Of a stretch of DNA of 64,000 nucleotides, positions 1 through 64,000 are shown piece by piece. The DNA is from Candidatus Bathyarchaeota archaeon. GTDB taxonomy: Archaea; Thermoproteota; Bathyarchaeia; TCS64. The position numbers were made by a program, and so were the translations under genes. Below the pieces are notes generated by a model. The model worked only from the letters and a program-made list of their open reading frames with translations. It made no database searches and was not told the origin of the DNA. The DNA is taken from assembly GCA_963769425.1 (NCBI GenBank), contig CAVYLP010000004.1:32001-96000 (forward strand), read 5' to 3'. Within the stretch, counting starts at the first letter, position 1. Every line of letters begins with the position of its first letter.

Positions 1-192
1 GAACTTGCATAGGTCGTTCAGGTGATGGTATACGTTCCCAATGTCACCGTCGTCGAGGTATATGTGGAACTGATCCTTCATCGTCTTCCAGATGTCGTAG
101 CCGTAGGACTCCTGCCCAGAGTCGCCGTTCATGGATATGATTGCCAGTATCTTCATCTTGGTGGCGCCGCAGGAGCCCTGTGGTTTGGGCAA
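1..192 (-). CDS. PadR-like winged-helix transcriptional regulator (partial, runs off window start)
   Basis: Manual translation from TTG at 192: MPKPQGSCGATKMKILAIISMNGDSGQESYGYDIWKTMKDQFHIYLDDGDIGNVYHHLNDLCKF; YGYDI...GNVYxxL is PadR-like. Confidence 0.7.
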   Translation of the reverse strand, partial: MPKPQGSCGATKMKILAIISMNGDSGQESYGYDIWKTMKDQFHIYLDDGDIGNVYHHLNDLCKF

Positions 193-227
193 TTTAACTC
201 GAAAGACTTATAAGCGCCACCGGTATA

Positions 228-253
228 TATAACTTACGTATATGTAAAATATA
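228..253. promoter_or_regulatory. AT-rich imperfect palindrome in divergent padR/tfb promoter (core TTACGTA|TATGTAA)
   Basis: Dyad centred at 240/241 overlapping TATA-like sequence. Confidence 0.4.
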
Positions 254-297
254 CTCTTCTCAGGACTAACCATCCAGGGGAGAAGTCGTGGGAGTGA

Positions 298-1251
298 ATG
301 AAGATGGAAGTAGAGTCTCGTCGGTGCCCGAAGTGTGGTGGCACAAGTATAGTGAGCGACCCAGAGAACGGTGAGCGAGTATGCAACAAGTGTGGTCTCG
401 TGATAGAGGAGTCGCCCATCGATATGGGCCCAGAGTGGAGGGCCTTCACGGTCGCTGAGAAAGAGAGCCGGAGTCGCACAGGGTTAGGGGCATCCCTGAC
501 ACTCTACGACAAGGGCCTCTCCACCGTATTCAAGGGGGACCGCGACGCCTCGGGCAAGAAGCTGGGCGGACACGAGATGGTCAAGATGGACCGCCTCAGG
601 CGATACGATAACAGGAGCAAGTTCGATGAGACCTGGCGAAGGAACCTCAGCGTGGCGATGGCGGAGCTGGATAGGATGTCAGCGATCCTCCATGTCCCGA
701 ATAACGTCAAGGAGCAGGCAGCCTTCATCTATCGCAAGGCGCTCAAGGCCGACCTCATCAGGGGCCGGAGCATAGATGCCTTCGTAGCCGCATCGCTCTA
801 CGCCGCATGTAGGGAGGCTGAGGTACCGAGGCCAATAAAGAAGGTCTCAGAAGCGAGCACGAGGGACCACTCGGAGGTAGCGAGGACCTATCGCCTCATC
901 ATCAAGGAGCTGAAGATCCGGATGCCAGTCGACGAGCCGATGAAGTTCGTACCTAGCATCGCAGCGAAGCTGAGTCTCAGAAGGGACACGGAGCAGAAGG
1001 CCATCAACATCCTGAGGACTGCGAAGATCAAGCAGGGTCTCGTCGGCAAGGACCCGCGTGGCCTTGCCGCGGCGGCGCTCTACATGGCTTGTCTAGAGAA
1101 CGACGACAGACGCATCCAGAAAGAGGTCGCTCGGGCAGCGGGCACGACAGAGGTCACGCTTAGGAACAGGCTCCGCGGTCTGGAGACCTCGATAGCGCCG
1201 GATTCGCTCCACATGATCGATCTCCCGGCATCAACACCGATCTCCATGTAG
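298..1251 (+). CDS. tfb: Transcription initiation factor IIB (TFB)
   Basis: CPKC..CNKC zinc ribbon, GPEWRAF B-reader, DKGLST, two cyclin repeats ending GTTEVTLRNR. Confidence 0.97.
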   Translation: MKMEVESRRCPKCGGTSIVSDPENGERVCNKCGLVIEESPIDMGPEWRAFTVAEKESRSRTGLGASLTLYDKGLSTVFKGDRDASGKKLGGHEMVKMDRLRRYDNRSKFDETWRRNLSVAMAELDRMSAILHVPNNVKEQAAFIYRKALKADLIRGRSIDAFVAASLYAACREAEVPRPIKKVSEASTRDHSEVARTYRLIIKELKIRMPVDEPMKFVPSIAAKLSLRRDTEQKAINILRTAKIKQGLVGKDPRGLAAAALYMACLENDDRRIQKEVARAAGTTEVTLRNRLRGLETSIAPDSLHMIDLPASTPISM

Positions 1252-1314
1252 CCGTTGAGCCATTAAGTAGGCTAATATTTTTAACCCCTCGCCCACCATC
1301 AACTCCGATTCGAC

Positions 1315-1590
1315 TTGGCCGGGGATAAGAAGCCGGAGAAGAAGATCTCGATCGAGGAAGCGTTCCGCAGGATACGTCCTGTCTTCATAATGATGATGCT
1401 TTTCCCCTTCTTCGGCCTCGTCGCGACGATGGTCCTCCTCTACGTCCTGAGGGTGAAGAACCTCCTCCAGATGGAGGGGCTCGTCCTCTTCGCGATGTTC
1501 ATCTACGTCTCCACTACCTACCTCGCTGCTAGGAAGATGGGGCAGATGGGGCAGAAAGTTAAACCGTCGGAGCCTGAGAAGGAACCCTAG
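1315..1590 (+). CDS. Small two-TM membrane protein upstream of atpI
   Basis: 91-aa ORF, two hydrophobic segments, host-like codon usage. Confidence 0.65.
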   Translation: MAGDKKPEKKISIEEAFRRIRPVFIMMMLFPFFGLVATMVLLYVLRVKNLLQMEGLVLFAMFIYVSTTYLAARKMGQMGQKVKPSEPEKEP

Positions 1591-1669
1591 CTGGGCATCT
1601 CCGGAGGCAGCAGGGCATATATGCGCCCTAAAGTTTTTAATGGGAAGAACCGCATTAAGGTGAGTCGCC

Positions 1670-3838
1670 TTGATGAAAAAAGTCACGATCATCACCTTCC
1701 CGGAGTACGAGAGCCTGGTCCTCGACTCCCTCGGCGCGGCGGGTGTGACCCAGCTCAAGGAGGTCACCGGCGCCGATTATGACGAGTATCGGAAGGAAGC
1801 CACCGGCCCTGACTATAAGGCACTTTTCGGCGAGGTCGATCCACGCTACAGGGAACTCCTGAAGCTCATCAGCTTCAAGATCGACCGCACCATCCCGAGC
1901 CTAGACGTCCTCCGCGACTACGCTAGGAACCCCGAGGTGAAGACGAAGGCAACCGTCCAGCAGCTCGACCGGATCCTAGCGCAGCTTAGGGGAGCCAGGG
2001 AGGCTCAGAACAGCGAGGCGGAGAGGATCACCAAGGAGCTCGACGAGAAGATCAGCAAAGCCAGCGCACTCTACCACGAGAAGAAGCGCAACCTCCTAGA
2101 CGTTTACGCCCGCTGGAACATCAAGATAGAGCTCATGAAAGCGCTCGGCTCCGACGAAATCAAGGGGAGCCTAGGGTACGGTGTAGTTAACACCGAGTTC
2201 CTAAAGCGCCTGGAGCAGCACATGGCGAAGCAGCCGGAGGCAAAGATCAAGGCGACCAGCATCTCCCCCTCCGAGAGCTTCATAGAGGTCAAAGGCCCGC
2301 AAGAACTCGAAAAGTGGGTACACGACCTATTCCTCGTCTTCGAGGTCATGGACATTTCCGTAGTCCTAGGCACCGAAGCCAAGACCATCATCGACCCCAC
2401 TAAGAGGGGTAAGGAGCTCGAGAAGCTCCAGAAAGAAATGGTGGCTTGGATTGAGGGAATACAGGCAACGGGCGCCAGCTTCGAAGAGAAGATGGCCACA
2501 CTCGAAACCGAGCACCAGGAATCCATCAAGGCCCTAGAGAAGGAGAAGATCGAGAAGCTCGCTACCTCCACCCAGCAGTGGTCAGAGCGAGCGACAAAGG
2601 TCGAAACCGAGGTCAAGGAGAAGGATATGGGCGCCCTTAGCGAGATCGCGTTCAACTACAACCTTCTCAGACTCGCCGCCGACGGGCGGGCCCCGGTTAT
2701 GAGAACCAAGGTCTTCAGCATCCTGCAGGGCTGGACGCCGGACGAGAATGTAGCGGAGTTCAAGACGGCGCTCACCGACGTCGAGGCTAAGACTGGTGAG
2801 AAGATCATAGTCGAGGTCGAGGACATCGAGCATGGGACGAAGGGTGTGCCGACGCCGACGCCCAACATGAAGCCCCATATCCTCCTACCGACGTGGAAGC
2901 TCACCACTCTACGCGGGTGGCCGACGAACACAGAGTTAAACCCCGCTTACATAAGCGTCATAGTCTTCTCCTTCCAGTTCGGGCTCATGTATGGTGATGT
3001 TGGCCAGGGGCTCATCATACTACTGCTCGGTATAATCTTCACGATGAAGTTCAAACGCGGGATGCTGAAGTACCTCGGTGGTCTGTTCCTCCCAATGGGC
3101 ATAGCCGCCACTATCTTCGGCTTCCTCTACGGCTCATTCTTCCTCAACGAGTCGATACTGGCACAATTCTACGAGCCTATTATGCCCAACCCGATCCATC
3201 AGACGACCAAGCTACTCCTCCTCGTTTTCGAGATAGCGGCCATCGAGATCATATTCGGGTTGTGCATAGGCGCCTACAACCAGATTAAGAAGGGCAACCC
3301 CGTGGGTGCCCTCGGTGAGCACGGCCTTGGGATGATACTCTACGTCGGCGGCCTATACATGACCGCGATGTACTTCATCTCAATCCACATGAACTTCATG
3401 ATGGCCCTCACCTACCCCGGCTTCTACGTGATGATAATCGGGATGCTCCTGAGCTTCGCGGAGCCGGTGATTCACAGCATACAGCACGGTCACGGCGTTG
3501 GGATGGAGAGCATCGGCGAGGGCGTCGGCGGGCTGCTGATGACCTTCGTCGAGGGACTCGCTAACCTCTTTAGCTTCCTGCGTATCGCCGCGTTCGCGTT
3601 AGCACACGCTAGCTTAGCGATAGCGGCTGAGGCACTAAGCGCGGCTCTAGTACTGCCCATTCCGATCCCAATCGGCCTTGTGATCATGAATGTCGTGGCG
3701 CTCAGCTTCGAGTTAATATCTAGCACAGTTCAGAGCTTGAGGCTGCTCTACTACGAGTTCATGGGCAAGTTCTTCGACGGGCAAGGGGTACCGTTCAAGC
3801 CATTCACAGTTCCGAAGGACAAGAGAATAACCGAGTAA
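1670..3838 (+). CDS. atpI: A/V-type ATPase subunit I (a)
   Basis: Soluble coiled N-half, FGLMYGDVGQG, SFLRIAAFALAH (essential Arg), LRLLYYEFMGKFF..G.PFKPF. Confidence 0.93.
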   Translation: MMKKVTIITFPEYESLVLDSLGAAGVTQLKEVTGADYDEYRKEATGPDYKALFGEVDPRYRELLKLISFKIDRTIPSLDVLRDYARNPEVKTKATVQQLDRILAQLRGAREAQNSEAERITKELDEKISKASALYHEKKRNLLDVYARWNIKIELMKALGSDEIKGSLGYGVVNTEFLKRLEQHMAKQPEAKIKATSISPSESFIEVKGPQELEKWVHDLFLVFEVMDISVVLGTEAKTIIDPTKRGKELEKLQKEMVAWIEGIQATGASFEEKMATLETEHQESIKALEKEKIEKLATSTQQWSERATKVETEVKEKDMGALSEIAFNYNLLRLAADGRAPVMRTKVFSILQGWTPDENVAEFKTALTDVEAKTGEKIIVEVEDIEHGTKGVPTPTPNMKPHILLPTWKLTTLRGWPTNTELNPAYISVIVFSFQFGLMYGDVGQGLIILLLGIIFTMKFKRGMLKYLGGLFLPMGIAATIFGFLYGSFFLNESILAQFYEPIMPNPIHQTTKLLLLVFEIAAIEIIFGLCIGAYNQIKKGNPVGALGEHGLGMILYVGGLYMTAMYFISIHMNFMMALTYPGFYVMIIGMLLSFAEPVIHSIQHGHGVGMESIGEGVGGLLMTFVEGLANLFSFLRIAAFALAHASLAIAAEALSAALVLPIPIPIGLVIMNVVALSFELISSTVQSLRLLYYEFMGKFFDGQGVPFKPFTVPKDKRITE

Positions 3839-3948
3839 ACCCCAAAGTAGAAAAAGGTTATAAACAAAACTGATGAGCTATAGGAGAAAAAGGTGGAATA
3901 TCGAATGACTTACTCTGAGACTACCCACCGATCGTTGGAGGGGAAGCC

Positions 3949-4383
3949 TTGAGTACGGTTGATTTTCTTCCCGCTGCGATAGTCGTAGGTGCTACAGTAA
4001 TAGGCGCAGCGTATGCGATGTCCCAGGGAGCGATCGTTGGGGCATCGGCCGAAGTGGAGAAGAAGAGCACCGTCTGGGGCGCCGCCTTGAACGCGTTCGG
4101 TGGCTTTATGATCGTAATGAGCATCCTCTTTACGATCATCATATTGGCTGGAGGTGAAACTGGAGTGATACCTGAGACTGCATGGCCCCTCCTGACCGGA
4201 GCGATGACGATGATTGGAGCCGGCTTCGCCGCCGCCCTCTGTATCATGGTCGCCGCTAAGGCGGGTTCCGAGATGCTGAGCGAGAAGCCAGAGCTTTCGA
4301 TTTGGGCTCTGCTATTCATCGCTCTCGGTGAGGGTCTCGCTATCTACGGTCTGATCGTCACCATCCTGATGGTGAATAAGTAG
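3949..4383 (+). CDS. atpK: A/V-type ATPase proteolipid subunit K (c), double hairpin
   Basis: Four TM helices; EKPEL...IALGEGLAIYGLIV with carrier Glu in second hairpin. Confidence 0.88.
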   Translation: MSTVDFLPAAIVVGATVIGAAYAMSQGAIVGASAEVEKKSTVWGAALNAFGGFMIVMSILFTIIILAGGETGVIPETAWPLLTGAMTMIGAGFAAALCIMVAAKAGSEMLSEKPELSIWALLFIALGEGLAIYGLIVTILMVNK

Positions 4384-4386
4384 GCC

Positions 4387-4424
4387 GTAGGGCGGGACAC
4401 CCCTACCCACTCCCTTCTCTTCTT
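4387..4424 (+). terminator. Hairpin GTAGGG-N8-CCCTAC followed by pyrimidine tract
   Basis: 6-bp stem directly after the atpK stop, then CCCTTCTCTTCTT. Confidence 0.35.
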
Positions 4425-4552
4425 AATATTCTCAAGCAAACAACATGCTGCCGCCATGCATCATTCGTGTTAATCCTGCTGGGAAACCCTTTTAATATTA
4501 ACACCAATGTTTATCCCAAGGGCTTTTAGCCCCATCATGGAAGGGTAAACGC

Positions 4553-4804
4553 ATGAAGTTCAAGGCCTTCGTCTACGTCACCCTCAAGGCCGGGTACAGC
4601 GACCCGGAGGGGGAGACAACGGCCCACGCCCTCAGGGGGCTGGGCTACGCTGTTGATGATGTCCGGTCGAGCAAGGCATACGAGGTCAGCTTCGAGGCCG
4701 CCGACCGGGCGAAGGCGGAGAAGACGCTCGACGAGATGTGCAGGCGCCTCCTCACCAATCCTACAAAGGACGACTACCGCTTCGAGATAAGTGAGAAGAG
4801 ATGA
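4553..4804 (+). CDS. purS: FGAM synthase subunit PurS
   Basis: DPEG and LLTNP motifs; ATGA overlap with purL. Confidence 0.95.
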   Translation: MKFKAFVYVTLKAGYSDPEGETTAHALRGLGYAVDDVRSSKAYEVSFEAADRAKAEKTLDEMCRRLLTNPTKDDYRFEISEKR

Positions 4805-7173
4805 GCCGAATCAGGAAGAGCCCGCACCCCTTCGAGCACTTCGAGGTAGACCTACTCAACGCCGGGGACGCGGAGCTGACCCAGATCGGTAAGACCCTAG
4901 GTCTCGGCCTAAGCCTCGTCGAGCTACGTTACATCAGGGACCACTACATCGTCAGGGAGCGCAAGGCCACAGACGTGGAGCTACAGACATACGACCAGAC
5001 GTTCAGCGAGCACTGCAGCCACAAGACCTTCAGGGGCTTCGTCGAGACCCGCGACGGCAGGGTTGACGGCCTACTCAAGACCTACATCAGGAGCGTCGTA
5101 GAGGAGCTAAGGCCGGATTGGTGCTACAGCGTCTTCGAGGACAACGCGGGGATCGTAGACCTCGAGGGGGACTACAAGGTCGCCATCAAGGTGGAGACCC
5201 ACAACCACCCTTCGGCCATCGAGCCGTTCGGCGGTGCAGCCACGGGACTCGGCGGTGTCATCAGGGACATCCTCGGCGTCTGGGCCGACCCAATCGCCTG
5301 CACGGACGTCCTCTGTTTCGGCCCCCTCAACTACCCGTGGGAGAAGCTCCCCGAGGGCGTCAAGCACCCCACATACCTCTTCAACGGTGTAGTCGACGGG
5401 ATCGGCAGCTACGGCAACAGCATAGGGATACCCACGGTTAACGGGGCGACCCTCTTTGCGGACGAGTATACGGGCAACGTAGTCGTTTACGCGGGCTGCA
5501 TCGGGGTGTTAAAGGACGATCAATACCTCCACGAGGCGAAGCCAGGGGACTACTGTGTCCTCGCCGGTGGAAGGACGGGTCTCGACGGCATCCACGGCGT
5601 CACCTTCGCCTCGGCGGAGCTGACGAAGGAGTCGGAGCAGGTCTCCCGACCAGCCGTGCAGATCGCTAACCCGATTGAGGAGGAGAAGCTTAAGCGCGCC
5701 ATACAGCAGATTAGCGAGCAGAGGCTCGGCTCCGCCATCACCGACATCGGCGGCGGGGGGCTGAGTTGCGGGGTCTGTGAGACCGCGGACAAGTACGACC
5801 TCGGAATAGACGTTGATCTCGACAGAATCCCACTTAAGGCGTCGGACATGGCGCCGTGGGAGATCTGGATATCTGAGAGTCAAGAGAGGATGCTTCTAGT
5901 CGTCCCGCCCAAGAATCTGGAGAAGGTACTCAGGATATTCGGGGACGAGCAAACCGAGGCAAACGCCATCGGGCGATACAACGGCTCAGGCATCGCCAAA
6001 CTCACATACAAGGGCATCCCAGTCGCCAACATCGACCTCAAGTCACTATTCAACCCGCCGAAGACGACGCGGACAGCGAAGTGGTCAGACCCGAGGCTCT
6101 TGGAGCCTGTCTTCGAGCAGCCCGAGGACCTCGGCGCCATCCTGCTGAAGCTCCTCGCCGGCTACAACGTCGCCAGCAAGGAGAAGGTTGTGCGCCGCTA
6201 CGATCAGGAGGTTAAGGGGCAGACGGTGGTGAAGCCGATGCAGGGGTGGAACGCTGGGCCGAGCGACGGCGCCGTGGTCAAGCCACTCGCGGACTCGATG
6301 ATCGGGATCAGCATCTCCTCGGGGATCAACCCCCGTTACGGGAGGATTAGCCCCTACTGGATGGCGGCTTGCGTCATAGACGAGGCCATCAGGAACAACG
6401 TCGCGGTGGGGGGGAGGAGGATAGCCCTCCTCGACAACTTCACTTGGGGTAGTCCCGAGTACCCCGACAGGATCGGGAGCCTCGTCGAGGCGTGCAAGGC
6501 GTGTCACGACTTCGGCGTCGCCTACGGGACCCCATTCATCTCTGGGAAGGACAGCCTCTTCAACGAGTCCCCGCTGGGGCCGATAGTGCCCACGCTACTC
6601 GTCACGGCGCTCGGGATAGTGCCCAGCGTCGGCGGCGCCATCACGATGGACCTGAAGAGGGCGGGGAACCGCCTCTACGTCGTCGGGGAGACCGCCCCGG
6701 AGCTCGGAGGCTCGGAGTACTACCACCTCATGGGCCACCTCGGGGCCTCGGTGCCGAAGCTAGACGCGTCGAAGACCTCGGCGACCTACAAACGGCTCAC
6801 AGCCGCGATGGACGCGGGCATAGTCAAAGCCTGCCACGACGCTTCCGAGGGCGGGCTCGCCGTCGCGCTGGCCGAGATGGCTTTCACCGGCGGCCTCGGG
6901 CTTGAGGCGGACTTCACCAAGGTGCCAGTCACCGAGGAGATGAGGGACGACAAACTTCTCTTCAGCGAGTCGAATGGACGCCTACTTGTGGAGGTGCAGG
7001 AGGGCGACGCGGCCAGGTTCGAGGCGATGATGAAGGGTTCAACGATAGCCTGCATAGGCTCGGTGACCAAGCAGCCGCGCCTCAAGATCAAGAGGAGTGG
7101 GAAGAAGCTGATAGACCTCGACAACGGCGAGACGATTACTGCGTGGAAGACGCCACTGGAGGCCCAGCGATGA
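4801..7173 (+). CDS. purL: FGAM synthase subunit PurL
   Basis: SEHCSHK, KVETHNHPSAIEPFGGAATG, SESQERM. Confidence 0.98.
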   Translation: MSRIRKSPHPFEHFEVDLLNAGDAELTQIGKTLGLGLSLVELRYIRDHYIVRERKATDVELQTYDQTFSEHCSHKTFRGFVETRDGRVDGLLKTYIRSVVEELRPDWCYSVFEDNAGIVDLEGDYKVAIKVETHNHPSAIEPFGGAATGLGGVIRDILGVWADPIACTDVLCFGPLNYPWEKLPEGVKHPTYLFNGVVDGIGSYGNSIGIPTVNGATLFADEYTGNVVVYAGCIGVLKDDQYLHEAKPGDYCVLAGGRTGLDGIHGVTFASAELTKESEQVSRPAVQIANPIEEEKLKRAIQQISEQRLGSAITDIGGGGLSCGVCETADKYDLGIDVDLDRIPLKASDMAPWEIWISESQERMLLVVPPKNLEKVLRIFGDEQTEANAIGRYNGSGIAKLTYKGIPVANIDLKSLFNPPKTTRTAKWSDPRLLEPVFEQPEDLGAILLKLLAGYNVASKEKVVRRYDQEVKGQTVVKPMQGWNAGPSDGAVVKPLADSMIGISISSGINPRYGRISPYWMAACVIDEAIRNNVAVGGRRIALLDNFTWGSPEYPDRIGSLVEACKACHDFGVAYGTPFISGKDSLFNESPLGPIVPTLLVTALGIVPSVGGAITMDLKRAGNRLYVVGETAPELGGSEYYHLMGHLGASVPKLDASKTSATYKRLTAAMDAGIVKACHDASEGGLAVALAEMAFTGGLGLEADFTKVPVTEEMRDDKLLFSESNGRLLVEVQEGDAARFEAMMKGSTIACIGSVTKQPRLKIKRSGKKLIDLDNGETITAWKTPLEAQR

Positions 7174-7982
7174 AGCGTGAGGACATAAGGGTCCTCCTCA
7201 TGCGGGCCCCCGGGACGAACTGCGACCTCGAGACGCTCCGCGCCTTCAGGGACCTCGGCGTCCAGGCGGAGCTACGCCACACCCAGGACGTCTTCAAGAC
7301 GAAGAACCTCCTCGACTACAACGTCCTCGTCTTCCCCGGAGGCTTCAGCTACGGAGACTACGTCCGCAGCGGCGCCATCTGGGCGAAGGAGTGCGAGTAC
7401 AGGATCGGTCCCGAGCTTGAGAGGTTCGTGGACGAGGGGCGCCCGGTGCTGGGGGTCTGCAACGGGTTCCAGCAGCTCGTGGAGCTCGGCTTCCTCCCTG
7501 GATTCGAGGGGAAGTCGAAGTACCCTCAGGCCGCGCTTGCGAATAGCACCCACGGCTACCAGAACAGGTGGATCAGGATGAAGTACGTGGGGCGGGGGAA
7601 CTGCGGGATGATGGGGTACCTAGAAAAGGAGCAGGTCATCGCGTGCCCCGTCGCACACGGCGAGGGGCGCTTCGTCTTCCCCAAGGATGGTGAAGAAGAG
7701 ATGCTCAGGAGCCTCTACGATAAGGATATGCTCGTCTGGCGCTACGTGAAGGCGGATGGGGGCTATGCTGAGGGGAGCTGGCCGGAGAACCCGAACGGAG
7801 CCTTCCACGACATCGCCGGCATTTGCAATCCGGAGGGGACGGTGCTGGGGCTCATGCCACACCCGGAGAGGGCATACGACGGCTGGCTTATGCCCGAGTG
7901 GACGAGGACGGGGCTCAGCCGCTACGGGGACGGGCGCCCATTCTACGAGAGTATAGTGAAGTACACCGAGAGGCGCTTCTAG
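7170..7982 (+). CDS. purQ: FGAM synthase glutaminase subunit PurQ
   Basis: PGTNC, PGGFSYGD, GVCNGFQ, MPHPER; start at ATG 7170 overlapping purL stop. Confidence 0.97.
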   Translation: MKREDIRVLLMRAPGTNCDLETLRAFRDLGVQAELRHTQDVFKTKNLLDYNVLVFPGGFSYGDYVRSGAIWAKECEYRIGPELERFVDEGRPVLGVCNGFQQLVELGFLPGFEGKSKYPQAALANSTHGYQNRWIRMKYVGRGNCGMMGYLEKEQVIACPVAHGEGRFVFPKDGEEEMLRSLYDKDMLVWRYVKADGGYAEGSWPENPNGAFHDIAGICNPEGTVLGLMPHPERAYDGWLMPEWTRTGLSRYGDGRPFYESIVKYTERRF

Positions 7983-7989
7983 CCTCTCT

Positions 7990-8430
7990 CTAACCCTGAG
8001 CCCGCTTTCTCCTGTATTCTGACAGACGCTCGTTTAGTTGTTTGTCAGAGATGGCGAGCATCTCGACGGCTAATAGGGCCGCGTTCTTTGCGCCGTCGAT
8101 GGCGACGGTGGCCACTGGGACCCCGGTGGGCATCTGTACGATACTCAGGAGGGAGTCTATGCCCCCGAGCTTGACCTCCTTCGGGACGCCGATTACGGGC
8201 TTGATGGTCTGGGCGGCGACTACGCCGGGTAGTGCCGCTGCGAGACCGGCTATGCAGATGAAGACCTGCGCGTCTGTGCCCTCGACGTACTGGGTTAGGG
8301 CCTTCAGGTTCCTGTGGGCGGAGAGGGTCCTCTGCTCGTACTCGACCCCGAACTCCTTGAGGGTTGAGGCGGCTGCGTCGCTGAGCTCCTTGTCTGAGTC
8401 GCTGCCGACTATGATGGCGACCTTTGGCAT
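7990..8430 (-). CDS. purE: AIR carboxylase / N5-CAIR mutase PurE
   Basis: GSDSD, SAHR, AGLAAALPG, PVIGVP, QMPTGVPVATV; true start ATG 8430. Confidence 0.96.
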   Translation of the reverse strand: MPKVAIIVGSDSDKELSDAAASTLKEFGVEYEQRTLSAHRNLKALTQYVEGTDAQVFICIAGLAAALPGVVAAQTIKPVIGVPKEVKLGGIDSLLSIVQMPTGVPVATVAIDGAKNAALLAVEMLAISDKQLNERLSEYRRKRAQG

Positions 8431-8527
8431 GGGGTAGGATTGGGGTGATCTGCTTATGAAAGTAGTCCCACGGTCGGAGTTCTGGGGCGGGTAACGCTTA
8501 TCCCCGACTCTCATTCCATTTGATTCG

Positions 8528-8713
8528 ATGTCCGTGCTCAGAATATTCTTTTTCCCCGTGGGAGTCTTCCTCGTCTTCATCGGCACCGTCCTCGCCCTCG
8601 ATTCACCTTTCATGAAGGCGTCCCTCGACGGCGTCAAGTTCATCAGGAAGAACAGGCGCGTCGTTGGGATAGCGATGGTCCTCGTCGGCTTCGCCGTCAT
8701 GGCACTCAGCTGA
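8528..8713 (+). CDS. Small two-TM membrane protein
   Basis: 61-aa hydrophobic ORF filling the gap. Confidence 0.5.
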   Translation: MSVLRIFFFPVGVFLVFIGTVLALDSPFMKASLDGVKFIRKNRRVVGIAMVLVGFAVMALS

Positions 8714-8766
8714 ACCGGCGAAACAATCATCTAATCGATCGCCACCCTTGTTCAGCGGAGATTTGC

Positions 8767-9096
8767 ATGATCTACGAGTGGAGAGTCTACGAGGCCTACC
8801 CGGGCAGGATGGACGCACTAAACGAGCGCTTCGCCAAGACCACCCTCAAGTACTTCGAGAAGCACGGCATCAAGGTGATAGGGTTCTGGACCGCCCTCAT
8901 CGGCACCAGCAACGTCCTCTACTACATGCTCGCGTACGACGACCTCGCCCACAGGGAGAGGGCGTGGAACGCCTTCAGCACCGACCCCGGCTGGGTCAAG
9001 GCGCGCACCGAGACAGAGCAGAGGGCCGGCGGCCCCCTCACGGAGAGGATCGTGAACATGATCCTCAAGCCCACCGACTACTCCCCAATGAAGTAA
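8767..9096 (+). CDS. NIPSNAP family protein
   Basis: IYEWRVY..PG, HGIKVIGFW, LKPTDYSP. Confidence 0.9.
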   Translation: MIYEWRVYEAYPGRMDALNERFAKTTLKYFEKHGIKVIGFWTALIGTSNVLYYMLAYDDLAHRERAWNAFSTDPGWVKARTETEQRAGGPLTERIVNMILKPTDYSPMK

Positions 9097-9233
9097 CTGG
9101 AGCCCTCAATTTACTAAAAAGTTCTCAATTTCTTAGCTCCATAGAGCCTCCCGGGGTGAATGGCTTTAAAAATGTCACAAAATGGGCATTTTAACACACC
9201 AAGACGATCATTAGGAAATTTAGAGACGACTCG

Positions 9234-10145
9234 TCACTCCTCGTGCATCTTAATCGCGTCGTATAGCCCTGCGATGAGAAACTGAACGCCGACGCCAAGG
9301 AAGAGCCCAGAGTCGAAGACGAGGCTATCATACCTCTGCCTGAGCGAGGGCACCTCGAACCCAACTCTGAACGACTGGAGCAGTGAGTACCCCTGTGGCA
9401 ACCCGAAGGGAACATACCCCTCCATGACGAGGGACCTGTGCCCCCCGGTTTCGTTCCTCCAGTAAATGGTCTCACCCACCGGCTGGGGCACGGCCTCGGT
9501 GACGCGAGAGTCTGGGGGGAGCTCCACCATCAGGGAGACGAACGGGTTCCCCCCCATTGGGACCGCCTCGGGCCTAGCCGCGGAGAGCGCGGCTGAGTCA
9601 CTGTTCGAGAAGGGCACTAGGAGCTCGTAGCTTGTGTAGCTCGTCTTCTCAGCGACCCCGTACCACCTGAAAGATAACAGGACTCTGTATATTTCGCTCT
9701 TAGAGACGGGTTTGAAGGTGTAAGACATGATAGTGACGCCCTCAGCTTCTACCCACTCGGCTGAGGCGTCGCCGACGTAGTAGATCTCCTTCTTCTCTTC
9801 ATCAAACCCAACGATCTTGAAGAAGGCGAAATCCACCTTGTTGGGCACCTGGAGGCCCAATGTAACATTTCCTTCCGGGTTCATGCCGACCTCGACGTCG
9901 AGGGTACAGTCCGCGTACCCGCCATCGAGCGAGACGGACTCAACGACAAACGTAATGTTATTCGCGCTGATGCCCCCATACGCGAACGGTAGAATACCAT
10001 AGTATGGCAGCGTCGCGGTCGGGGGACCCCTCGACAGCTCGAGGAAGTCCCCTACGCCGACAGCCGTGAAGACCAGTCCCACGATGAGAGGAAAATACAC
10101 CACTGCGGCCTGCACGAGGGTACGCCGGGAGTAGCGGGGGGCCAT
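9234..10145 (-). CDS. Hypothetical membrane-anchored protein
   Basis: 303 aa; N- and C-terminal TM segments, beta-rich centre. Confidence 0.7.
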   Translation of the reverse strand: MAPRYSRRTLVQAAVVYFPLIVGLVFTAVGVGDFLELSRGPPTATLPYYGILPFAYGGISANNITFVVESVSLDGGYADCTLDVEVGMNPEGNVTLGLQVPNKVDFAFFKIVGFDEEKKEIYYVGDASAEWVEAEGVTIMSYTFKPVSKSEIYRVLLSFRWYGVAEKTSYTSYELLVPFSNSDSAALSAARPEAVPMGGNPFVSLMVELPPDSRVTEAVPQPVGETIYWRNETGGHRSLVMEGYVPFGLPQGYSLLQSFRVGFEVPSLRQRYDSLVFDSGLFLGVGVQFLIAGLYDAIKMHEE

Positions 10146-10288
10146 AGATTAAGCTCACCTGGGGCGAATAAAGCATTTAGTGTAAACAAACAACAAATGG
10201 TCATACGACGCCGTGGTGCGTATACTGAACCATTCAATCTTTACGCAATTATTTTTTTCATTATCTATGGTGGTGCAAGTTGGTGGGG

Positions 10289-11772
10289 CTAAGGTAGGGC
10301 ATTCGCCTCCGCTATCCGTCTGAAGACTGTGGCTGACGCCTTCGGCGTCCGCCTCTTCGAGGCGGGATCGACCGAGTAGAGCCCAAACTTGACCTTGTAC
10401 CCGCTCGACCACTCGAGGTTGTCGATGAGGCTCCAGTGGTAGTAGCCGCGCACTGGGACGCCGTCGAGCTCCACCGCCCTCTGGATAGCGTCGAGGTGCC
10501 CGACCAGGTATCTCTCCCTCATCGAGTCGGAGGCGTCCGCTATCCCGTTCTCCGTAACGTAGATCGGCCTCCTGTACCTGCTGTACGCCCAGTCGAGGAC
10601 CCAGCGCAGCCCCTCCGGGTAGGTGTCGAAGCCTATGTCGCTCGGGTCCACGGCGGGTGCGAAGCCGTAGTCGAGGCGCGGGTCGCCCCCCTTCGGGACG
10701 TGCTTCACAAGCCTCCTCATGTAGTAGTTGACCCCAATCCAGTCACACCCCTTGACTAGGTGGGGGAGCATCTCGTCCCCCTCCACGAGGCCGTCCGCGT
10801 CCATGTCATAGTCACCCCGGAAGACGGCGTTCAAGCTCCACTCGTTGAAGAGGTAGTCGTTGAAGGCAGTAGCCCTGACGTCCGCGTCACTCGCCGGATC
10901 GGCGGGCTCGTGGTAGTGGAGAACCGCGACGATCCCCACGCTAGCGGGTCCAAGTGGACCCGCCGAGGTGGTGTCCCACCTCTTCACCTGCTCGTACGCC
11001 AGCCCGTGCGACATCGAGAGGTGCCTCATCGCCGCCATGAAGGTGCCGAAGTCGTTCAGCCCCGGCGGGAACTCTCCCCCGTCGAGGAAGCCGTGATCTG
11101 AGACTATCTTCACCTCGTTTATCGTCCCCCAGAGGTCGACGAGGTCCCCGAAGGCGTAGGCCGCATAGGCGCAGTACTTCGCGAACTCGATGAGCGTCCC
11201 CTCGTCGAGCCAGCCTCGCTTCCCGACCGGCGCGGCTCCGTCGCGGGTCGCTATCGGGTCATGCAACCACAGGGGTATAGGCCAGTGGTAGAGTGTGACC
11301 ATCGGCTCCATGCCTCGGGCCCTGCACTCGGCGAGGATGCTCCGGTACCTCCTCACGGCTGCCTTATCCGCGAGGCGTGTAGGCTCTTCATGGCCCTGTC
11401 ATCCACCCTGACTTTCTCGACGTTCCCGAACCTGTCCCTGTACACCTCCACCGGGACGTCCCCTGTCGAGCCGGGGAAGATTCTCGCCCAGTCGAGGCTC
11501 ATCCTGAAGGAGTTGCACCCGAGCCCCCGGGCGAGTCCGAGGTCACGCTTGTAGAGTTCCCAGAACCCCGGCCCCTCCTCGGGGACGTCGCCGCTGACCC
11601 AGCCCCTCCTCTTATTCTCCGCGTCGTGGACCCAGGCCCACCAGTCCGAACCCTCCGCGTCGTCGCCCCTCCCCATCTCCACCTGGAACGAGGAGGTCGC
11701 CACGCCCCACAGGAACCCCTCAGGGAAAGCGCCGCCCAAAACACATCGATCAACGCTTACCCGAGGCCCCAT
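10289..11772 (-). CDS. Glycoside hydrolase family 1 beta-glycosidase (frameshift near 11360)
   Basis: FPEGFLWGVATSSFQVEMG in 5' piece; TLYHW, TINE, VTENG, WSLIDNLEW in 3' piece; start uncertain. Confidence 0.9.
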
Positions 11773-11840
11773 ATAACACCTGAGTCCAACCCCACAGGCT
11801 TTGATCAACGTTTTATTCACCTTGAACCCGTCCCTATACT

Positions 11841-12770
11841 ATGCCTGAATTCGGAGTCACCCATGAGTCCGCCGACCTGAAGCGTGTTCTCGTCCACCAC
11901 CCCGGGAGGGAGCTGGAGCTCGCTAACCGGGACCCAGTCGCCCACCACTTCGACTGCGCCGTGGACATAGAGCAGTTCCAGAGCGACCACCGGATGCTAA
12001 TGGACGCCCTGACGGAGGCTGGCGTAGAGGTCCTCGACGTCGGCACCCTCCTCGCCGACGACAAGCAGATGCAGGGACTCATCCAGCACGCCCCTAACCT
12101 CGTCTTCACCCGCGACTCGAGCACCGTCACCGAGGCGGGCGCCATACTCTTCCGCATGGGCCTCCCCAGTAGACGTGCCGAGACCCCCATAATTAGAGCC
12201 GCACACGAGGCTGCGGGTACCCCAATCGCCCACCAACTCAAGGAACCCGAGACCTTCGAGGGGGGAGGCTTCGCACTCCTCGAGGGCAAGGTGGCCGTCG
12301 CCGGCCTCTGCGACCGCGCCACACAGGGCGCACTTAACGACCTCGGCGACTTCCTCCTCAAGGAGCAGATAATCGACCAGTTCATCCAGCTCAACATGCC
12401 AAAGGGATACGTCCACATAGACGGCGAGTTCGCCGAGCTACCCGGTAAACGAGCCATAGCCCACCGCAGCTCCCTCGAGGAGAACCCCGCCACGTTCCAC
12501 ACACGAACCGAGGCTTGGGACGGCAGCTTCCTAGAGTGGCTCGTAGACGACGACTACGACATCATAGAGATCACGGATCAGGAGTGCAACGACATGGCCG
12601 CCAACTTCCTAACCGTCCACAGCGACCTCTGCATCCACTACACGGGGAACCCGCGTGTCATGAAGGAGGTCAGGGACCGCGGCATCGAGGTCATTCAGAT
12701 ACCGGGGGACGAGATGCGCAGGGGCTGCGGCGGTATCCACTGCATGACCTGCCCAGTCCTAAGGATCTAA
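11841..12770 (+). CDS. Arginine deiminase/amidinotransferase (pentein) family enzyme
   Basis: NLVFTRD, HID, GGIHCMTCP catalytic Cys. Confidence 0.9.
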   Translation: MPEFGVTHESADLKRVLVHHPGRELELANRDPVAHHFDCAVDIEQFQSDHRMLMDALTEAGVEVLDVGTLLADDKQMQGLIQHAPNLVFTRDSSTVTEAGAILFRMGLPSRRAETPIIRAAHEAAGTPIAHQLKEPETFEGGGFALLEGKVAVAGLCDRATQGALNDLGDFLLKEQIIDQFIQLNMPKGYVHIDGEFAELPGKRAIAHRSSLEENPATFHTRTEAWDGSFLEWLVDDDYDIIEITDQECNDMAANFLTVHSDLCIHYTGNPRVMKEVRDRGIEVIQIPGDEMRRGCGGIHCMTCPVLRI

Positions 12771-12856
12771 CCCCTCCAAGCCGAACCCTAATCTGAATAG
12801 AACCGTCTTAATTTTCGATAATTCATTTCCCGAGGGGAAATACAAAATAATCTGTA

Positions 12857-12893
12857 AATAGTTTTATATAAAACAGTCTCAGGGTAAACTATT
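12857..12893. promoter_or_regulatory. Putative MarR operator overlapping TATA box
   Basis: Perfect palindrome GTTTTATATAAAAC (12861-12874) and inverted pair AATAGTTT/AAACTATT just upstream of marR. Confidence 0.6.
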
Positions 12894-12907
12894 CGCCGGC
12901 GTTAACC

Positions 12908-13354
12908 ATGAGCAGGACACAGGGAGGATACCTGATCTCGAAGATCCACCAGACCTCGGACAGGATATTCGCGAAGCTCCTCAAGGAGGCGGGGGTAGAG
13001 GAGATAAACCCCGCCCAGGGCAGGATACTCTTCGCCCTGTGGAAGAAGGACGACGTCCCAATCACGGAGCTCGCGAATGAGACCATGCTACACAAGTCCA
13101 CCCTAACGAAGATGCTCGACACTCTGGAGGAGACTGGCCACATAGCCAGAGAAGCGTCCCCAACGGATCGCAGAACGATCCACATCAAGCTAACCGAAAA
13201 GAACAGGCAACTGAGGAGAAGATACGACGAGGTCTCCGAGGAGATGAGGGAGATCTACTACAAGGGGTTCACGCAGCAAGAGGTTGAGCAGTTGGGTGGT
13301 CTCCTCACCCGGGTCCTGGGAAACCTCGTGGATTACACCGGCGAAGATGAATGA
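12908..13354 (+). CDS. MarR family regulator
   Basis: QGRILFAL..ELA..KSTLT..L..G.I.R..DRR..LT. Confidence 0.93.
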   Translation: MSRTQGGYLISKIHQTSDRIFAKLLKEAGVEEINPAQGRILFALWKKDDVPITELANETMLHKSTLTKMLDTLEETGHIAREASPTDRRTIHIKLTEKNRQLRRRYDEVSEEMREIYYKGFTQQEVEQLGGLLTRVLGNLVDYTGEDE

Positions 13355-13365
13355 GGTAAGGAAAA

Positions 13366-13983
13366 GTGGAGTTTTACGAAGCAGTCAGAAAGAGAAGAAC
13401 GGTCAGGGAGTTCGACGCAAGACCAGTGGAGACCGAGAAGATTCGGCGCGTCCTCGAGGCGGGGCTAAGGGCACCTGCTAACGCCCACCTAAAGGACTGG
13501 GAGTTCATACTCCTGCGCGACCCGGAGAACCGGAGGAGGGCACTGGTAGACGCCCTCAAGGCAAGGGACCTCAAGGACAAGAAAGGGGTAGAGGAGCTCA
13601 TCAAGACGATGCCTTACGAGGAGCTGAAGGAGGTCTACAGGAAGTCCCTCCCCATCCAGCTCACGATGATGCTCGAGGCACCAGAGCTACTTATAGTCTG
13701 CTACAAGATGAGGAAGCCCCTCGGGGAGGTAAAGTCCATGTTCGAGCTAAACAACCTGGCATCTGCCTGGTGTTGTGTCGAGAACATAGTCCTCGCGATG
13801 GCGGCCGAGGGCTTGTACGGGTGCACCTACTCCCCGTACAACACGGCGGGCCTGAAGGATTACCTTGGGCTACCGAAGGACATGGAGATCGCCGTACTGA
13901 TTCCGATCGGCTACCCTAAACATGAACCTGAGGAGAGGGAACCGGAGAACCTAGAAAAAAGACTTCACATCGACAAGTGGTGA
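13366..13983 (+). CDS. Nitroreductase family protein
   Basis: RRTVREF, APAN..W.F, LAMAAEGL, PIGYP. Confidence 0.92.
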   Translation: MEFYEAVRKRRTVREFDARPVETEKIRRVLEAGLRAPANAHLKDWEFILLRDPENRRRALVDALKARDLKDKKGVEELIKTMPYEELKEVYRKSLPIQLTMMLEAPELLIVCYKMRKPLGEVKSMFELNNLASAWCCVENIVLAMAAEGLYGCTYSPYNTAGLKDYLGLPKDMEIAVLIPIGYPKHEPEEREPENLEKRLHIDKW

Positions 13984-14017
13984 ATTATAGGGTTACATAA
14001 TGCTTTTTTCGATGTGC

Positions 14018-15661
14018 TTAATCGAATGGTATCGTCGCCCTTTTTGCTTTCCACCCCTGCGGCTTCGTCCCATCTATACCCATACCTCCGCCTCGGAGCA
14101 CCACGTCTTCCGCGGGCTGGAACCTCGTCGCGGTCCCCCAGACTACCTGCCTGAGGTCCCGGGCGTCGATGTCCCCGTCGACGCAGATGGTGAGCCCGGG
14201 GCCGTTGATAGACTCAGCGAGGGCCGCCTTCGCGTCCGAGCCCTCCGCCATCTTCAGTACGCGTAGGCGGGCGTCCCCCAATGGGTAAGTGACCTCCGCC
14301 ACGCCGAGGCGTTGCAGGCTCTCGTCGGCTTCGACTTCAGACATCTTCCGAGGTGGGCCAGTGGCGTCGACGATCGCCTTCGACGCGGTGCCGTCGGGTG
14401 ACGATGAGGGGTCGAGCCTGTGGCAGAAGACCCCCCTGAGCATCTCGACGCCAGACCCAAGCTCCATGTCGCACCTCTCGGCCATGGCCCCCAGCGAGGC
14501 GTTGAGGTCCCCGACGTCGACGTCCTCAGGGAGGAGCACGACGAGCTTCAGGTAAGGGTCGAGGCCGAGGATGAGGAGCCCGACCTGCTTCGCGTAGCCG
14601 GGGACGGCCCTCGCCGTCGCCTCCATGGAGACGAGGCAGACGTAGTGGGTCCCGGAGACGGGCCACGACATGTCGCGGACCGCGGGCATCGGGGTGAATG
14701 CACTCACCGCGCTGTAGATGCGCGCCTGCTTCGGCAGCCCGCTGAGGAGGAGGTGCTCGTCTGAGTTGCTCGGCATTATTGTCTGGTAGATGGCGTCGCG
14801 CCGCATTGTGACGCAGCCCACCTCGAAGACGTTCCTCGTGGAGCGCCCGCTCAGGTAGCCGGTGTACTCGGTGAAGGGGCCCTCGTCCTCCTCCTCGAGG
14901 GTTATCCTGCCCTCAAGCACCATCTCCGCGTCGGCGGGCACCGGGACATCAACTGATTCACCGGGGACGAGCCTCAGCGGCTCACCGATTAGCGAGCCCG
15001 CGACAGCATACTCGCCCGTTATCTTCGCTGCGGCGGCGAGGTAGAGCGCCGGGTGGGCGCCGATGATTACTGCCACGTCGAGGGGCCTCTCCGCTGCCTT
15101 TGCCTTCTCGAAGTAGCTCCAGAGGTTCCCCCTGCTGTGGAGGGTGGTCCCGATCTTCGACCCACCCTTGAGCTGCATCCTCGCGTAGCTCAGATTCACC
15201 ACCTCCGGATTCGCCGGGTCCCTCGCGGCGACGAGCCCGCTGGTGATGTACCTCCCCGCGTCCTGCTCGTAGAACCTCAGGATCGGCAGCTTGGTTAGGT
15301 CGATTTCGTCGCCCCTGAGCTTTACCTCCTTCACTGGGCCACTGGGGACGGTCACTGGCTCGATGTTCTGGGCCATAAGTGCGCCCCACTCCCGGTACAT
15401 GTCGGGGCGGGTGGCCACGGGGTGCGACGCCCCCTCAAGCGCCAGCTTGATCCTGTCGACGTGGCCGAAGAGGTTCACGAGCACGGGCTCCCTGAAGCCT
15501 CTTACATTCTCAAAAAGGAGGGCGGGGTTACCGGGGGTGTGGGCGGCCTCCTCCACCCTCCTCGTGACGTCGTACTCGTGGCTCACGGGCTCCGAGACCC
15601 TCACGAGCTGGCCGGGGAGCTCACGCTCAACCCTCTCCAAGTAGGTCCTGAGGTCGCGCAT
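14018..15661 (-). CDS. UbiD family (prFMN-dependent) decarboxylase
   Basis: PALLFENV, DAGRYIT, VPADAEMVLEG, EGPFTEYTGY, VVWGTATRFQP. Confidence 0.92.
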   Translation of the reverse strand: MRDLRTYLERVERELPGQLVRVSEPVSHEYDVTRRVEEAAHTPGNPALLFENVRGFREPVLVNLFGHVDRIKLALEGASHPVATRPDMYREWGALMAQNIEPVTVPSGPVKEVKLRGDEIDLTKLPILRFYEQDAGRYITSGLVAARDPANPEVVNLSYARMQLKGGSKIGTTLHSRGNLWSYFEKAKAAERPLDVAVIIGAHPALYLAAAAKITGEYAVAGSLIGEPLRLVPGESVDVPVPADAEMVLEGRITLEEEDEGPFTEYTGYLSGRSTRNVFEVGCVTMRRDAIYQTIMPSNSDEHLLLSGLPKQARIYSAVSAFTPMPAVRDMSWPVSGTHYVCLVSMEATARAVPGYAKQVGLLILGLDPYLKLVVLLPEDVDVGDLNASLGAMAERCDMELGSGVEMLRGVFCHRLDPSSSPDGTASKAIVDATGPPRKMSEVEADESLQRLGVAEVTYPLGDARLRVLKMAEGSDAKAALAESINGPGLTICVDGDIDARDLRQVVWGTATRFQPAEDVVLRGGGMGIDGTKPQGWKAKRATIPFD

Positions 15662-15700
15662 GGGTAGAGGTGGGTCAAACCCGATAAAAGGCCGTCGAGG

Positions 15701-17402
15701 CTACTTGAAGAGCTCGGGCTGGAACTCCTTGAACCCCTCGGGGAAGTCCCACGGGTCGACGACGAACTCGACCATCGCGGGGACTCCGAGTTCGTTCTCC
15801 TTCTTCGCCCTCCTGAGTGCCTTCTTCACGTCATTCGGGTCGGTCACCCGGACGCCGTAGCACCCCGAGGCCTGGGCTATCTTCACGAAGTCGGGCTGAG
15901 CCTCGAAGTCGACTGCTATGTACCTCTCCCTGTTCGCCCTCTCGTGGAGCTTTATCCACCCGAGGCTGTAGTTGTTGAGGACCACCCACGTGACGGGGGC
16001 CTTGTGCTGAACCGCGGTTGGCATCTCCTTCATGAACATCTGGAAGGCGCCGTCCCCAGTCGTGCAGACGACGGGCCTCTCGGGGGCCGCCAGCTTCGCA
16101 CCTATGCACCCCGCGACGGCGAGTCCCATGCAGGTCTGCTCCGCCGGTGCCACGCAGCCGTCAAGGGCCCCCACCGCCCAGTATGGCCAGTAGTAGCTCC
16201 ATAGGTCTTGGCTGCCGTTCTCGTTCACTAGCACCGTCTTCGGCCCGAAGACGCGACACGCCTCGTAGATGGCCCTCTTCGTCTTGATGGGCTTCGAGGC
16301 GTCGCCGCACTCGGCGTAGACCTCGGCCATGTAGGCGGCCGTCGCCTCGACTATGCCCTTGACGCGTGGCATCTTAGAGAGGGGTGTCTTCTTCAATCCG
16401 CCCGCGGCAGTAGGTGAGCAGGTCCCGAAGGAAGAGCTTCGCGTCCCCCACGACGGGCACGGCCGGCTGGAAGTTACGCCCAAGCTCCGAGGGGTCTATG
16501 TCCACCTGGATCAGTGCGGCGCCCTCCGGGTAGTACCGCCACGCGGCTGTCTGGAACTCCTCGTTCCTGCTCCCCAGCGAGATGACGAGGTCCGCGGACT
16601 GGTATGCATCCCGCCCTAGCCTCGTCCTGTAGAGGCCGACTTGCCCAAGGGACAGCGGGTGGGTCTCGGGGATGACCCCCCGGCCGCTCGGCGTCGTCAA
16701 CACCGGCGCCCCGAAGAGCTCAGCCAGCTTCACCAGTTCAGTCGAGCAGCCGCTGTAGAGTGCGCCGCCCCCGGCGACTATCACCGGTTTCTTCGCCACG
16801 AGGAGGAGCTCGGCGGCCCTCTTCACGGCATCGGGGTCGGGTCTCGCCCTAATGAAGGGTATCGACGGGTGATATTGGGTATCCTTCACCTTCTCCTGTC
16901 CCACGTCGAAGGGGACCTCGAGGTAGACGGGGCCGGGTTTGCCGTTGACGGTAAGGGTGAGGGCCCGGCTCAGCGCCCAGTTGGCGCGGTCCCCCCGGGG
17001 CACCCTGAAGCCCCACTTCGTTATAGGCCTGAAGAGCTCCATCTGCGGCGCCTCCTGGAACGCTCCCTCCCCCTCGTGTTCGAGGGGCGCGGAGCCGCCG
17101 AGCGCTAGCATGGGGACGCACCCACTCCACGCCTCGAGTACGCCGGGGACGAGGTTGGACACGCCGGGGCCGGGGCTGGCGAAGCAGACGCCCGGGCTTC
17201 TCTTCATCTTCCCGTAGGCGTACGCCATGAATGAGCCGGAGGCCTCATGCCTCACCAGCACGGGCTCGATGTCGGAGTCGTAGAGCGAGTCGTAGAGCGC
17301 GGCGGGGTGGCCGGGGAGGCCGAAGACGTGGCCGACCCCCTCCACCTTTAACCCGCCGACTATCACATCCCAAACGCGTTTACCGGCCAAAAGGGGCACC
17401 AA
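15701..17402 (-). CDS. TPP-binding acetolactate-synthase-like enzyme (frameshift near 16380)
   Basis: FGLPG, VRHE, GPG, GAFQE, PGPVYLEVP in 5' piece; GDGAFQM...NN in 3' piece. Confidence 0.9.
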
Positions 17403-17451
17403 GGAAGTATCCCTCTGATGGCTTGATAAATCCTAGGCTCATATCGGGGCT

Positions 17452-17976
17452 TTGAAAAGTGATATCTCCCGAGTGACCCATTCAACTCCCGGGGATGCTG
17501 AGACGAACATCACGGTCTACGAGGACGACTACTTCATCGTCTTGAGCCCCGACCACCCACTTAACTGCAGGGAGGACGGGGGCCACCTGATGATGGTGAA
17601 GAAGGCGGAGGTCACCGACCGATCCGACATGACGGCGGAGGAGGCCATCGACTTCATGCGCGTATCTATGATTGTGGGCAAGGCGATGTACCAAACTCTG
17701 GGAGTCGAGAGGGTAAACTACGAAGACCTCGCCAACTGGGGGCTCGACAACCCCGGCGGACCCAAGATGCACCTCCACTTCTTCGGCAGGGCTAGGAGAC
17801 AGATCCACCAGATCAGGGGGCAGCACATCTCACTCTTCCCGAAGGGGCACCCTATCTACGACGGCCACCTCAAACCATTCACGGAGGAGGAGACACGGAT
17901 TCTCCGCGAGAAGATCGATGAGATCTCCCACGAGGAGAAGTATGTGAAGATGGCCGAGTTAGCGGGTCTGAATTAA
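17452..17976 (+). CDS. HIT-family protein
   Basis: GGHL, VNYEDLAN..HLHFFGR histidine-triad variant. Confidence 0.75.
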   Translation: MKSDISRVTHSTPGDAETNITVYEDDYFIVLSPDHPLNCREDGGHLMMVKKAEVTDRSDMTAEEAIDFMRVSMIVGKAMYQTLGVERVNYEDLANWGLDNPGGPKMHLHFFGRARRQIHQIRGQHISLFPKGHPIYDGHLKPFTEEETRILREKIDEISHEEKYVKMAELAGLN

Positions 17977-17987
17977 AAGAGAGTTAT

Positions 17988-18932
17988 TTAGAGAGAGTCG
18001 GGCTGCTTGAGGGATGACTTAGGGGCCTCGTCCTCGTCATCATCTCTCTCAGCCTTCCCTCCGTAGATAAACTGGAGGTCGTCGAAGCTGAGCTTCTCAC
18101 CCGCCGCCATCTTACGCTGGGCCTCCTGGCGAAGCGCCTCGACGCGGGCGTTGACCTTCGCCATTTTGTCCCTCTCGACCTTGAGATCGTCGGCTCGCAG
18201 GCCATCCCGGATGCCGCGTACCTGGAGGCTTATGTCGTCGAGCTCCTGCTCGACCTTCTTAACCTCCCCGAGGTACTCGACAAACTTGGCGTGCGCCTGG
18301 TTCGCCTTCTCCCTCTCCTCGTCCGCCTTCCGGTGGAGTAGGAGCATCGACTCGTGGTGCTTCTGGCTCTCCTCGCGGAACGTGTTCATCTCGTCGCGTA
18401 TCTGGCGGATGTTCATCTCCGTGGCCTTGGCCTCGGCGGTTGCCTCCATAGTGGCCTCGGTCCGTTTTGGCGGCTTCTTGAATGTGCTTAGTCTGCGCCT
18501 CAGGGAATTGGCACGCTCGACGAGTTCAAGTTCTCTTTCTCTGTCCAAGAGTTCGCGCGTCGGGGTCGTCATGACCTCCCACTCAACAGTGTTCAGGTCG
18601 CGCTCCACCCGCTTCTTCTTCGGGAGTTCCCTGTAGCCCTGCTGGACCTGTTGTTCGATGCCTGCGAGTTTCTTCCGCTTCTCGTCGAGTTGATCGTAGA
18701 GGGGCTGGAGCCTATTCTTCACCTCGGCGACTTGGGCGTTGATCTTGTCCCGCTCCTCCTTGTGTTTAATAGCCTCTTCCCGTATCTTCCGGGCGGACTC
18801 GTTTATCCTGTCACGCTCGTCGCGCCAGCGATTGACGTGTTCGAATAATTCGCTCCTTTTTCTTCGGAGATCGGAAGCCATTGTTTCAAGCTGGTCGAGC
18901 TTGAGGTCGTTGCCAGACATCAGCAAATACAC
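17988..18932 (-). CDS. Archaeal coiled-coil protein (COG1340-like)
   Basis: Charged heptads, RDxIN repeats, LNTVEWEVMTT, C-terminal GEKLSFDDL. Confidence 0.8.
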   Translation of the reverse strand: MYLLMSGNDLKLDQLETMASDLRRKRSELFEHVNRWRDERDRINESARKIREEAIKHKEERDKINAQVAEVKNRLQPLYDQLDEKRKKLAGIEQQVQQGYRELPKKKRVERDLNTVEWEVMTTPTRELLDRERELELVERANSLRRRLSTFKKPPKRTEATMEATAEAKATEMNIRQIRDEMNTFREESQKHHESMLLLHRKADEEREKANQAHAKFVEYLGEVKKVEQELDDISLQVRGIRDGLRADDLKVERDKMAKVNARVEALRQEAQRKMAAGEKLSFDDLQFIYGGKAERDDDEDEAPKSSLKQPDSL

Positions 18933-19138
18933 CGTTTAGGGGTCTCAGACCTACGCCTACTATTCACCTCGCCTCTTATTCAAAAAGGAATCGGCCCCAC
19001 CTCACAGCTCACTTAATAAAAACAGTCATTTCCTCCCCTTTTTAGGCCTAATCGGGAGCTAATTCCCGTTCTTAACAGTTAAATATTTATGTTAATTGAA
19101 GCTAAAACATTGGTTGCCTGTTTCTCAGGCTCGGGGAC

Positions 19139-20665
19139 TTGGAGGATATGGGTTCAACGATTGGGCTGCTTTCGTCGTTTGCTGCCCTCGCTTTCGGTCT
19201 CTTCTTCTTCATCTACGCGGCAAAATATTACGCATCTATCCTGATCGCACTCAGTGCAATGGGCGTGAGAGGCCTTAGAGACGAGGAGCCCCTAGGTGAG
19301 GGGGCAGAGGACTGGAGAGACATGCCTCTCGTCTCAATCCACCTCCCGTTCTATAACGAGGCCAACGTCGCCAAGAGGGTCATCCAGGCGTGCATCGACC
19401 AGGACTACCCGAACCTGGAGGTCCTCGTTGCGGATGATTCGAGGGACGAGACTGTTCGGATTCTCAAGGAGTCCGGTTGGAGGAGGCGGCGGCCAATTGT
19501 CAAGTTCATTCACAGGCGGGATCGCAGCGGCTTCAAGGGCGGCGCCCTAACCGAAGCCCTCCGCTACATGGACCCGAGAGCCGAGTTCGTCGTCGTCTTC
19601 GACGCCGACTTCATACCCCCTCCCGACACGGTGAGGCGGTTCCTGAACAGGTTCAAGGAGGAGGACCCACCTGCTGTTAAAACCGATTTTCTCCTCAACA
19701 CCCAGCCGCTCACAAATCCCCGAAAACCGATAGCCGCGGTCCAGGGCTACCAGCAACACTATCTTAACAAATCTGAGAACTGGGTCACGCGTGGCGTCAG
19801 AGCCGAGTTCTCGGGGAGCTACATGATCGAGAGGGTGGCCGAGGAGAGGCTCGGCGCCATGAAGATGGTCAGCGGGAGCGTTTTCATGCTCCGTGCCGAT
19901 GTCCTCAGGGAGCTTCGGTGGGGGAAGAGCATCACGGAGGACTGGGAGCTGACCCTCCGCCTCTACAAAGAGGGATACCGTGTGTCCTACACCCCCCTTA
20001 TACAAGCCCCCGCAGAGATGCCGACGACCGTGAGGGCGCTTACGAAGCAGAGGATGAGGTGGGCGGAGGGGCACACCCACGCCGTCCGCAGACACTTCAG
20101 GGGCATACTGGGCTCGACCAGGCTCAGTATTGCTGAAAAGCTCGAGTTCCTCTACTTCGCCCCCTACTATCTCCAGAGCCTCATGCTACTCGCTGGCTCA
20201 GCCTTCTGGCTTCTCGCCGAGGTCAACCACCGATACCCCTGGTTCTGGCAGCCAGCCTTCGGGTGGAGCCTCCTTTTGAGCAACTTGCTCGCCTCCCCCC
20301 TAATGTGCCTCGCGGGGCTCTGGCTCGAGGGGGATCTGCGAGCCGACTACGGAGGCGCCTTCAGTCTCGTAGCCCTCACCTACATCCTCGCCCCCTACCA
20401 GGGGTATGCGGCGCTCCGGGGACTTCTCGAGAAGGAGGAGGGGAACTGGATCAGGACGCTGAAGACGGGGAGTGTCACAGACAGGTTCCTGCACCTTAAG
20501 CTGAGGGGGATGATGAGGTGGCTGAGGATCGGGGGCGGTTTCAGCAGGTACAGGCCGAGGGTAGAACTACCAGTTGTAAACCTCCCGGTTAGGGGGATGC
20601 TGGCCGTGGCGTCGTTGGCCCTTCTAGTGCTCCCGCCGGTTGTAGCGTTGATGTTGGTGATCTAG
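19139..20665 (+). CDS. GT2 cellulose-synthase-like processive glycosyltransferase
   Basis: DDS, GFKGGAL, FDADF, TED, QRMRW (D,D,D,QxxRW) with multiple TMs. Confidence 0.92.
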   Translation: MEDMGSTIGLLSSFAALAFGLFFFIYAAKYYASILIALSAMGVRGLRDEEPLGEGAEDWRDMPLVSIHLPFYNEANVAKRVIQACIDQDYPNLEVLVADDSRDETVRILKESGWRRRRPIVKFIHRRDRSGFKGGALTEALRYMDPRAEFVVVFDADFIPPPDTVRRFLNRFKEEDPPAVKTDFLLNTQPLTNPRKPIAAVQGYQQHYLNKSENWVTRGVRAEFSGSYMIERVAEERLGAMKMVSGSVFMLRADVLRELRWGKSITEDWELTLRLYKEGYRVSYTPLIQAPAEMPTTVRALTKQRMRWAEGHTHAVRRHFRGILGSTRLSIAEKLEFLYFAPYYLQSLMLLAGSAFWLLAEVNHRYPWFWQPAFGWSLLLSNLLASPLMCLAGLWLEGDLRADYGGAFSLVALTYILAPYQGYAALRGLLEKEEGNWIRTLKTGSVTDRFLHLKLRGMMRWLRIGGGFSRYRPRVELPVVNLPVRGMLAVASLALLVLPPVVALMLVI

Positions 20666-20935
20666 ATGGCAAGATACTACTCGATTCAAGGGAACAACCT
20701 ATACATGTACACGACGATGGGGGATGACCTCATCGACCTCAACTCAATCCCCGAGGGGCTCGGGCTCTTCAGCGCCGAGGTCCCTTGGAGGCTGACGCCT
20801 TGGGCGGCGGTCACCGAGGAGGCCCCGGAGGAGGGGCTGAGGGTGGCAGAGATACTCCTCAAGGAGAAGGGGTTCGAGTGTTCAACCATCGACAGTGGGG
20901 ACGTTCGAGGATTACTTCCTAAGCGGCGATGCTAA
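20666..20935 (+). CDS. Hypothetical protein coupled to the GT2 gene
   Basis: ATG abuts the GT2 stop (TAGATG); host-like codons. Confidence 0.6.
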   Translation: MARYYSIQGNNLYMYTTMGDDLIDLNSIPEGLGLFSAEVPWRLTPWAAVTEEAPEEGLRVAEILLKEKGFECSTIDSGDVRGLLPKRRC

Positions 20936-20981
20936 TCTTCTCCCCTCACTTGAGTCGATTGTTGTGACGGAGGTCGTGCCG

Positions 20982-21101
20982 ATGCACCAGTGGGAACTCG
21001 ACCACAGGCCGAGTATCCAGGCGAAGCCTCGAATGCGTCATCCGTCCATGAGGAGGAGGGCTCCGAAGCCCATCCCCCTGCAGAGGACTTCCAAGGGCTG
21101 A
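20982..21101 (+). CDS. Possible 39-aa basic microprotein
   Basis: GGAGGT 7 nt before ATG; MHQWELDHRPSIQAKPRMRHPSMRRRAPKPIPLQRTSKG. Confidence 0.3.
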   Translation: MHQWELDHRPSIQAKPRMRHPSMRRRAPKPIPLQRTSKG

Positions 21102-21223
21102 TTTGGAAAGTGACATGGCAAAGAGGCCCTTTTTTTCACCAAGCCTCCCCACGCGATCTGTTGATCCCATTGGATGGAAAGAGTTGTAAATCGGGGCACA
21201 TAATTGAATGGGATTCCGCCTTG

Positions 21224-21721
21224 ATGACGGTTCACAAGTTCAACAGGGACGCTAACGTCAGTTACTCGACTCTGATGAGGGAGGCTTTCGAGGCGACGGT
21301 GAAGCTGGCGAGGACCATGGAGAGGGAACTCGGGAAGGAGAAAGCGCATAAGATACTCTATATGAGCCGCGTCGAGGGCGACCTCGCTATGATCGCCGAG
21401 CAGATGGAGGACCAGCAGCCGATCCAGACTTTTGCTGAGTTCAAGAAGCTCATGAAGGGGCTGCACGAGAACCAGTTCGCTCGGAACCTCTTCACAATCA
21501 CATACCCCGTTGACAACGATCATGAGATAGAGTTCAGGACGACGGAGTGCATACTCGCCAAGGTCTTCAGGGACATGGGCGCAGAGGACCTCGGTGATAT
21601 AATGTGCTGCCAGCCCGACTTCAACACAACCCCCGCCTACTGCAGGCGGGTGAGCCTGAAGAGGACGAAGTCCCTTATGAAGGGGGACGCATACTGCGAC
21701 ACGAAGTACTGCTGGAAGTAG
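21224..21721 (+). CDS. L-2-amino-thiazoline-4-carboxylate hydrolase-like protein
   Basis: TEC..A..F..G...CC.PD...LKRTKSLMKGDAYCD pattern. Confidence 0.85.
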   Translation: MTVHKFNRDANVSYSTLMREAFEATVKLARTMERELGKEKAHKILYMSRVEGDLAMIAEQMEDQQPIQTFAEFKKLMKGLHENQFARNLFTITYPVDNDHEIEFRTTECILAKVFRDMGAEDLGDIMCCQPDFNTTPAYCRRVSLKRTKSLMKGDAYCDTKYCWK

Positions 21722-21722
21722 G

Positions 21723-22346
21723 CTAGTCTTCCTCTTCCTCGTCCTCTTCCGCCTTGGGTTGTGGTGCCTGGGCGTCGGTCTTCTTCCCGAAGCTCACGAT
21801 GAGGTCGATTAGCTGCTTCTGGTCTACCTCGGCGCGGCTCCTCCAGTCCATGTAGAGTACGCCCTTCTCGTCCTCACCCAGGTAGCCCTGCTGGATGTAG
21901 CGGTCGATGCTCATCTTTACGCGCCACCCGGGGAGCTTCTCCTGAAGGAGCTTCTCAACGTCGGTTCGGGGCGCCTTGCCCTGCTTCGAGATTATATATG
22001 CGATGGCGACTGCGAGGCCCGCGATGTCGTCTACGCGCCACCCGATGGTCTTCGCGGCCTTCTGGTCGATGCCGCTACGCATCGTTATGTAGAATCGGGC
22101 GTCTGCGAGCTGGGTCTGGTCAGGATCGATGATATTGGGGTCATCTAGTACGCGCGTTACCTGCAGGTCCATAGGCTGGAGTTGCTTGTCAAGCACCTCA
22201 AGCACGTTCTCCCAGTCGGGGCCGAGCTCCTGGCGGAGCTCCCAACCGCGTACCCCGGGCAGCCTGTGGTGCTGGAAGAATAGTAGGTGAACCGCTTCCT
22301 TGATCTTCCGGGCGTAGCCGGCCTCTGATCTTACCCTTTTCGCCAT
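21723..22346 (-). CDS. KITE-like (ScpB/Nse1/Nse3-type tandem winged-helix) subunit
   Basis: Third gene of SMC operon; [12 protein letters not shown] and GYL...[11 protein letters not shown] resemble Nse1/MAGE winged-helix motifs. Confidence 0.7.
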
Positions 22347-23119
22347 ATTTTCCACTCCTCGTAGTCGACCAGCGTTGGTATGCTCACCTTCGCCTGCTCC
22401 GGGTCGGGGCTCGGCTCCACGTTGTGTATGATCTCCACCTTCTCCCCGAACCTGTCGGACTCTATGTTGGCGTAGCCGTAGCCGACGAGAAAGACGGTGA
22501 GGTAGCTGCGCTTGACGGTCTCCTCGTATGTTTCTGCGCCTATCCAGTCCCAGTAGGCGACGCGGCCGCCTTTACCGACTCGTGCCTCTAGCTCCTTCCA
22601 GAAGGAGTCCATGATCTCCGCAAAGCCCTCCTCGGGGAGGTATCCGAGGGCGCGCGCCTCGTCAAGCGTTGCCATTCCTGCGTCCACCATCTGGATGTTA
22701 GACTCCTTCCACCTCTCGGCGAGGGGGATTAGGTCGGTCCAGTAGCCGAGGCTCCCCGCGAGGGTGCTCGCGCTCAGCTGCTCCATCTGTACCATCGGGT
22801 GCCAGCTCCTGAGGAAGCTGTCGGCGATGGCGGAGATGTCCATGCGCTGAATCTGCTGGTTGAGCAGGAACGGGTCCTTGTAGAGGGTTGTGCTCTGGTG
22901 CTGTATCCAGTCGTTCTGACTCTGGAGGACGTCGCTGAGGCCCTTGATGGCCGCGGCGTCGGTGCAGAAGTCCTGGAGGCTCGTGGTCTCGGGGTAGTAT
23001 CTGCGGATGACCTCGAGCATGTAGTCGATGTCGACGGCGAATGGCTCGACGCTGCCGGCCTGCACCGCGCGGCAGAGGCTTATAACCCCGTTAAGTTCGT
23101 CTCTCTTTCTGCCGCTCAT
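22331..23119 (-). CDS. Kleisin-like (ScpA/Nse4-type) subunit
   Basis: N-terminal [10 protein letters not shown] resembles ScpA GxIDPWDIDI; C-terminal [25 protein letters not shown] resembles ScpA cWHD; ATGA overlap with smc. Confidence 0.72.
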
Positions 23120-25170
23120 TCTTGCACCAACTTGACGTCGCTCGTGTCCTCAGTCTTATGGACCATGATGATGTGGACGTCTTTCCCCTTGAAGGTGACC
23201 TGACTGGGGGTGATGGCCATGTACTGGTCCTTCGTCCCCTCCATGGTCGAGACGATGAACTCGCTGACGACCTCCTTGTTCTTTGGGTCCATGTGTAGGT
23301 CGAACTCGTCCACTGCCCTGAAGGGGCTGAGGACGTTCTGCTGGAGAGCTAGTAGGAAAGCCATGACAGTGGTGCTCCTCTCTCCTCCACTATGCGTGTA
23401 TGGGTCGAGGCGAGATAGCTGCCCGCCCTTGAAGCTGACGAATATCTCGAGCCCCGCCTCCTCTATGTCGGAGGGGTTGATGAGTCTTACCTCGCCGCGT
23501 GCCTGTAGCATGCTTAGGAGGCTCTGGTAGCGGGCGTTGACCTCGTCGAGGAGATTATGTATGACGTCCCCCCACTTGCGGGTGCGCTCCTCTATCTCCG
23601 TCATGACCTGGCGGCGGTCCTCCTGAACCTGGGCGACCTTCTCCTGTATCTCCTTGTAAGTCTTGGCGTAGGAGTCATACATCTCCTCAGCGTCCTCGGG
23701 GACCTCGGCGAGGCCCATGAGTATACCGGATGTCTTCCTTATCTCGTTGAGAACGTCGTCGCCGGTTCTGCCCGTCTCGACGCGTGGGCCCTTGATCTGA
23801 GCCTCCGCCTCGGCGTCTCTGCGCTCCGTATTGGCTCGGTCAATGTCGGCCTTCAGCTCCTCGATGCGGCGCTTGAGGCGGCCACGTTTGTCCTTCAGGA
23901 GGGCGAGCTGTATCCTGCCCTCGACGTGCTGGTCGGTGGCGGCGTCGATCTTGACGCGGAGAACCTCCATGTCCTCGGTGACACGACTCACGGAGACCTC
24001 GGCATCGCTCAGCTGCTTGCTTAGCTGCTTGATCCTCGACTCGGCCTCGCCCCTCTGGGTGATGAGCTCCCCGCTCCAACCGTCGAAGGTCTCACTCTGA
24101 GTCTTCTCTAGCTCCTCTATGATGTTGAAGTAGTCGTCGAGTTTGGTGGGGCCCTTCTTGAGTCGCTCCCTGAGGGTCTGAGCCGTAAGTTCGAGCTTCT
24201 TCCTCTGCTCACCGCTCGTCCCGAGCATCTTGTTTATGCTCTGGATGCGGTCCTTCGAGGAGTTTATGCTGAACTCGCTTATGCCTAGTGCCCTCTCGGC
24301 CTCGACGCGGCGCTCTATGAACTCCATCCACTGGCCGCGGAGCTGCTTCATGACTTCGTCGCTGTCGACGACTGCCTTACCGAATCTGTTCATCTCCTCC
24401 TCGGCGGAGTAGAGATCAGCGTCGGCTTGGTCGAGCTCCTGTTCGAGCTCCTTGACGTTTCCCTCCAGTTGGAGGACTCGGCTCCACGCCATCTCGCGTT
24501 GGAGGAAGTTCATGCGCGTCTGTAGCTTCTTCTTCTCCTGCAGACGCTCGTTCTGCTCGCGCCAGTAGGCGAGGGTCTCGCGTGCGCGGTCTAGGAGCTG
24601 GTTGAGGCTCTGCTCCTCGCTGAGTATGCCGCCGAGGCGCTGCTTCGCCTCGACGACATCTCTGCGGAAGGTGTTGAAGCCGACGGCTTCCTCGAGCATA
24701 ACAAGGCGCTCCTGTGGGCTGAGTTCTGCGAAGCGGCCGGGCATGTTTTGGTGCATGATGATGAGCATGTTGTCGGGGTCGAAGCCGAATCCGTCTAGGA
24801 GGTCGACGACCTCCGCCTTGCTGACAGTGCGCTGGTTTAGCTCGAACGTGTATTTACCGTCGCGACGGATGTTGCGTGCGAGGCGTACCTCGTCAACGTT
24901 GAAGGCGGGGACGGGGCGCCTACCGTTCTCGCGTGGGCTGTTGTCGAGTATGAGGCTGACCTCGGCCTGGTCCTGCTCCCAGCGGATGAGGTCGCTTAGC
25001 TTCTTGCTCCTCTCCGTGTAGGTGTCGCCTAGGGCGACGCAGATGGCGAGGAGGAAGCTGCTCTTCCCGGCGCCGTTGGGGCCGCAGACGACGTTTACGC
25101 CGTCCCTGAGCGGGATGCGTGCGTACTCGTAGGACATGAAATTCTTGATTATGACTTCCTTGATCAGCAT
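23116..25170 (-). CDS. Short SMC-family ATPase with Smc5/6-like heads
   Basis: [15 protein letters not shown]-loop [32 protein letters not shown]; long coiled coil. Confidence 0.93.
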
Positions 25171-25284
25171 CCGCGGCGCCTCTGAACTCCTGTGTCTAAC
25201 AGTCCTCTATTTTTAAACCTACCCCGCTTTTTTCCGGTGGGGTGGATGAAAGTGAAGGTAAAGGGTCGCCCTTAAACCTTTTAC

Positions 25285-26330
25285 ATGGATGCCGCCACGC
25301 TTGAGGGGATTGTGATGGTCAAGCTCTCTAAGAGGCAGGAGGCGGAGGCGATGCGCATACACGGTGAGGCGGTCGTCGTCGACACCCATTGCGACACTTT
25401 GATGGAGTTCATGCCCCAGCGATACGGGCAACCCGCGGCGAGGAAGCTGGGGCAGCGAAGCGATAAGGGGCACATCGACCTCCCACGCCTGAAGGAGGGC
25501 GGCATCGACTGCCAGACCTTCGCCATGTACACGGGGCGCCGCGAGGGGCAGCCGGACGCGCTCCTCACCGCGATGCAGATGACCGACGTCTTCTACAGGG
25601 AGATGGAGGAGAACGAGGAGGGGATCGTCCCCGTCACCTCCGTCGCGGGAGATACTCGCCGCGAAGGAGGTTGGCAAGTGCAGCGGGCTCCTCTCCATCG
25701 AGGGCGGTGAGCCGCTGATGGGTGACCTCGGCGTCCTCCGCAACTTCTACAAGCTCGGCGTCAGGATGCTCAGCTTCACGTGGAACTGGCGCACACCCTT
25801 CGCGGACGGGCAACTCGCGTCCCGAACCGAGAGCAAGCTCACGGACCTCGGCGTCAAGGCGATCGAGGAGATGGATCGCCTCGGCATCGTCCTCGACACG
25901 AGCCACATAAGCGACACCTGCTTCTGGGACATCGCCGACGTGAAGAAGGGCCCATTCATAGCGAGCCACAGCAACAGCCGCGTCGTCTGCGACCACAAGA
26001 CGGAACCTCACCGACGACATGCTGCAGGCCCTCGCTGACCACGGCGGGGTGACGGGGATGAACTTCGCCCCCGACTTCATCTCCAAGGATGGGGCCACCG
26101 TCGAGAAGCTCGTCGACCACATCGACTACATCGTGAAGAGGATCGGGCCGGACCACGTCGGACTCGGCTCCGACTTCGACGGCATAGGGACGCCCCCCGT
26201 GGGGCTCGAGGACGCCTCGAAGATGCCGAACATCACCCGGGAGCTCGTCCGCCGAGGCTACGAGGAGGAGGACATAAAGAAGATACTCGGCGGGAACCAC
26301 CTCCGGGTCCTCGGCCAGATCCTCAAGTAG
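25285..26330 (+). CDS. Membrane dipeptidase family M19 (two frameshifts, ~25650 and ~26000)
   Basis: DTHCD, IEGG, DTSH, ASHSNS, GLGSDFDG, ILGGN across three frames. Confidence 0.9.
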
Positions 26331-26380
26331 CGTCACCTGACGGCGATATTTCTATCAACCCAAGCGACCAAGACTGTCAC

Positions 26381-27098
26381 ATGACTGCCTTCGAGGTTCT
26401 CTTCAGGGTGAAGCACGCTGGGGCTCTACTGGAGCTTAGCGAGCGCCACCCCTCAATGCGCGTCTACACGTGGTGCAACAGGGTCAACGAGGTGCTGGAG
26501 GTCGAGGTGGGTGACCCCTCTGAGTATAGTGAGGTGCTTAATGAGGTGGGGAAGGTCGCTACCATCGTGGGCGAGTCCGGGGAGGGGGGCTTCCACGTCA
26601 TCGAGTCCACCTGCTTCTGCACCCCTCAGAACAGCGTCGGGATGAACGTCGAGGACCTACCCGTGCTCCTCGTCTCCCCCGAGGTTATGAAGGGGGGCTG
26701 GGAGCACTACCGCCTCGTCTTCTTCAGGCACGAGGACTTCGCCGAGGTTCTGCGCAGGCTGGAGGCGAGGGGCTTCACCGTCGAGGTGCTGGAGAAGGCG
26801 GAGATCAGGGGTTCGCTCGCGGGAGCCTTCTGGAGGCCGACTCCTCTCGCCGGGAGCCTGCTCGAGGCCGATCGTCTTCTCCTCCCTCACGGGGAAGCAG
26901 ATGGACGCCATGATCCGGGCCTACACACACGGCTACTACCGCCTTCCTAGGTCGGCGGACATACAGGAGATCGCGAGGAGGGAGAGGGTGAAGAGGACGA
27001 CCTTCCAGGAGCACCTGAAGAAGGGGGAGAACAAGATAATCGAGCGGATCATCCCCTACATGAGGCTCTACGCCTCCCGGGCGTGGGCGGTCAGGTGA
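26381..27098 (+). CDS. Bat-like HTH_10 regulator (frameshift ~26880)
   Basis: C-terminal LTGKQ..AYTHGYYRLPR...TFQEHLKKGENKI. Confidence 0.85.
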
Positions 27099-27137
27099 CG
27101 CGGATAAGCTTACCCAGCTGAGGGAGGAGGATGAATC

Positions 27138-27495
27138 ATGACTGAGGGCATGATGGCTTGCTGCGGGCTCAACTGCGCGACCTGCAGGGCATACCTGTCG
27201 ACGAGGAAAGGTGACCGACGCCACGGCGGCCGAGATAGCGGCGCTCTGGTCCAACCCGGAGGAGGGCGACTATAAGCCGGAGGACATCTGGTGCGACGGG
27301 TGCCACTCGGAGAGGCTTCACGCCTTCTGTGCGAAGTGTCCCGTCAGGGCCTGCGTCAGGGGGAGGGGGCTCGGGAACTGTGGAGGGTGCGCGGAGTACC
27401 CATGCGGCAAGCTGGAGGCGCTGTGGGGGTCATGGGTCGAGGCCTCCCCCGTCGAGGCAAGGGCCAACCTAGACAAACTAAGACGCGGGGGTTAG
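27138..27495 (+). CDS. DUF3795-like Cys-rich protein (frameshift ~27216)
   Basis: ACCGLNCATC in 5' frame; CDGC..CAKC..C..CGGC..YPC in 3' frame. Confidence 0.82.
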
Positions 27496-27538
27496 ACTTT
27501 TCCTTCAACCAATAAAATCAACCAGCAACCCATCATGA

Positions 27539-27574
27539 ACTTTGTGTCACAAAGTATATATGTTTCACAAAGTA
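27539..27574. promoter_or_regulatory. Operator palindrome ACTTTGTG-T-CACAAAGT plus repeated half-site
   Basis: Perfect dyad 27539-27555; TCACAAAGTA repeated at 27565-27574; upstream of membrane protein + wHTH operon. Confidence 0.65.
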
Positions 27575-27596
27575 CTCTGTAATCAAGGGATAAGGC

Positions 27597-28208
27597 TTGG
27601 GCGAAAACATAGACCTCAGGGAACTGCAGAAGAAGGCGATGTCCTCCTTCCACGAGGACGGCGTCATCGACATAATGATAGGCTTACTCGGACTCATCTG
27701 GGGCTTCTCAGCCTTCACCGACGACTCGTCCCTGAGCATAATCTGGATCGCCGTCGTGATACCCAGCTACTGGTGGCTGAAGAGGGAGTACACGATACCG
27801 AGGATAGGTCTAGTCCGCTTCTCGGGCCGGAAGAGCGGGGGGCGGTCGAGGACGCTCTTTGCGGGTCTGGTCGGGGCAGGCGTCGCTGTCGGCTTCGCGG
27901 TCTGGTGGTCGGCGACCCTGACGACCCGGCCGTTCTACTACTACCTCATCACCGATTACTGGGGAGTCATCTTGGGGGTCGGCGCCGCGGCTGCTGGAGT
28001 CGCCTACGCGAAGGTTTCTTACCTCCCCCGGTTCTATGCTTACTCCGCCCTCACCCTTGCGCTCATCGGCAGCGCCCAGTACTCGGGTCTCCCCTTCGGC
28101 GTCCACCTCATAGCCCTCGGGGCCTCTTTCCTCGTCTACGGGGGTTACCTTCTCTACAGGTTCACCCGGAAGTACCCGGTGCAGGCGGTCGACAGTCAAG
28201 TTGGCTGA
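27597..28208 (+). CDS. Multi-pass membrane protein
   Basis: FHEDG..D, PRIG.V, F..KYP; six TMs; paired with wHTH regulator. Confidence 0.8.
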   Translation: MGENIDLRELQKKAMSSFHEDGVIDIMIGLLGLIWGFSAFTDDSSLSIIWIAVVIPSYWWLKREYTIPRIGLVRFSGRKSGGRSRTLFAGLVGAGVAVGFAVWWSATLTTRPFYYYLITDYWGVILGVGAAAAGVAYAKVSYLPRFYAYSALTLALIGSAQYSGLPFGVHLIALGASFLVYGGYLLYRFTRKYPVQAVDSQVG

Positions 28209-28504
28209 GACACCCGCCGACGGTATCGACAGGGTGATCCACGAGCCCGCCAGGCTCATGATAATGGCTTACCTATACGTCGTCGACTCCGCCGACTTCC
28301 TCTTTCTGATGAGGCAGACGGGTCTGACCTTCGGGAACCTCTCGAGCCACATGGCGAAGCTGGAGGGGGCCGGGTACATCGAGGTGGTGAAGGATTACGT
28401 TGAGCGGAGGCCCCACACGATGCTCAGAATGACGCCCAAGGGCAGGAGCGGCCTTCGAGGAGTACCGTCGAGGGATGGATAAACTCTTCAAAGGGCTGTT
28501 GTGA
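28201..28504 (+). CDS. wHTH (HTH_34/ArsR-like) regulator (frameshift ~28448)
   Basis: IHEPARL.IM..L, GNLSSH..KLE.AGYI; shifted frame continues AFEEYRRGMDKLFKGLL*. Confidence 0.88.
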
Positions 28505-28519
28505 CAGATCCCATCTTCT

Positions 28520-29848
28520 ATGTATATTAGGTATGGTTCCCTCTCGAAGTTGCGGGGAACGACCCTGACAGACGGTGGGCTCAGGCGCAGGCTCGGCCTC
28601 TTCGACGCGACGGCGATAAACGTCGGGGCGATCATCGGCGGTGGTATATTCGTCGTCACGGGGATCGTCGCGGGGCTCGCGGGCTCCGCCCTCGTCGTCT
28701 CGATGCTCCTCGCGGCGGTGACCAGCCTCTTTACGGCGCTCAGCTACGCGGAGCTGGCGGCGTGGCTCCCTGAGGAGGGGAGCGTCTACGAGTACGGGTA
28801 CAGGCTCCTCTCACCCTCCGCGGGTTTCCTCGGAGGCTGGATGTGGTTGCTCTCCAACATATTCAGCGGCGCCGCGGTGGCCCTCGGGCTCGGCAACTAC
28901 ACGGCGGCACTGATCCCCGGTCTCAGCCCCAACCTCGTGGCAGCGGTCGTCTGCGTCGCCTTCACCGCTTTCAACTACCTCGGGATACAGCACTCGGCGC
29001 AGCTCAACAACGCGCTCGTCGTGGCGAAGCTGCTCATCTTGAGCTTCTTCGTCGCCTTCGGGCTTCTCTTCGTGAAAGCGGGGAACTTTCAGCCCTTCGA
29101 GCCCCTCAGGGTCGGCGTCCTCTACGGGGCGTTCTACATCTTCTTCGCCTACGGCGGTTTCGCGAGGGTGGCGGTCGTAGCGGGGGAGATCAGGGACGCC
29201 GAGAGGGTCGTGCCGAGGGCGATCGTGCTCTCCCTCGCCATCTCGACGGTCTTCTACATCGCGGTGGGGATGGTGGCTGTTGGGCTGGTGGGAGCGGGAG
29301 CCCTCGCTGGCTCGGGTCACCCGCTTGCGCTCGCGATAGGGGTGACGGGCAGCGACACCGCTGTGCTCCTCGTCTCCCTCGGCGGCATCATATCCACGGC
29401 GAGCGTCCTCCTTACGAGCATCCTCGGCGTCTCGCGACTCGGCTTCGCCATGTCGCGTCGGGGTGACATGCCCGCCATCCTAAGCAAGCTCCACCCCAAG
29501 TATGGTTCCCCCAGCGTCTCCGTCGTCCTCACGGGGGCACTCATGACTGCCCTCGCACTCCTCGTCGACCTAAGCAGCGTCGTCGCGGTGAGCACCTTCG
29601 CCATGCTCTTCTACTACGGCGTGGGCGACCTCGCGGCGATGAGACTCGAAAGGCTCGAATAGGCGCTACCCGTCTGTCGTGCCCGTGTTGGGGGTGGTGA
29701 CCTGCGTGGCGTTCATCGACTTCGCAGTCTTCCTGTCTCCGACCGCCTGGGTTAGGGGATGGTCACTCTCGGCGTAGGTCTTCTCTACTACCTCCTGGTC
29801 CACCGCGGGATGTCCAGATCAGGCGGCATGGCCCTCTATAACCCTTAA
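28520..29848 (+). CDS. APC-family amino acid permease (frameshifts near 3' end; start uncertain)
   Basis: GAIIGGGIF, SYAEL, FAYGGF..GE; hydrophobic tail continues in shifted frames to 29848. Confidence 0.88.
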
Positions 29849-29885
29849 ATGGGTCCCAGTCTTCCCCTTGCTTTAGGTGTAATAC

Positions 29886-30599
29886 ATGCCGACGGCTGGG
29901 AAGGTCTTCGTCTCCACCGAGTACAAGAAGCTCGCTGACGTCGCCGCTGCACTCGAGGGGCACAAGGTCGAGGAGGAGTACGCCGAGGGCGACTTCAAGC
30001 TCACCCTCCTCACCGAGGTCGCGAACGTCAAGGTCACCGAGGGCATACTCACGGGGCTCTACAGCTACGACCACGTCGTCTACAACTACCACCGCGGGAA
30101 GGTGCTCCCCGCTGCAGCGACGACGGAGGTGCTCTTCAGCATGAGCGAGTATGATGGCCGCATCTTCCTTGTTGTCGTTGACAAGAAGGCCATAGCGAAC
30201 AGGATCGCCAATAGGTTGAGCGAGATCGCCTTCGGTGAGATGGGCGTCATAGTCGAGGCACGTATCCTCCCGGAGACGATGAAGAAGTTCCACATCGCAA
30301 ACAAGGAGGGCACCAAAGTCATCTTCTTCGAGAACATGGACATCCCGAACATAAACAAGCTCAGCCTATACGGCCCCGACCTCGTCGACACGAAGCTCTT
30401 CAAGGAGTACGATAGCATCGGAGACCCTTGGTATGTGCTGGCGAAGAGCAAGAAGTTCGGCTACACCGTCGGGTTGGTCAGGGACGGTTCCGTCACCATC
30501 TTCAACACCGTTGATCAAGGGCAATACCTTCAATACGTGCGGGAGGATGTGATCCCAATGACCCAGCCCCCGAGGGCTAGGAAGGACGAGGAGGAATAG
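29886..30599 (+). CDS. Hypothetical alpha/beta protein
   Basis: 237 aa, strong host codon bias, AGGTG before ATG. Confidence 0.8.
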   Translation: MPTAGKVFVSTEYKKLADVAAALEGHKVEEEYAEGDFKLTLLTEVANVKVTEGILTGLYSYDHVVYNYHRGKVLPAAATTEVLFSMSEYDGRIFLVVVDKKAIANRIANRLSEIAFGEMGVIVEARILPETMKKFHIANKEGTKVIFFENMDIPNINKLSLYGPDLVDTKLFKEYDSIGDPWYVLAKSKKFGYTVGLVRDGSVTIFNTVDQGQYLQYVREDVIPMTQPPRARKDEEE

Positions 30600-30601
30600 C
30601 A

Positions 30602-30826
30602 ATGGTTGACAAGACGCTTGACTGCACAGGTCTCTTCTGCCCCGAGCCAGTGTTCCGCACACGCATGGCGCTCGACGAGCTTGCATCCGGCCAGACCCTC
30701 GAGGTCCACGCCGACGACCCAGCCGCCTACGAGGACCTGCGCAGGCTCGCGGAGCGCCTCGGCCACACCGTCGTCTCCGAGAAGAAAGAGGGCGACGAGA
30801 CGGTCATAGTCATCAGGAAAAAGTAA
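30602..30826 (+). CDS. tusA: TusA/SirA sulfur carrier
   Basis: LDCTGLFCPEP, DDPAA. Confidence 0.92.
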   Translation: MVDKTLDCTGLFCPEPVFRTRMALDELASGQTLEVHADDPAAYEDLRRLAERLGHTVVSEKKEGDETVIVIRKK

Positions 30827-31064
30827 TTCCCCCACCGGATGTTATTTTAGTCTATAACACATCCTTTAAATTGTAAAAACCACCGAAAACAAGCCTAAAA
30901 ATAACACAAACAACAAAACCACCCCAACGAGCCGACGACGCCCCCACCAATCCGCGAAACAGGTAACATAATGTTGTTGTTACTATACCACTTAAAAAGA
31001 GACTTAGACACCCCTCTGAACCCTTTTAATCCACCAATCCCCCAATCAACAAAAGGCGAACCAT

Positions 31065-32231
31065 ATGAAGGCCTACCTCGACAATGGCTCAGGAGCACCA
31101 GTAGACCCAAGAGTCCTACAGGAGATGCTTCCCTTCTTCACCGAGCATGTCGGCAACCCAGCCAGCTTCCACAGCGAGGGCTTCAAGGCACTAAAGTCAA
31201 TAAACAGGGCACGCGAGCAGGTCGCCGCCCTAATAAATGCCGACCCAATTGAGATAACCTTCACCGCAAGTGCAACCGAGGCCACAAACCTCGCCATAAT
31301 CGGCACAGCAAACCGCTACAAGAACAAGGGCAATAGAATCATCTCAAGCGCAGTCGAACACATAAGCACCGTAAACATCTGCAAGGACCTCACACGAAGT
31401 GGATGGGAGTACGAGCAGGCCCCCGTCGACAGATACGGCATTGTCAACCTCGACAAACTCGACCAACTTACAACAGACAAGACCGTCATAGTCACCGTCA
31501 TGGCAGCAAACGGCGAGATAGGTACAATCGAGCCCATCAAAGACGCCGCAGCAATAGCCCACGCAAAGGGCGCCTACTTCCACACAGACGCAACCGCAGC
31601 ACTCGGCAAGATCTCACTCGATGTCAAACAACTAGACACCGACCTCATGACCCTCAGCAGCAACGACATAAACGGCCCCAAGGGCGTTGGAGCCCTATAC
31701 GTCAAGAAGACCATCCGCCCACGCCCAGTCATCATTGGTGGAGGCCAGGAACAAGGCATGCGCAGCGGCACCGAGAACACACCTGGCATAGTCGGTTTCG
31801 GCAAGGCCGCAGAACTCGCAAAGCAAGAGCTGCCCGAGGAGTCCAAGAGACTTACGGAACTACGCGACCACCTGATCAAGGGACTGACCACAACGATCCC
31901 CGAGGCTCACCTCAACGGCCATCCGACCAACCGCACACCAAACAACGCCAACGTCCGATTCAGCTATATCGAGGGCGAGGCACTCACATTGAGCCTCGAC
32001 GACGTCGGCGTACAGTGCAACACAGGCTCCGCCTGCGCCGCAAAGACCCTTGAACCAAGTGCCTGCCTACTCGCAACCGGCCTTAAACCGGAGGACGCCC
32101 ACGGGAGCCTAGTGTTCACCCTCGGGAAAGCCAATAATAAGGAGCAGATCGACTACGTCATACAGGTGCTACCCGACATCGTCAAGCGCCTACGCGCTAT
32201 GTCGAGCATAACCCCACAGGAGCTAAAGTAG
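31065..32231 (+). CDS. iscS: Cysteine desulfurase
   Basis: YLDN, GNPAS, SATE, RSGTEN, GSAC; the usual HK PLP-lysine motif reads SSNDINGPKG here. Confidence 0.93.
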   Translation: MKAYLDNGSGAPVDPRVLQEMLPFFTEHVGNPASFHSEGFKALKSINRAREQVAALINADPIEITFTASATEATNLAIIGTANRYKNKGNRIISSAVEHISTVNICKDLTRSGWEYEQAPVDRYGIVNLDKLDQLTTDKTVIVTVMAANGEIGTIEPIKDAAAIAHAKGAYFHTDATAALGKISLDVKQLDTDLMTLSSNDINGPKGVGALYVKKTIRPRPVIIGGGQEQGMRSGTENTPGIVGFGKAAELAKQELPEESKRLTELRDHLIKGLTTTIPEAHLNGHPTNRTPNNANVRFSYIEGEALTLSLDDVGVQCNTGSACAAKTLEPSACLLATGLKPEDAHGSLVFTLGKANNKEQIDYVIQVLPDIVKRLRAMSSITPQELK

Positions 32232-32232
32232 A

Positions 32233-32613
32233 ATGTACAGCGACAAGGTCATGGAGCACTTCAAGAACCCCCGCAACGTCGGGGAGATACCTGACGCCGA
32301 CGGAGTAGGAACCGTCGGCAACCCCGTCTGCGGCGACATGATGACCATGTACATAAAGGTCAAGAACGGCAAGATCGCAGACATTAAGTTCAAAACATAT
32401 GGCTGCGGTGCTGCTATTGCAACCAGCAGCATGACCACCGAGCTCGCAATGGGTAAGACCCTCGAGGAGGCAGAAAAGATCACACGCCAGAGCGTCGCAG
32501 ACGCCTTAGACGGCTTACCCCCAGTCAAGATGCACTGCAGTAACCTAGCCTCAGACGCACTCCTCGAGGCGATAAAGGACTACAAGAAGAAGCAGGAGGA
32601 AAAGAAGAAATGA
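32233..32613 (+). CDS. iscU: Fe-S cluster scaffold IscU/NifU
   Basis: NPRNVG, CGD, GCG, LPPVKMHCS. Confidence 0.97.
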   Translation: MYSDKVMEHFKNPRNVGEIPDADGVGTVGNPVCGDMMTMYIKVKNGKIADIKFKTYGCGAAIATSSMTTELAMGKTLEEAEKITRQSVADALDGLPPVKMHCSNLASDALLEAIKDYKKKQEEKKK

Positions 32614-32747
32614 ATGAAAAGGTCGAGAAATGCCCGATGTGCGGCCTCCCGAAGGGGGAGGACTGCGACCTAATGGTAGGAAAAAGCGGGGAAAAGACCC
32701 TCGTTTGCTGCTGCGAGAGGCTACAGAAGAAAAACGTTAAGAAGTAG
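32610..32747 (+). CDS. 45-aa Cys-rich microprotein
   Basis: ATGA overlap with iscU stop; MNEKVEKCPMCGLPKGEDCDLMVGKSGEKTLVCCCERLQKKNVKK. Confidence 0.65.
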   Translation: MNEKVEKCPMCGLPKGEDCDLMVGKSGEKTLVCCCERLQKKNVKK

Positions 32748-32788
32748 CACTGCCGGGTATTGACAAGTACCCCCCCGAGGGCCCTTAT

Positions 32789-33379
32789 TTGGACAGATTC
32801 AAGTTAGCCTCGCGCCTCTCCGCGGCCCTCAACGCGCCATTAATCACTGTCATAACGTTCGTCCCCCTGATACTCATAAGCGGGATCAGCGACGCCCCCC
32901 TCCTCATCGCGATAACGAGCTTCTTCGGCTGCATCCTCCCCCTCGCCATGGTGTATGGCCTCCTCAAGCTCGATATTATCAATGACTTCTACGCCCATGA
33001 GAGGGACACCCGCTTCATCCCCTTCCTCTGGACCACGTTCTTCTACCTCCTCGGGACGATAAGCCTCATACTCGTCTCGGCGCCACCAGCCGTGACTGCA
33101 CTCATGGCCTGTTACTTTGTCAACGGTATAGTTTTAATGGTCATCACGATGAAGTGGAAGATCAGCATACACGCAAGCGGCATAACGGGCCCCTTCACGG
33201 CACTCGTCTACCTGCTCGGCGGGGTAATGCTCCCCCTCCTACTCGTTGTGATACCCGTCGCGTGGGCGAGGGTCGAGCTAAAAGCACACACGATAATGCA
33301 GGTAGCCGTCGGTGCGATACTTAGCTGCGCCCTGACGTGGCTGCAGATGAGCTTCTACCTCCACAGGCTAATCCTGTAA
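32789..33379 (+). CDS. PAP2-superfamily-like membrane protein
   Basis: WKISIHA, WARVELKAHT..QV..G. Confidence 0.8.
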   Translation: MDRFKLASRLSAALNAPLITVITFVPLILISGISDAPLLIAITSFFGCILPLAMVYGLLKLDIINDFYAHERDTRFIPFLWTTFFYLLGTISLILVSAPPAVTALMACYFVNGIVLMVITMKWKISIHASGITGPFTALVYLLGGVMLPLLLVVIPVAWARVELKAHTIMQVAVGAILSCALTWLQMSFYLHRLIL

Positions 33380-33390
33380 AGGAAAGGGGT

Positions 33391-34568
33391 CTAAACCCCG
33401 AGCACCTTATCACCCATCATCTGTCCGAAGGCGTAAGCCCGCTTCACCTCTTCCCCGTTCGGCTTGAAGACGAAGTCTATATCGCTCTCGACCATCTGGA
33501 TTCCGCTCGCCTGCATCTCGGTCTCCACCATCTTCTTCGCCCCACCGGCCCAGCCGTAGCTACCGAAAGGCTGCTCCGATCTTGTTGACTGGCTTCAGCC
33601 CACGCATGTAGGCGAGGAACCCAGCGACAGTGGGGAAGATATGGTTGTTGAGAGTCGGTGATCCGACGATGATGGCCTTCGCCTCGAGGATGTCAGCTAT
33701 GACATCGCTGTTTGCGACTCGCCCCGAGGCAGTGGAGCCTCACCTCGACCCCCTTCGAAGCTATGCCATCTGCTATCGCCCTAGCGAGCACCTGGGTGCT
33801 CCCCCACATCGTGTCATAGACTACGACTACCCTCTTCCTACTCACCCCCGCTACCCATCCCTGGTAGGCGGCTAGTATCTTCCCCGGGTCCTTCCTCCAG
33901 ACAATACCGTGGCTCGGGGCGATCATCTCCACTTGCACACCCTCGAGCGCCTTGAGAGCGCGGGAGACGCTCCTCCAGAGGGGCATCAGGATGTTGGCGT
34001 AGTAGGTGGATGCCTCCTGCATGAGCTCCGCTTCGTCGACCTCGTCGTCGAAGCGGCCGCTTGAGGCGAGGTGCTGCCCGAAGGCGTCGTTGCTGAAGAG
34101 GAGCTTCTCCTCGGGCATGTAGCTCACCATCGAGTCGGGCCAGTGAGCCATGGGGACTGGCACGAAGGTAAGGCTCCTCTTCCCCAGCTTGAGCGACGGC
34201 ATCTTCTCGATCGGTGTCACATTGATGTCCTCACCGTAGTACTTTCTGAGTGTGTTGACGCACCGCTCCGTCGCGACTATCTCTGCGTTCGGGCAAGCCT
34301 CAAGGACCCTCCTGATGCTACCCGAGTGGTCCGGCTCCGCGTGGTTCGCCACGATGTAGTTGACCTTCTTCGGGTCTATGACCTCTGAGACCCTGACGAC
34401 CTGCTCCTCGGCGAACGGGGCCTTCACGAAGTCGATGAGCGCCACCTTCTCGTCGACGACTAGGTAGGAGTTGTAGCTGCTCCCCCTGTGGGTGATGTAG
34501 CCGTGGAAGTTGCGTATGCTCCAATCCACTGCGCCGACCCAGTGGATGCCCTCCTTAATCTCCGTCAT
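33391..34568 (-). CDS. fprA: Flavodiiron protein FprA (two frameshifts in flavodoxin domain)
   Basis: HAEPDH, HWPD, DAFGQH, PSHG, TMWGST; FGSYGWAGG downstream in shifted frame. Confidence 0.92.
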
Positions 34569-34614
34569 GAGAACAAACCTTCGAATCTCTCGAAGGAAGG
34601 AGCAAATAAAAGTG

Positions 34615-35526
34615 TTATGCGCTTGGGACTTCGACCTCGAGGAGGTCGCTCGCTACAATCGTGTCGGGGAACACCTTCAGAGCCGCCTCGAGTAGAGGAG
34701 TAATGTCGCCGTACCGGCTACTGATATGCGTCAGGATAAGGCGCATAACTCCTGCCTCCGTTGCGACTCCCGCGGCTTGGCTGAAGGTAGAGTGTCCATC
34801 CTCCTTCGCCCGTTCGATCAGATTATCTGCGAAGGTTGCCTCATGTATCAGTAGATCAGCCCCAGAGGCAAGTCTCACTATTTCCTCGCTTGGCCTCGTG
34901 TCCCCCGTGTAGACTATGACCTTTCCGCGGCGGGGTGCATCGGCCACGTCGAGTGACTTGACGATCCTTCCAGCGACCTCAACATCCTCCCCCTCCTGGA
35001 GCCGCTTCCATAGCGCACCCTCTGGAACGCTCAGCGCCTTCGCCTTCTCTGGGTGAAACCTGCCCGGCCTTGGCTTCTCCCTGATCGCGTATGCCCATTC
35101 CTCTAGTCTGTGATCACCTCTACAGACCTCAACCTTGAATGAGTTGCCCTCGTAGACCACACCGGGCTCGCCAATCTCGTGGACTTTGACGGGGAACGCT
35201 GGGCCGCCGAGTGTGTTCGAGACCCCCTGTAAGAATGCGTGGAGCCCCCTAGGGCCAAATATGTCTAGCTGCTCCTCCCTTCTCTGGAGCGTCATCGACT
35301 GCAGCAGGCCGGGGACACCGAGGACGTGGTCGCCGTGGAGGTGTGTTATGAATATCTGCTTGACTCTGCTGAAGCCGATGTGGGCGGCGACCATCTGCCG
35401 TTGGGTGCCCTCACCGCAGTCGAGGAGAACCACTCCCCTACCAATCTTGACCGCGACGCAGGACGAGCTCCTCTCGGGCGTGGGCAGGCTCCCACTTGTC
35501 CCAAGGAAGACGACCTTCAACCCCAT
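34615..35526 (-). CDS. rnz: Ribonuclease Z
   Basis: DCGEGTQ, THLHGDH, exosite, HEAT, GHST, THISSRY. Confidence 0.96.
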   Translation of the reverse strand: MGLKVVFLGTSGSLPTPERSSSCVAVKIGRGVVLLDCGEGTQRQMVAAHIGFSRVKQIFITHLHGDHVLGVPGLLQSMTLQRREEQLDIFGPRGLHAFLQGVSNTLGGPAFPVKVHEIGEPGVVYEGNSFKVEVCRGDHRLEEWAYAIREKPRPGRFHPEKAKALSVPEGALWKRLQEGEDVEVAGRIVKSLDVADAPRRGKVIVYTGDTRPSEEIVRLASGADLLIHEATFADNLIERAKEDGHSTFSQAAGVATEAGVMRLILTHISSRYGDITPLLEAALKVFPDTIVASDLLEVEVPSA

Positions 35527-35567
35527 CAGCTCCGTGTCTCAAGAGATGCCCAGTTGTTTAAAACACC

Positions 35568-36494
35568 TCAGCGAACCGGCTGGGTCTCGAGCCAGCGTAT
35601 GGCTTCGAGGGCCGCGGCGCAGCCACTCCCGCAGCTAGTCACCACCTGGCGGTAGACTATGTCCATGAGGTCACCAGCGACGTATATGCCCGGCTTCCTA
35701 GTCTTCACACCGAACGCCCCGAAGGTTTCGAGGTTATCCCCCTCATCCATCTCCAGCTGTCCCTTGAATATCCCCGTGTTGGGGTCCCAGCCGATGGCCA
35801 GGAGTACGCCGTCGGAGTCGATAACGCTGGTAGCCCCGGTCTTGAGGTTCCGTAGCCTCACCTGTTGGACCCGCTTCTCCCCGATTATCTCTTCCATAAT
35901 GGTGCTGTAGAGGAACCTTATCTTCGGCTCACTCATCGCCTTCTCAGTAAGGCACCTGCAGGCGCGTAGCTCATCCCTCCTGTGGACGATAGTCACCTCG
36001 GTGGCGAACTTGGCCAGGTCTATGGCCTCCTGTACCGCGGAGTCGCCTCCCCCGACGACAATGGCCTTCTTGTCCTCATATAGAACCGCGTCGCACGTCG
36101 CGCAGACGAAGACGCCGCGTCCGAAGAGGCGGTCCTCGCCAGGGACACCTAGCTTCTTATGAGTCATGCCCGTAGCCACGACAATGGACTTCGCCTCGAG
36201 GAGCTTCTCCCCCACCCAGACCTTGTACGGTGTGGAGGTAAAATCGACCCGAGTAGCCTCGGCGTCGAGGAACTCCGCCCCGAATCTCTCAGCATGTGCC
36301 TTGAACCTGTCCGACAGCTCAGGTCCCGTGATCCCGTCTGGGAAGCCTGGGTAGTTGTCCACCTGATAGGTTAGAGCTATCTGGCCCCCGACCATAGGGC
36401 CGATTATGACAAGTGTCTTGAGCTTGCCACGGGCGGCGTACATCGCAGCCGTGAGACCCGAGGGGCCCGCGCCCAAGATGATGACATCGTACAA
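35568..36494 (-). CDS. trxB: Thioredoxin reductase
   Basis: GAGPSG, NYPGF, CATCD, GGGDSA, HRR. Confidence 0.95.
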   Translation of the reverse strand: MYDVIILGAGPSGLTAAMYAARGKLKTLVIIGPMVGGQIALTYQVDNYPGFPDGITGPELSDRFKAHAERFGAEFLDAEATRVDFTSTPYKVWVGEKLLEAKSIVVATGMTHKKLGVPGEDRLFGRGVFVCATCDAVLYEDKKAIVVGGGDSAVQEAIDLAKFATEVTIVHRRDELRACRCLTEKAMSEPKIRFLYSTIMEEIIGEKRVQQVRLRNLKTGATSVIDSDGVLLAIGWDPNTGIFKGQLEMDEGDNLETFGAFGVKTRKPGIYVAGDLMDIVYRQVVTSCGSGCAAALEAIRWLETQPVR

Positions 36495-36506
36495 TGCGTT
36501 GTCCTC

Positions 36507-36848
36507 TCAGGCGCAGTCCTTGATGATGTTCTCGATTGTCCCGAGGAGGTTGATGGTGGTCTCAAGCCCGACGATCTCTCCCTTCTCGATACCCTTGCAG
36601 TAGATCTTGAAGGTGGGGGTCCCGATGACTCCTTTGTCTATGGCGAATCGGCGCGCTTCCCTGCTCTCCATGACGTTGAAGCGGAGAAGCCTCGCCTTGT
36701 CACCTAGTTTCTGGGGGAGCTCCTGTACTATAGGCTCGATCTTCTTGCAGGTGGGGCAGGACTGATGCCAGAACTCGATTATAACCGGCTTCTCCGATTT
36801 CATGACCTGGTCGTCCCAGTCGGCGTACTGGAGGTTATCCCCGGACAA
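36507..36848 (-). CDS. Thioredoxin family protein
   Basis: CPTC, GTPTF. Confidence 0.9.
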   Translation of the reverse strand: MSGDNLQYADWDDQVMKSEKPVIIEFWHQSCPTCKKIEPIVQELPQKLGDKARLLRFNVMESREARRFAIDKGVIGTPTFKIYCKGIEKGEIVGLETTINLLGTIENIIKDCA

Positions 36849-36900
36849 ATCGTATCACTTGGTGTGAGTCGGGAAAGGCCGGATTTAACCCGTTCCCCGG

Positions 36901-37242
36901 CTAGACCTCGGCGAAGTTGAGGGCGCCGTCGGTTATCGAGAGTTCGTAGAGCATGTTCGGGTAGGGCTTGAGGCGGAAGCTCTCAAGCTCCTCCCCCGTG
37001 AGGATCAGGGTGAGCTTCATCTGCTCATAGTCCTTACCCATACCTGGCATTACATTCTGGAAACTCTTCGTGACCTGAACTATCATCTGCCCGATCTCCT
37101 CTGGGACGTCGGGGTTGGTCATCATCATTACGGGTGGGCGCTGCCTGACCTCGACGAAGTCGATCTGGTAGCACTCCCTACCCTCCATGTCCTTCACCGA
37201 CTTGACGGATTGGACCTTGATCCTGATCCTGGAGCTGATCAT
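36901..37242 (-). CDS. Arcadin-1-like protein
   Basis: 113 aa; D..G....IDFVE...P.V and KLTLILT.EE.E.F...YEL.I.DG match my recollection of Pyrobaculum arcadin-1. Confidence 0.7.
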   Translation of the reverse strand: MISSRIRIKVQSVKSVKDMEGRECYQIDFVEVRQRPPVMMMTNPDVPEEIGQMIVQVTKSFQNVMPGMGKDYEQMKLTLILTGEELESFRLKPYPNMLYELSITDGALNFAEV

Positions 37243-37277
37243 CCCGGAATATGTCCCCCATTGTAAGATGTAAAGAT

Positions 37278-38040
37278 ATGTTTCCACAAAGTAAACCCGG
37301 ATATCGGTCGGTTCAGGTGTGGACGAGTCGCGTTAGTCGGTCGGCACCGGCTCAAGTGGCGACTCTGAGTCGCTGGATTGGTGGGCTAGCAGTTAACGGT
37401 GGTGAGTTGGCGGGGCTGAGTCCCGATGAGCTTGTCGCCTTTCAATTAGAGAGTAAAGACTACGCGATCCTTGACCTTCTCCAAGCGTGGATTCTGAACC
37501 TCGGAGGAAGGGCGGGGAGTAAGGAGCGCTGCAATAACACTATTCGGAGCATCTTTATGCATAACCGCGCGGAGCTTCCCCGGGATCGGGGCTTCTGTGT
37601 GTCGAGTGAGGAGGCGCCGGTTCGTGGCTCGCTGAGCCTTGAGGAGGTGCGCCACATCCTCGACGCCTCGAATCCGCTTAACCGCGCCGTTATTCTCTCA
37701 ATGGTGTCGGGTGGGATGGGCTTCGGAGAGGTTGAGTATTGGAATCGGACAGGGCTCGCGAGGCTTAGTCAACAGCTAAGAGATGATGTCCGCCCCATCC
37801 GAGTGGACCTCTGGGGCGTAAGAGGTATCGAAATAAGCGACCTTTCTATACTTGGCTCGGCGAGGATGCGCGGACGGCTCTCGTAGTCTACCTCGCTAAG
37901 AGGGTCGACGCGGGTCCCGAGATTTTTATCACTCAGATGAGGACGCCGCTAACCCACGACACGATGCTTACCTATTGGCTTCGAACGTTTCGGGTCCTCG
38001 GCCTTATCCCGGTGAAGGAGAAAACGCCGCGGGAGAAGGC
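37278..38040 (+). pseudogene. Tyrosine recombinase/integrase remnant (frameshifted, C-terminal catalytic part missing)
   Basis: IRSIFMHNRAELPRD, LSLEEVRHIL..NRAVILSM..GGMG..E; shifted frame continues PFYTWLGEDA..AL..YL...IF; no HxxR or catalytic Tyr seen. Confidence 0.72.
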
Positions 38041-38301
38041 GACGTGCCTTTCCGCGATGTTCTCCGAGTCGAGGGCGTCGGTGCACCCCGCGGCTGAGTG
38101 GTTGACGGCTTCGAGGCTCGCCCCCAAGCTCGCGATCTTGGCGTCGATCTCGTTGAGCCGCGCCGTCTCCTCGGCGGTGAAATACTCCTTGGCGCCGGCT
38201 GAGGCACCTCTTTATCGCGGCGCCAATAGGGGCGCCTTCTCGGCTTCTAGGGCGTTGATCTGGTCGACGAGCGTCTTCCGGGTTTCCTCGATCGTCATCA
38301 T
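37974..38301 (-). pseudogene. Small coiled-coil protein gene with in-frame TAA (38212-38214)
   Basis: MMTIEETRKTLVDQINALEAEKAPLLAPR*RGASAGAKEYFTAEETARLNEIDAKIASL... Confidence 0.5.
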
Positions 38302-38311
38302 ATTTACTCAC

Positions 38312-38364
38312 TTCCGTAAATTAGTAAATACCACTACGTATTTAAGACTTACGCATTTACGAAA
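38312..38364. promoter_or_regulatory. Inverted repeat between divergent element genes (candidate RHH operator)
   Basis: TTCCGTAAATTAGTAA (38312-38327) vs TTACGCATTTACGAAA (38349-38364), 13/16 complementary. Confidence 0.55.
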
Positions 38365-38385
38365 ATAGGTAAAGTTTATATTGAT

Positions 38386-38715
38386 TTGATGTCTAATTAC
38401 TATCCGATAGAGATGAAGAAACTGACCGTGATGCTCAACGACGACACTGAAAAAAGCCTTCGCGAATATGTTACTCGCAACTATCCGACTCAACCGTTTG
38501 GAAAACTCAGCGAAGTCGCCAACCACGCAATCGCTCACTACATTAATGATCACGTTGTAACTGGACGTATCTCTCGATGGGAGCCAACCAATAAACTCGT
38601 TATTGATGTAATTGAACAGACAGAGAATAATGCAGGCATGTCTTTCTTTACAGGTGCCGTTTTCGGGAAGTATCTCGGAAAAAAAGTGCGAGTTGTAATC
38701 GAGGAACTTGATTAA
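38386..38715 (+). CDS. Ribbon-helix-helix DNA-binding protein with C-terminal extension
   Basis: KKLTVMLNDDTEKSLREYV...GKLSEVANHAIAHYI. Confidence 0.75.
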   Translation: MMSNYYPIEMKKLTVMLNDDTEKSLREYVTRNYPTQPFGKLSEVANHAIAHYINDHVVTGRISRWEPTNKLVIDVIEQTENNAGMSFFTGAVFGKYLGKKVRVVIEELD

Positions 38716-38915
38716 CCACCTTTGCTCACCTCCCCGCCAACCGTAACTCAGGGCGGACGACGATTCAGCAACCTTTAAACTATTGAATCGATAGGACCCA
38801 CTCGGGGAAGCGCGGAACGGCATAGCCTAGACACCTAAGCCGAACCGGCCACCCCACATTAATAAATAGACCTGAAACCTTAAGCGGGTAGTCACCTGAA
38901 AGTGAAAACCTTTTA

Positions 38916-40220
38916 TTATTTTTTACATTCATCAATTTTATATTTTGTTCTATATAATTGAGCTAAGGTTAAATCTCTTCTTCGAGCTATGTTTTCAACA
39001 TCCATAAATCGCGAAGCAATCCAATCGGATACTTTTCTTAAATTACTAGGTTTTGTTTTAACCGTCGAGTCTGTTTTATCTTCTATAACTTTTTCTGTAC
39101 CATACACTACAATATCTGATAACGCATTATAAAATTTAGCTGTTTTTGATTTAGCTATTTCTTCAATCTGACGATTATAATCCACTAGTTTAGAATTTAG
39201 ACGCTCTGAATATCTCATTGCATAAGGATCTTTCCTAATTCGATCTGTTATTTTCCGAATTGCTCTTGTAGAACTACTATCCATGAGATCTAGATAATTG
39301 CCGAGATCTATGTCGGAGGTATATTTCACTCCAAGTCCTGAAACTATTGTATCATAAAAACCCTCTTTTTCCGATATGTTAGAAAAAAGGCCGAAAGACT
39401 CTTTTGCAATAGAGCAATTTGTTTCTATTGTAGCTTGAAAGTTTCTTGCAATTATTACATCGGAAGAGAGATTAAGAGAACTTTCAGGGTACTTAAGTGT
39501 TAATATACGTTTTTTTGGAACTCCAAGTCGATATAATTCAGCAATGTAATCTACATACTCGTTTTCTTCTTCCTTTGAAATATCTAAATTAAAATCTTTA
39601 ATTTCGCCTCTTGCTTTATCAGTTAATTCTTCACATCTTTTACAAAGATTTTTAACACTTTCGCATTTATTAAATAAATAAATCAAGTTCATATATTCGG
39701 AAGATATTCTCGGCAATCCCGGTTCTAAGAAAACATTTATAAAATCAACATCATAGTCGGAATATGAAGTTTCAAAATAGGGAATAATTCTTCCTTTTTC
39801 AATAAATTTAATGAAATCATTTATTTTAATATTATTAGTGGATTCAAAAGATTCTGCGGTCATTTTTTTTCCAAATTCATAATCATTTGGTATAGGATAA
39901 ATTAAAGTATCATACAATGGGGTTAAGGAAAAAATTAAATTATTAGACTCTTCTTCAGAGAATCCACACTTTGCATTAGAAGGCGATGCATAAGAGCAAG
40001 GAACTCTTGGAATGAAAACTCGGGACGATTTTATTTTAAAACCCAAAATATCGTCTATCGTTAATTTTCCTTTTTCAGCTTTTTCCCAATTTTCTTCCAG
40101 ATAACTGGAATTTTCTTCATCAATTTTTTTAAGTTTAGACAATTTAAAGATTAAGAGTCTATATTGGTCTTCAATAATATATTTTTTTAGATGCAGAAAC
40201 AAAAAAAGGCTTGGAAACAA
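38916..40220 (-). CDS. AT-rich hypothetical protein (start possibly TTG 40142)
   Basis: Long open frame in very AT-rich DNA. Confidence 0.8.
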   Translation of the reverse strand: MFPSLFLFLHLKKYIIEDQYRLLIFKLSKLKKIDEENSSYLEENWEKAEKGKLTIDDILGFKIKSSRVFIPRVPCSYASPSNAKCGFSEEESNNLIFSLTPLYDTLIYPIPNDYEFGKKMTAESFESTNNIKINDFIKFIEKGRIIPYFETSYSDYDVDFINVFLEPGLPRISSEYMNLIYLFNKCESVKNLCKRCEELTDKARGEIKDFNLDISKEEENEYVDYIAELYRLGVPKKRILTLKYPESSLNLSSDVIIARNFQATIETNCSIAKESFGLFSNISEKEGFYDTIVSGLGVKYTSDIDLGNYLDLMDSSSTRAIRKITDRIRKDPYAMRYSERLNSKLVDYNRQIEEIAKSKTAKFYNALSDIVVYGTEKVIEDKTDSTVKTKPSNLRKVSDWIASRFMDVENIARRRDLTLAQLYRTKYKIDECKK

Positions 40221-40299
40221 AACAAATCCCTAGATTCATAAAAATTATATTAACCAAAGTCTTCCGCGCGAAGCTCCACGAGGACATAGAGATTGACGC

Positions 40300-40319
40300 C
40301 GTCACCGTCGCTGACCTAC
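40300..40319 (+). repeat. Inter-cassette repeat copy 1 (encodes VTVADL)
   Basis: CGTCACCGTCGCTGACCTAC, 18/20 identical to 41159-41178. Confidence 0.8.
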
Positions 40320-40354
40320 CAACAAAACGGGCGAAATGTTCAATTTAATTTTTA

Positions 40355-40957
40355 TTAGATGCAATAAGCTATAGCCCAAAACAACCTCAAAAACAATAAT
40401 GAAATTATCAGTCCCATCGAAATAGACAAAACAACAAAACTCCAATTTTTTAACCTACCATTCAGATTAAAAACTTTATTTTGAAATACATCAACTATAC
40501 CAGATTTTTTCATCGTTTGATATTCATAATGTCTTATAATTTGATAAGACCATATTAATTTCAGAGCACAATAAGAAAGCATTGATATTAAAAGGAATAA
40601 AAATACAACAAGAATTCTATATTCAGTAATAGACACCATATTATCCAGTACTGAAATATTATTTATTCCACCAACTACAGTTGAATTTTGAACAATATTT
40701 TGAGGTTTTAAAAGATTTAACACAGAAAAGATTCCTACAAAAGACGATAGAGTTAAAGTAGCCCAAATACTCTGCCTACTCAACTCAAACCGAATTCTAT
40801 CATTAAATTCTTTATAAGAAATAGGCATTTGTTGAAGAGCGTTTTGGCCAATCCATAATATATAAACGAAATAGTCTTCTACTAATAGGAATAACAAAAC
40901 GAAAATAAGTAACTCATTACTTTGAAGTGAATTAAAGATACAATTACTAGGGTTCAA
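40355..40957 (-). CDS. AT-rich multi-TM hypothetical protein (start uncertain)
   Basis: 200-aa ORF with 3-4 TM segments. Confidence 0.7.
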   Translation of the reverse strand: MNPSNCIFNSLQSNELLIFVLLFLLVEDYFVYILWIGQNALQQMPISYKEFNDRIRFELSRQSIWATLTLSSFVGIFSVLNLLKPQNIVQNSTVVGGINNISVLDNMVSITEYRILVVFLFLLISMLSYCALKLIWSYQIIRHYEYQTMKKSGIVDVFQNKVFNLNGRLKNWSFVVLSISMGLIISLLFLRLFWAIAYCI

Positions 40958-41158
40958 ATTTTAAACCATTATTTGTTACCTTACTTTAAATATTTTTTGG
41001 TCAAAAACACACGCTTTCCAATTAAAAATACCTAAATAGTTCCACTAGTTGCAGTTTTCTAAAAAAAAATGTAGTTACGAGAGCCTTTCGACCGCTACCT
41101 TAACAGATTTGAAAGGTCGACCTCGATCCACGAAGATCGAAGTCGAGACTGTCATCAT

Positions 41159-41178
41159 CGTCACCGTTGCCGACCTAC
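41159..41178 (+). repeat. Inter-cassette repeat copy 2 (encodes VTVADL)
   Basis: CGTCACCGTTGCCGACCTAC. Confidence 0.8.
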
Positions 41179-41211
41179 TGAAAAAGGAAAAGAGAGAGGC
41201 TAAAATTCTGA

Positions 41212-41955
41212 CTAATTAATATCTTCAAAAACAGTAATTCCAAATTCGCGTTTCTCAGATAATGTTTTTTCTTCATGGGTTTCATTTATCGCAATGAGAA
41301 TATGAACAATATAAGAACATAGTTTTAACTCCTCTTTTATATCACGTTCTGTAAATAATACCATTTTTGATAGGTTTTTACTATCTGGAAAATATGATAT
41401 TATTATAGAGGATTCTCCGTCGTCACTAGGAGATTCATTAATCATTACACGCAATCCATGTTTATATGAATTATATAACTCTCTTTGCTTTAGATAATAA
41501 TCACTAATTTTTAACAACTTATCTTTGAAGGATAAGCAAGATTTTATACATTTATTTTTAATATCTTCTTCTAAATCTTCAATTGGTGGATATTGTAAAA
41601 GCCGACCCAGATAGCTAACATCAAACTTTTGAACGTTGTTATAAAAATCAATTATTTTTTCAACATCATATTTAAAAAGTTCCTCATGAAATAATTTACT
41701 ATTTTTTCTAGCAATTAAATTCGAAGCTAACGTTTCAGCATACATTACCGTCGTTATCATACACTCCAATTTAATCGAGCCCTTAATTATATTGAATAAA
41801 TTTGGATCATCAACTTTATGATCAACCGTCGTAGTAGGATCGAGATAGGCTTTCTCTAAGATTTTTAATTTAATATAAGGCCAATAAAGTGCTTGACCAT
41901 TAGCCATTATAAACGCCGAAGCTACATTACCCTGATAAGACATCCAAGAAACCAC
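41212..41955 (-). CDS. AT-rich hypothetical protein, possible HEPN-like
   Basis: 247 aa, helical; RELYNSYKHG motif. Confidence 0.75.
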   Translation of the reverse strand: MVSWMSYQGNVASAFIMANGQALYWPYIKLKILEKAYLDPTTTVDHKVDDPNLFNIIKGSIKLECMITTVMYAETLASNLIARKNSKLFHEELFKYDVEKIIDFYNNVQKFDVSYLGRLLQYPPIEDLEEDIKNKCIKSCLSFKDKLLKISDYYLKQRELYNSYKHGLRVMINESPSDDGESSIIISYFPDSKNLSKMVLFTERDIKEELKLCSYIVHILIAINETHEEKTLSEKREFGITVFEDIN

Positions 41956-42195
41956 CTAACAAATATACAAAGATGAAACAAAGAAAAGAGTTTTCGCTTA
42001 CGCCTTTTTAGCTCCAAAAATAGAAACCCGAACCCGTTAGAAGACGACGAAAATCTATTAATACCTAAAGGAAGTTGGAAATACACTTAACTTTAAGAAT
42101 AAATCAGTAAATAACCGACAATTTTATAAGCAGTCTTGGAGCTGATCATGGTCTTCTCCTCAAGAAATGGGTGGGCGTGTATAAATGATTGGGAG

Positions 42196-43086
42196 CTACT
42201 CCAACTCCCTCAACTTGTCCGCAATGAGCCCCGCGACGGAGACCCTGCTGAATGGGGTCTCGATTGTGTTAGTTGCGATGATGGGGTCGGCGCCAGCTTT
42301 CCTGATCTTCTCCTCCGCCCCCGGCATGTAGAGGACGTGCGTGCACGCCGCGGCGACCTTCTCGGCTCCCTGCGCGATGAGCGCCTCGACGGCCTTCGCC
42401 ATGGTCCCGCCGCTGCTTATCATGTCGTCGAAGACTACTGCTCTGCGCCCAGAGATGTTGAGGTCTTTGACAGCCATCGTGATCTCACCTGTTTTGCGGT
42501 CACGGGTCTTCTCGAAGAAATTGTAGCCTCCGTCGAGGACCTTTGAGGCGGCTTCGGCGATGTAGATGGCTCCCTTGTCTGGTGAGAGGCTGTATGCATT
42601 GTCGAAGCCCTCCTTCTTGAGGTACTCGGCGAGCAGGGGGACTGCGGAGAGGTTGTGGAACTTGATGTCATGCTTCTGCTCGATGCCCCGGGTTGAGGCC
42701 TCGTTGTGGATGTTGACCGTGACGAGGTCGGTGACACCCGAGCACTCTAGGAGGCTGAAAATAACGTCGAGGCTAAGTGCCTCCAGTTCCGTGAACCGCT
42801 TGTCTTGGCGGGCGTAGGCTAGGTACGGGACGACAGCTACTATGTCCTTGGCGCCGAAGTCCTTCGCAGTCCTCGCCATGAGGAGGAGCTGCATGAGCCT
42901 CGTGTCGGGGTTAGGGGCCGTGGTCTGGACGATTACGACCTTCTCGCCAGCCACGGGCTTCGTGAACTTAATATAACTCTCCCCGTCGGGGAAGACGCGG
43001 TGCTCGACGGGCTGCGGCTCCACGCCGAGTCTCTCCGCTATCCTCCAGCCGAGTCCGAGGGAAGAGGGACCGGGTATGACGATCAT
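42196..43086 (-). CDS. prs: Ribose-phosphate pyrophosphokinase
   Basis: FPDGE, PYLAYARQD, SPDKG, DDMISSGGT. Confidence 0.96.
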   Translation of the reverse strand: MIVIPGPSSLGLGWRIAERLGVEPQPVEHRVFPDGESYIKFTKPVAGEKVVIVQTTAPNPDTRLMQLLLMARTAKDFGAKDIVAVVPYLAYARQDKRFTELEALSLDVIFSLLECSGVTDLVTVNIHNEASTRGIEQKHDIKFHNLSAVPLLAEYLKKEGFDNAYSLSPDKGAIYIAEAASKVLDGGYNFFEKTRDRKTGEITMAVKDLNISGRRAVVFDDMISSGGTMAKAVEALIAQGAEKVAAACTHVLYMPGAEEKIRKAGADPIIATNTIETPFSRVSVAGLIADKLRELE

Positions 43087-43126
43087 ACGGGGGAGGGATA
43101 GGCGTAACGACTAGATAAGCGGAGCC

Positions 43127-43940
43127 CTAGATCCCGGTGAAGAGGAGGGCGAAGGCAAGTAGGAGCCCCGCGGCGACGGCCGCGATCGCCCAGACCCTCT
43201 TGTCCCAGTTGTATATCTTCATCCCGTCGAAGATGCCGAAGGGTATGAGGTTGAAGAGGGCGAGGAAGGCGTTGATCTGGATGCCGTAGCCCGCGAGATA
43301 CCCTAACAGGCTGTAAGGATTCGCGATGTAGATGAAGAGGTAGATAAGTGCCTGCGCTATATTCGTAGCGGGGCCGGCGATGGATATCTTGCCGTACTCG
43401 TTCTTGTTCATGAGGCCGGCGATCATCACGGCGCCCGGGGCGACTATCATTATCGGCAGAACCGATGTCTGAAGTAGGAAGAAGGATAGGAATGTGAGGA
43501 GTAGCCCCATCGTGCTGAGCCTGAACTCAGCCCACATGCCGAGCCGCTGAGCGGCGAACTTGTGGGCGAGCTCGTGCAGGATGAAGGCCCCAGCGAGTAT
43601 CGAGACGACTCCTACGACGAGCAGGGGTTCGACTGGTGAAGTAGCTCCAGATCTTGAAGAAGGGGAGCGTCATGATTACTAATAGCCCTATGGCTAGGTC
43701 GCGTAGCTCCTTCTTGCTGAACCAGTAGGGGCGTATGATCCGGCTGGTGGAGTAGTTGCCGTAGAAGCCCCCCGAGGTCGAGTACTCGCCGACCTGGACG
43801 GTCTTCGGCTTCGTCTGGTCATACTTGCCCTTGCAGTCGTGGAACTCCGGTAGCCTGTGCTGCTCGCAGAAGTAGCCGCCGCAGTAGTTGCACCGGAAGG
43901 GCATGTACGTCTCTACGCCGCACTTCTCGCACTTGACCAT
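43127..43940 (-). CDS. AN1 zinc finger fused to M50 (site-2) metalloprotease (frameshift ~43625)
   Basis: CxxC..C..C..FC..HRLPE.H.C; shifted frame gives HELAH, AGP..N, FNLIPFGIFDG. Confidence 0.85.
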
Positions 43941-44003
43941 TGGGCCGTCTCCGAATTAGGCGGGTGGCGCCACTTTAAGGCTTTACTCCGGGGAAGAAGT
44001 TGT

Positions 44004-44976
44004 TTACGCCGCCGCCTGCCTTATCGCGGCGACTATCTTCTCCTTGCTGGGGAGTAGTTCCTTCTCAAGTCTCGGGTTGAAGGGCAGCGGTATGTTCGGC
44101 GTGGCGACGCGGATCGGCGGGGACTCGAGGCTCTTCAGCGCGCCTCTCCGCCACGAGTGCGACGACCTCGCCGCTGAATCCGTAGCTCTGGTAGTCCTCG
44201 TCGACGACGACTAGGCGACCCGTCTTCTTGACGGAGCCGATTATCGCCTCCTCGTCGAGCGGGACGAGGGTGCGGGGGTCGAGGACCTCGACGCTCACCT
44301 TGCCCTTGAGCTCGTCGGCCGCCTTCATCGCCTCCTGCACCATCAGGCTTGTGGCTACGACGGTGACGTCCTTGCCCTCGCGGACGAGGTTGGCGACGCC
44401 GAGGGGGACCTCGTATGGCTCCTTCGGCACTTGCCCCTTGACTGGGTAGAGGAGCCTGTGCTCCATGAATATCTTCGGGTTGGGGTCGCGTATGCTTGAG
44501 ATGAGGAGGCCCTTGGCGTCGTATGGGTTGCTCGGGACGACGACCTTGAGCCCCGGCATGTGGGCGAAGAGGCCGTGTAGACTCTCGCTGTGTGTGGCGC
44601 CGCTGCTCGTGCCCGCTCCGGTGAGGACGCGCAGCGTCATGGGGACGCTGACGGCCCCACCGCTCATGTATGTGCTCTTCGCGAACTGGTTGAGTATCTG
44701 GTCCATGGCGACTAGGCCGAAGTCGACGAGCATCAGCTCGACAACTGGACGGTAGCCCGCGATGGCGGCGCCGACGCCTGCCCCGATGAACGCGGTCTCG
44801 GTGATGGGGGCGTCACGGACGCGTTCCCTCCCGAACTTCTCCTTGAGCCCCTTCGTGGCCTCGCGCCACTGGCTGGAGACGTTCTCGCCGAAGACGATGA
44901 CCTTCGGGTCACGCTCCATCTCGGCGATGTGGGCCTCGTTGAGGGCCTGTCCGAACGTTATCTCGCGTGCGGGCAT
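44004..44976 (-). CDS. 2-oxoacid/acetoin dehydrogenase E1 beta (frameshift ~44140)
   Basis: DAPITE, THSES, PGLKVV.PS, DPRTLVPLD, KTGRL. Confidence 0.92.
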
Positions 44977-44977
44977 C

Positions 44978-45925
44978 TCAGTCCGCCTCCTTGTAGACGC
45001 AGGCATACGCCTGATCCGGTGTCGGCTCGGGGCTCTTGAGGGCGAAGTCGACAGCCTTCTGCACCTTCACCGCCTCCTCTGCCCTGATCTGCTCGTCGAG
45101 CTTCTTAGGTATCTTCTGCTTGAGGAGGTCTATTGGGTCCCACTGCCTCTCCTTCTCGTTGGATTCGAGGCGTCCATCTAGGTTGCCTTCGAGCTGGTGG
45201 ACCTTGAACTCCAGTAAGGTCGGGCCTTTGCCGGCGCGTGCGCGTCTGACGGCCTTGCCCGCGGCCTTGTAGACCTCGGCTATGTCCCAGCCGATGTGGG
45301 TGCTCCCGGGCATGGCGTAGTTCTTGGCCCTGAGGCTAACCTTGTCTATGCTGAGCTGAGGATAGTCTATTTCGTGGCCGAGCATACGCTGTACCTCGGG
45401 GCTGCTATTCTCGCAGACGAAGACTATGGGTAGCTGCCAGCATGCGGCGAGGTTTAGGGTCTCCTGTACGCCTCCCTGGTTGCTTCCGCCTTCCCCGAAG
45501 TAGGAGACGGCGACGTTTCGCTTGGCATTTAGCTGGTCGGCTAGGGCGTAGCCGGCGGTCATGGGGACGCTGCCTCCAACTATGCCGTTTGCCCCGAGTG
45601 CTCCGACGCTGGGGTCGAATGTGTGGTAGGGCCCTGCTTTGCCGTGGTTGAATCCGGTCTCCTTCCCCATGAGTTCTGCCATGAGTTTGTCGAGGTCGCA
45701 CCCCTTGGCTATGAGGTGGCCGAGGGCACGGTGTGTACTCCCGATCTGATCGCCCCTTCGAAGGTGGGCGGAGACCCCTACGGCGACCGCTTCCTGTCCG
45801 GTGTAGAGGCCGAAGCGGGCGGGTATCTTTCCCTCCTTCGTCAGTCTGCGGACGGCGTTCTCGAAGGTCCTGATGCGGATCATGACTCGGTAAAGTTCAG
45901 TTATCTTGGCGTCGTTTAGGCTCAA
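44978..45925 (-). CDS. 2-oxoacid/acetoin dehydrogenase E1 alpha (atypical)
   Basis: GQEA, STHR..GH, NGIVG, FGEG..NQG, GPTLLE; start placed at TTG 45925. Confidence 0.88.
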   Translation of the reverse strand: MSLNDAKITELYRVMIRIRTFENAVRRLTKEGKIPARFGLYTGQEAVAVGVSAHLRRGDQIGSTHRALGHLIAKGCDLDKLMAELMGKETGFNHGKAGPYHTFDPSVGALGANGIVGGSVPMTAGYALADQLNAKRNVAVSYFGEGGSNQGGVQETLNLAACWQLPIVFVCENSSPEVQRMLGHEIDYPQLSIDKVSLRAKNYAMPGSTHIGWDIAEVYKAAGKAVRRARAGKGPTLLEFKVHQLEGNLDGRLESNEKERQWDPIDLLKQKIPKKLDEQIRAEEAVKVQKAVDFALKSPEPTPDQAYACVYKEAD

Positions 45926-46017
45926 GGTTGCTCTGGGGATGTTGTGTGGTCTAGTGGATTTTAGGATTTCCTGCGTTTGCTTGTGGCGCGCTACTGTATC
46001 ACGGTTTTTTTTCTCCT

Positions 46018-46136
46018 CGTGCATGCACAGGAGGGAGGGAATGGTACTTCACCGCCCCCACATTTTCGATTATTTCAGTCGATTTCGTTGATCGGGGCGT
46101 TTTTCCGGTTCCGTTTGCGGTGGAGGCGCAGTGGAT
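46018..46136 (-). repeat. Dispersed ~119-bp non-coding repeat, copy B
   Basis: Reverse complement aligns to 53773-53890, 79/119 identical by hand with one gap. Confidence 0.75.
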
Positions 46137-46287
46137 TCCCGCCGGAGGTGGCTTAAGTGTGCATTTTGTGTATAATCGGAGGAGTTGAAACGTTTTTCAG
46201 GATTCTACGGGTGGAAGGGACCATTTTCAGGCTCTGATAGTTTACTCTATCCTACCTTTTTTCTGCTCAGTACTAGAACTGTTCGTA

Positions 46288-46524
46288 TTACGGCTTCTGA
46301 GGTTTGGCGTCCTTACTTGGTTGAGTAGTCTTCGGCAGGATGGCCTTGACGCGCCCGACCTTACCGTCCGTTAGGCGGACCTTGATTCCGTGTGGGTGGA
46401 ACTGGCTGCCTGTCAGCAGCTCCTTGACAACGCCGCGTGTGAGTTTCCCCGTCGCCTGGTCCTGTTTCAGGACGATGTCAACGGTGTCGCCCGGGTGTAT
46501 CTCACTCCTCTTCGTGCCGGCCAT
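46288..46524 (-). CDS. YwbE (DUF2196) family protein
   Basis: VLKQDQ.TGKLT.G.V..LLT...HPHGIKVRL.DG.VGRV. Confidence 0.92.
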   Translation of the reverse strand: MAGTKRSEIHPGDTVDIVLKQDQATGKLTRGVVKELLTGSQFHPHGIKVRLTDGKVGRVKAILPKTTQPSKDAKPQKP

Positions 46525-46572
46525 CGGTCTCGATGCAGGGTGTCTCTCCCTGTTTAAATGGAGTGCGGAGTG

Positions 46573-47373
46573 TCACCGCATGACGGGGACACAGACCTTC
46601 GAGCCCGCTTCCTCGGCGTAAATGATCTTTATTTCGACTCCGTAGACCTTCCTCAGGTTCTCCTCGGTTACGACGTCCTCCGCCCTCCCCTCGGCGATAA
46701 TCCTCCCCTCTTTCATCACGGCGACGCGGCACCCGAGGTGGAAGGCGTGGTCGGGGAAGTGGGAGGTCAGAACGACTGTGAACCCCCTCTCGGATAACGT
46801 CCTGATGAGTTGGAGTGTCCTTATCTGGTTGCCAAAGTCGAGGTGGCTAGTCGGCTCGTCAAGAAGAAGCACCTCGGGCTGCTGGGTGAGAACCATGGCT
46901 AGGAGGGCGAGCTGCCTCTCCCCACCACTTATCCTCGTATAGGGCTTCTCTGCGAGGTGGGATATCCCGAGGGATTCAAGGCTACCCTCCGCTATCTTGT
47001 AGTCTGTCGAATTTGGTGTGCTCGCTAGGCCGAGGTAGGGGGCGCGGCCCATCACAGCGACGTCTCGGACCGTGTACGGGTATGCTGATACGTGCATCTG
47101 TGGGAGGAAACCGACCCTTCGCGCAATCTGCGCCCTGCCGAGGCCGTGGAGGTCCACGCCGTCTACTAAAACCCTCCCGGTTTGGGGCGTGAGTATCCTG
47201 TTCATACACTTCAGAAAGGTGGTCTTCCCTGAGCCGTTGGCGCCGAGGATGGTGAGCACCTCACCCCTCTCCGCCTTCAGGGAGATATCATCGAAGACGC
47301 GTTTACCTCCCTCGTAGCCAAAGCTCAGGGACTCCACGCTGAGCTTCAATCCCACGCCCCCCTGCTCCTCCAT
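46573..47373 (-). CDS. Metal-chelate ABC transporter ATPase
   Basis: GANGSGKT, ISGGERQ, LLDEPTSHLD. Confidence 0.95.
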   Translation of the reverse strand: MEEQGGVGLKLSVESLSFGYEGGKRVFDDISLKAERGEVLTILGANGSGKTTFLKCMNRILTPQTGRVLVDGVDLHGLGRAQIARRVGFLPQMHVSAYPYTVRDVAVMGRAPYLGLASTPNSTDYKIAEGSLESLGISHLAEKPYTRISGGERQLALLAMVLTQQPEVLLLDEPTSHLDFGNQIRTLQLIRTLSERGFTVVLTSHFPDHAFHLGCRVAVMKEGRIIAEGRAEDVVTEENLRKVYGVEIKIIYAEEAGSKVCVPVMR

Positions 47374-48344
47374 AGGAGGTAAGCGAAGAATGGCGTCCCC
47401 ACAAGCGCCGTCAGTATCCCGACTGGGACCTCACCCGTCGTGATCGTCCGGCTGAGGTCGTCGATAACTAGCAGGTACACGGCTCCCAACAGGGCGCAGG
47501 TTGGGAGTAGTTTCCTGTTGTCGGGGCCGACGAGCATCCTCCCGATGTGGGGTATAACTAGCCCTATCCAGCCTATGACGCCGCTCACGCTGACCGCTGC
47601 AGCTGTGGCGAGGGTGCTGCAGAGCACCACCACCCCCACTGTGAGCCTGAGGTCAACACCCAAAGACTGAGCCTCCTCCTCCCCCATCGAGAGCAGGTTG
47701 ATCCTCCACCTGACTACCATCAATCCGGCGACGCTGAGCAAGATTATCGGGGTAATTATAATGATGTCCTTCTGCCCAACAGAGGAGAGGGAGCCCATTA
47801 GCCAGAAGACTATAGCAGGGAGCTTCTCTTGGGGGTCGGCGATGTACTGGATCATGGAGACTATAGCGGAGAAGAAGGAGCTGATTATGATCCCCGCGAG
47901 GACGAGCGTGAGGTTGCTCGACCCCTTATAGATCCTGCTGAGTCCATATGTTACACCAACCGAGATCAGGCTGAAGATGAAGGCGAAGAGCTGGATCACC
48001 GCCGGGTCGCCGGAGATGAGTATTGCGAGGGCCGCACCCAATCCCGCGCCTGAGGAGACGCCGAGGGTATAGGAGGAGACGAGTGGGTTCTTAAACATCC
48101 CCTGGAAACCTGCCCCCGCTACCGACAGAGCTACGCCGACAAGGATAGCAGCGATGATACGGGGATACCTGATCTGGTAGAGAACCGTCAATACGACCGG
48201 TTCCGACTCCCCTACACCGAAGAGTGCCTTGAGTACCTGATCTACAGGAATCCAGTACCGCCCCACACCGAGGGAAACCGCGAAGGTTACGAAGAGACCT
48301 ATCGCGAGGAGGATCAGGGTCGTTCGATAGCGCCGGTCCGACAT
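47346..48344 (-). CDS. FecCD/BtuC-family permease
   Basis: R.PR..A, NPL, GEEEAQSLG, WIGLVIPH. Confidence 0.95.
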   Translation of the reverse strand: MSDRRYRTTLILLAIGLFVTFAVSLGVGRYWIPVDQVLKALFGVGESEPVVLTVLYQIRYPRIIAAILVGVALSVAGAGFQGMFKNPLVSSYTLGVSSGAGLGAALAILISGDPAVIQLFAFIFSLISVGVTYGLSRIYKGSSNLTLVLAGIIISSFFSAIVSMIQYIADPQEKLPAIVFWLMGSLSSVGQKDIIIITPIILLSVAGLMVVRWRINLLSMGEEEAQSLGVDLRLTVGVVVLCSTLATAAAVSVSGVIGWIGLVIPHIGRMLVGPDNRKLLPTCALLGAVYLLVIDDLSRTITTGEVPVGILTALVGTPFFAYLLWRSRGAWD

Positions 48345-48354
48345 CTCGCTCCTC

Positions 48355-49180
48355 TTACTCCTTGCCCCACGAGATCATGGTCCAGACATGGACAGTGTTC
48401 TCGATCTCCTCTTTAATCTGCTCGGCGAAGCGTCGCATCTGCTCCTGCTCAGCAGGCTTCAGCGAGAGCATCCAGTTGAGGCTGTCGAGGTACTTCTGGA
48501 CGGCCTTATCGCCCGAGTTGAACCTTAGGAAGTACCCGCATGAGGGCTTCAGCCCCATTTGGTGTACGACGTTGTAGACGTGTATGTTCGTGGGGGCGGG
48601 GTGATACTCCCTGCCGAGTGATTTGAACGCGGCGGAGTCCTCGTCTATGAAGTCGGTCACGGGCATAGTCACGAAGATGCGTCTTCCGACCTTACTCATC
48701 CGGCGCAGGGCGTCCTCTAGATCCCACTCAATAGCCACTCCACCCTCCTTCGGCTTCTCGACCGCGCCGAGTAGGTTGATGCAGTTCGAGGCGACGACAA
48801 TATCATATTTATCATCTATGTCAACGCCCGGTTCAGCTTCGCGCCAGAATCGCCTCACACATTTGATGTTCCCTATGCCCTCCTCGCTGGCTCTCCGCCT
48901 TAGTTTGCTTAGCATCCCCTCGGATGTGTCGAGGGCGGTCACGGATTTGACGATCCTCGCCAGCGGTATGGTGGTGGTGCCGGGTCCGCAGCCGATGTCG
49001 AGTACTCTGTCCCCCGGGGAGGGCTTGATGAGGTTGATAACGGTCTCGGGGTACAGGGGATTCATCTTCTCCGCGAACCCCTCTGCCTCCGAGGCGTTCC
49101 ACTGCTTCAAGGCGCCACGATCATCGTAGGCGATCGTGGTACTCTTCTCTATGGTCTCCTTCCAGACCGAGTGCCAGTCG
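48355..49180 (-). CDS. Class I SAM-dependent methyltransferase (5' end uncertain)
   Basis: VLDIGCGPG, D.S..ML; frame stays open upstream of TTG 49110 (VDWHSVWKE). Confidence 0.88.
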
Positions 49181-49195
49181 ACGGGCTCTCCTCGC

Positions 49196-50221
49196 CTAGT
49201 CGAGGGAGGGGCCGTCGTACTCCACCCCGTACGTTGCCTTGTAGAAGACCTTGGCTTCGGAGGTCATGCTGACCCCGCTCCAGAGGTTGGGGTAGAGCTT
49301 AGAGGAGATCCACTTGATGGCGAAGATGGCGCGTAGAGATCCGTAGTCCCAACCAGCCTCCGGGATCGCGTAGACCCTCTTGTTCTTCACCGCATCGACC
49401 TGCTGTATCTTAGGGTCATTTAGTATGGCAGTGACGTTGACGTTCTGCAGCGTGAAGATGACCTGCGGGTTCCAGGCGATGAGCTGCTCGGGGGAGACCT
49501 CAGGCGTCCAAGCGGTGATCTCCTTCGCCACGTTAGTGCCTCCTGCCGTCACTATCTCGGAGTGCTCGAATGTGGTGCCACCGTAGACATGGTAGACATC
49601 GTTGGCGCAGAAGTAGACGCTCGTCTTTCCCGACTCGGGCACGTCTTTGACCTTGGCCTTCACCTCGGCCACGATCTTGTCTAGGTTGTTCGATATCTCG
49701 TTGGCCTTGGCATCGGCACCGACTACCTTCCCGATGATCTTGAGGTCCCTCGTGAAGTTGCCGATCTCCTCGAAGTGGGCGACGACGCATGTCTGGTTGA
49801 GGTCCCTAACCTCCTTCACCCATGATATCCTGCCGTATCCGCCGACGAGTACGACGTCCGCCTTGAGTGCGAGTAGAGCCTCCTTGTTCAGCGTCTTCCC
49901 CGAGACGGGGGCTGGGAGGTCCTTGAGAGCTGGCACGAGCTTTGATATGAACAAGCCGTATCCGACGCCTTGCTTCGTCATGTCGTCTATGCCGACGAGT
50001 CTATCCTTTGCCCCGAGGACGACGACCATCTCCGCTTGCATCGAGCGGAGGGCGACTATCCTCTGCGGCGAGCTCGGGATATTCACCGAGGTCCCGGTTG
50101 AGTCGACGACTGTAAGGGACGCCAACGCTGGCGCTGCCTTCGGCTGAGTCAAGTACATGTACCCTCCTAGGCCGGCGATCACCACGAGCACGGCAGCTAC
50201 TATGTAGAAGTTCCTGTTCAT
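49196..50221 (-). CDS. Fe-chelate/cobalamin ABC substrate-binding protein
   Basis: N-terminal anchor, D..G..V.IP..PQRIV, E.LLAL..D, AVKNKRVY. Confidence 0.92.
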   Translation of the reverse strand: MNRNFYIVAAVLVVIAGLGGYMYLTQPKAAPALASLTVVDSTGTSVNIPSSPQRIVALRSMQAEMVVVLGAKDRLVGIDDMTKQGVGYGLFISKLVPALKDLPAPVSGKTLNKEALLALKADVVLVGGYGRISWVKEVRDLNQTCVVAHFEEIGNFTRDLKIIGKVVGADAKANEISNNLDKIVAEVKAKVKDVPESGKTSVYFCANDVYHVYGGTTFEHSEIVTAGGTNVAKEITAWTPEVSPEQLIAWNPQVIFTLQNVNVTAILNDPKIQQVDAVKNKRVYAIPEAGWDYGSLRAIFAIKWISSKLYPNLWSGVSMTSEAKVFYKATYGVEYDGPSLD

Positions 50222-50327
50222 CCAATCACCTGATATGTAATAATATTCATATCGAGTACCATCGCTTCTGTATTAAAGATTATCAGGTGAATCGTGGCAC
50301 GATTGGGGTGAGAATAGGAGTTGGTTG

Positions 50328-50438
50328 TGGCGGGCCCGGAGGGATTCGAACCCTCGATCTCCGGCTTAGAAGGCTTGCGCGTCGGCGTCGGGTTGCGGCG
50401 ACCGACTAGGCGCCTTATCCTGGCTTGGCCACGGGCCC
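50328..50438 (-). tRNA. tRNA-Arg(TCT) with 33-nt non-canonical intron (50375-50407), CCA encoded
   Basis: Acceptor GGGCCCG/CGGGCCC, T-arm GAGGG-TTCGAAT-CCCTC, loop CT-TCT-AA; BHB-like GCGC helix; TATA-like TTAAAAA upstream. Confidence 0.92.
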
Positions 50439-50606
50439 CACCGTCTTGAGGAGCGCCCCCTCTTTTTAAGAATGATGCGTCCCCTAGGCGCGGTGGTGCC
50501 TGTTTACTCTTTACAAACCTCGGTGAGCGTTGGATGAGTTGATTATTAACTCCACTATCTACGATAGTTGAGACTCTCAAGGATCAGCTTTGCATGTGTG
50601 GGTTAT

Positions 50607-51116
50607 TTACCACGTTTCGAGGTGTACCCGATCTTTCATGTAGCGGTTTGCAGGGGGTTTTTCCTCGAGGGGGTAGCCCACCGATATTATGTTGAGTGGG
50701 ACTATCTTCTCGGGGATGTGGAGGAGCTCTTTGACACCTTTGACGAGATTTTCATTCGGGTAAACACCCAGCCATACGGCACCTAAGCCTGTAGCCTTAA
50801 CGGCGAGTAGGATGTTTTGCGTAGCCGCGGAGCAGTCTTGGACCCAGAAGCCCGTGCCCCCCTCGAGTTCGGTGTCTCCGCAGACTATTATGGCGAGGGC
50901 GGCTTGCTCAAGCATCTTGGAGTAGTTATGGAACTTGGGTATCTCCAACAGTGTCGCCCTGTCCCTCACAATTATGAAGTGCCAAGGCTGCCTGTTATGA
51001 CCACTTGGCGCTGCCATTGCGGCCTCAAGTAGGCGCTTAACCTCCTCGTCTGTAACGGGCTTGTTTGAGTATTTCCTTATGCTCCGCCTTCCAAGTATCG
51101 TTTCCATTGCTTCCAT
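50607..51116 (-). CDS. Nitroreductase family protein
   Basis: RRSIRKY, APSGHNRQPW, QNILLA..GLG..W. Confidence 0.95.
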   Translation of the reverse strand: MEAMETILGRRSIRKYSNKPVTDEEVKRLLEAAMAAPSGHNRQPWHFIIVRDRATLLEIPKFHNYSKMLEQAALAIIVCGDTELEGGTGFWVQDCSAATQNILLAVKATGLGAVWLGVYPNENLVKGVKELLHIPEKIVPLNIISVGYPLEEKPPANRYMKDRVHLETW

Positions 51117-51224
51117 TCGATCACCACTTGTTAAGATGAATGATCTCCATTAAAGGTCTCTTGACGTTTGGCCGACGGGTTTTTAGAGGAATCGCCTTAT
51201 CCCGGGGACGGTGTTGATGAAGCC

Positions 51225-51599
51225 ATGGAAGTCATTGTGGATAGGGGACTCCTAGGTGAGATGCTCATGTTCGCAAAGGAGAGACACCCGAAGGAGGCCG
51301 TCCTAATGCTTAGGGGGAAGGTTAGCAAGGAGTCGATCACCATAACAGACTATCTCTTCCCGCCCTTCGCCACAACTGACAGCATATCTGCGAGCTACCC
51401 GATCCACATGCTCCCCATCGACTTCTCCATCGTGGGGACGGCCCACAGCCACCCGTCGGGTTCCCTGATGCTCTCAACAGTAGATATGAACAACATGTAT
51501 GGGAGGATCAGCGTATTAATGGGCTTCCCATACGGGCCCGGTGACGTAGCGGCCTACAACAAGCAGGCTGAACGCCTTATAGTTAAGATAACTGAATAA
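51225..51599 (+). CDS. JAB1/MPN/Mov34 (JAMM) metalloenzyme
   Basis: HPKE...HSHPSG....S..D. Confidence 0.9.
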   Translation: MEVIVDRGLLGEMLMFAKERHPKEAVLMLRGKVSKESITITDYLFPPFATTDSISASYPIHMLPIDFSIVGTAHSHPSGSLMLSTVDMNNMYGRISVLMGFPYGPGDVAAYNKQAERLIVKITE

Positions 51600-51777
51600 C
51601 CTCCAGAGTTGCGATAATTATAAATTATCTTTTCAGGATGTGTTTAGCTCTTCATCAAGTTTTCTTGTGGGTGCTTCTCACAGGGACTTAGACGGATCCC
51701 ACCAACTAAGCCCTTCACCTCGACAGCGGCGACATCACCGTCTCGCACACATCTTAGCTTGGAGAAGAGTAGACCAA

Positions 51778-51951
51778 CTAATTTTTTTTAAATATGACTA
51801 TCTACTTACGCGAGAGAGACCTGAAAACGGCTCCTTTTCCACCCAATATCTTGACTGGATGAGTGGTATCGATGGGTTGCGGAGCTAATTTTTTTTTGCT
51901 TATACCCTGCTACAGGGTACAAGGGAGACTTGAAAACAGCCCCTTTCCCAC
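51778..51951 (+). repeat. Two degenerate tandem copies of a poly-T + 27-bp module
   Basis: GAGACYTGAAAACRGCYCCTTTYCCAC at 51816-51842 and 51925-51951, each preceded by CTAATTTTTTTT. Confidence 0.7.
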
Positions 51952-52052
51952 GCATAATAAACAATTACAATTTCAGGCTCCGGCTTTGAAAGCGAAAGAT
52001 TTTCCTACATAGTCCAATGGGTTAAAAAATATTCATTGTTAATTTAGATGCG

Positions 52053-52460
52053 TCAAACTTTACTTTTTCTCATCTTTTCCTCTTCTCTGCGCTTCTCCTG
52101 TAGCCGCTTAAACCATACGTCGACGTTTTCCCTCGTTACGAAGTTCTTGTGGTGACGGAATCCCCCCTGGAAACCATGAGGGATGTGGAGAAGCTCGTGG
52201 ACAAGCACCCTGTCCTGCCCATCCCGGCTGAGGGGATCAAACTGCTCGGAGATTACCTCGATGATGTAGGTAGCCTCGATCGTCATTGCGAGTTGCCAGA
52301 TCCTCCCGAGGCCGTGGATGCGGGCGATTGTCCTCCTTGACTGGCTTCCCCTGCTGCGTACACAATAGATGTTCCGGGGGCGGCAATGATCGAAGTGAAG
52401 CGTCTCGATGATTTCATCCACGCGACTCTTGATATCAGCGGCGGGGAAGTACTCGATCAA
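52053..52460 (-). CDS. Putative metallopeptidase (HEXXH)
   Basis: RS.GS...ARIHGL, YIIEVISE.F, HELLHIP..F.G.FR.H. Confidence 0.85.
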   Translation of the reverse strand: MIEYFPAADIKSRVDEIIETLHFDHCRPRNIYCVRSRGSQSRRTIARIHGLGRIWQLAMTIEATYIIEVISEQFDPLSRDGQDRVLVHELLHIPHGFQGGFRHHKNFVTRENVDVWFKRLQEKRREEEKMRKSKV

Positions 52461-53071
52461 GCATGGACCGTTCTCTGCTTAGGCTCCCCTGTATTCAACG
52501 TTTCCGGAAGTCTCCTTATCCCCTGAATAATCGGGGGAGCTAAAACGGCGAATATTATCGTGTTCGTGACCGTGTGGATAATCGGCGGCCAAGCGTAGTA
52601 TAGGGGCACAAAGGTAAGGGAGAGTGTCTGAATGAGGTCAAGCTGGTAGGCAATGGCAAACCCAAGGCTGGACACGAGATCGTAGGTCAACGTGAGGGCG
52701 AAGCCTATGACAGCGAGGCTAAGACTGAACCTCCCCCACCCTGCGGGCTTCAGGAACCTTGAGGATAAACTACCCGCGACTCCGAATAGGGCGCCGAGGG
52801 CCGCCATCACGAGGAGTAGGACGGGGGAAATCGTGTAGAGCCACGCCGCGGGGTGGGCGAAGGGGTAGGGGACGAGCATGTAGATGCTCAGGCTGATTAC
52901 GCCGACGCTGACGCCTACGGCTGCTCCGAAGCAGAAGCCGGCTATGAAGATCATCACCGTCATGAGTTCGAAGACCCCGGGTAGGGTGGATAGCGCTAAT
53001 CCCCGGCTGTAGGCGATGACGATGGCGAGTGCTGACATCACTGCGGTTATGGCGGCCTGCTTAGAGTTCAT
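52457..53071 (-). CDS. ECF transporter S-component-like membrane protein
   Basis: Six TMs; A..AVMSAL, AGFCFG...G. Confidence 0.75.
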   Translation of the reverse strand: MNSKQAAITAVMSALAIVIAYSRGLALSTLPGVFELMTVMIFIAGFCFGAAVGVSVGVISLSIYMLVPYPFAHPAAWLYTISPVLLLVMAALGALFGVAGSLSSRFLKPAGWGRFSLSLAVIGFALTLTYDLVSSLGFAIAYQLDLIQTLSLTFVPLYYAWPPIIHTVTNTIIFAVLAPPIIQGIRRLPETLNTGEPKQRTVHA

Positions 53072-53147
53072 ATATGGCTGGATTATCCATCCAGCCTTAA
53101 ATAATTTACCCAAACCTTAACAACCAAAGCCCCAGTTTCCTACCAGA

Positions 53148-53753
53148 ATGAGCTTCAAACCCCTCCTGAGACGCGTCGCCGAGAGGTCCTCCCCCGGCAG
53201 GTCCCCATCCTACGGCGAGACCCAGGTCCTGAGGGCGCTTGAACTCGTCTCGGGTGAAGGGATCGGGAGGGCAGCCCTCGGGGTCAAGCTCGGCATAGGA
53301 GAGGGCGTCGTGAGGACCCTCATCAAGCACCTCTTGGCGGAGGGTCTTGTGGAGGTGTCGACGAGGGGTGTAAAAATGTCGAAGAAGGGGGATAGGCTTC
53401 TCTCGGATATTCACGCGGTGATATTGAGGGGAGTAGAAGTGCCGCCGACCGAGGACATCGTCGGGGGATACGGTTACGTCGTGCTTGTTAGGGGGGTGGC
53501 TTCCCGTGTGCGTGTCGGCGTCGAGCAGAGGGACGCCGCGCTTCTCGCTGGTGCTAAGGGGGCGACCACAATAATATTCGCGAAGGGGGAGGCGTCGATA
53601 CCCGGAATGGATCGCGGCCCCTCCCAACCCCTTGTCTCTTTCTTGGAGGAGAAGGTCAGACCCGAGGAAGGCGATGCAGTGATCGTTGGGACGGGAGACA
53701 CAAGCGCAGATGCATGGATAGGAGCCTACGCCGCGGCCCTAAGCCTGATCTAG
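53148..53753 (+). CDS. wHTH / DUF4443-like protein
   Basis: IGR..L...LGIGEG.VRTL; GVEQRDAA..AGA.GATT. Confidence 0.8.
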   Translation: MSFKPLLRRVAERSSPGRSPSYGETQVLRALELVSGEGIGRAALGVKLGIGEGVVRTLIKHLLAEGLVEVSTRGVKMSKKGDRLLSDIHAVILRGVEVPPTEDIVGGYGYVVLVRGVASRVRVGVEQRDAALLAGAKGATTIIFAKGEASIPGMDRGPSQPLVSFLEEKVRPEEGDAVIVGTGDTSADAWIGAYAAALSLI

Positions 53754-53772
53754 AACCCCCCAATCGCCGAGC

Positions 53773-53890
53773 ATCCGCCGCACCTCCGCTGCTAAAACAA
53801 CCGGAAAAAGGCTCTGTTCACTAAAATCGGTTCAAACAGCTTGAAACAGGGCGACGACGAAGTATCCTTCTCCCCCACCCTGCACGCACG
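53773..53890 (+). repeat. Dispersed ~118-bp non-coding repeat, copy A
   Basis: Shares AACCGGAAAAA, AAATCG, GAAGTA, TGCAYGCACG with reverse complement of 46018-46136. Confidence 0.75.
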
Positions 53891-53913
53891 CCGAAACACA
53901 GGGTTAACCTCAA

Positions 53914-54387
53914 ATGGCGAAGAGGCGCACAATATTCATGCTCCACTTCGCCTACGGATCAAACCTATCCGCCAAGTTCCTCCGACAACACTGCCCAACA
54001 GCCGTCTTCCAGATGAAGGCAGAACTACCCAACTTCCGGATCACATTCCCATTCTACAGCCAGAAACGACAGGGGGGCATAAGCAGCATCATCCCAGCCC
54101 CAGGAGAGCTAGTACGCGGGGTCCTCTACGAGGTCAACCAGAAAGAAATGGAGGAGCTCGATGTCGTCGAGAGCGTCCCCCAAGGCCTCTACGTCCGCGA
54201 GACCTATCTAGTCCTCGCCGAAGACAAGAGGTGGCACAGCGCAGACCTCTACCGCTGCGCAAAGCCAACCGGCCCATACGCCCCTGCCAGGAGCTACGTC
54301 GAACTCATGTTCGAGGGCGCAGAGGAGCACCAACTCGACCCAAACTACGTCAAGGAGCTGCGCTGGCTCATTAACAGTCTGGGCTGA
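53914..54387 (+). CDS. Gamma-glutamylcyclotransferase family protein
   Basis: FAYGSNL, V.GVLYE, LD..E...G.Y. Confidence 0.9.
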   Translation: MAKRRTIFMLHFAYGSNLSAKFLRQHCPTAVFQMKAELPNFRITFPFYSQKRQGGISSIIPAPGELVRGVLYEVNQKEMEELDVVESVPQGLYVRETYLVLAEDKRWHSADLYRCAKPTGPYAPARSYVELMFEGAEEHQLDPNYVKELRWLINSLG

Positions 54388-54389
54388 AC

Positions 54390-55178
54390 TCAACTCCTTG
54401 GTACCAGTTGAATCTCATAGAGGTTGGGCCAATTCTTCCCCGTAACGAAGAGGCGCCCACCAACCGAGTCGTAGGCTATTCCATTCAGGACACTGTTTGC
54501 ATCCGGATGCGACGGACCGGGTAACCCCGTTAGGTCTATCCAGAAGTCGACTCGGCCCGTTGAGGGGTCGATGACTGCTATCCTATTCGTAAGGAAGACG
54601 TTCGCGTATACCTTTCCATCGACGTACTCGAGCTCGTTCAGGTCCGTGACTGGCGATCCATCCATCACCTTCACCTGCCCAATGTTTTCTAGCGTCAGCG
54701 GGTCCATGAAGTAGAGGGTCGAGGACCCGTCGCTCATTATCAACCTGCTCCCATCGTATGTGAGGCCCCAACCCTCCGTTGAGTAGGTGAAGTTTCCTAG
54801 CGGGGCGAAGCTAGTCAGATTGTAGACGAAGCCGATCCCGTTCCGCCATGTGAGCTGGTATACCCTGTTGCCCACGATTGTTATGCCCTCGCCGAAGTAC
54901 TCCTCGGAGAGGGAGACGCTCTGAAGCACCATCCCGGTTTCAAGCTCGACCCGCCTCAGTGTGGATTGCCCGTTGAGCCCGGTGCCCTCGTATAGGAATC
55001 CGCCGCTATACACCAGACCCTCGGTGAAGGCATCGGTTGCATGAGGGTATGTGTTGACTATTCTGTAGCCGTAGATGGGTGTGGTCGATGCAGTGGGGTT
55101 CGTCAGCAGCGAATAGGTCGCCACGAGCACTAGAGCCGCTGAGAAGATCAGCACCGTTGCGATGTACTGCCTCTTCAT
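54390..55178 (-). CDS. Glutaminyl-peptide cyclotransferase (beta-propeller type)
   Basis: FTEGL, FGEGIT, QLTW, EGWGL, LNELE, VLNGIA, TGKNWP. Confidence 0.95.
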   Translation of the reverse strand: MKRQYIATVLIFSAALVLVATYSLLTNPTASTTPIYGYRIVNTYPHATDAFTEGLVYSGGFLYEGTGLNGQSTLRRVELETGMVLQSVSLSEEYFGEGITIVGNRVYQLTWRNGIGFVYNLTSFAPLGNFTYSTEGWGLTYDGSRLIMSDGSSTLYFMDPLTLENIGQVKVMDGSPVTDLNELEYVDGKVYANVFLTNRIAVIDPSTGRVDFWIDLTGLPGPSHPDANSVLNGIAYDSVGGRLFVTGKNWPNLYEIQLVPRS

Positions 55179-55254
55179 CCCACTCTCAGGAGAACCCTGC
55201 CAGAGCTTAAACAGTTGACCTTTTCGTCGACGCTGGTAGACACTTCATTAACCG

Positions 55255-55902
55255 ATGCCGATACAGAACATCCCGATGAGATCAGCGGAGAGCCACTTCG
55301 TCGTCGTAGCCCTGGGGGACAGCCTCACGGCGGGTTATCGTTTCAGGGATCCCTATGCTATGGACCCGAGGGTCCCCTACCCAGCACAACTCGAAGCAAT
55401 GATACGGGCAACATTGACGAAGTCTGGTCAGGGTACACTCGCCTTCGTCATCAACGCTGGTATCAACGGGGACTTTACCAATGGCATGCTGGAGCGGTTT
55501 GAGCGGGACGTGGCGGCGGAGAGGCCGGACGTCATCGTGATCTGGGGAGGAGTAAACGATCTCGGCGTCGGACGGAAGCCGGAGCATGTGATCAGGAACC
55601 TGCTCAAGCTCCACGAGATGGCTAGGGCTTCCGGAGCGGAGCCGGTGGCCTGCACACTGACGCCAATGAGGCGCACAAGCGACGCGATGAGGGATCTGAA
55701 CGAGCTGATCCGGGCCAACTGCGCCAAGACGGGGACGAGGCTGGCGGACCTCTTCCCCCAATTCGCAGACGCGGAGGGAAACCTGAGGTCCGAGTACTCG
55801 GACGACGGCGCCCATCTTACAGCCCAGGGCTACGGCCTCGTCGCGAGGATCATTTATGAAGCCGTTAAACCTATTTTGGGTGAAGGTGCCCCGGACCCGT
55901 AG
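55255..55902 (+). CDS. SGNH/GDSL hydrolase
   Basis: GDS, NAGING, GVND, DGAH. Confidence 0.92.
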   Translation: MPIQNIPMRSAESHFVVVALGDSLTAGYRFRDPYAMDPRVPYPAQLEAMIRATLTKSGQGTLAFVINAGINGDFTNGMLERFERDVAAERPDVIVIWGGVNDLGVGRKPEHVIRNLLKLHEMARASGAEPVACTLTPMRRTSDAMRDLNELIRANCAKTGTRLADLFPQFADAEGNLRSEYSDDGAHLTAQGYGLVARIIYEAVKPILGEGAPDP

Positions 55903-55945
55903 TATTTATAACAAGGTGCCTCACTAATCTGCTGAGGTTTCAATA

Positions 55946-56257
55946 TTGACGAAGAAGAGGAGCAGCGGAGGCCATAGCGGTGGCAACAAGGGGAGCTCCG
56001 GGTTGGTGCAGTGCAGCATCTGTGGGGCTCAGGTGCCCCGCGACAAGGCCAAGAGGCAGACGAGGTACACTAGCCTCGTCGACTCCCGGCTCCTGAAGGA
56101 GCTCCAGAACCAGGGCTCCACCATCCAACGCACAAAGGTGACGAAGTACTACTGCATCAGCTGTGCAGTACACCGCGGTGTAGTCAAGGTGCGTGGAAAG
56201 GAAGAGCGTAAATTCGTACCCAGGCGCCGAAGACCGAGACCGGGTCCAAGCGCGTAA
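55946..56257 (+). CDS. rps26e: 30S ribosomal protein S26e
   Basis: KKR..G, C..CG..VPRDKA, YYCISCAVH..VVKVR. Confidence 0.96.
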   Translation: MTKKRSSGGHSGGNKGSSGLVQCSICGAQVPRDKAKRQTRYTSLVDSRLLKELQNQGSTIQRTKVTKYYCISCAVHRGVVKVRGKEERKFVPRRRRPRPGPSA

Positions 56258-56290
56258 CCACTATAGATTTTTACTATCCCTTTTTCGGGA

Positions 56291-56885
56291 TCACTTCGCA
56301 TTTCTCTTGAAGTGCATTGTCCTCTGGATCACCGTTACGTGTGATAGCACGGCGAGCAAGATGACCCCGTAGTTGAGAGCGTCGATCCAGAATACAGCGA
56401 TGAAGGTAACGGCTGCGAGGATCAGCATCCTCTCAGCCCTCTCCGCTAGGCCGACCCCCGCCATGCTCACCCCGGCGGCCTCCGCCCTTGAGCGTGTGTA
56501 GCTAACCATCAGGGAGCCTATGAGGGCGGCGAAACCGGCTATCGGGTTGCATAGTCCCCCGAGGGTTATCCCCGCTAGGACCATGGCGTCCGCGTACCTG
56601 TCGGACACCGAGTCTAGGAATCCCCCGAAGGCGGTGACCTTCCCCTTCGTCCGCGCGATTATCCCGTCGACTGCGTCGAATAGATCCTGAGAGCAGTATC
56701 AGCAAGGCGGCTGCGGGCAAAAGCAGAGGCGAGGATGTCCAGCTGTAGTAGCACCAGGCTGAGACGAGGGAGACGATGAGCCCCAAAATGGTCACCGTGT
56801 TCGGTGTGACCCCAGCGTCAGCGAATGGCTTCACGCCCGCTAGTACGACGCCCTCGAACCTCTTCTTCAGCCTGCTTGAGACCAA
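56291..56885 (-). CDS. CDP-alcohol phosphatidyltransferase (frameshift ~56680)
   Basis: TPN..T; DAVDGIIAR...G.FLDSVSDRYAD; SYTRSRAE; ERAER. Confidence 0.9.
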
Positions 56886-57071
56886 ACCGCTGAGAGATAC
56901 GGCGAAGCCGGTATAAGTTTATTCTTTGTGCCACCTTCACGGATTTCGTTGCATTAAACGTGTTAATTGACATGTTCATGTTAAAAGAAAGTTGATATAC
57001 CAAGGAACCCGGGTATCACCATCAACTCAGTTGAACCCATCGGAGCAGTGGATGGATTGAAGGAAGCCCAC

Positions 57072-58009
57072 ATGGTCGACGACCCCCTCGCGAAGGGGAA
57101 GATCGAGGTAGTCAGGTACAGTGACGCCGTAAAGGGAGTGGAGCCCCGCCGCGGGAAAGGTGAGGGACGTCTACGACCTCGGCAAGGAGATGCTCATAGT
57201 CACCACAGACAGGATAAGCGCCTACGACGTCGTCTTCCCCACACTCATCCCGCACAAGGGCGAGAGCATCAACCGCCTCTCGGAGTTCTGGTTCAACAAG
57301 ACGAAGGACATCATCCCCAACCACTTCATAAAGGTCGAGGACGAGCGCACGATGCGCGTAAGGAAGGCGGAGAGGATAGACATCGAGTTCGTCTGCCGCG
57401 CTTACCTATACGGCTCCGCGTGGCGCTCCTACCGCGACGGCGCTGAGGACCGTGAGCGGCGTCAAGCTCCCCGACGGCCTCAACATGGCGGACAAGCTCC
57501 CCGAGGTCATACTCACCCCCACGACGAAGGCGGAGGCAGGCCACGACATGGAGATCAGCGGCAAGGAGGCCATCGCCCAGAAACTCGTCACCAAAGACGA
57601 GTGGAGGGAGCTGGAGGAGTCAACCCTCAAGCTCTTCGACGCCTACCAGAGTCACGCCAAGAGCCGCGGCTTCATCATCCCCGACTTCAAGCTGGAGTTC
57701 GGCCGCCTCGACGGTGGCTTGATCCAGATCGATGAGCCGCCGAGCCACGACTCCGCCCGATTCTGGGCAGAGAAGTTCTACCAGCCTGGCAAGCCACAGG
57801 AGGCCCACTGCCTCGACAAAGAGTTCCTACGCGCCTACCTACGCGAGGTCAATTACATGGGGGACGGCCCAGCGCCAGAGATACCCGCCCCAGTCGTTAA
57901 GCAGGTCTCCATGAGGTGCGTCGCAAGCTACGAGGTCTTAAGCGGCAAGAAGAGCCTCGGCGATTACGCCCTCAAGAACGTCGACCAGATCATGAGGGAG
58001 TTAAAGTGA
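57072..58009 (+). CDS. purC: SAICAR synthase (two frameshifts)
   Basis: GKVRDVY, TDRISAYD, E..CR.YL.GS, TPTTK, DFKLEFG, DKEFLR. Confidence 0.93.
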
Positions 58010-59460
58010 GCCTATCCGAGAAGTGCGGCGTCTTCGGCGCCCAGTCGGTGAGCGGGGAGGTCTTCCCCATCTTCTACTGGGGTATGCTCGCCCAGAACCA
58101 CAGGGGGCACCAGAGCCACGGCTTCGCCACCTGGGACGGCGGAGATCGAGCTATACACACAGCTCGGCCTCATCCCACCGAACCAGGGCTACGGCTTCAA
58201 CGTGAAGAACCTAAAGGGCTCGGTCGGCATAGCGAATGTCCGCTACGCGACATCGGGCGCCCTCGACCTCGGGGCGAGGCAGAGGGACGCCATGCCCATC
58301 GCGGTGAAGGGGGAGAAGCGGAGCGTCGCCATCAGCTTCAACGGCAACATAGTAAACGTCCGGGAATTACAGGATAGGGTCGGCGTCGACCGCAGCTACT
58401 CCGACACACACGCCCTCGCCCTGCTCTCGTCAAGAAGCTCGACGAGACGGGGAGCATCGAGGAGGCGGCGCGCGCCTGCATGGAGGGGATAGATGGCAGC
58501 TTTGCTATCACCGGGTTGGCCGACGACGGTACTCTGTTCGCGTTCAAGGACCCCATCGGCGTCAAGCCCCTCTGCTACGGTAAGGCGGACGGCGTCCACG
58601 GCTTTAGCTCCGAGAGCGTCGGCCTCGATATAAATGGGCTCAAGTGGGACCACGAGTTCCGTCCCGGGGAGTTCATGAGCGTCGAGGAGGGGGAGGTCAT
58701 CAAGAGGCAACTCGTCGAGAGCAACAGGCGCGCCTTCTGCGCCTTCGAGTTCGCTTACTTCATGCGCCCCGATAGCAGGATGAACGGCAAATTCGTCTAC
58801 CAAGCACGCGTTGACTTCGGCAGGGCCCTCGCCCGCGTCTACGCAGAGAAGGCGAAGAGGTGCGACATAGTCGTGAGCCTCCCCGAGACAGCGGATGACG
58901 CCGCCTACGGGTTCCACGAGGCCGCGGGCATCCCCTGGGAGCGCGCCACGAGGCGGCACCGCTACGTCACCCAGCGCGCCTTCATCACCGACGCAGAGGA
59001 CAGGAAGAGTGTCATCTACAGGAAGGTGAACATCCTCGAGCCCCTCATCAAGGGGAGGAGCCTCGCGGTCGTCGACGACAGCATAGTGCGTGGCGACACG
59101 ACGAAGGGTACCGTCAAGAGGTTCAGGGAGGCTGGGGCGAAGGAGATACACCTCTTCATAACGTACCCCCGCATCATCGGGCCCTGCTTCTACGGCATAG
59201 ATATGGCGACCTACACTCAGCTCATCGGCGCCAGGATGACCCCCGAGGAGATAGCGAAGGAGGTCGGTGCGGACAGCGTCAACTACCTCGACATCGAAAC
59301 CTACGTGAAGTGCACGGGTCTATCAAGGGATCAGCTGTGCCTCGGATGCATAACGAATGGGTACCCGACACCGATGGCGGACTCCCTCGCGAAGCAGATG
59401 TGGGAGAGAGTGCAGCGCGGCGAGGCCGAGACGGGTCGCATCTACGAGTCCACGCGGTAG
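58006..59460 (+). CDS. purF: Amidophosphoribosyltransferase (two frameshifts)
   Basis: MSLSEKCGVFG, HRG, RYATSG, NGNI, CAFE, DDSIVRG, PCFYGID, CLGC. Confidence 0.94.
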
Positions 59461-60251
59461 CCGCCCCTCATGTTCCTCGACGTCTCAAGGGCGGTCCGGG
59501 CTATCCTGTGTGCGAGCATTAGCCTGTAGACCCAGGACTCTGGGTTCCCCTCGTAGTAGTCCTTCACGTCCACGCGTTCGCCGTCTGGGAGGGTCATCTG
59601 CTCACGCTTGAGACGGGTCTCCCACTCCAGACCCTCCGCCTCGACGTATCCCATGCTTAAACCTCCCCTGCAGAATAGGATCGTTGGCCATTCTGAGTCG
59701 TTGTCGAAGAATCTCCCCCGCGAGTACTTCGCGAGGACCTCGACCGCAGCCTTGGATACGCCGCGGGACGCCGCTGTTATGTCGACGTCCTTTCCGTAGA
59801 TGAGTGAGAAGACCCTGTTGGCGATGACTTCTGTCTCGACCTGATTCCGCGGATGTGTCTGGAGTGCTCTAGATGTGCGCCCGATTATCGTGAAATCCAG
59901 CGCGGGGATACGGCTGACCACCTCCCTCAACTCGTCGGGGTAGTGCGCCGCCCAGTGGAGGACCCTATCCGTGTCGACGAGGTGCACGTGGTCGGCCCCC
60001 GCCTCGACGCCGGCTCTGATGACCCTGAGCCGTGAGTCGGAGATGAACTCGACTCCCACGTTGCTTCGAGGCAAGATGACGGCCCAACCGGATTCCTCAA
60101 GCGTGTCTATGACGGTCTGACTCGTCCCCTTCGTCGCGACGACGATGCGGCGCCCATATAGGTCGTCGAGTAGGGATGCACTCTCCTTGAGGGGCTCGAT
60201 GCTCCACCCGGCGGAGTCGTGAATCGTCGAGACGAGGGCGACCTGGGGCAT
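59442..60251 (-). CDS. Hypothetical protein, possible GT-A fold
   Basis: HD..G, DTDR.LHW, GR...A..THP..Q..TE, D.EW, GLEWET. Confidence 0.75.
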   Translation of the reverse strand: MPQVALVSTIHDSAGWSIEPLKESASLLDDLYGRRIVVATKGTSQTVIDTLEESGWAVILPRSNVGVEFISDSRLRVIRAGVEAGADHVHLVDTDRVLHWAAHYPDELREVVSRIPALDFTIIGRTSRALQTHPRNQVETEVIANRVFSLIYGKDVDITAASRGVSKAAVEVLAKYSRGRFFDNDSEWPTILFCRGGLSMGYVEAEGLEWETRLKREQMTLPDGERVDVKDYYEGNPESWVYRLMLAHRIARTALETSRNMRGGYRVDS

Positions 60252-60293
60252 AGTTGAGAAGACCCGCGTCGCGGATTTATCTCTACGTCTATT

Positions 60294-60959
60294 CTAGTCC
60301 TTCCCCTGAAGGTACCCGTATAGCTCCCAGAGGTTCATCTGGTGGGACTTACCCTCGAACTTTCCGAATTTGAACGCGTACTGGACCGAGTATCCGAGGG
60401 TGAGGGCTGTGATGACCGTCCCGACGCCGACGGGCCCACCAAGGAAGAAGCCGAGGATGAGGACCGTGACCTCTATGCTGCCCCTGACGAGCCAGATTGG
60501 TTTATTCATCTGTTTGATCAGCCCGACCATGAGGCCGTCCCTCGGGCCCGCGCCGAGCCGGACCCTCATATAGAAGAGGCTTCCAAGACCCACGAAGAGG
60601 ATGCTGAGCAGTAGTAGCGACGCCCTGCCAACCGGGTCTGTGGGCTGGGGGACTATGCCCCACTCCATGATGCGGTCCGTGAACCAGCCGATGAAGAACA
60701 TGTTCATCACCGTCCCGAAGCCCGGGGGGAAGCCGAGGCCCCAGCCGATGAGGAGGACGACGAGCCCGACCATCTGGCTGACCTGTCCGAGAGTGAAGCC
60801 GCTGAGCCCCGAGACGCCGACGTGGAAGACGCCCCAGGGACTCATCCCGAGACCCGAGTAGAGGTTTGTCACCGACCCCGCGGCGAAGAGGAAGAGGCCG
60901 AAGTAGAGGGAGGGGAGACGGATCAGGAAGCTCTTGAGGTTCCCACCGTGGATCGGCAT
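60294..60959 (-). CDS. YczE/YitT-family membrane protein
   Basis: LGMSPW, GTV, GAGPRDGLM, LGGPVGVGT. Confidence 0.9.
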   Translation of the reverse strand: MPIHGGNLKSFLIRLPSLYFGLFLFAAGSVTNLYSGLGMSPWGVFHVGVSGLSGFTLGQVSQMVGLVVLLIGWGLGFPPGFGTVMNMFFIGWFTDRIMEWGIVPQPTDPVGRASLLLLSILFVGLGSLFYMRVRLGAGPRDGLMVGLIKQMNKPIWLVRGSIEVTVLILGFFLGGPVGVGTVITALTLGYSVQYAFKFGKFEGKSHQMNLWELYGYLQGKD

Positions 60960-60999
60960 CCAATGAGCGGGGGATAGCAGCCTCAAAAAGGGATCGGTC

Positions 61000-61749
61000 C
61001 TAGAGTGTGACCTTGAGCCAGTCGAGTACAGCCCTGATGAGGGGTATGCGATGCTCCGAGAAGCCGTGGTCGGCCCCCTCGATGAGCACCCACTTCTTCG
61101 GCTCATGCGCCTTATCGTAGAGAACCTTACAGAGGTCAGGTGGCGTAACGTCGTCCTCCGTCCCGACGACGATCATCGTCGGGGCCTTTATGGAGGAGAT
61201 GAGATTAACTGGGTTCCCTGATCCCGTGACCTCCTTTAGGTCGGCGCGTAGCTGATCCGCGGTCATCCCGTCGAGCTTACCCTTCGCCGAGCTGATGAAG
61301 TGTGGTATCACCGTCTCGAGGGCGTCCCCGCTCGTCCAGAGGCTGATGTCGCTGACTGGGGACATCAGGACGCAGGTCTTCAGGGTCGAGTCGATGCTCA
61401 TCCTCTTCGAGAGCGGGAGGGCACCCATGCTGTGGCTGACGAGGCCGACGCGGTCAGGGTCGACGCACGCCAGAGACCTCAGGTAAGCAACTGCGTCTCG
61501 GGTGCTCAGCTCCAGCTTCGTGAACCTGTAGGCCCCCTTGCTCCCCCAGGCTCCCTGGTAGTAGAAGACGAGCGTCACGATGCCGTTGAGGGCTAGCTCC
61601 TCCGCGAGGTCCATGTTCTTCGTGTCCCCGGGGTAGCCGTGGCAGATGGCCACCGCGGGGTACTTTCCCTCCGGCGCCGGCCTGTAGAGTCTACCCAGAA
61701 GGGGTATGCCATCGCTCTGGAATGAGACGTTCTCGACGACGATGCTCAT
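61000..61749 (-). CDS. Alpha/beta hydrolase (paralog 1)
   Basis: HGYPG, SHSMG nucleophile, GTEDD, GADH. Confidence 0.92.
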   Translation of the reverse strand: MSIVVENVSFQSDGIPLLGRLYRPAPEGKYPAVAICHGYPGDTKNMDLAEELALNGIVTLVFYYQGAWGSKGAYRFTKLELSTRDAVAYLRSLACVDPDRVGLVSHSMGALPLSKRMSIDSTLKTCVLMSPVSDISLWTSGDALETVIPHFISSAKGKLDGMTADQLRADLKEVTGSGNPVNLISSIKAPTMIVVGTEDDVTPPDLCKVLYDKAHEPKKWVLIEGADHGFSEHRIPLIRAVLDWLKVTL

Positions 61750-61812
61750 CGGAAGGCATACCCCCGTCAACTAACTTAAATCAACCGATTGAAACTTTCA
61801 GCAGAATTTTAG

Positions 61813-62559
61813 CTAAAGGTGCTCGGAGAGCCAGTCGAGCACGGCCTTGATTAGGGGTATCCTGTGCTCCGAGTAGCCGTGGTCGGCCCCGTCGATGAGG
61901 ACCCACTTCTTCGGCTCCTTTGCCGCCTCGTAGAGCTTCTTACACGCCTCTGGTGGAGTCACTGTATCATTCGAACCCACGACGATCATGATGGGCGCCT
62001 TGATCTTGGGGGCTAGTTCGATGGGGTTCGTGTTCTTCGCGACCCATTCGAGGTCCTTCATCAGGCTCTCGTAGGTGGCTCCCTTCAGTTTTCCCTCCGC
62101 CATTGCGGCGAGCCTCTTCGCGGTTCCATCCATCTTCTCTTTGGCGGCCATCGTCGCGGTGTCGCTCGCAGGTGACATCAATACCCCTGTCTTAATGGTC
62201 GGGTCGAGGCTCATCGTCTTCGAGAGAGGCAACGCCCCCATGCTGTGGCTGACGAGGCCTACGCGCTTGGGATCAACGTATGGGAGTGTGCGGAGGTACG
62301 CGACTGCGTCCTTCGCGCCTGTTTCTAGTTTGGTCAAACTGTACTTGCCTCCGCTCCCCCAGGCTCCTTGGTAGTAGAAGACAAGCGTCACGATGCCGTT
62401 GAGGGCTAGCTCCTCCGCGAGGTCCATGTTCTTCGTGTCCCCGGGGTAGCCGTGGCAGATCGCCACCGCCGGCTTCTTCGCCCGGCCCTCTGGTATGTAG
62501 ATCCTTCCGATGAGGGTGTTGCCACCGCTCGGGAATTCGACGTTCTCATATTTCGCCAT
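61813..62559 (-). CDS. Alpha/beta hydrolase (paralog 2)
   Basis: Same motifs (SHSMG, GSNDT, GADH); tandem duplicate. Confidence 0.92.
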   Translation of the reverse strand: MAKYENVEFPSGGNTLIGRIYIPEGRAKKPAVAICHGYPGDTKNMDLAEELALNGIVTLVFYYQGAWGSGGKYSLTKLETGAKDAVAYLRTLPYVDPKRVGLVSHSMGALPLSKTMSLDPTIKTGVLMSPASDTATMAAKEKMDGTAKRLAAMAEGKLKGATYESLMKDLEWVAKNTNPIELAPKIKAPIMIVVGSNDTVTPPEACKKLYEAAKEPKKWVLIDGADHGYSEHRIPLIKAVLDWLSEHL

Positions 62560-62646
62560 GGTTGTCACCTTCACTTTCCCCCACCTCCCCATAACACCTG
62601 CGCCTCGATACTCCTATAACCCGCCGAAGGTAGTGAAACCACCAGA

Positions 62647-63990
62647 TTGGGGAAGAGGATCGCTAAGAGCTTCAAGCCCAGCAACACTTGGGTCCGGGAA
62701 CTTGTTCAATCAGACCCGGAGATAGGCGCCTCCCTCGACTACACGAGCGATCAGCTGAGACTTCAGGCTCGGGATAACCTCTGCACCGTCTGCAAGGGCT
62801 CCAAGATGCTTTGCGGCAAGACAAGGTGCCCCATCATTGAGCAGGTCGCCGCGCACACACGCATGTTCCGAAGTGTGCACGGTACGAACATAGAGGGCAG
62901 CTCTCCCCCAAGCGTCTTCGTGGGGCGATTCGGGTACCCATACGTCCAGGTGGGCCCAATGGCCCCGGGTTTCTACGGTGATACCGCCATCCTCGATGAC
63001 ACGGAGAAGTGGTTCGGAAAGAGTATGGACGAGATAATTGGCTACCGTAGCCAGCTCGTCCGAGGCATGACCCCGGTAAACGTCAACAAGCCCGAGAAGG
63101 CGGGGAAGATACTTGAAGCCACCCGGGAGATCAGCCTCGCAGAACACTACGTCGAGACTGAGATGAAGCTCCTGAAGGCACCTGTCAAGCGTCTATACAT
63201 GGACAACGACCTACAACCCATTGGCCCCACGGCGCCCCTCGACAGGGTCAACATAGGCTTCATCAAGTGGAACCAGTGGATGGAGAAGGCCCACTACGAC
63301 ACCGACCTCAAGGCGGGGCAGGCCGCGAAGACCCTCTACAAGAGCGGCGTCCCAGTCAGCAGCATAGTCAAGGCGTTCAGCACCGGCAGCTTCGGCATCG
63401 AGAAGAACAGGCGCCTCGTCCCGACGCGCTGGAGCATCACCGCAGTGGACGACCTCCTCGGCAAGGACATGATAAAGACCGTCAAGGACTACCCCCTCAT
63501 CAATATGTACGAGGTCTACGAGTCAGAGTACCTCGGCAACAGATTCGAGATACTGCTCGTCCCCGACGCGTGGTGCTACGAGGCATACGAGGCGTGGTAC
63601 CCGCGTACCCTTTGGAACCCATCGGAGACGAATGTGAACATAGTCACGGACTGGGAGGACTACGACGGGCGCACGACCTACGCCTCCATGGGCGGCTGCT
63701 ACTACTCTGGGCGCCTCGCCGTTCTTGAGTACCTAACCAAGATACGCCGCCAAGCGAAGGTCTTCATCTTCCGCGAGGCCTATCCCGACTACATCCTCCC
63801 CGTCGGCGTCTGGCAGGTCCGGGAGAACTGCAGGAACGCTATGAAGCAGATTCCACGCCTCTTCACCACAAGGGATGAGGCCCTCAGACACGTCATGTCC
63901 CGACTCACCATCCCCCTTGATAGGTGGATAGAGGCCGGACCACTCCTAAGACAGACCCTAACACAGAGGAAGATAACGGAATACGCGTGA
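62647..63990 (+). CDS. nreA: Nre DNA repair protein
   Basis: C..CKG...LCG...CP, SPPSVFVGRFGYP, LVPTRWSITAVD, PVGVWQVRE, C-terminal PIP box QRKITEY. Confidence 0.95.
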   Translation: MGKRIAKSFKPSNTWVRELVQSDPEIGASLDYTSDQLRLQARDNLCTVCKGSKMLCGKTRCPIIEQVAAHTRMFRSVHGTNIEGSSPPSVFVGRFGYPYVQVGPMAPGFYGDTAILDDTEKWFGKSMDEIIGYRSQLVRGMTPVNVNKPEKAGKILEATREISLAEHYVETEMKLLKAPVKRLYMDNDLQPIGPTAPLDRVNIGFIKWNQWMEKAHYDTDLKAGQAAKTLYKSGVPVSSIVKAFSTGSFGIEKNRRLVPTRWSITAVDDLLGKDMIKTVKDYPLINMYEVYESEYLGNRFEILLVPDAWCYEAYEAWYPRTLWNPSETNVNIVTDWEDYDGRTTYASMGGCYYSGRLAVLEYLTKIRRQAKVFIFREAYPDYILPVGVWQVRENCRNAMKQIPRLFTTRDEALRHVMSRLTIPLDRWIEAGPLLRQTLTQRKITEYA

Positions 63991-64000
63991 CATATTCAAT

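Follow-up and report, generated by a model that had tools for sequence, protein, structure and literature searches.

Cryptic integrated elements of Thaumarchaeota form arrays through the re-use of their integration sites, according to the part of their description on which we draw (PMC6563490), and the PeSL units of T4-type phages occupy the hyperplastic region, as stated in the corresponding parts of two accounts (PMC2839356, PMC4122927). Together with the integrons, archaeal ones included (PMC9668308), these are the described systems with which we compare an AT-rich island of Candidatus Bathyarchaeota archaeon. The island lies in the stretch of DNA analysed here, which is 64,000 nucleotides long in its entirety (called the window below; all positions are those of the window).

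A 4.9-kb insertion at window positions 37243-42136 has no counterpart in five of seven congeners. In the seven congener loci fetched, the flanks of the insertion were adjacent in these five, another sequence of 0.5 kb was present in one, and the locus was rearranged in the other one. The 13-bp sequence TGGAGCTGATCAT occurs twice without mismatch and flanks the insert exactly, with the left copy (the attL core) at 37230-37242 and the right copy (the attR core) at 42137-42149; the latter is followed by the original upstream region of an arcadin-1-like gene. Three congeners (G008, G013 and G009) have one copy of TGGAGCTGATCAT at the uninterrupted site, where the flanks meet with an overlap of 14-16 nt, and in two others (G015 and G003) 47 nt separate the matched flanks. 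The arcadin-1-like host gene itself (36901-37242, minus strand; PF18653, 49.4 bits; cut-off, 25) has its ATG at 37242-37240, within the left repeat, and is the target of the integration. The right host flank carries a gene for ribose-phosphate pyrophosphokinase (42196-43086, minus strand; PF13793, 97.5 bits), which is syntenic in all of the 17 congeners. The GC content drops from 54-66% to 25-36% on entering the element. We considered a misassembly as the source of the insert and rejected it, since the same host locus resumes after the insert with exact 13-bp repeats on a contig of 425 kb.

The element has direct repeats at its borders, and close relatives retain the unoccupied site. Near one of its ends lies a gene of the tyrosine recombinase-family integrases in a damaged form. 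This pseudogene (37251-38020, plus strand), which was identified by tblastn with intact relatives (E 8e-45), lies 9 nt from the left repeat. Its segment 37290-38020 aligns to residues 20-268 of relatives of ~398 amino acids; the reading frame shifts near 37814, and no catalytic C-terminal third can be recognised. An intact relative, L064, matches PF00589 with 32.8 bits (cut-off, 27.1), and the integrase family is present in 22 of the 78 other genomes of the order. These results, taken together, make it very probable that 37243-42136 is a small, decaying mobile element of the cryptic integrated type, which was inserted by a tyrosine recombinase at a 13-bp site overlapping a start codon, and whose integrase is now dead. 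The frameshift and the loss of the catalytic end of the integrase gene leave the element stuck at this site.

The cargo of the element includes three AT-rich genes on the minus strand. The 434-aa gene (38916-40220; 29% GC), with a probable true start around residue 22-30, belongs to a Cys-rich family with 16 relatives of 40-45% identity, none of which has a Pfam domain. Its structure model (pLDDT 67.4) gave no Foldseek match at E <=0.001, and the best Z score in VIA-align (6.5) concerned the C-terminal helices only. The 200-aa gene (40355-40957) probably encodes a membrane protein, as judged by eye from its sequence; a search for relatives returned only its own cluster. The 247-aa gene (41212-41955) features the conserved motif LYNSYKHGLRV and has two relatives in the protein collection, with occurrences in four of 400 genomes of the class; its structure model (pLDDT 70.4) also had no Foldseek match at E <=0.001. 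In addition, a 109-aa ORF on the plus strand (38386-38715; 42% GC), without any family match, looks by eye like a candidate ribbon-helix-helix regulator. Searches of the cargo genes against Pfam, PHROG, PADLOC and NCBIfam gave zero matches, and an Atlas search returned unnamed clusters only. Viral contigs contained neither relatives of the 434-aa and 247-aa genes nor the repeat motif described below.

We compared the surroundings of the cargo genes with those of their relatives. One relative of the 434-aa gene (locus L031) resides in a low-GC islet that adjoins a different integrase, and another (L034) is flanked by two genes that look like housekeeping genes, as named from their translations only. 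The relatives of the 247-aa gene are in AT-rich islets adjoining either a gene with an AlbA_2/Schlafen domain (L099) or a PIN/MazE pair (L100). None of the other cargo genes of the element recurs at these loci. As both families turn up in other Bathyarchaeia-type genomes as single islets of AT-rich DNA with different neighbours, the cargo has a modular look, with the three unrelated AT-rich genes as separate modules. An origin by tandem duplication of a gene-plus-patch unit was rejected, since no paralogy was found among the cargo proteins. No upstream motif was found to be common to the 434-aa gene and the loci of four of its relatives, indicating that the GC-rich patch described next does not travel with this gene module.

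Two patches with a GC content resembling that of the host interrupt the AT-rich DNA; sharp GC spikes between the AT-rich genes occur at these two places only. The genes next to the patches have 28-29% GC (19-22% at GC3). Patch 1 (40255-40335; 57% GC) contains the first copy, at 40300-40319, of a 20-nt direct repeat, CGTCACCGTYGCYGACCTAC, together with a weak inverted repeat at 40274-40291. Patch 2 (41075-41185; 49% GC) contains the second copy, at 41159-41178, and an inverted repeat with 13-nt arms (41116-41128 and 41135-41147). A third GC-normal intergenic patch (38716-38890; 54% GC) is situated behind the stop codon of the 434-aa gene. The two repeat copies are identical at 18 of 20 positions and can be extended to 27 nt with 22 identities. 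They recur with a period of 859 bp and bracket a single gene, the 200-aa one. The first copy ends 35 nt before the stop codon (40355-40357) of this gene and the second ends 33 nt before that of the 247-aa gene (41212-41214), in agreement with the 33-35 bp that the earlier note had given for these convergent genes.

The repeat pair is non-random. In the whole window, only these two matches were found with three or fewer mismatches, and none of 100 shuffled windows had two matches. Within the island (38716-42136), the repeat is the sole direct pair with at least 18 of 20 identities. When the island was shuffled with its local composition preserved, some direct pair of at least 18/20 appeared in 29 of 300 shuffles, whereas a pair having at least 50% GC appeared in 0 of 300; this second test was picked post hoc, with the data already seen. 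The observation of the earlier note that the two GC-rich patches share a repeat is borne out. The similarity between the patches is limited to 20-27 nt, and that of the remainder is not significant (equalled in 161 of 1000 shuffles). A possible third copy at 38717-38734 was weak (14/18) and was rejected, as 130 of 300 shuffles did equally well; an inverted match of 14/16 inside the integrase gene (37335-37350) was likewise rejected as not significant, by estimate. The repeat was absent from every related locus, and its only two copies belong to one genome.

The earlier note had taken the patches for the 3′ tails of a single conserved gene of an element, at the end of which variable cargo was stacked. 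What it reported of the sequence is accurate, in that both mismatches of the repeat are at third positions of the VTVADL codons and the plus-strand translations are as it gave them, but the postulated gene did not emerge. In the own genome only self matches were significant; a search of 60 relatives by the DNA motif found none; a DNA search of 400 genomes of the phylum and a search of 400 genomes of the class with a profile of the two peptides yielded nothing above chance; and neither 405 kb of related loci nor the viral contigs contained it. The parent-gene part of the proposal therefore fails within the range searched, and the resemblance to Mrr-like proteins or methyltransferase-nuclease fusions found support in no search. 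The best profile match, a 10-residue identity (IIVTVADLLK) in one genome of the class, was discarded; it lies on the strand opposite an ABC-2 permease gene, and ~0.66 such matches are expected by chance. We also rejected three matches to 24 of 26 nt of patch 1, which fall on a conserved gene reading VEDIGVDAVKTGML (judged thiD-like by eye); of these matches, two count as independent, and ~0.15 are expected by chance, by estimate.

In view of these searches, we consider it unlikely that the patches are diverged end remnants of one plus-strand, VTVADL-encoding parent gene at which cargo was repeatedly stacked. This explanation would fit the synonymous nature of the mismatches, a possible IE[IV][DE] match upstream in the patches, and their host-like GC content; archaeal integration into the 3′-distal parts of protein genes, with the ORF end rebuilt, is also documented in the part of PMC6563490 drawn on here. 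It is contradicted by the lack of significant likeness of the patches beyond the 20-mer, by a second common 10-mer, which is 25 nt ahead of the repeat in one copy and 32 nt in the other and is hence in different frames, and by the lack of an intact plus-strand gene adjoining either copy. Moreover, the two mismatches are synonymous in a minus-strand frame as well, in which both copies read RSATVT. As the wobble pattern suits this frame just as well and a same-phase spacing of two mismatches is expected about 1 in 3 times (an estimate), the argument for coding is weak. Of the stacking of variable cargo, the modular look stands, with the recurring families and the integrase-borne insertion, whereas the placement at the end of a conserved gene found no support. 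It is highly improbable, too, that the plus-strand small ORFs of 45 and 56 aa are genuine small paralogs, or antisense transcripts, that overlap the convergent 3′ ends and act, for example, as antisense regulators. While both frames are open, end 27-39 nt past the VTVADL motif and show a wobble pattern compatible with coding, they have TTG starts only, the first of them extends into the region where the 434-aa gene starts, no family match was obtained at E <=0.1, relatives in the 400 genomes of the class did not go beyond chance, and their mutual similarity spans just 6-10 residues.

The repeat could instead be an intergenic cis-acting signal, such as an operator for a regulator encoded by the element (for instance, the 109-aa protein) or a PeSL-like terminator-promoter module that also promotes gene shuffling. 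Its location is suggestive of such a role: both copies are intergenic in a row of co-oriented genes, the stop codon upstream of each is succeeded by a U-rich tract immediately ahead of the copy, and 8-11 nt before each copy there is a weak inverted repeat, whose apex, TCCACGARGA, is common to both. GC-rich islands in intergenic DNA of 25% GC also suggest constraint, and in the part of PMC2839356 drawn on here the PeSL of T4-type phages are described as conserved units of promoter and stem-loop, which are situated beside ORFans and undergo recombination. The patches, however, have ordinary fold energies (z of +0.73 to -0.96) and no Rfam match at E <=1, and a partial palindrome of copy 1 is, in our own reading, not kept in copy 2. 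Only two copies exist, with none upstream of the 247-aa or the 109-aa gene, and the downstream start codons are ~80 and ~200 nt away, in contrast to the equal distances from the upstream stop codons. On these grounds we find the signal explanation rather doubtful. The repeat might also be devoid of both a function and a site-specific history, being either a coincidence or a short duplication that arose locally while the island was put together as a patchwork, through slippage or microhomology-mediated repair. In favor of this are the mere two, imperfect copies in a visibly decaying element, with nothing conserved elsewhere, and the frequency with which the shuffled islands produced some 18/20 pair; the failure of the shuffles to produce either a GC-rich pair or two matches in a window, the near-equal distances to the stop codons, and the confinement of sharp GC spikes to two points all argue otherwise, and we regard this explanation as doubtful.

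We tentatively favor, at somewhat less than even probability, the view of the repeat as a recombination junction, either an att-core or a target duplication, which brackets an 859-bp module. It is a direct repeat, exactly one gene is bracketed, and the identity is confined to the core. Archaeal integrase-borne elements, as depicted in the part of PMC6563490 drawn on here, use short att sites, of 13 bp in one case, and target protein genes, besides forming the arrays mentioned above. In such an event, the 859-bp module with the 200-aa gene would have been inserted into the element or recombined within it, and the two repeat copies would be the trace of this event, either as halves of an att-type core or as a target that was duplicated. 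The GC-normal patches would then be what separates the cargo modules. The sharp end of the identity at the core would be due to arms that came from different partners, and the two mismatches would reflect age or an imperfect core rather than selection on a protein. Because the only integrase present is dead, any event of this kind must be old or made in trans.

Several observations speak against a junction. The two copies are from one genome and have no counterpart at the related loci; between the 20-mer and the 13-bp att core of the element, GCTGA-C is the only resemblance; and the sole integrase is inactive. A fresh target duplication would not usually show two mismatches in 20 positions, their occurrence at third codon positions would also fit coding constraint, and the inverted repeats with the TCCACGARGA apex could equally mark a protein-binding or regulatory site. 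A bolder version of the junction view sees in the repeat, together with its hairpin-prone and GC-rich arms, the recombination sites of a non-integron system of single-gene cassettes, whereby AT-rich orphan genes (the 434-aa and 247-aa families) would move singly and pile up in integrase-borne islands. A congener has gene arrays with a highly conserved 23-45-nt repeat between the genes, beside the same integrase family, and these arrays could be a second, active instance of site-bounded gene shuffling. We consider the cassette version quite unlikely.

The locus is a routine case of a small integrase-borne element that delivers AT-rich orphan genes to an archaeal chromosome and then decays. For annotation, it is of use to know that the island is foreign, that its integrase is dead, and that the arcadin-1-like gene has been severed from the upstream region that it originally had. 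A working recombination site, if the repeat proved to be one, would reveal a way in which archaeal islands could exchange single genes without the integron machinery. Such an exchange, if true, would bear on the spread of the many orphan and defence-like genes of uncultured archaea, but a single instance is insufficient to establish it.

Among the known systems, integrons (PMC9668308) resemble the locus in having co-oriented, unrelated single-gene modules beside a tyrosine recombinase gene and a distinct non-coding patch behind each gene. The integron-like accumulation envisaged in the earlier note nevertheless found no integron feature to rest on. Integron integrases (IntI) are tyrosine recombinases with an additional domain specific to them; the integron-integrase model TIGR02249 was unmatched at E <=0.1 by the intact integrase relative L064, which scored 31.7 bits against the XerA/integron model (cut-off, 220). 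A pattern scan of both strands of 38700-42150 for attC core pairs, R″ (RYYYAAC) and R′ (GTTRRRY) 45-160 nt apart, which in integrons sit on a bulged hairpin behind each cassette gene, gave zero hits, and no attC core heptamer was detected inside the patches by the same scan. The patches have no significant hairpin, the two sites share 20 nt whereas integron sites consist of a 7-nt core plus structure, and the three minus-strand cargo genes converge on the plus-strand integrase gene, unlike integron cassettes, which are transcribed away from intI, from Pc at attI. PeSL cassettes of T4-type phages are alike in that short intergenic units flank ORFans and could mediate the exchange of modules when copies recombine with each other; in the parts of their accounts drawn on here (PMC2839356, PMC4122927), however, they occur in many copies and have a demonstrated promoter and terminator stem-loop function, in contrast to the two copies without a significant stem-loop here. 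The cryptic integrated elements of Thaumarchaeota, as far as the part of PMC6563490 drawn on here describes them, differ from our element in their targets, which are tRNA genes or 3′-distal regions rather than the 5′ end of a gene with its start codon. Our element is also very small (4.9 kb), its integrase gene is a pseudogene, and its cargo is ~25 GC points under the host. In common with those elements, it has an integrase gene at one border, a cargo without assigned function, short flanking direct repeats (13 bp both here and in NitEve-E2), a protein-coding target gene and close relatives in which the site is empty.

We compared the region with seven loci, from the seven congeners (genomes of the same genus) with the best matches to the adjacent ribose-phosphate pyrophosphokinase gene. 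In G008, G013 and G009, the sequence left of position 37242 is joined to that right of 42134–42136, with an overlap of 14–16 nt; in G015 and G003 the two flanks lie 47 nt apart, and the left flank of G012 was outside the stretch fetched. At the junctions, the sequence TGGAGCTGATCAT occurs once in the relatives and twice in the window (37230–37242 and 42137–42149). The integrase ORF starts 9 bases inside the left repeat and aligns to residues 20–200 of proteins of ~375–398 amino acids, is frameshifted near 37814, then aligns to residues 200–268 (E 8e-45), and has no recognizable continuation past 38020. An intact relative scores above the Pfam Phage_integrase threshold, 22 of 78 further genomes of the order have the family, and several relatives have lower-GC DNA within the stretches fetched around them. 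The flanking repeat, the empty sites and the integrase remnant, taken together, show that the window contains a tyrosine-recombinase element (37243–42136) whose integrase is now a pseudogene. Opposite the expected C-terminal part of the integrase, a minus-strand frame with a coiled-coil appearance and one stop (MTIEETRKTLVDQINALEAEK..., 38005–38394) may stem from a second gene in decay, or may only mirror the C-terminal coiled coil of the integrase itself.

The gene at the left border is arcadin-1-like (PF18653, 49.4 bits). The last three bases of TGGAGCTGATCAT are the complement of its ATG; therefore, the element was inserted at the start codon, which was rebuilt, and the original upstream region is now 4.9 kb away. 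That region has a TTTATA-like box, now right of 42149 (42137–42195). The ATG is now preceded by the element's own end with TTTACA ~30 nt upstream (37230–37300), so that expression of the arcadin-1-like gene may, judging from these motifs, depend on the element. G016 has a different, lower-GC stretch of ~0.5 kb between its two flanks, in the same arcadin-1-like/pyrophosphokinase interval (G016:C21 11674–12180), and insertions may recur at this site.

The integrase remnant is followed by a 109-aa ORF of 42% GC and by three minus-strand genes of 28–29% GC, encoding proteins of 434 (38916–40220), 200 (40355–40957) and 247 (41212–41955) residues. The four are mutually unrelated, without a paralog in their own genome and without a match in Pfam, PHROGs, PADLOC or NCBIfam. 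The 434-aa protein has 16 relatives of 40–45% identity, with no domain, in which C186, C193, C196 and C269 are invariant and C222, C225 and C250 nearly so. At four of the six loci fetched, a relative can be followed through most of its length; the others have a frameshifted partial copy (L035) and a marginal match of 33 residues (L036). One relative lies in a 2.5-kb low-GC islet of a Bathyarchaeota MAG (L031), beside a different, 316-aa tyrosine recombinase, and another stands alone on a 375-kb metagenome contig (L034) between two housekeeping-looking genes, named by translation only. The L031 pair (7995–10264) resembles a minimal two-gene islet. These loci share neither a second cargo gene nor an upstream motif with the window; the lack of a common upstream motif rules out the GC-rich patches discussed below as a travelling part of a 434-aa gene module.

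The protein collection yielded two relatives of the 247-aa protein, and 4 of 400 class genomes encode relatives as well. One lies in a sharp islet of 26–38% GC beside a Schlafen/AlbA_2-domain gene (L099, 4606–6639), and a broken copy of the gene lies beside a PIN/MazE pair (L100, 3566–4767). Because of these neighbours in sharp AT-rich islets, it may be a defence-type gene. The family has an invariant LYNSYKHGLRV motif, which may be reminiscent of HEPN-type R/N-x-x-x-H motifs. A search for relatives of the 200-aa protein found none, and structure models of the 434-aa and 247-aa proteins, of middling confidence, gave no convincing match to a solved fold. Since their relatives occupy differing neighbourhoods without other common cargo genes, the cargo genes appear to be independent modules in accessory- or defence-like surroundings.

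The two GC-rich patches among these genes (40255–40335 and 41075–41185; 57% and 49% GC) stand out against the surrounding genes (28–29% GC, GC3 19–22%), the genome's contigs having 52–57% GC. We confirmed in the sequence that they share a 20-mer, CGTCACCGTCGCTGACCTAC at 40300–40319 and CGTCACCGTTGCCGACCTAC at 41159–41178 (plus strand, KVFRAKLHEDIEIDAVTVADLPTK and STKIEVETVIIVTVADLLKKEK), that both mismatches fall at third codon positions of a VTVADL frame, and that the copies end 35 and 33 nt from the stops of the 200-aa and 247-aa minus-strand ORFs, respectively. Among repeat families within the window, the alignment could be extended to 22 of 27 positions. With up to 3 mismatches, nothing else in the 64-kb window matches, and a count of two was reached in none of 100 shuffles. 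Within the AT-rich island 38716–42136, no other direct pair reaches 18/20; among 300 local-composition shuffles, a test chosen post hoc with the data already seen, 29 contained some such pair and none a GC-rich one. The pair is thus unlikely to be due to chance. A third GC-normal patch (38716–38890, 54% GC) lies past the stop codon of the 434-aa gene, so that all three AT-rich genes have a GC-richer stretch on their 3′ side. Its fold was the most stable among the stretches tested (z −1.69; 12 of 200 shuffles equal or better).

The earlier note had taken the patches for 3′ tails of one parent gene. The coding argument from the third-position mismatches is weaker than it looks, because a minus-strand frame reading RSATVT in both copies has the same wobble positions and two mismatches are expected, by our estimate, to share a codon phase about one third of the time. 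A 10-mer, TCCACGARGA, precedes the repeat in both patches by 25 and 32 nt and therefore lies in different reading frames; outside the 20-mer, similarity between the patches did not exceed that of shuffles (161 of 1000 equal or better). Translated searches of the own genome in both frames returned self matches only, the DNA motif had a single one-mismatch match in 60 relatives versus two control matches, and viral contigs had no copy. Searching 400 phylum genomes with a 991-bp stretch yielded AT-rich noise and three 24/26-nt matches (two independent) to a conserved gene in the same frame, which we rejected as the parent, their number being estimated to lie within chance. The best match of a two-peptide profile in 400 class genomes had an E of 0.0017 per genome, so that ~0.66 such matches are expected by chance; antisense to an ABC-2 permease, it was likewise rejected. 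With no parent gene found in any of these collections, an origin of the patches as gene remnants is improbable. That the small plus-strand ORFs are real is very improbable.

From this one instance, we tentatively favour over the alternatives a reading of the repeat as the junction scar of a module carrying the 200-aa gene, because it is direct, brackets exactly one gene (period 859 bp) and loses identity sharply at its borders, and because no sharp GC spikes lie between the AT-rich genes other than the two that contain its copies. The module would have entered an older element or been swapped inside it, and the GC-normal patches would represent arms, or the backbone that separates modules; unrelated arms around a common core are the pattern that site-specific or target-duplicating insertion leaves. 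However, the element no longer has a working integrase, and its att core is unlike the repeat. That the repeat is a local duplication without function, or a coincidence, is rather unlikely; the shuffles with some direct pair speak for it, and the lack of a GC-rich pair among them against it. Slightly less probable is a PeSL-like unit (PMC2839356) with a regulatory or terminator-promoter role, which is favoured by an inverted repeat with a common apex 8–11 nt before each copy. The patches are no known or evident RNA structures, with no Rfam match and fold z-scores of +0.73 to −0.96.

We also scanned the DNA beside integrase relatives for longer arrays, which the earlier note had suggested looking for in related MAGs. 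In G012, both integrase loci (G012:C15 902–6120 and G012:C29 10834–14224) have rows of genes separated by CAGGTGGAAGTGAGGATAAGGCTAT, which is not the window's 20-nt repeat. Counted by its 23-nt core GGTGGAAGTGAGGATAAGGCTAT with up to 3 mismatches, it has 143 copies in G012, 61 in G011, 42 in G002, 41 in G009, 32 in G016, 20 in G013 and 12 in G005. The own genome has 10 (C1: 3439, 7196, 94564, 313134 and 335982; C4: 188259, 191778 and 411331; C6: 70324 and 905163), none within the window. The reversed pattern, our control, had 0 matches in the counted genomes and one in another genus in the family search. The array repeat, highly conserved and intergenic, is specific to the genus: 12 of 17 congeners have it, and it is nearly missing from the family's other genera. 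Neighbouring same-strand copies have a median spacing of 706 bp, each lying, in gene sense, a few bases past one stop codon and ~18–25 nt ahead of the following start codon. Of 78 congener copies examined, 46 directly precede genes starting MVD or MID, and two such genes match DUF4760 (PF15956), at 49.8 bits, above threshold, and at 17.4 bits, below the cut-off of 25; the genes behind other copies are unrelated, for example one that is ketopantoate-reductase-like. The repeat has no Rfam match. It may simply be a leader conserved within a gene family that has expanded; leader/promoter, RNA element and recombination site are candidate roles. As a candidate for site-bounded gene shuffling, it is nevertheless far stronger than the pair in the window.

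The integron-like stacking proposed in the earlier note is unsupported except in its modularity: the cargo is modular, with relatives in differing islets, but neither strand has an R″/R′ core pair at attC spacing, and the cargo genes are oriented towards the integrase gene. The integron-integrase model is absent among the matches listed for the intact integrase relative. In these respects the locus differs from archaeal integrons (PMC9668308). It matches the cryptic integrated elements of Thaumarchaeota, which PMC6563490 describes as having att sites of 13 bp, as integrating into protein genes and as forming arrays through re-use of one site. The locus is an archaeal integrated element, decayed and carrying orphan cargo, of a kind already known.
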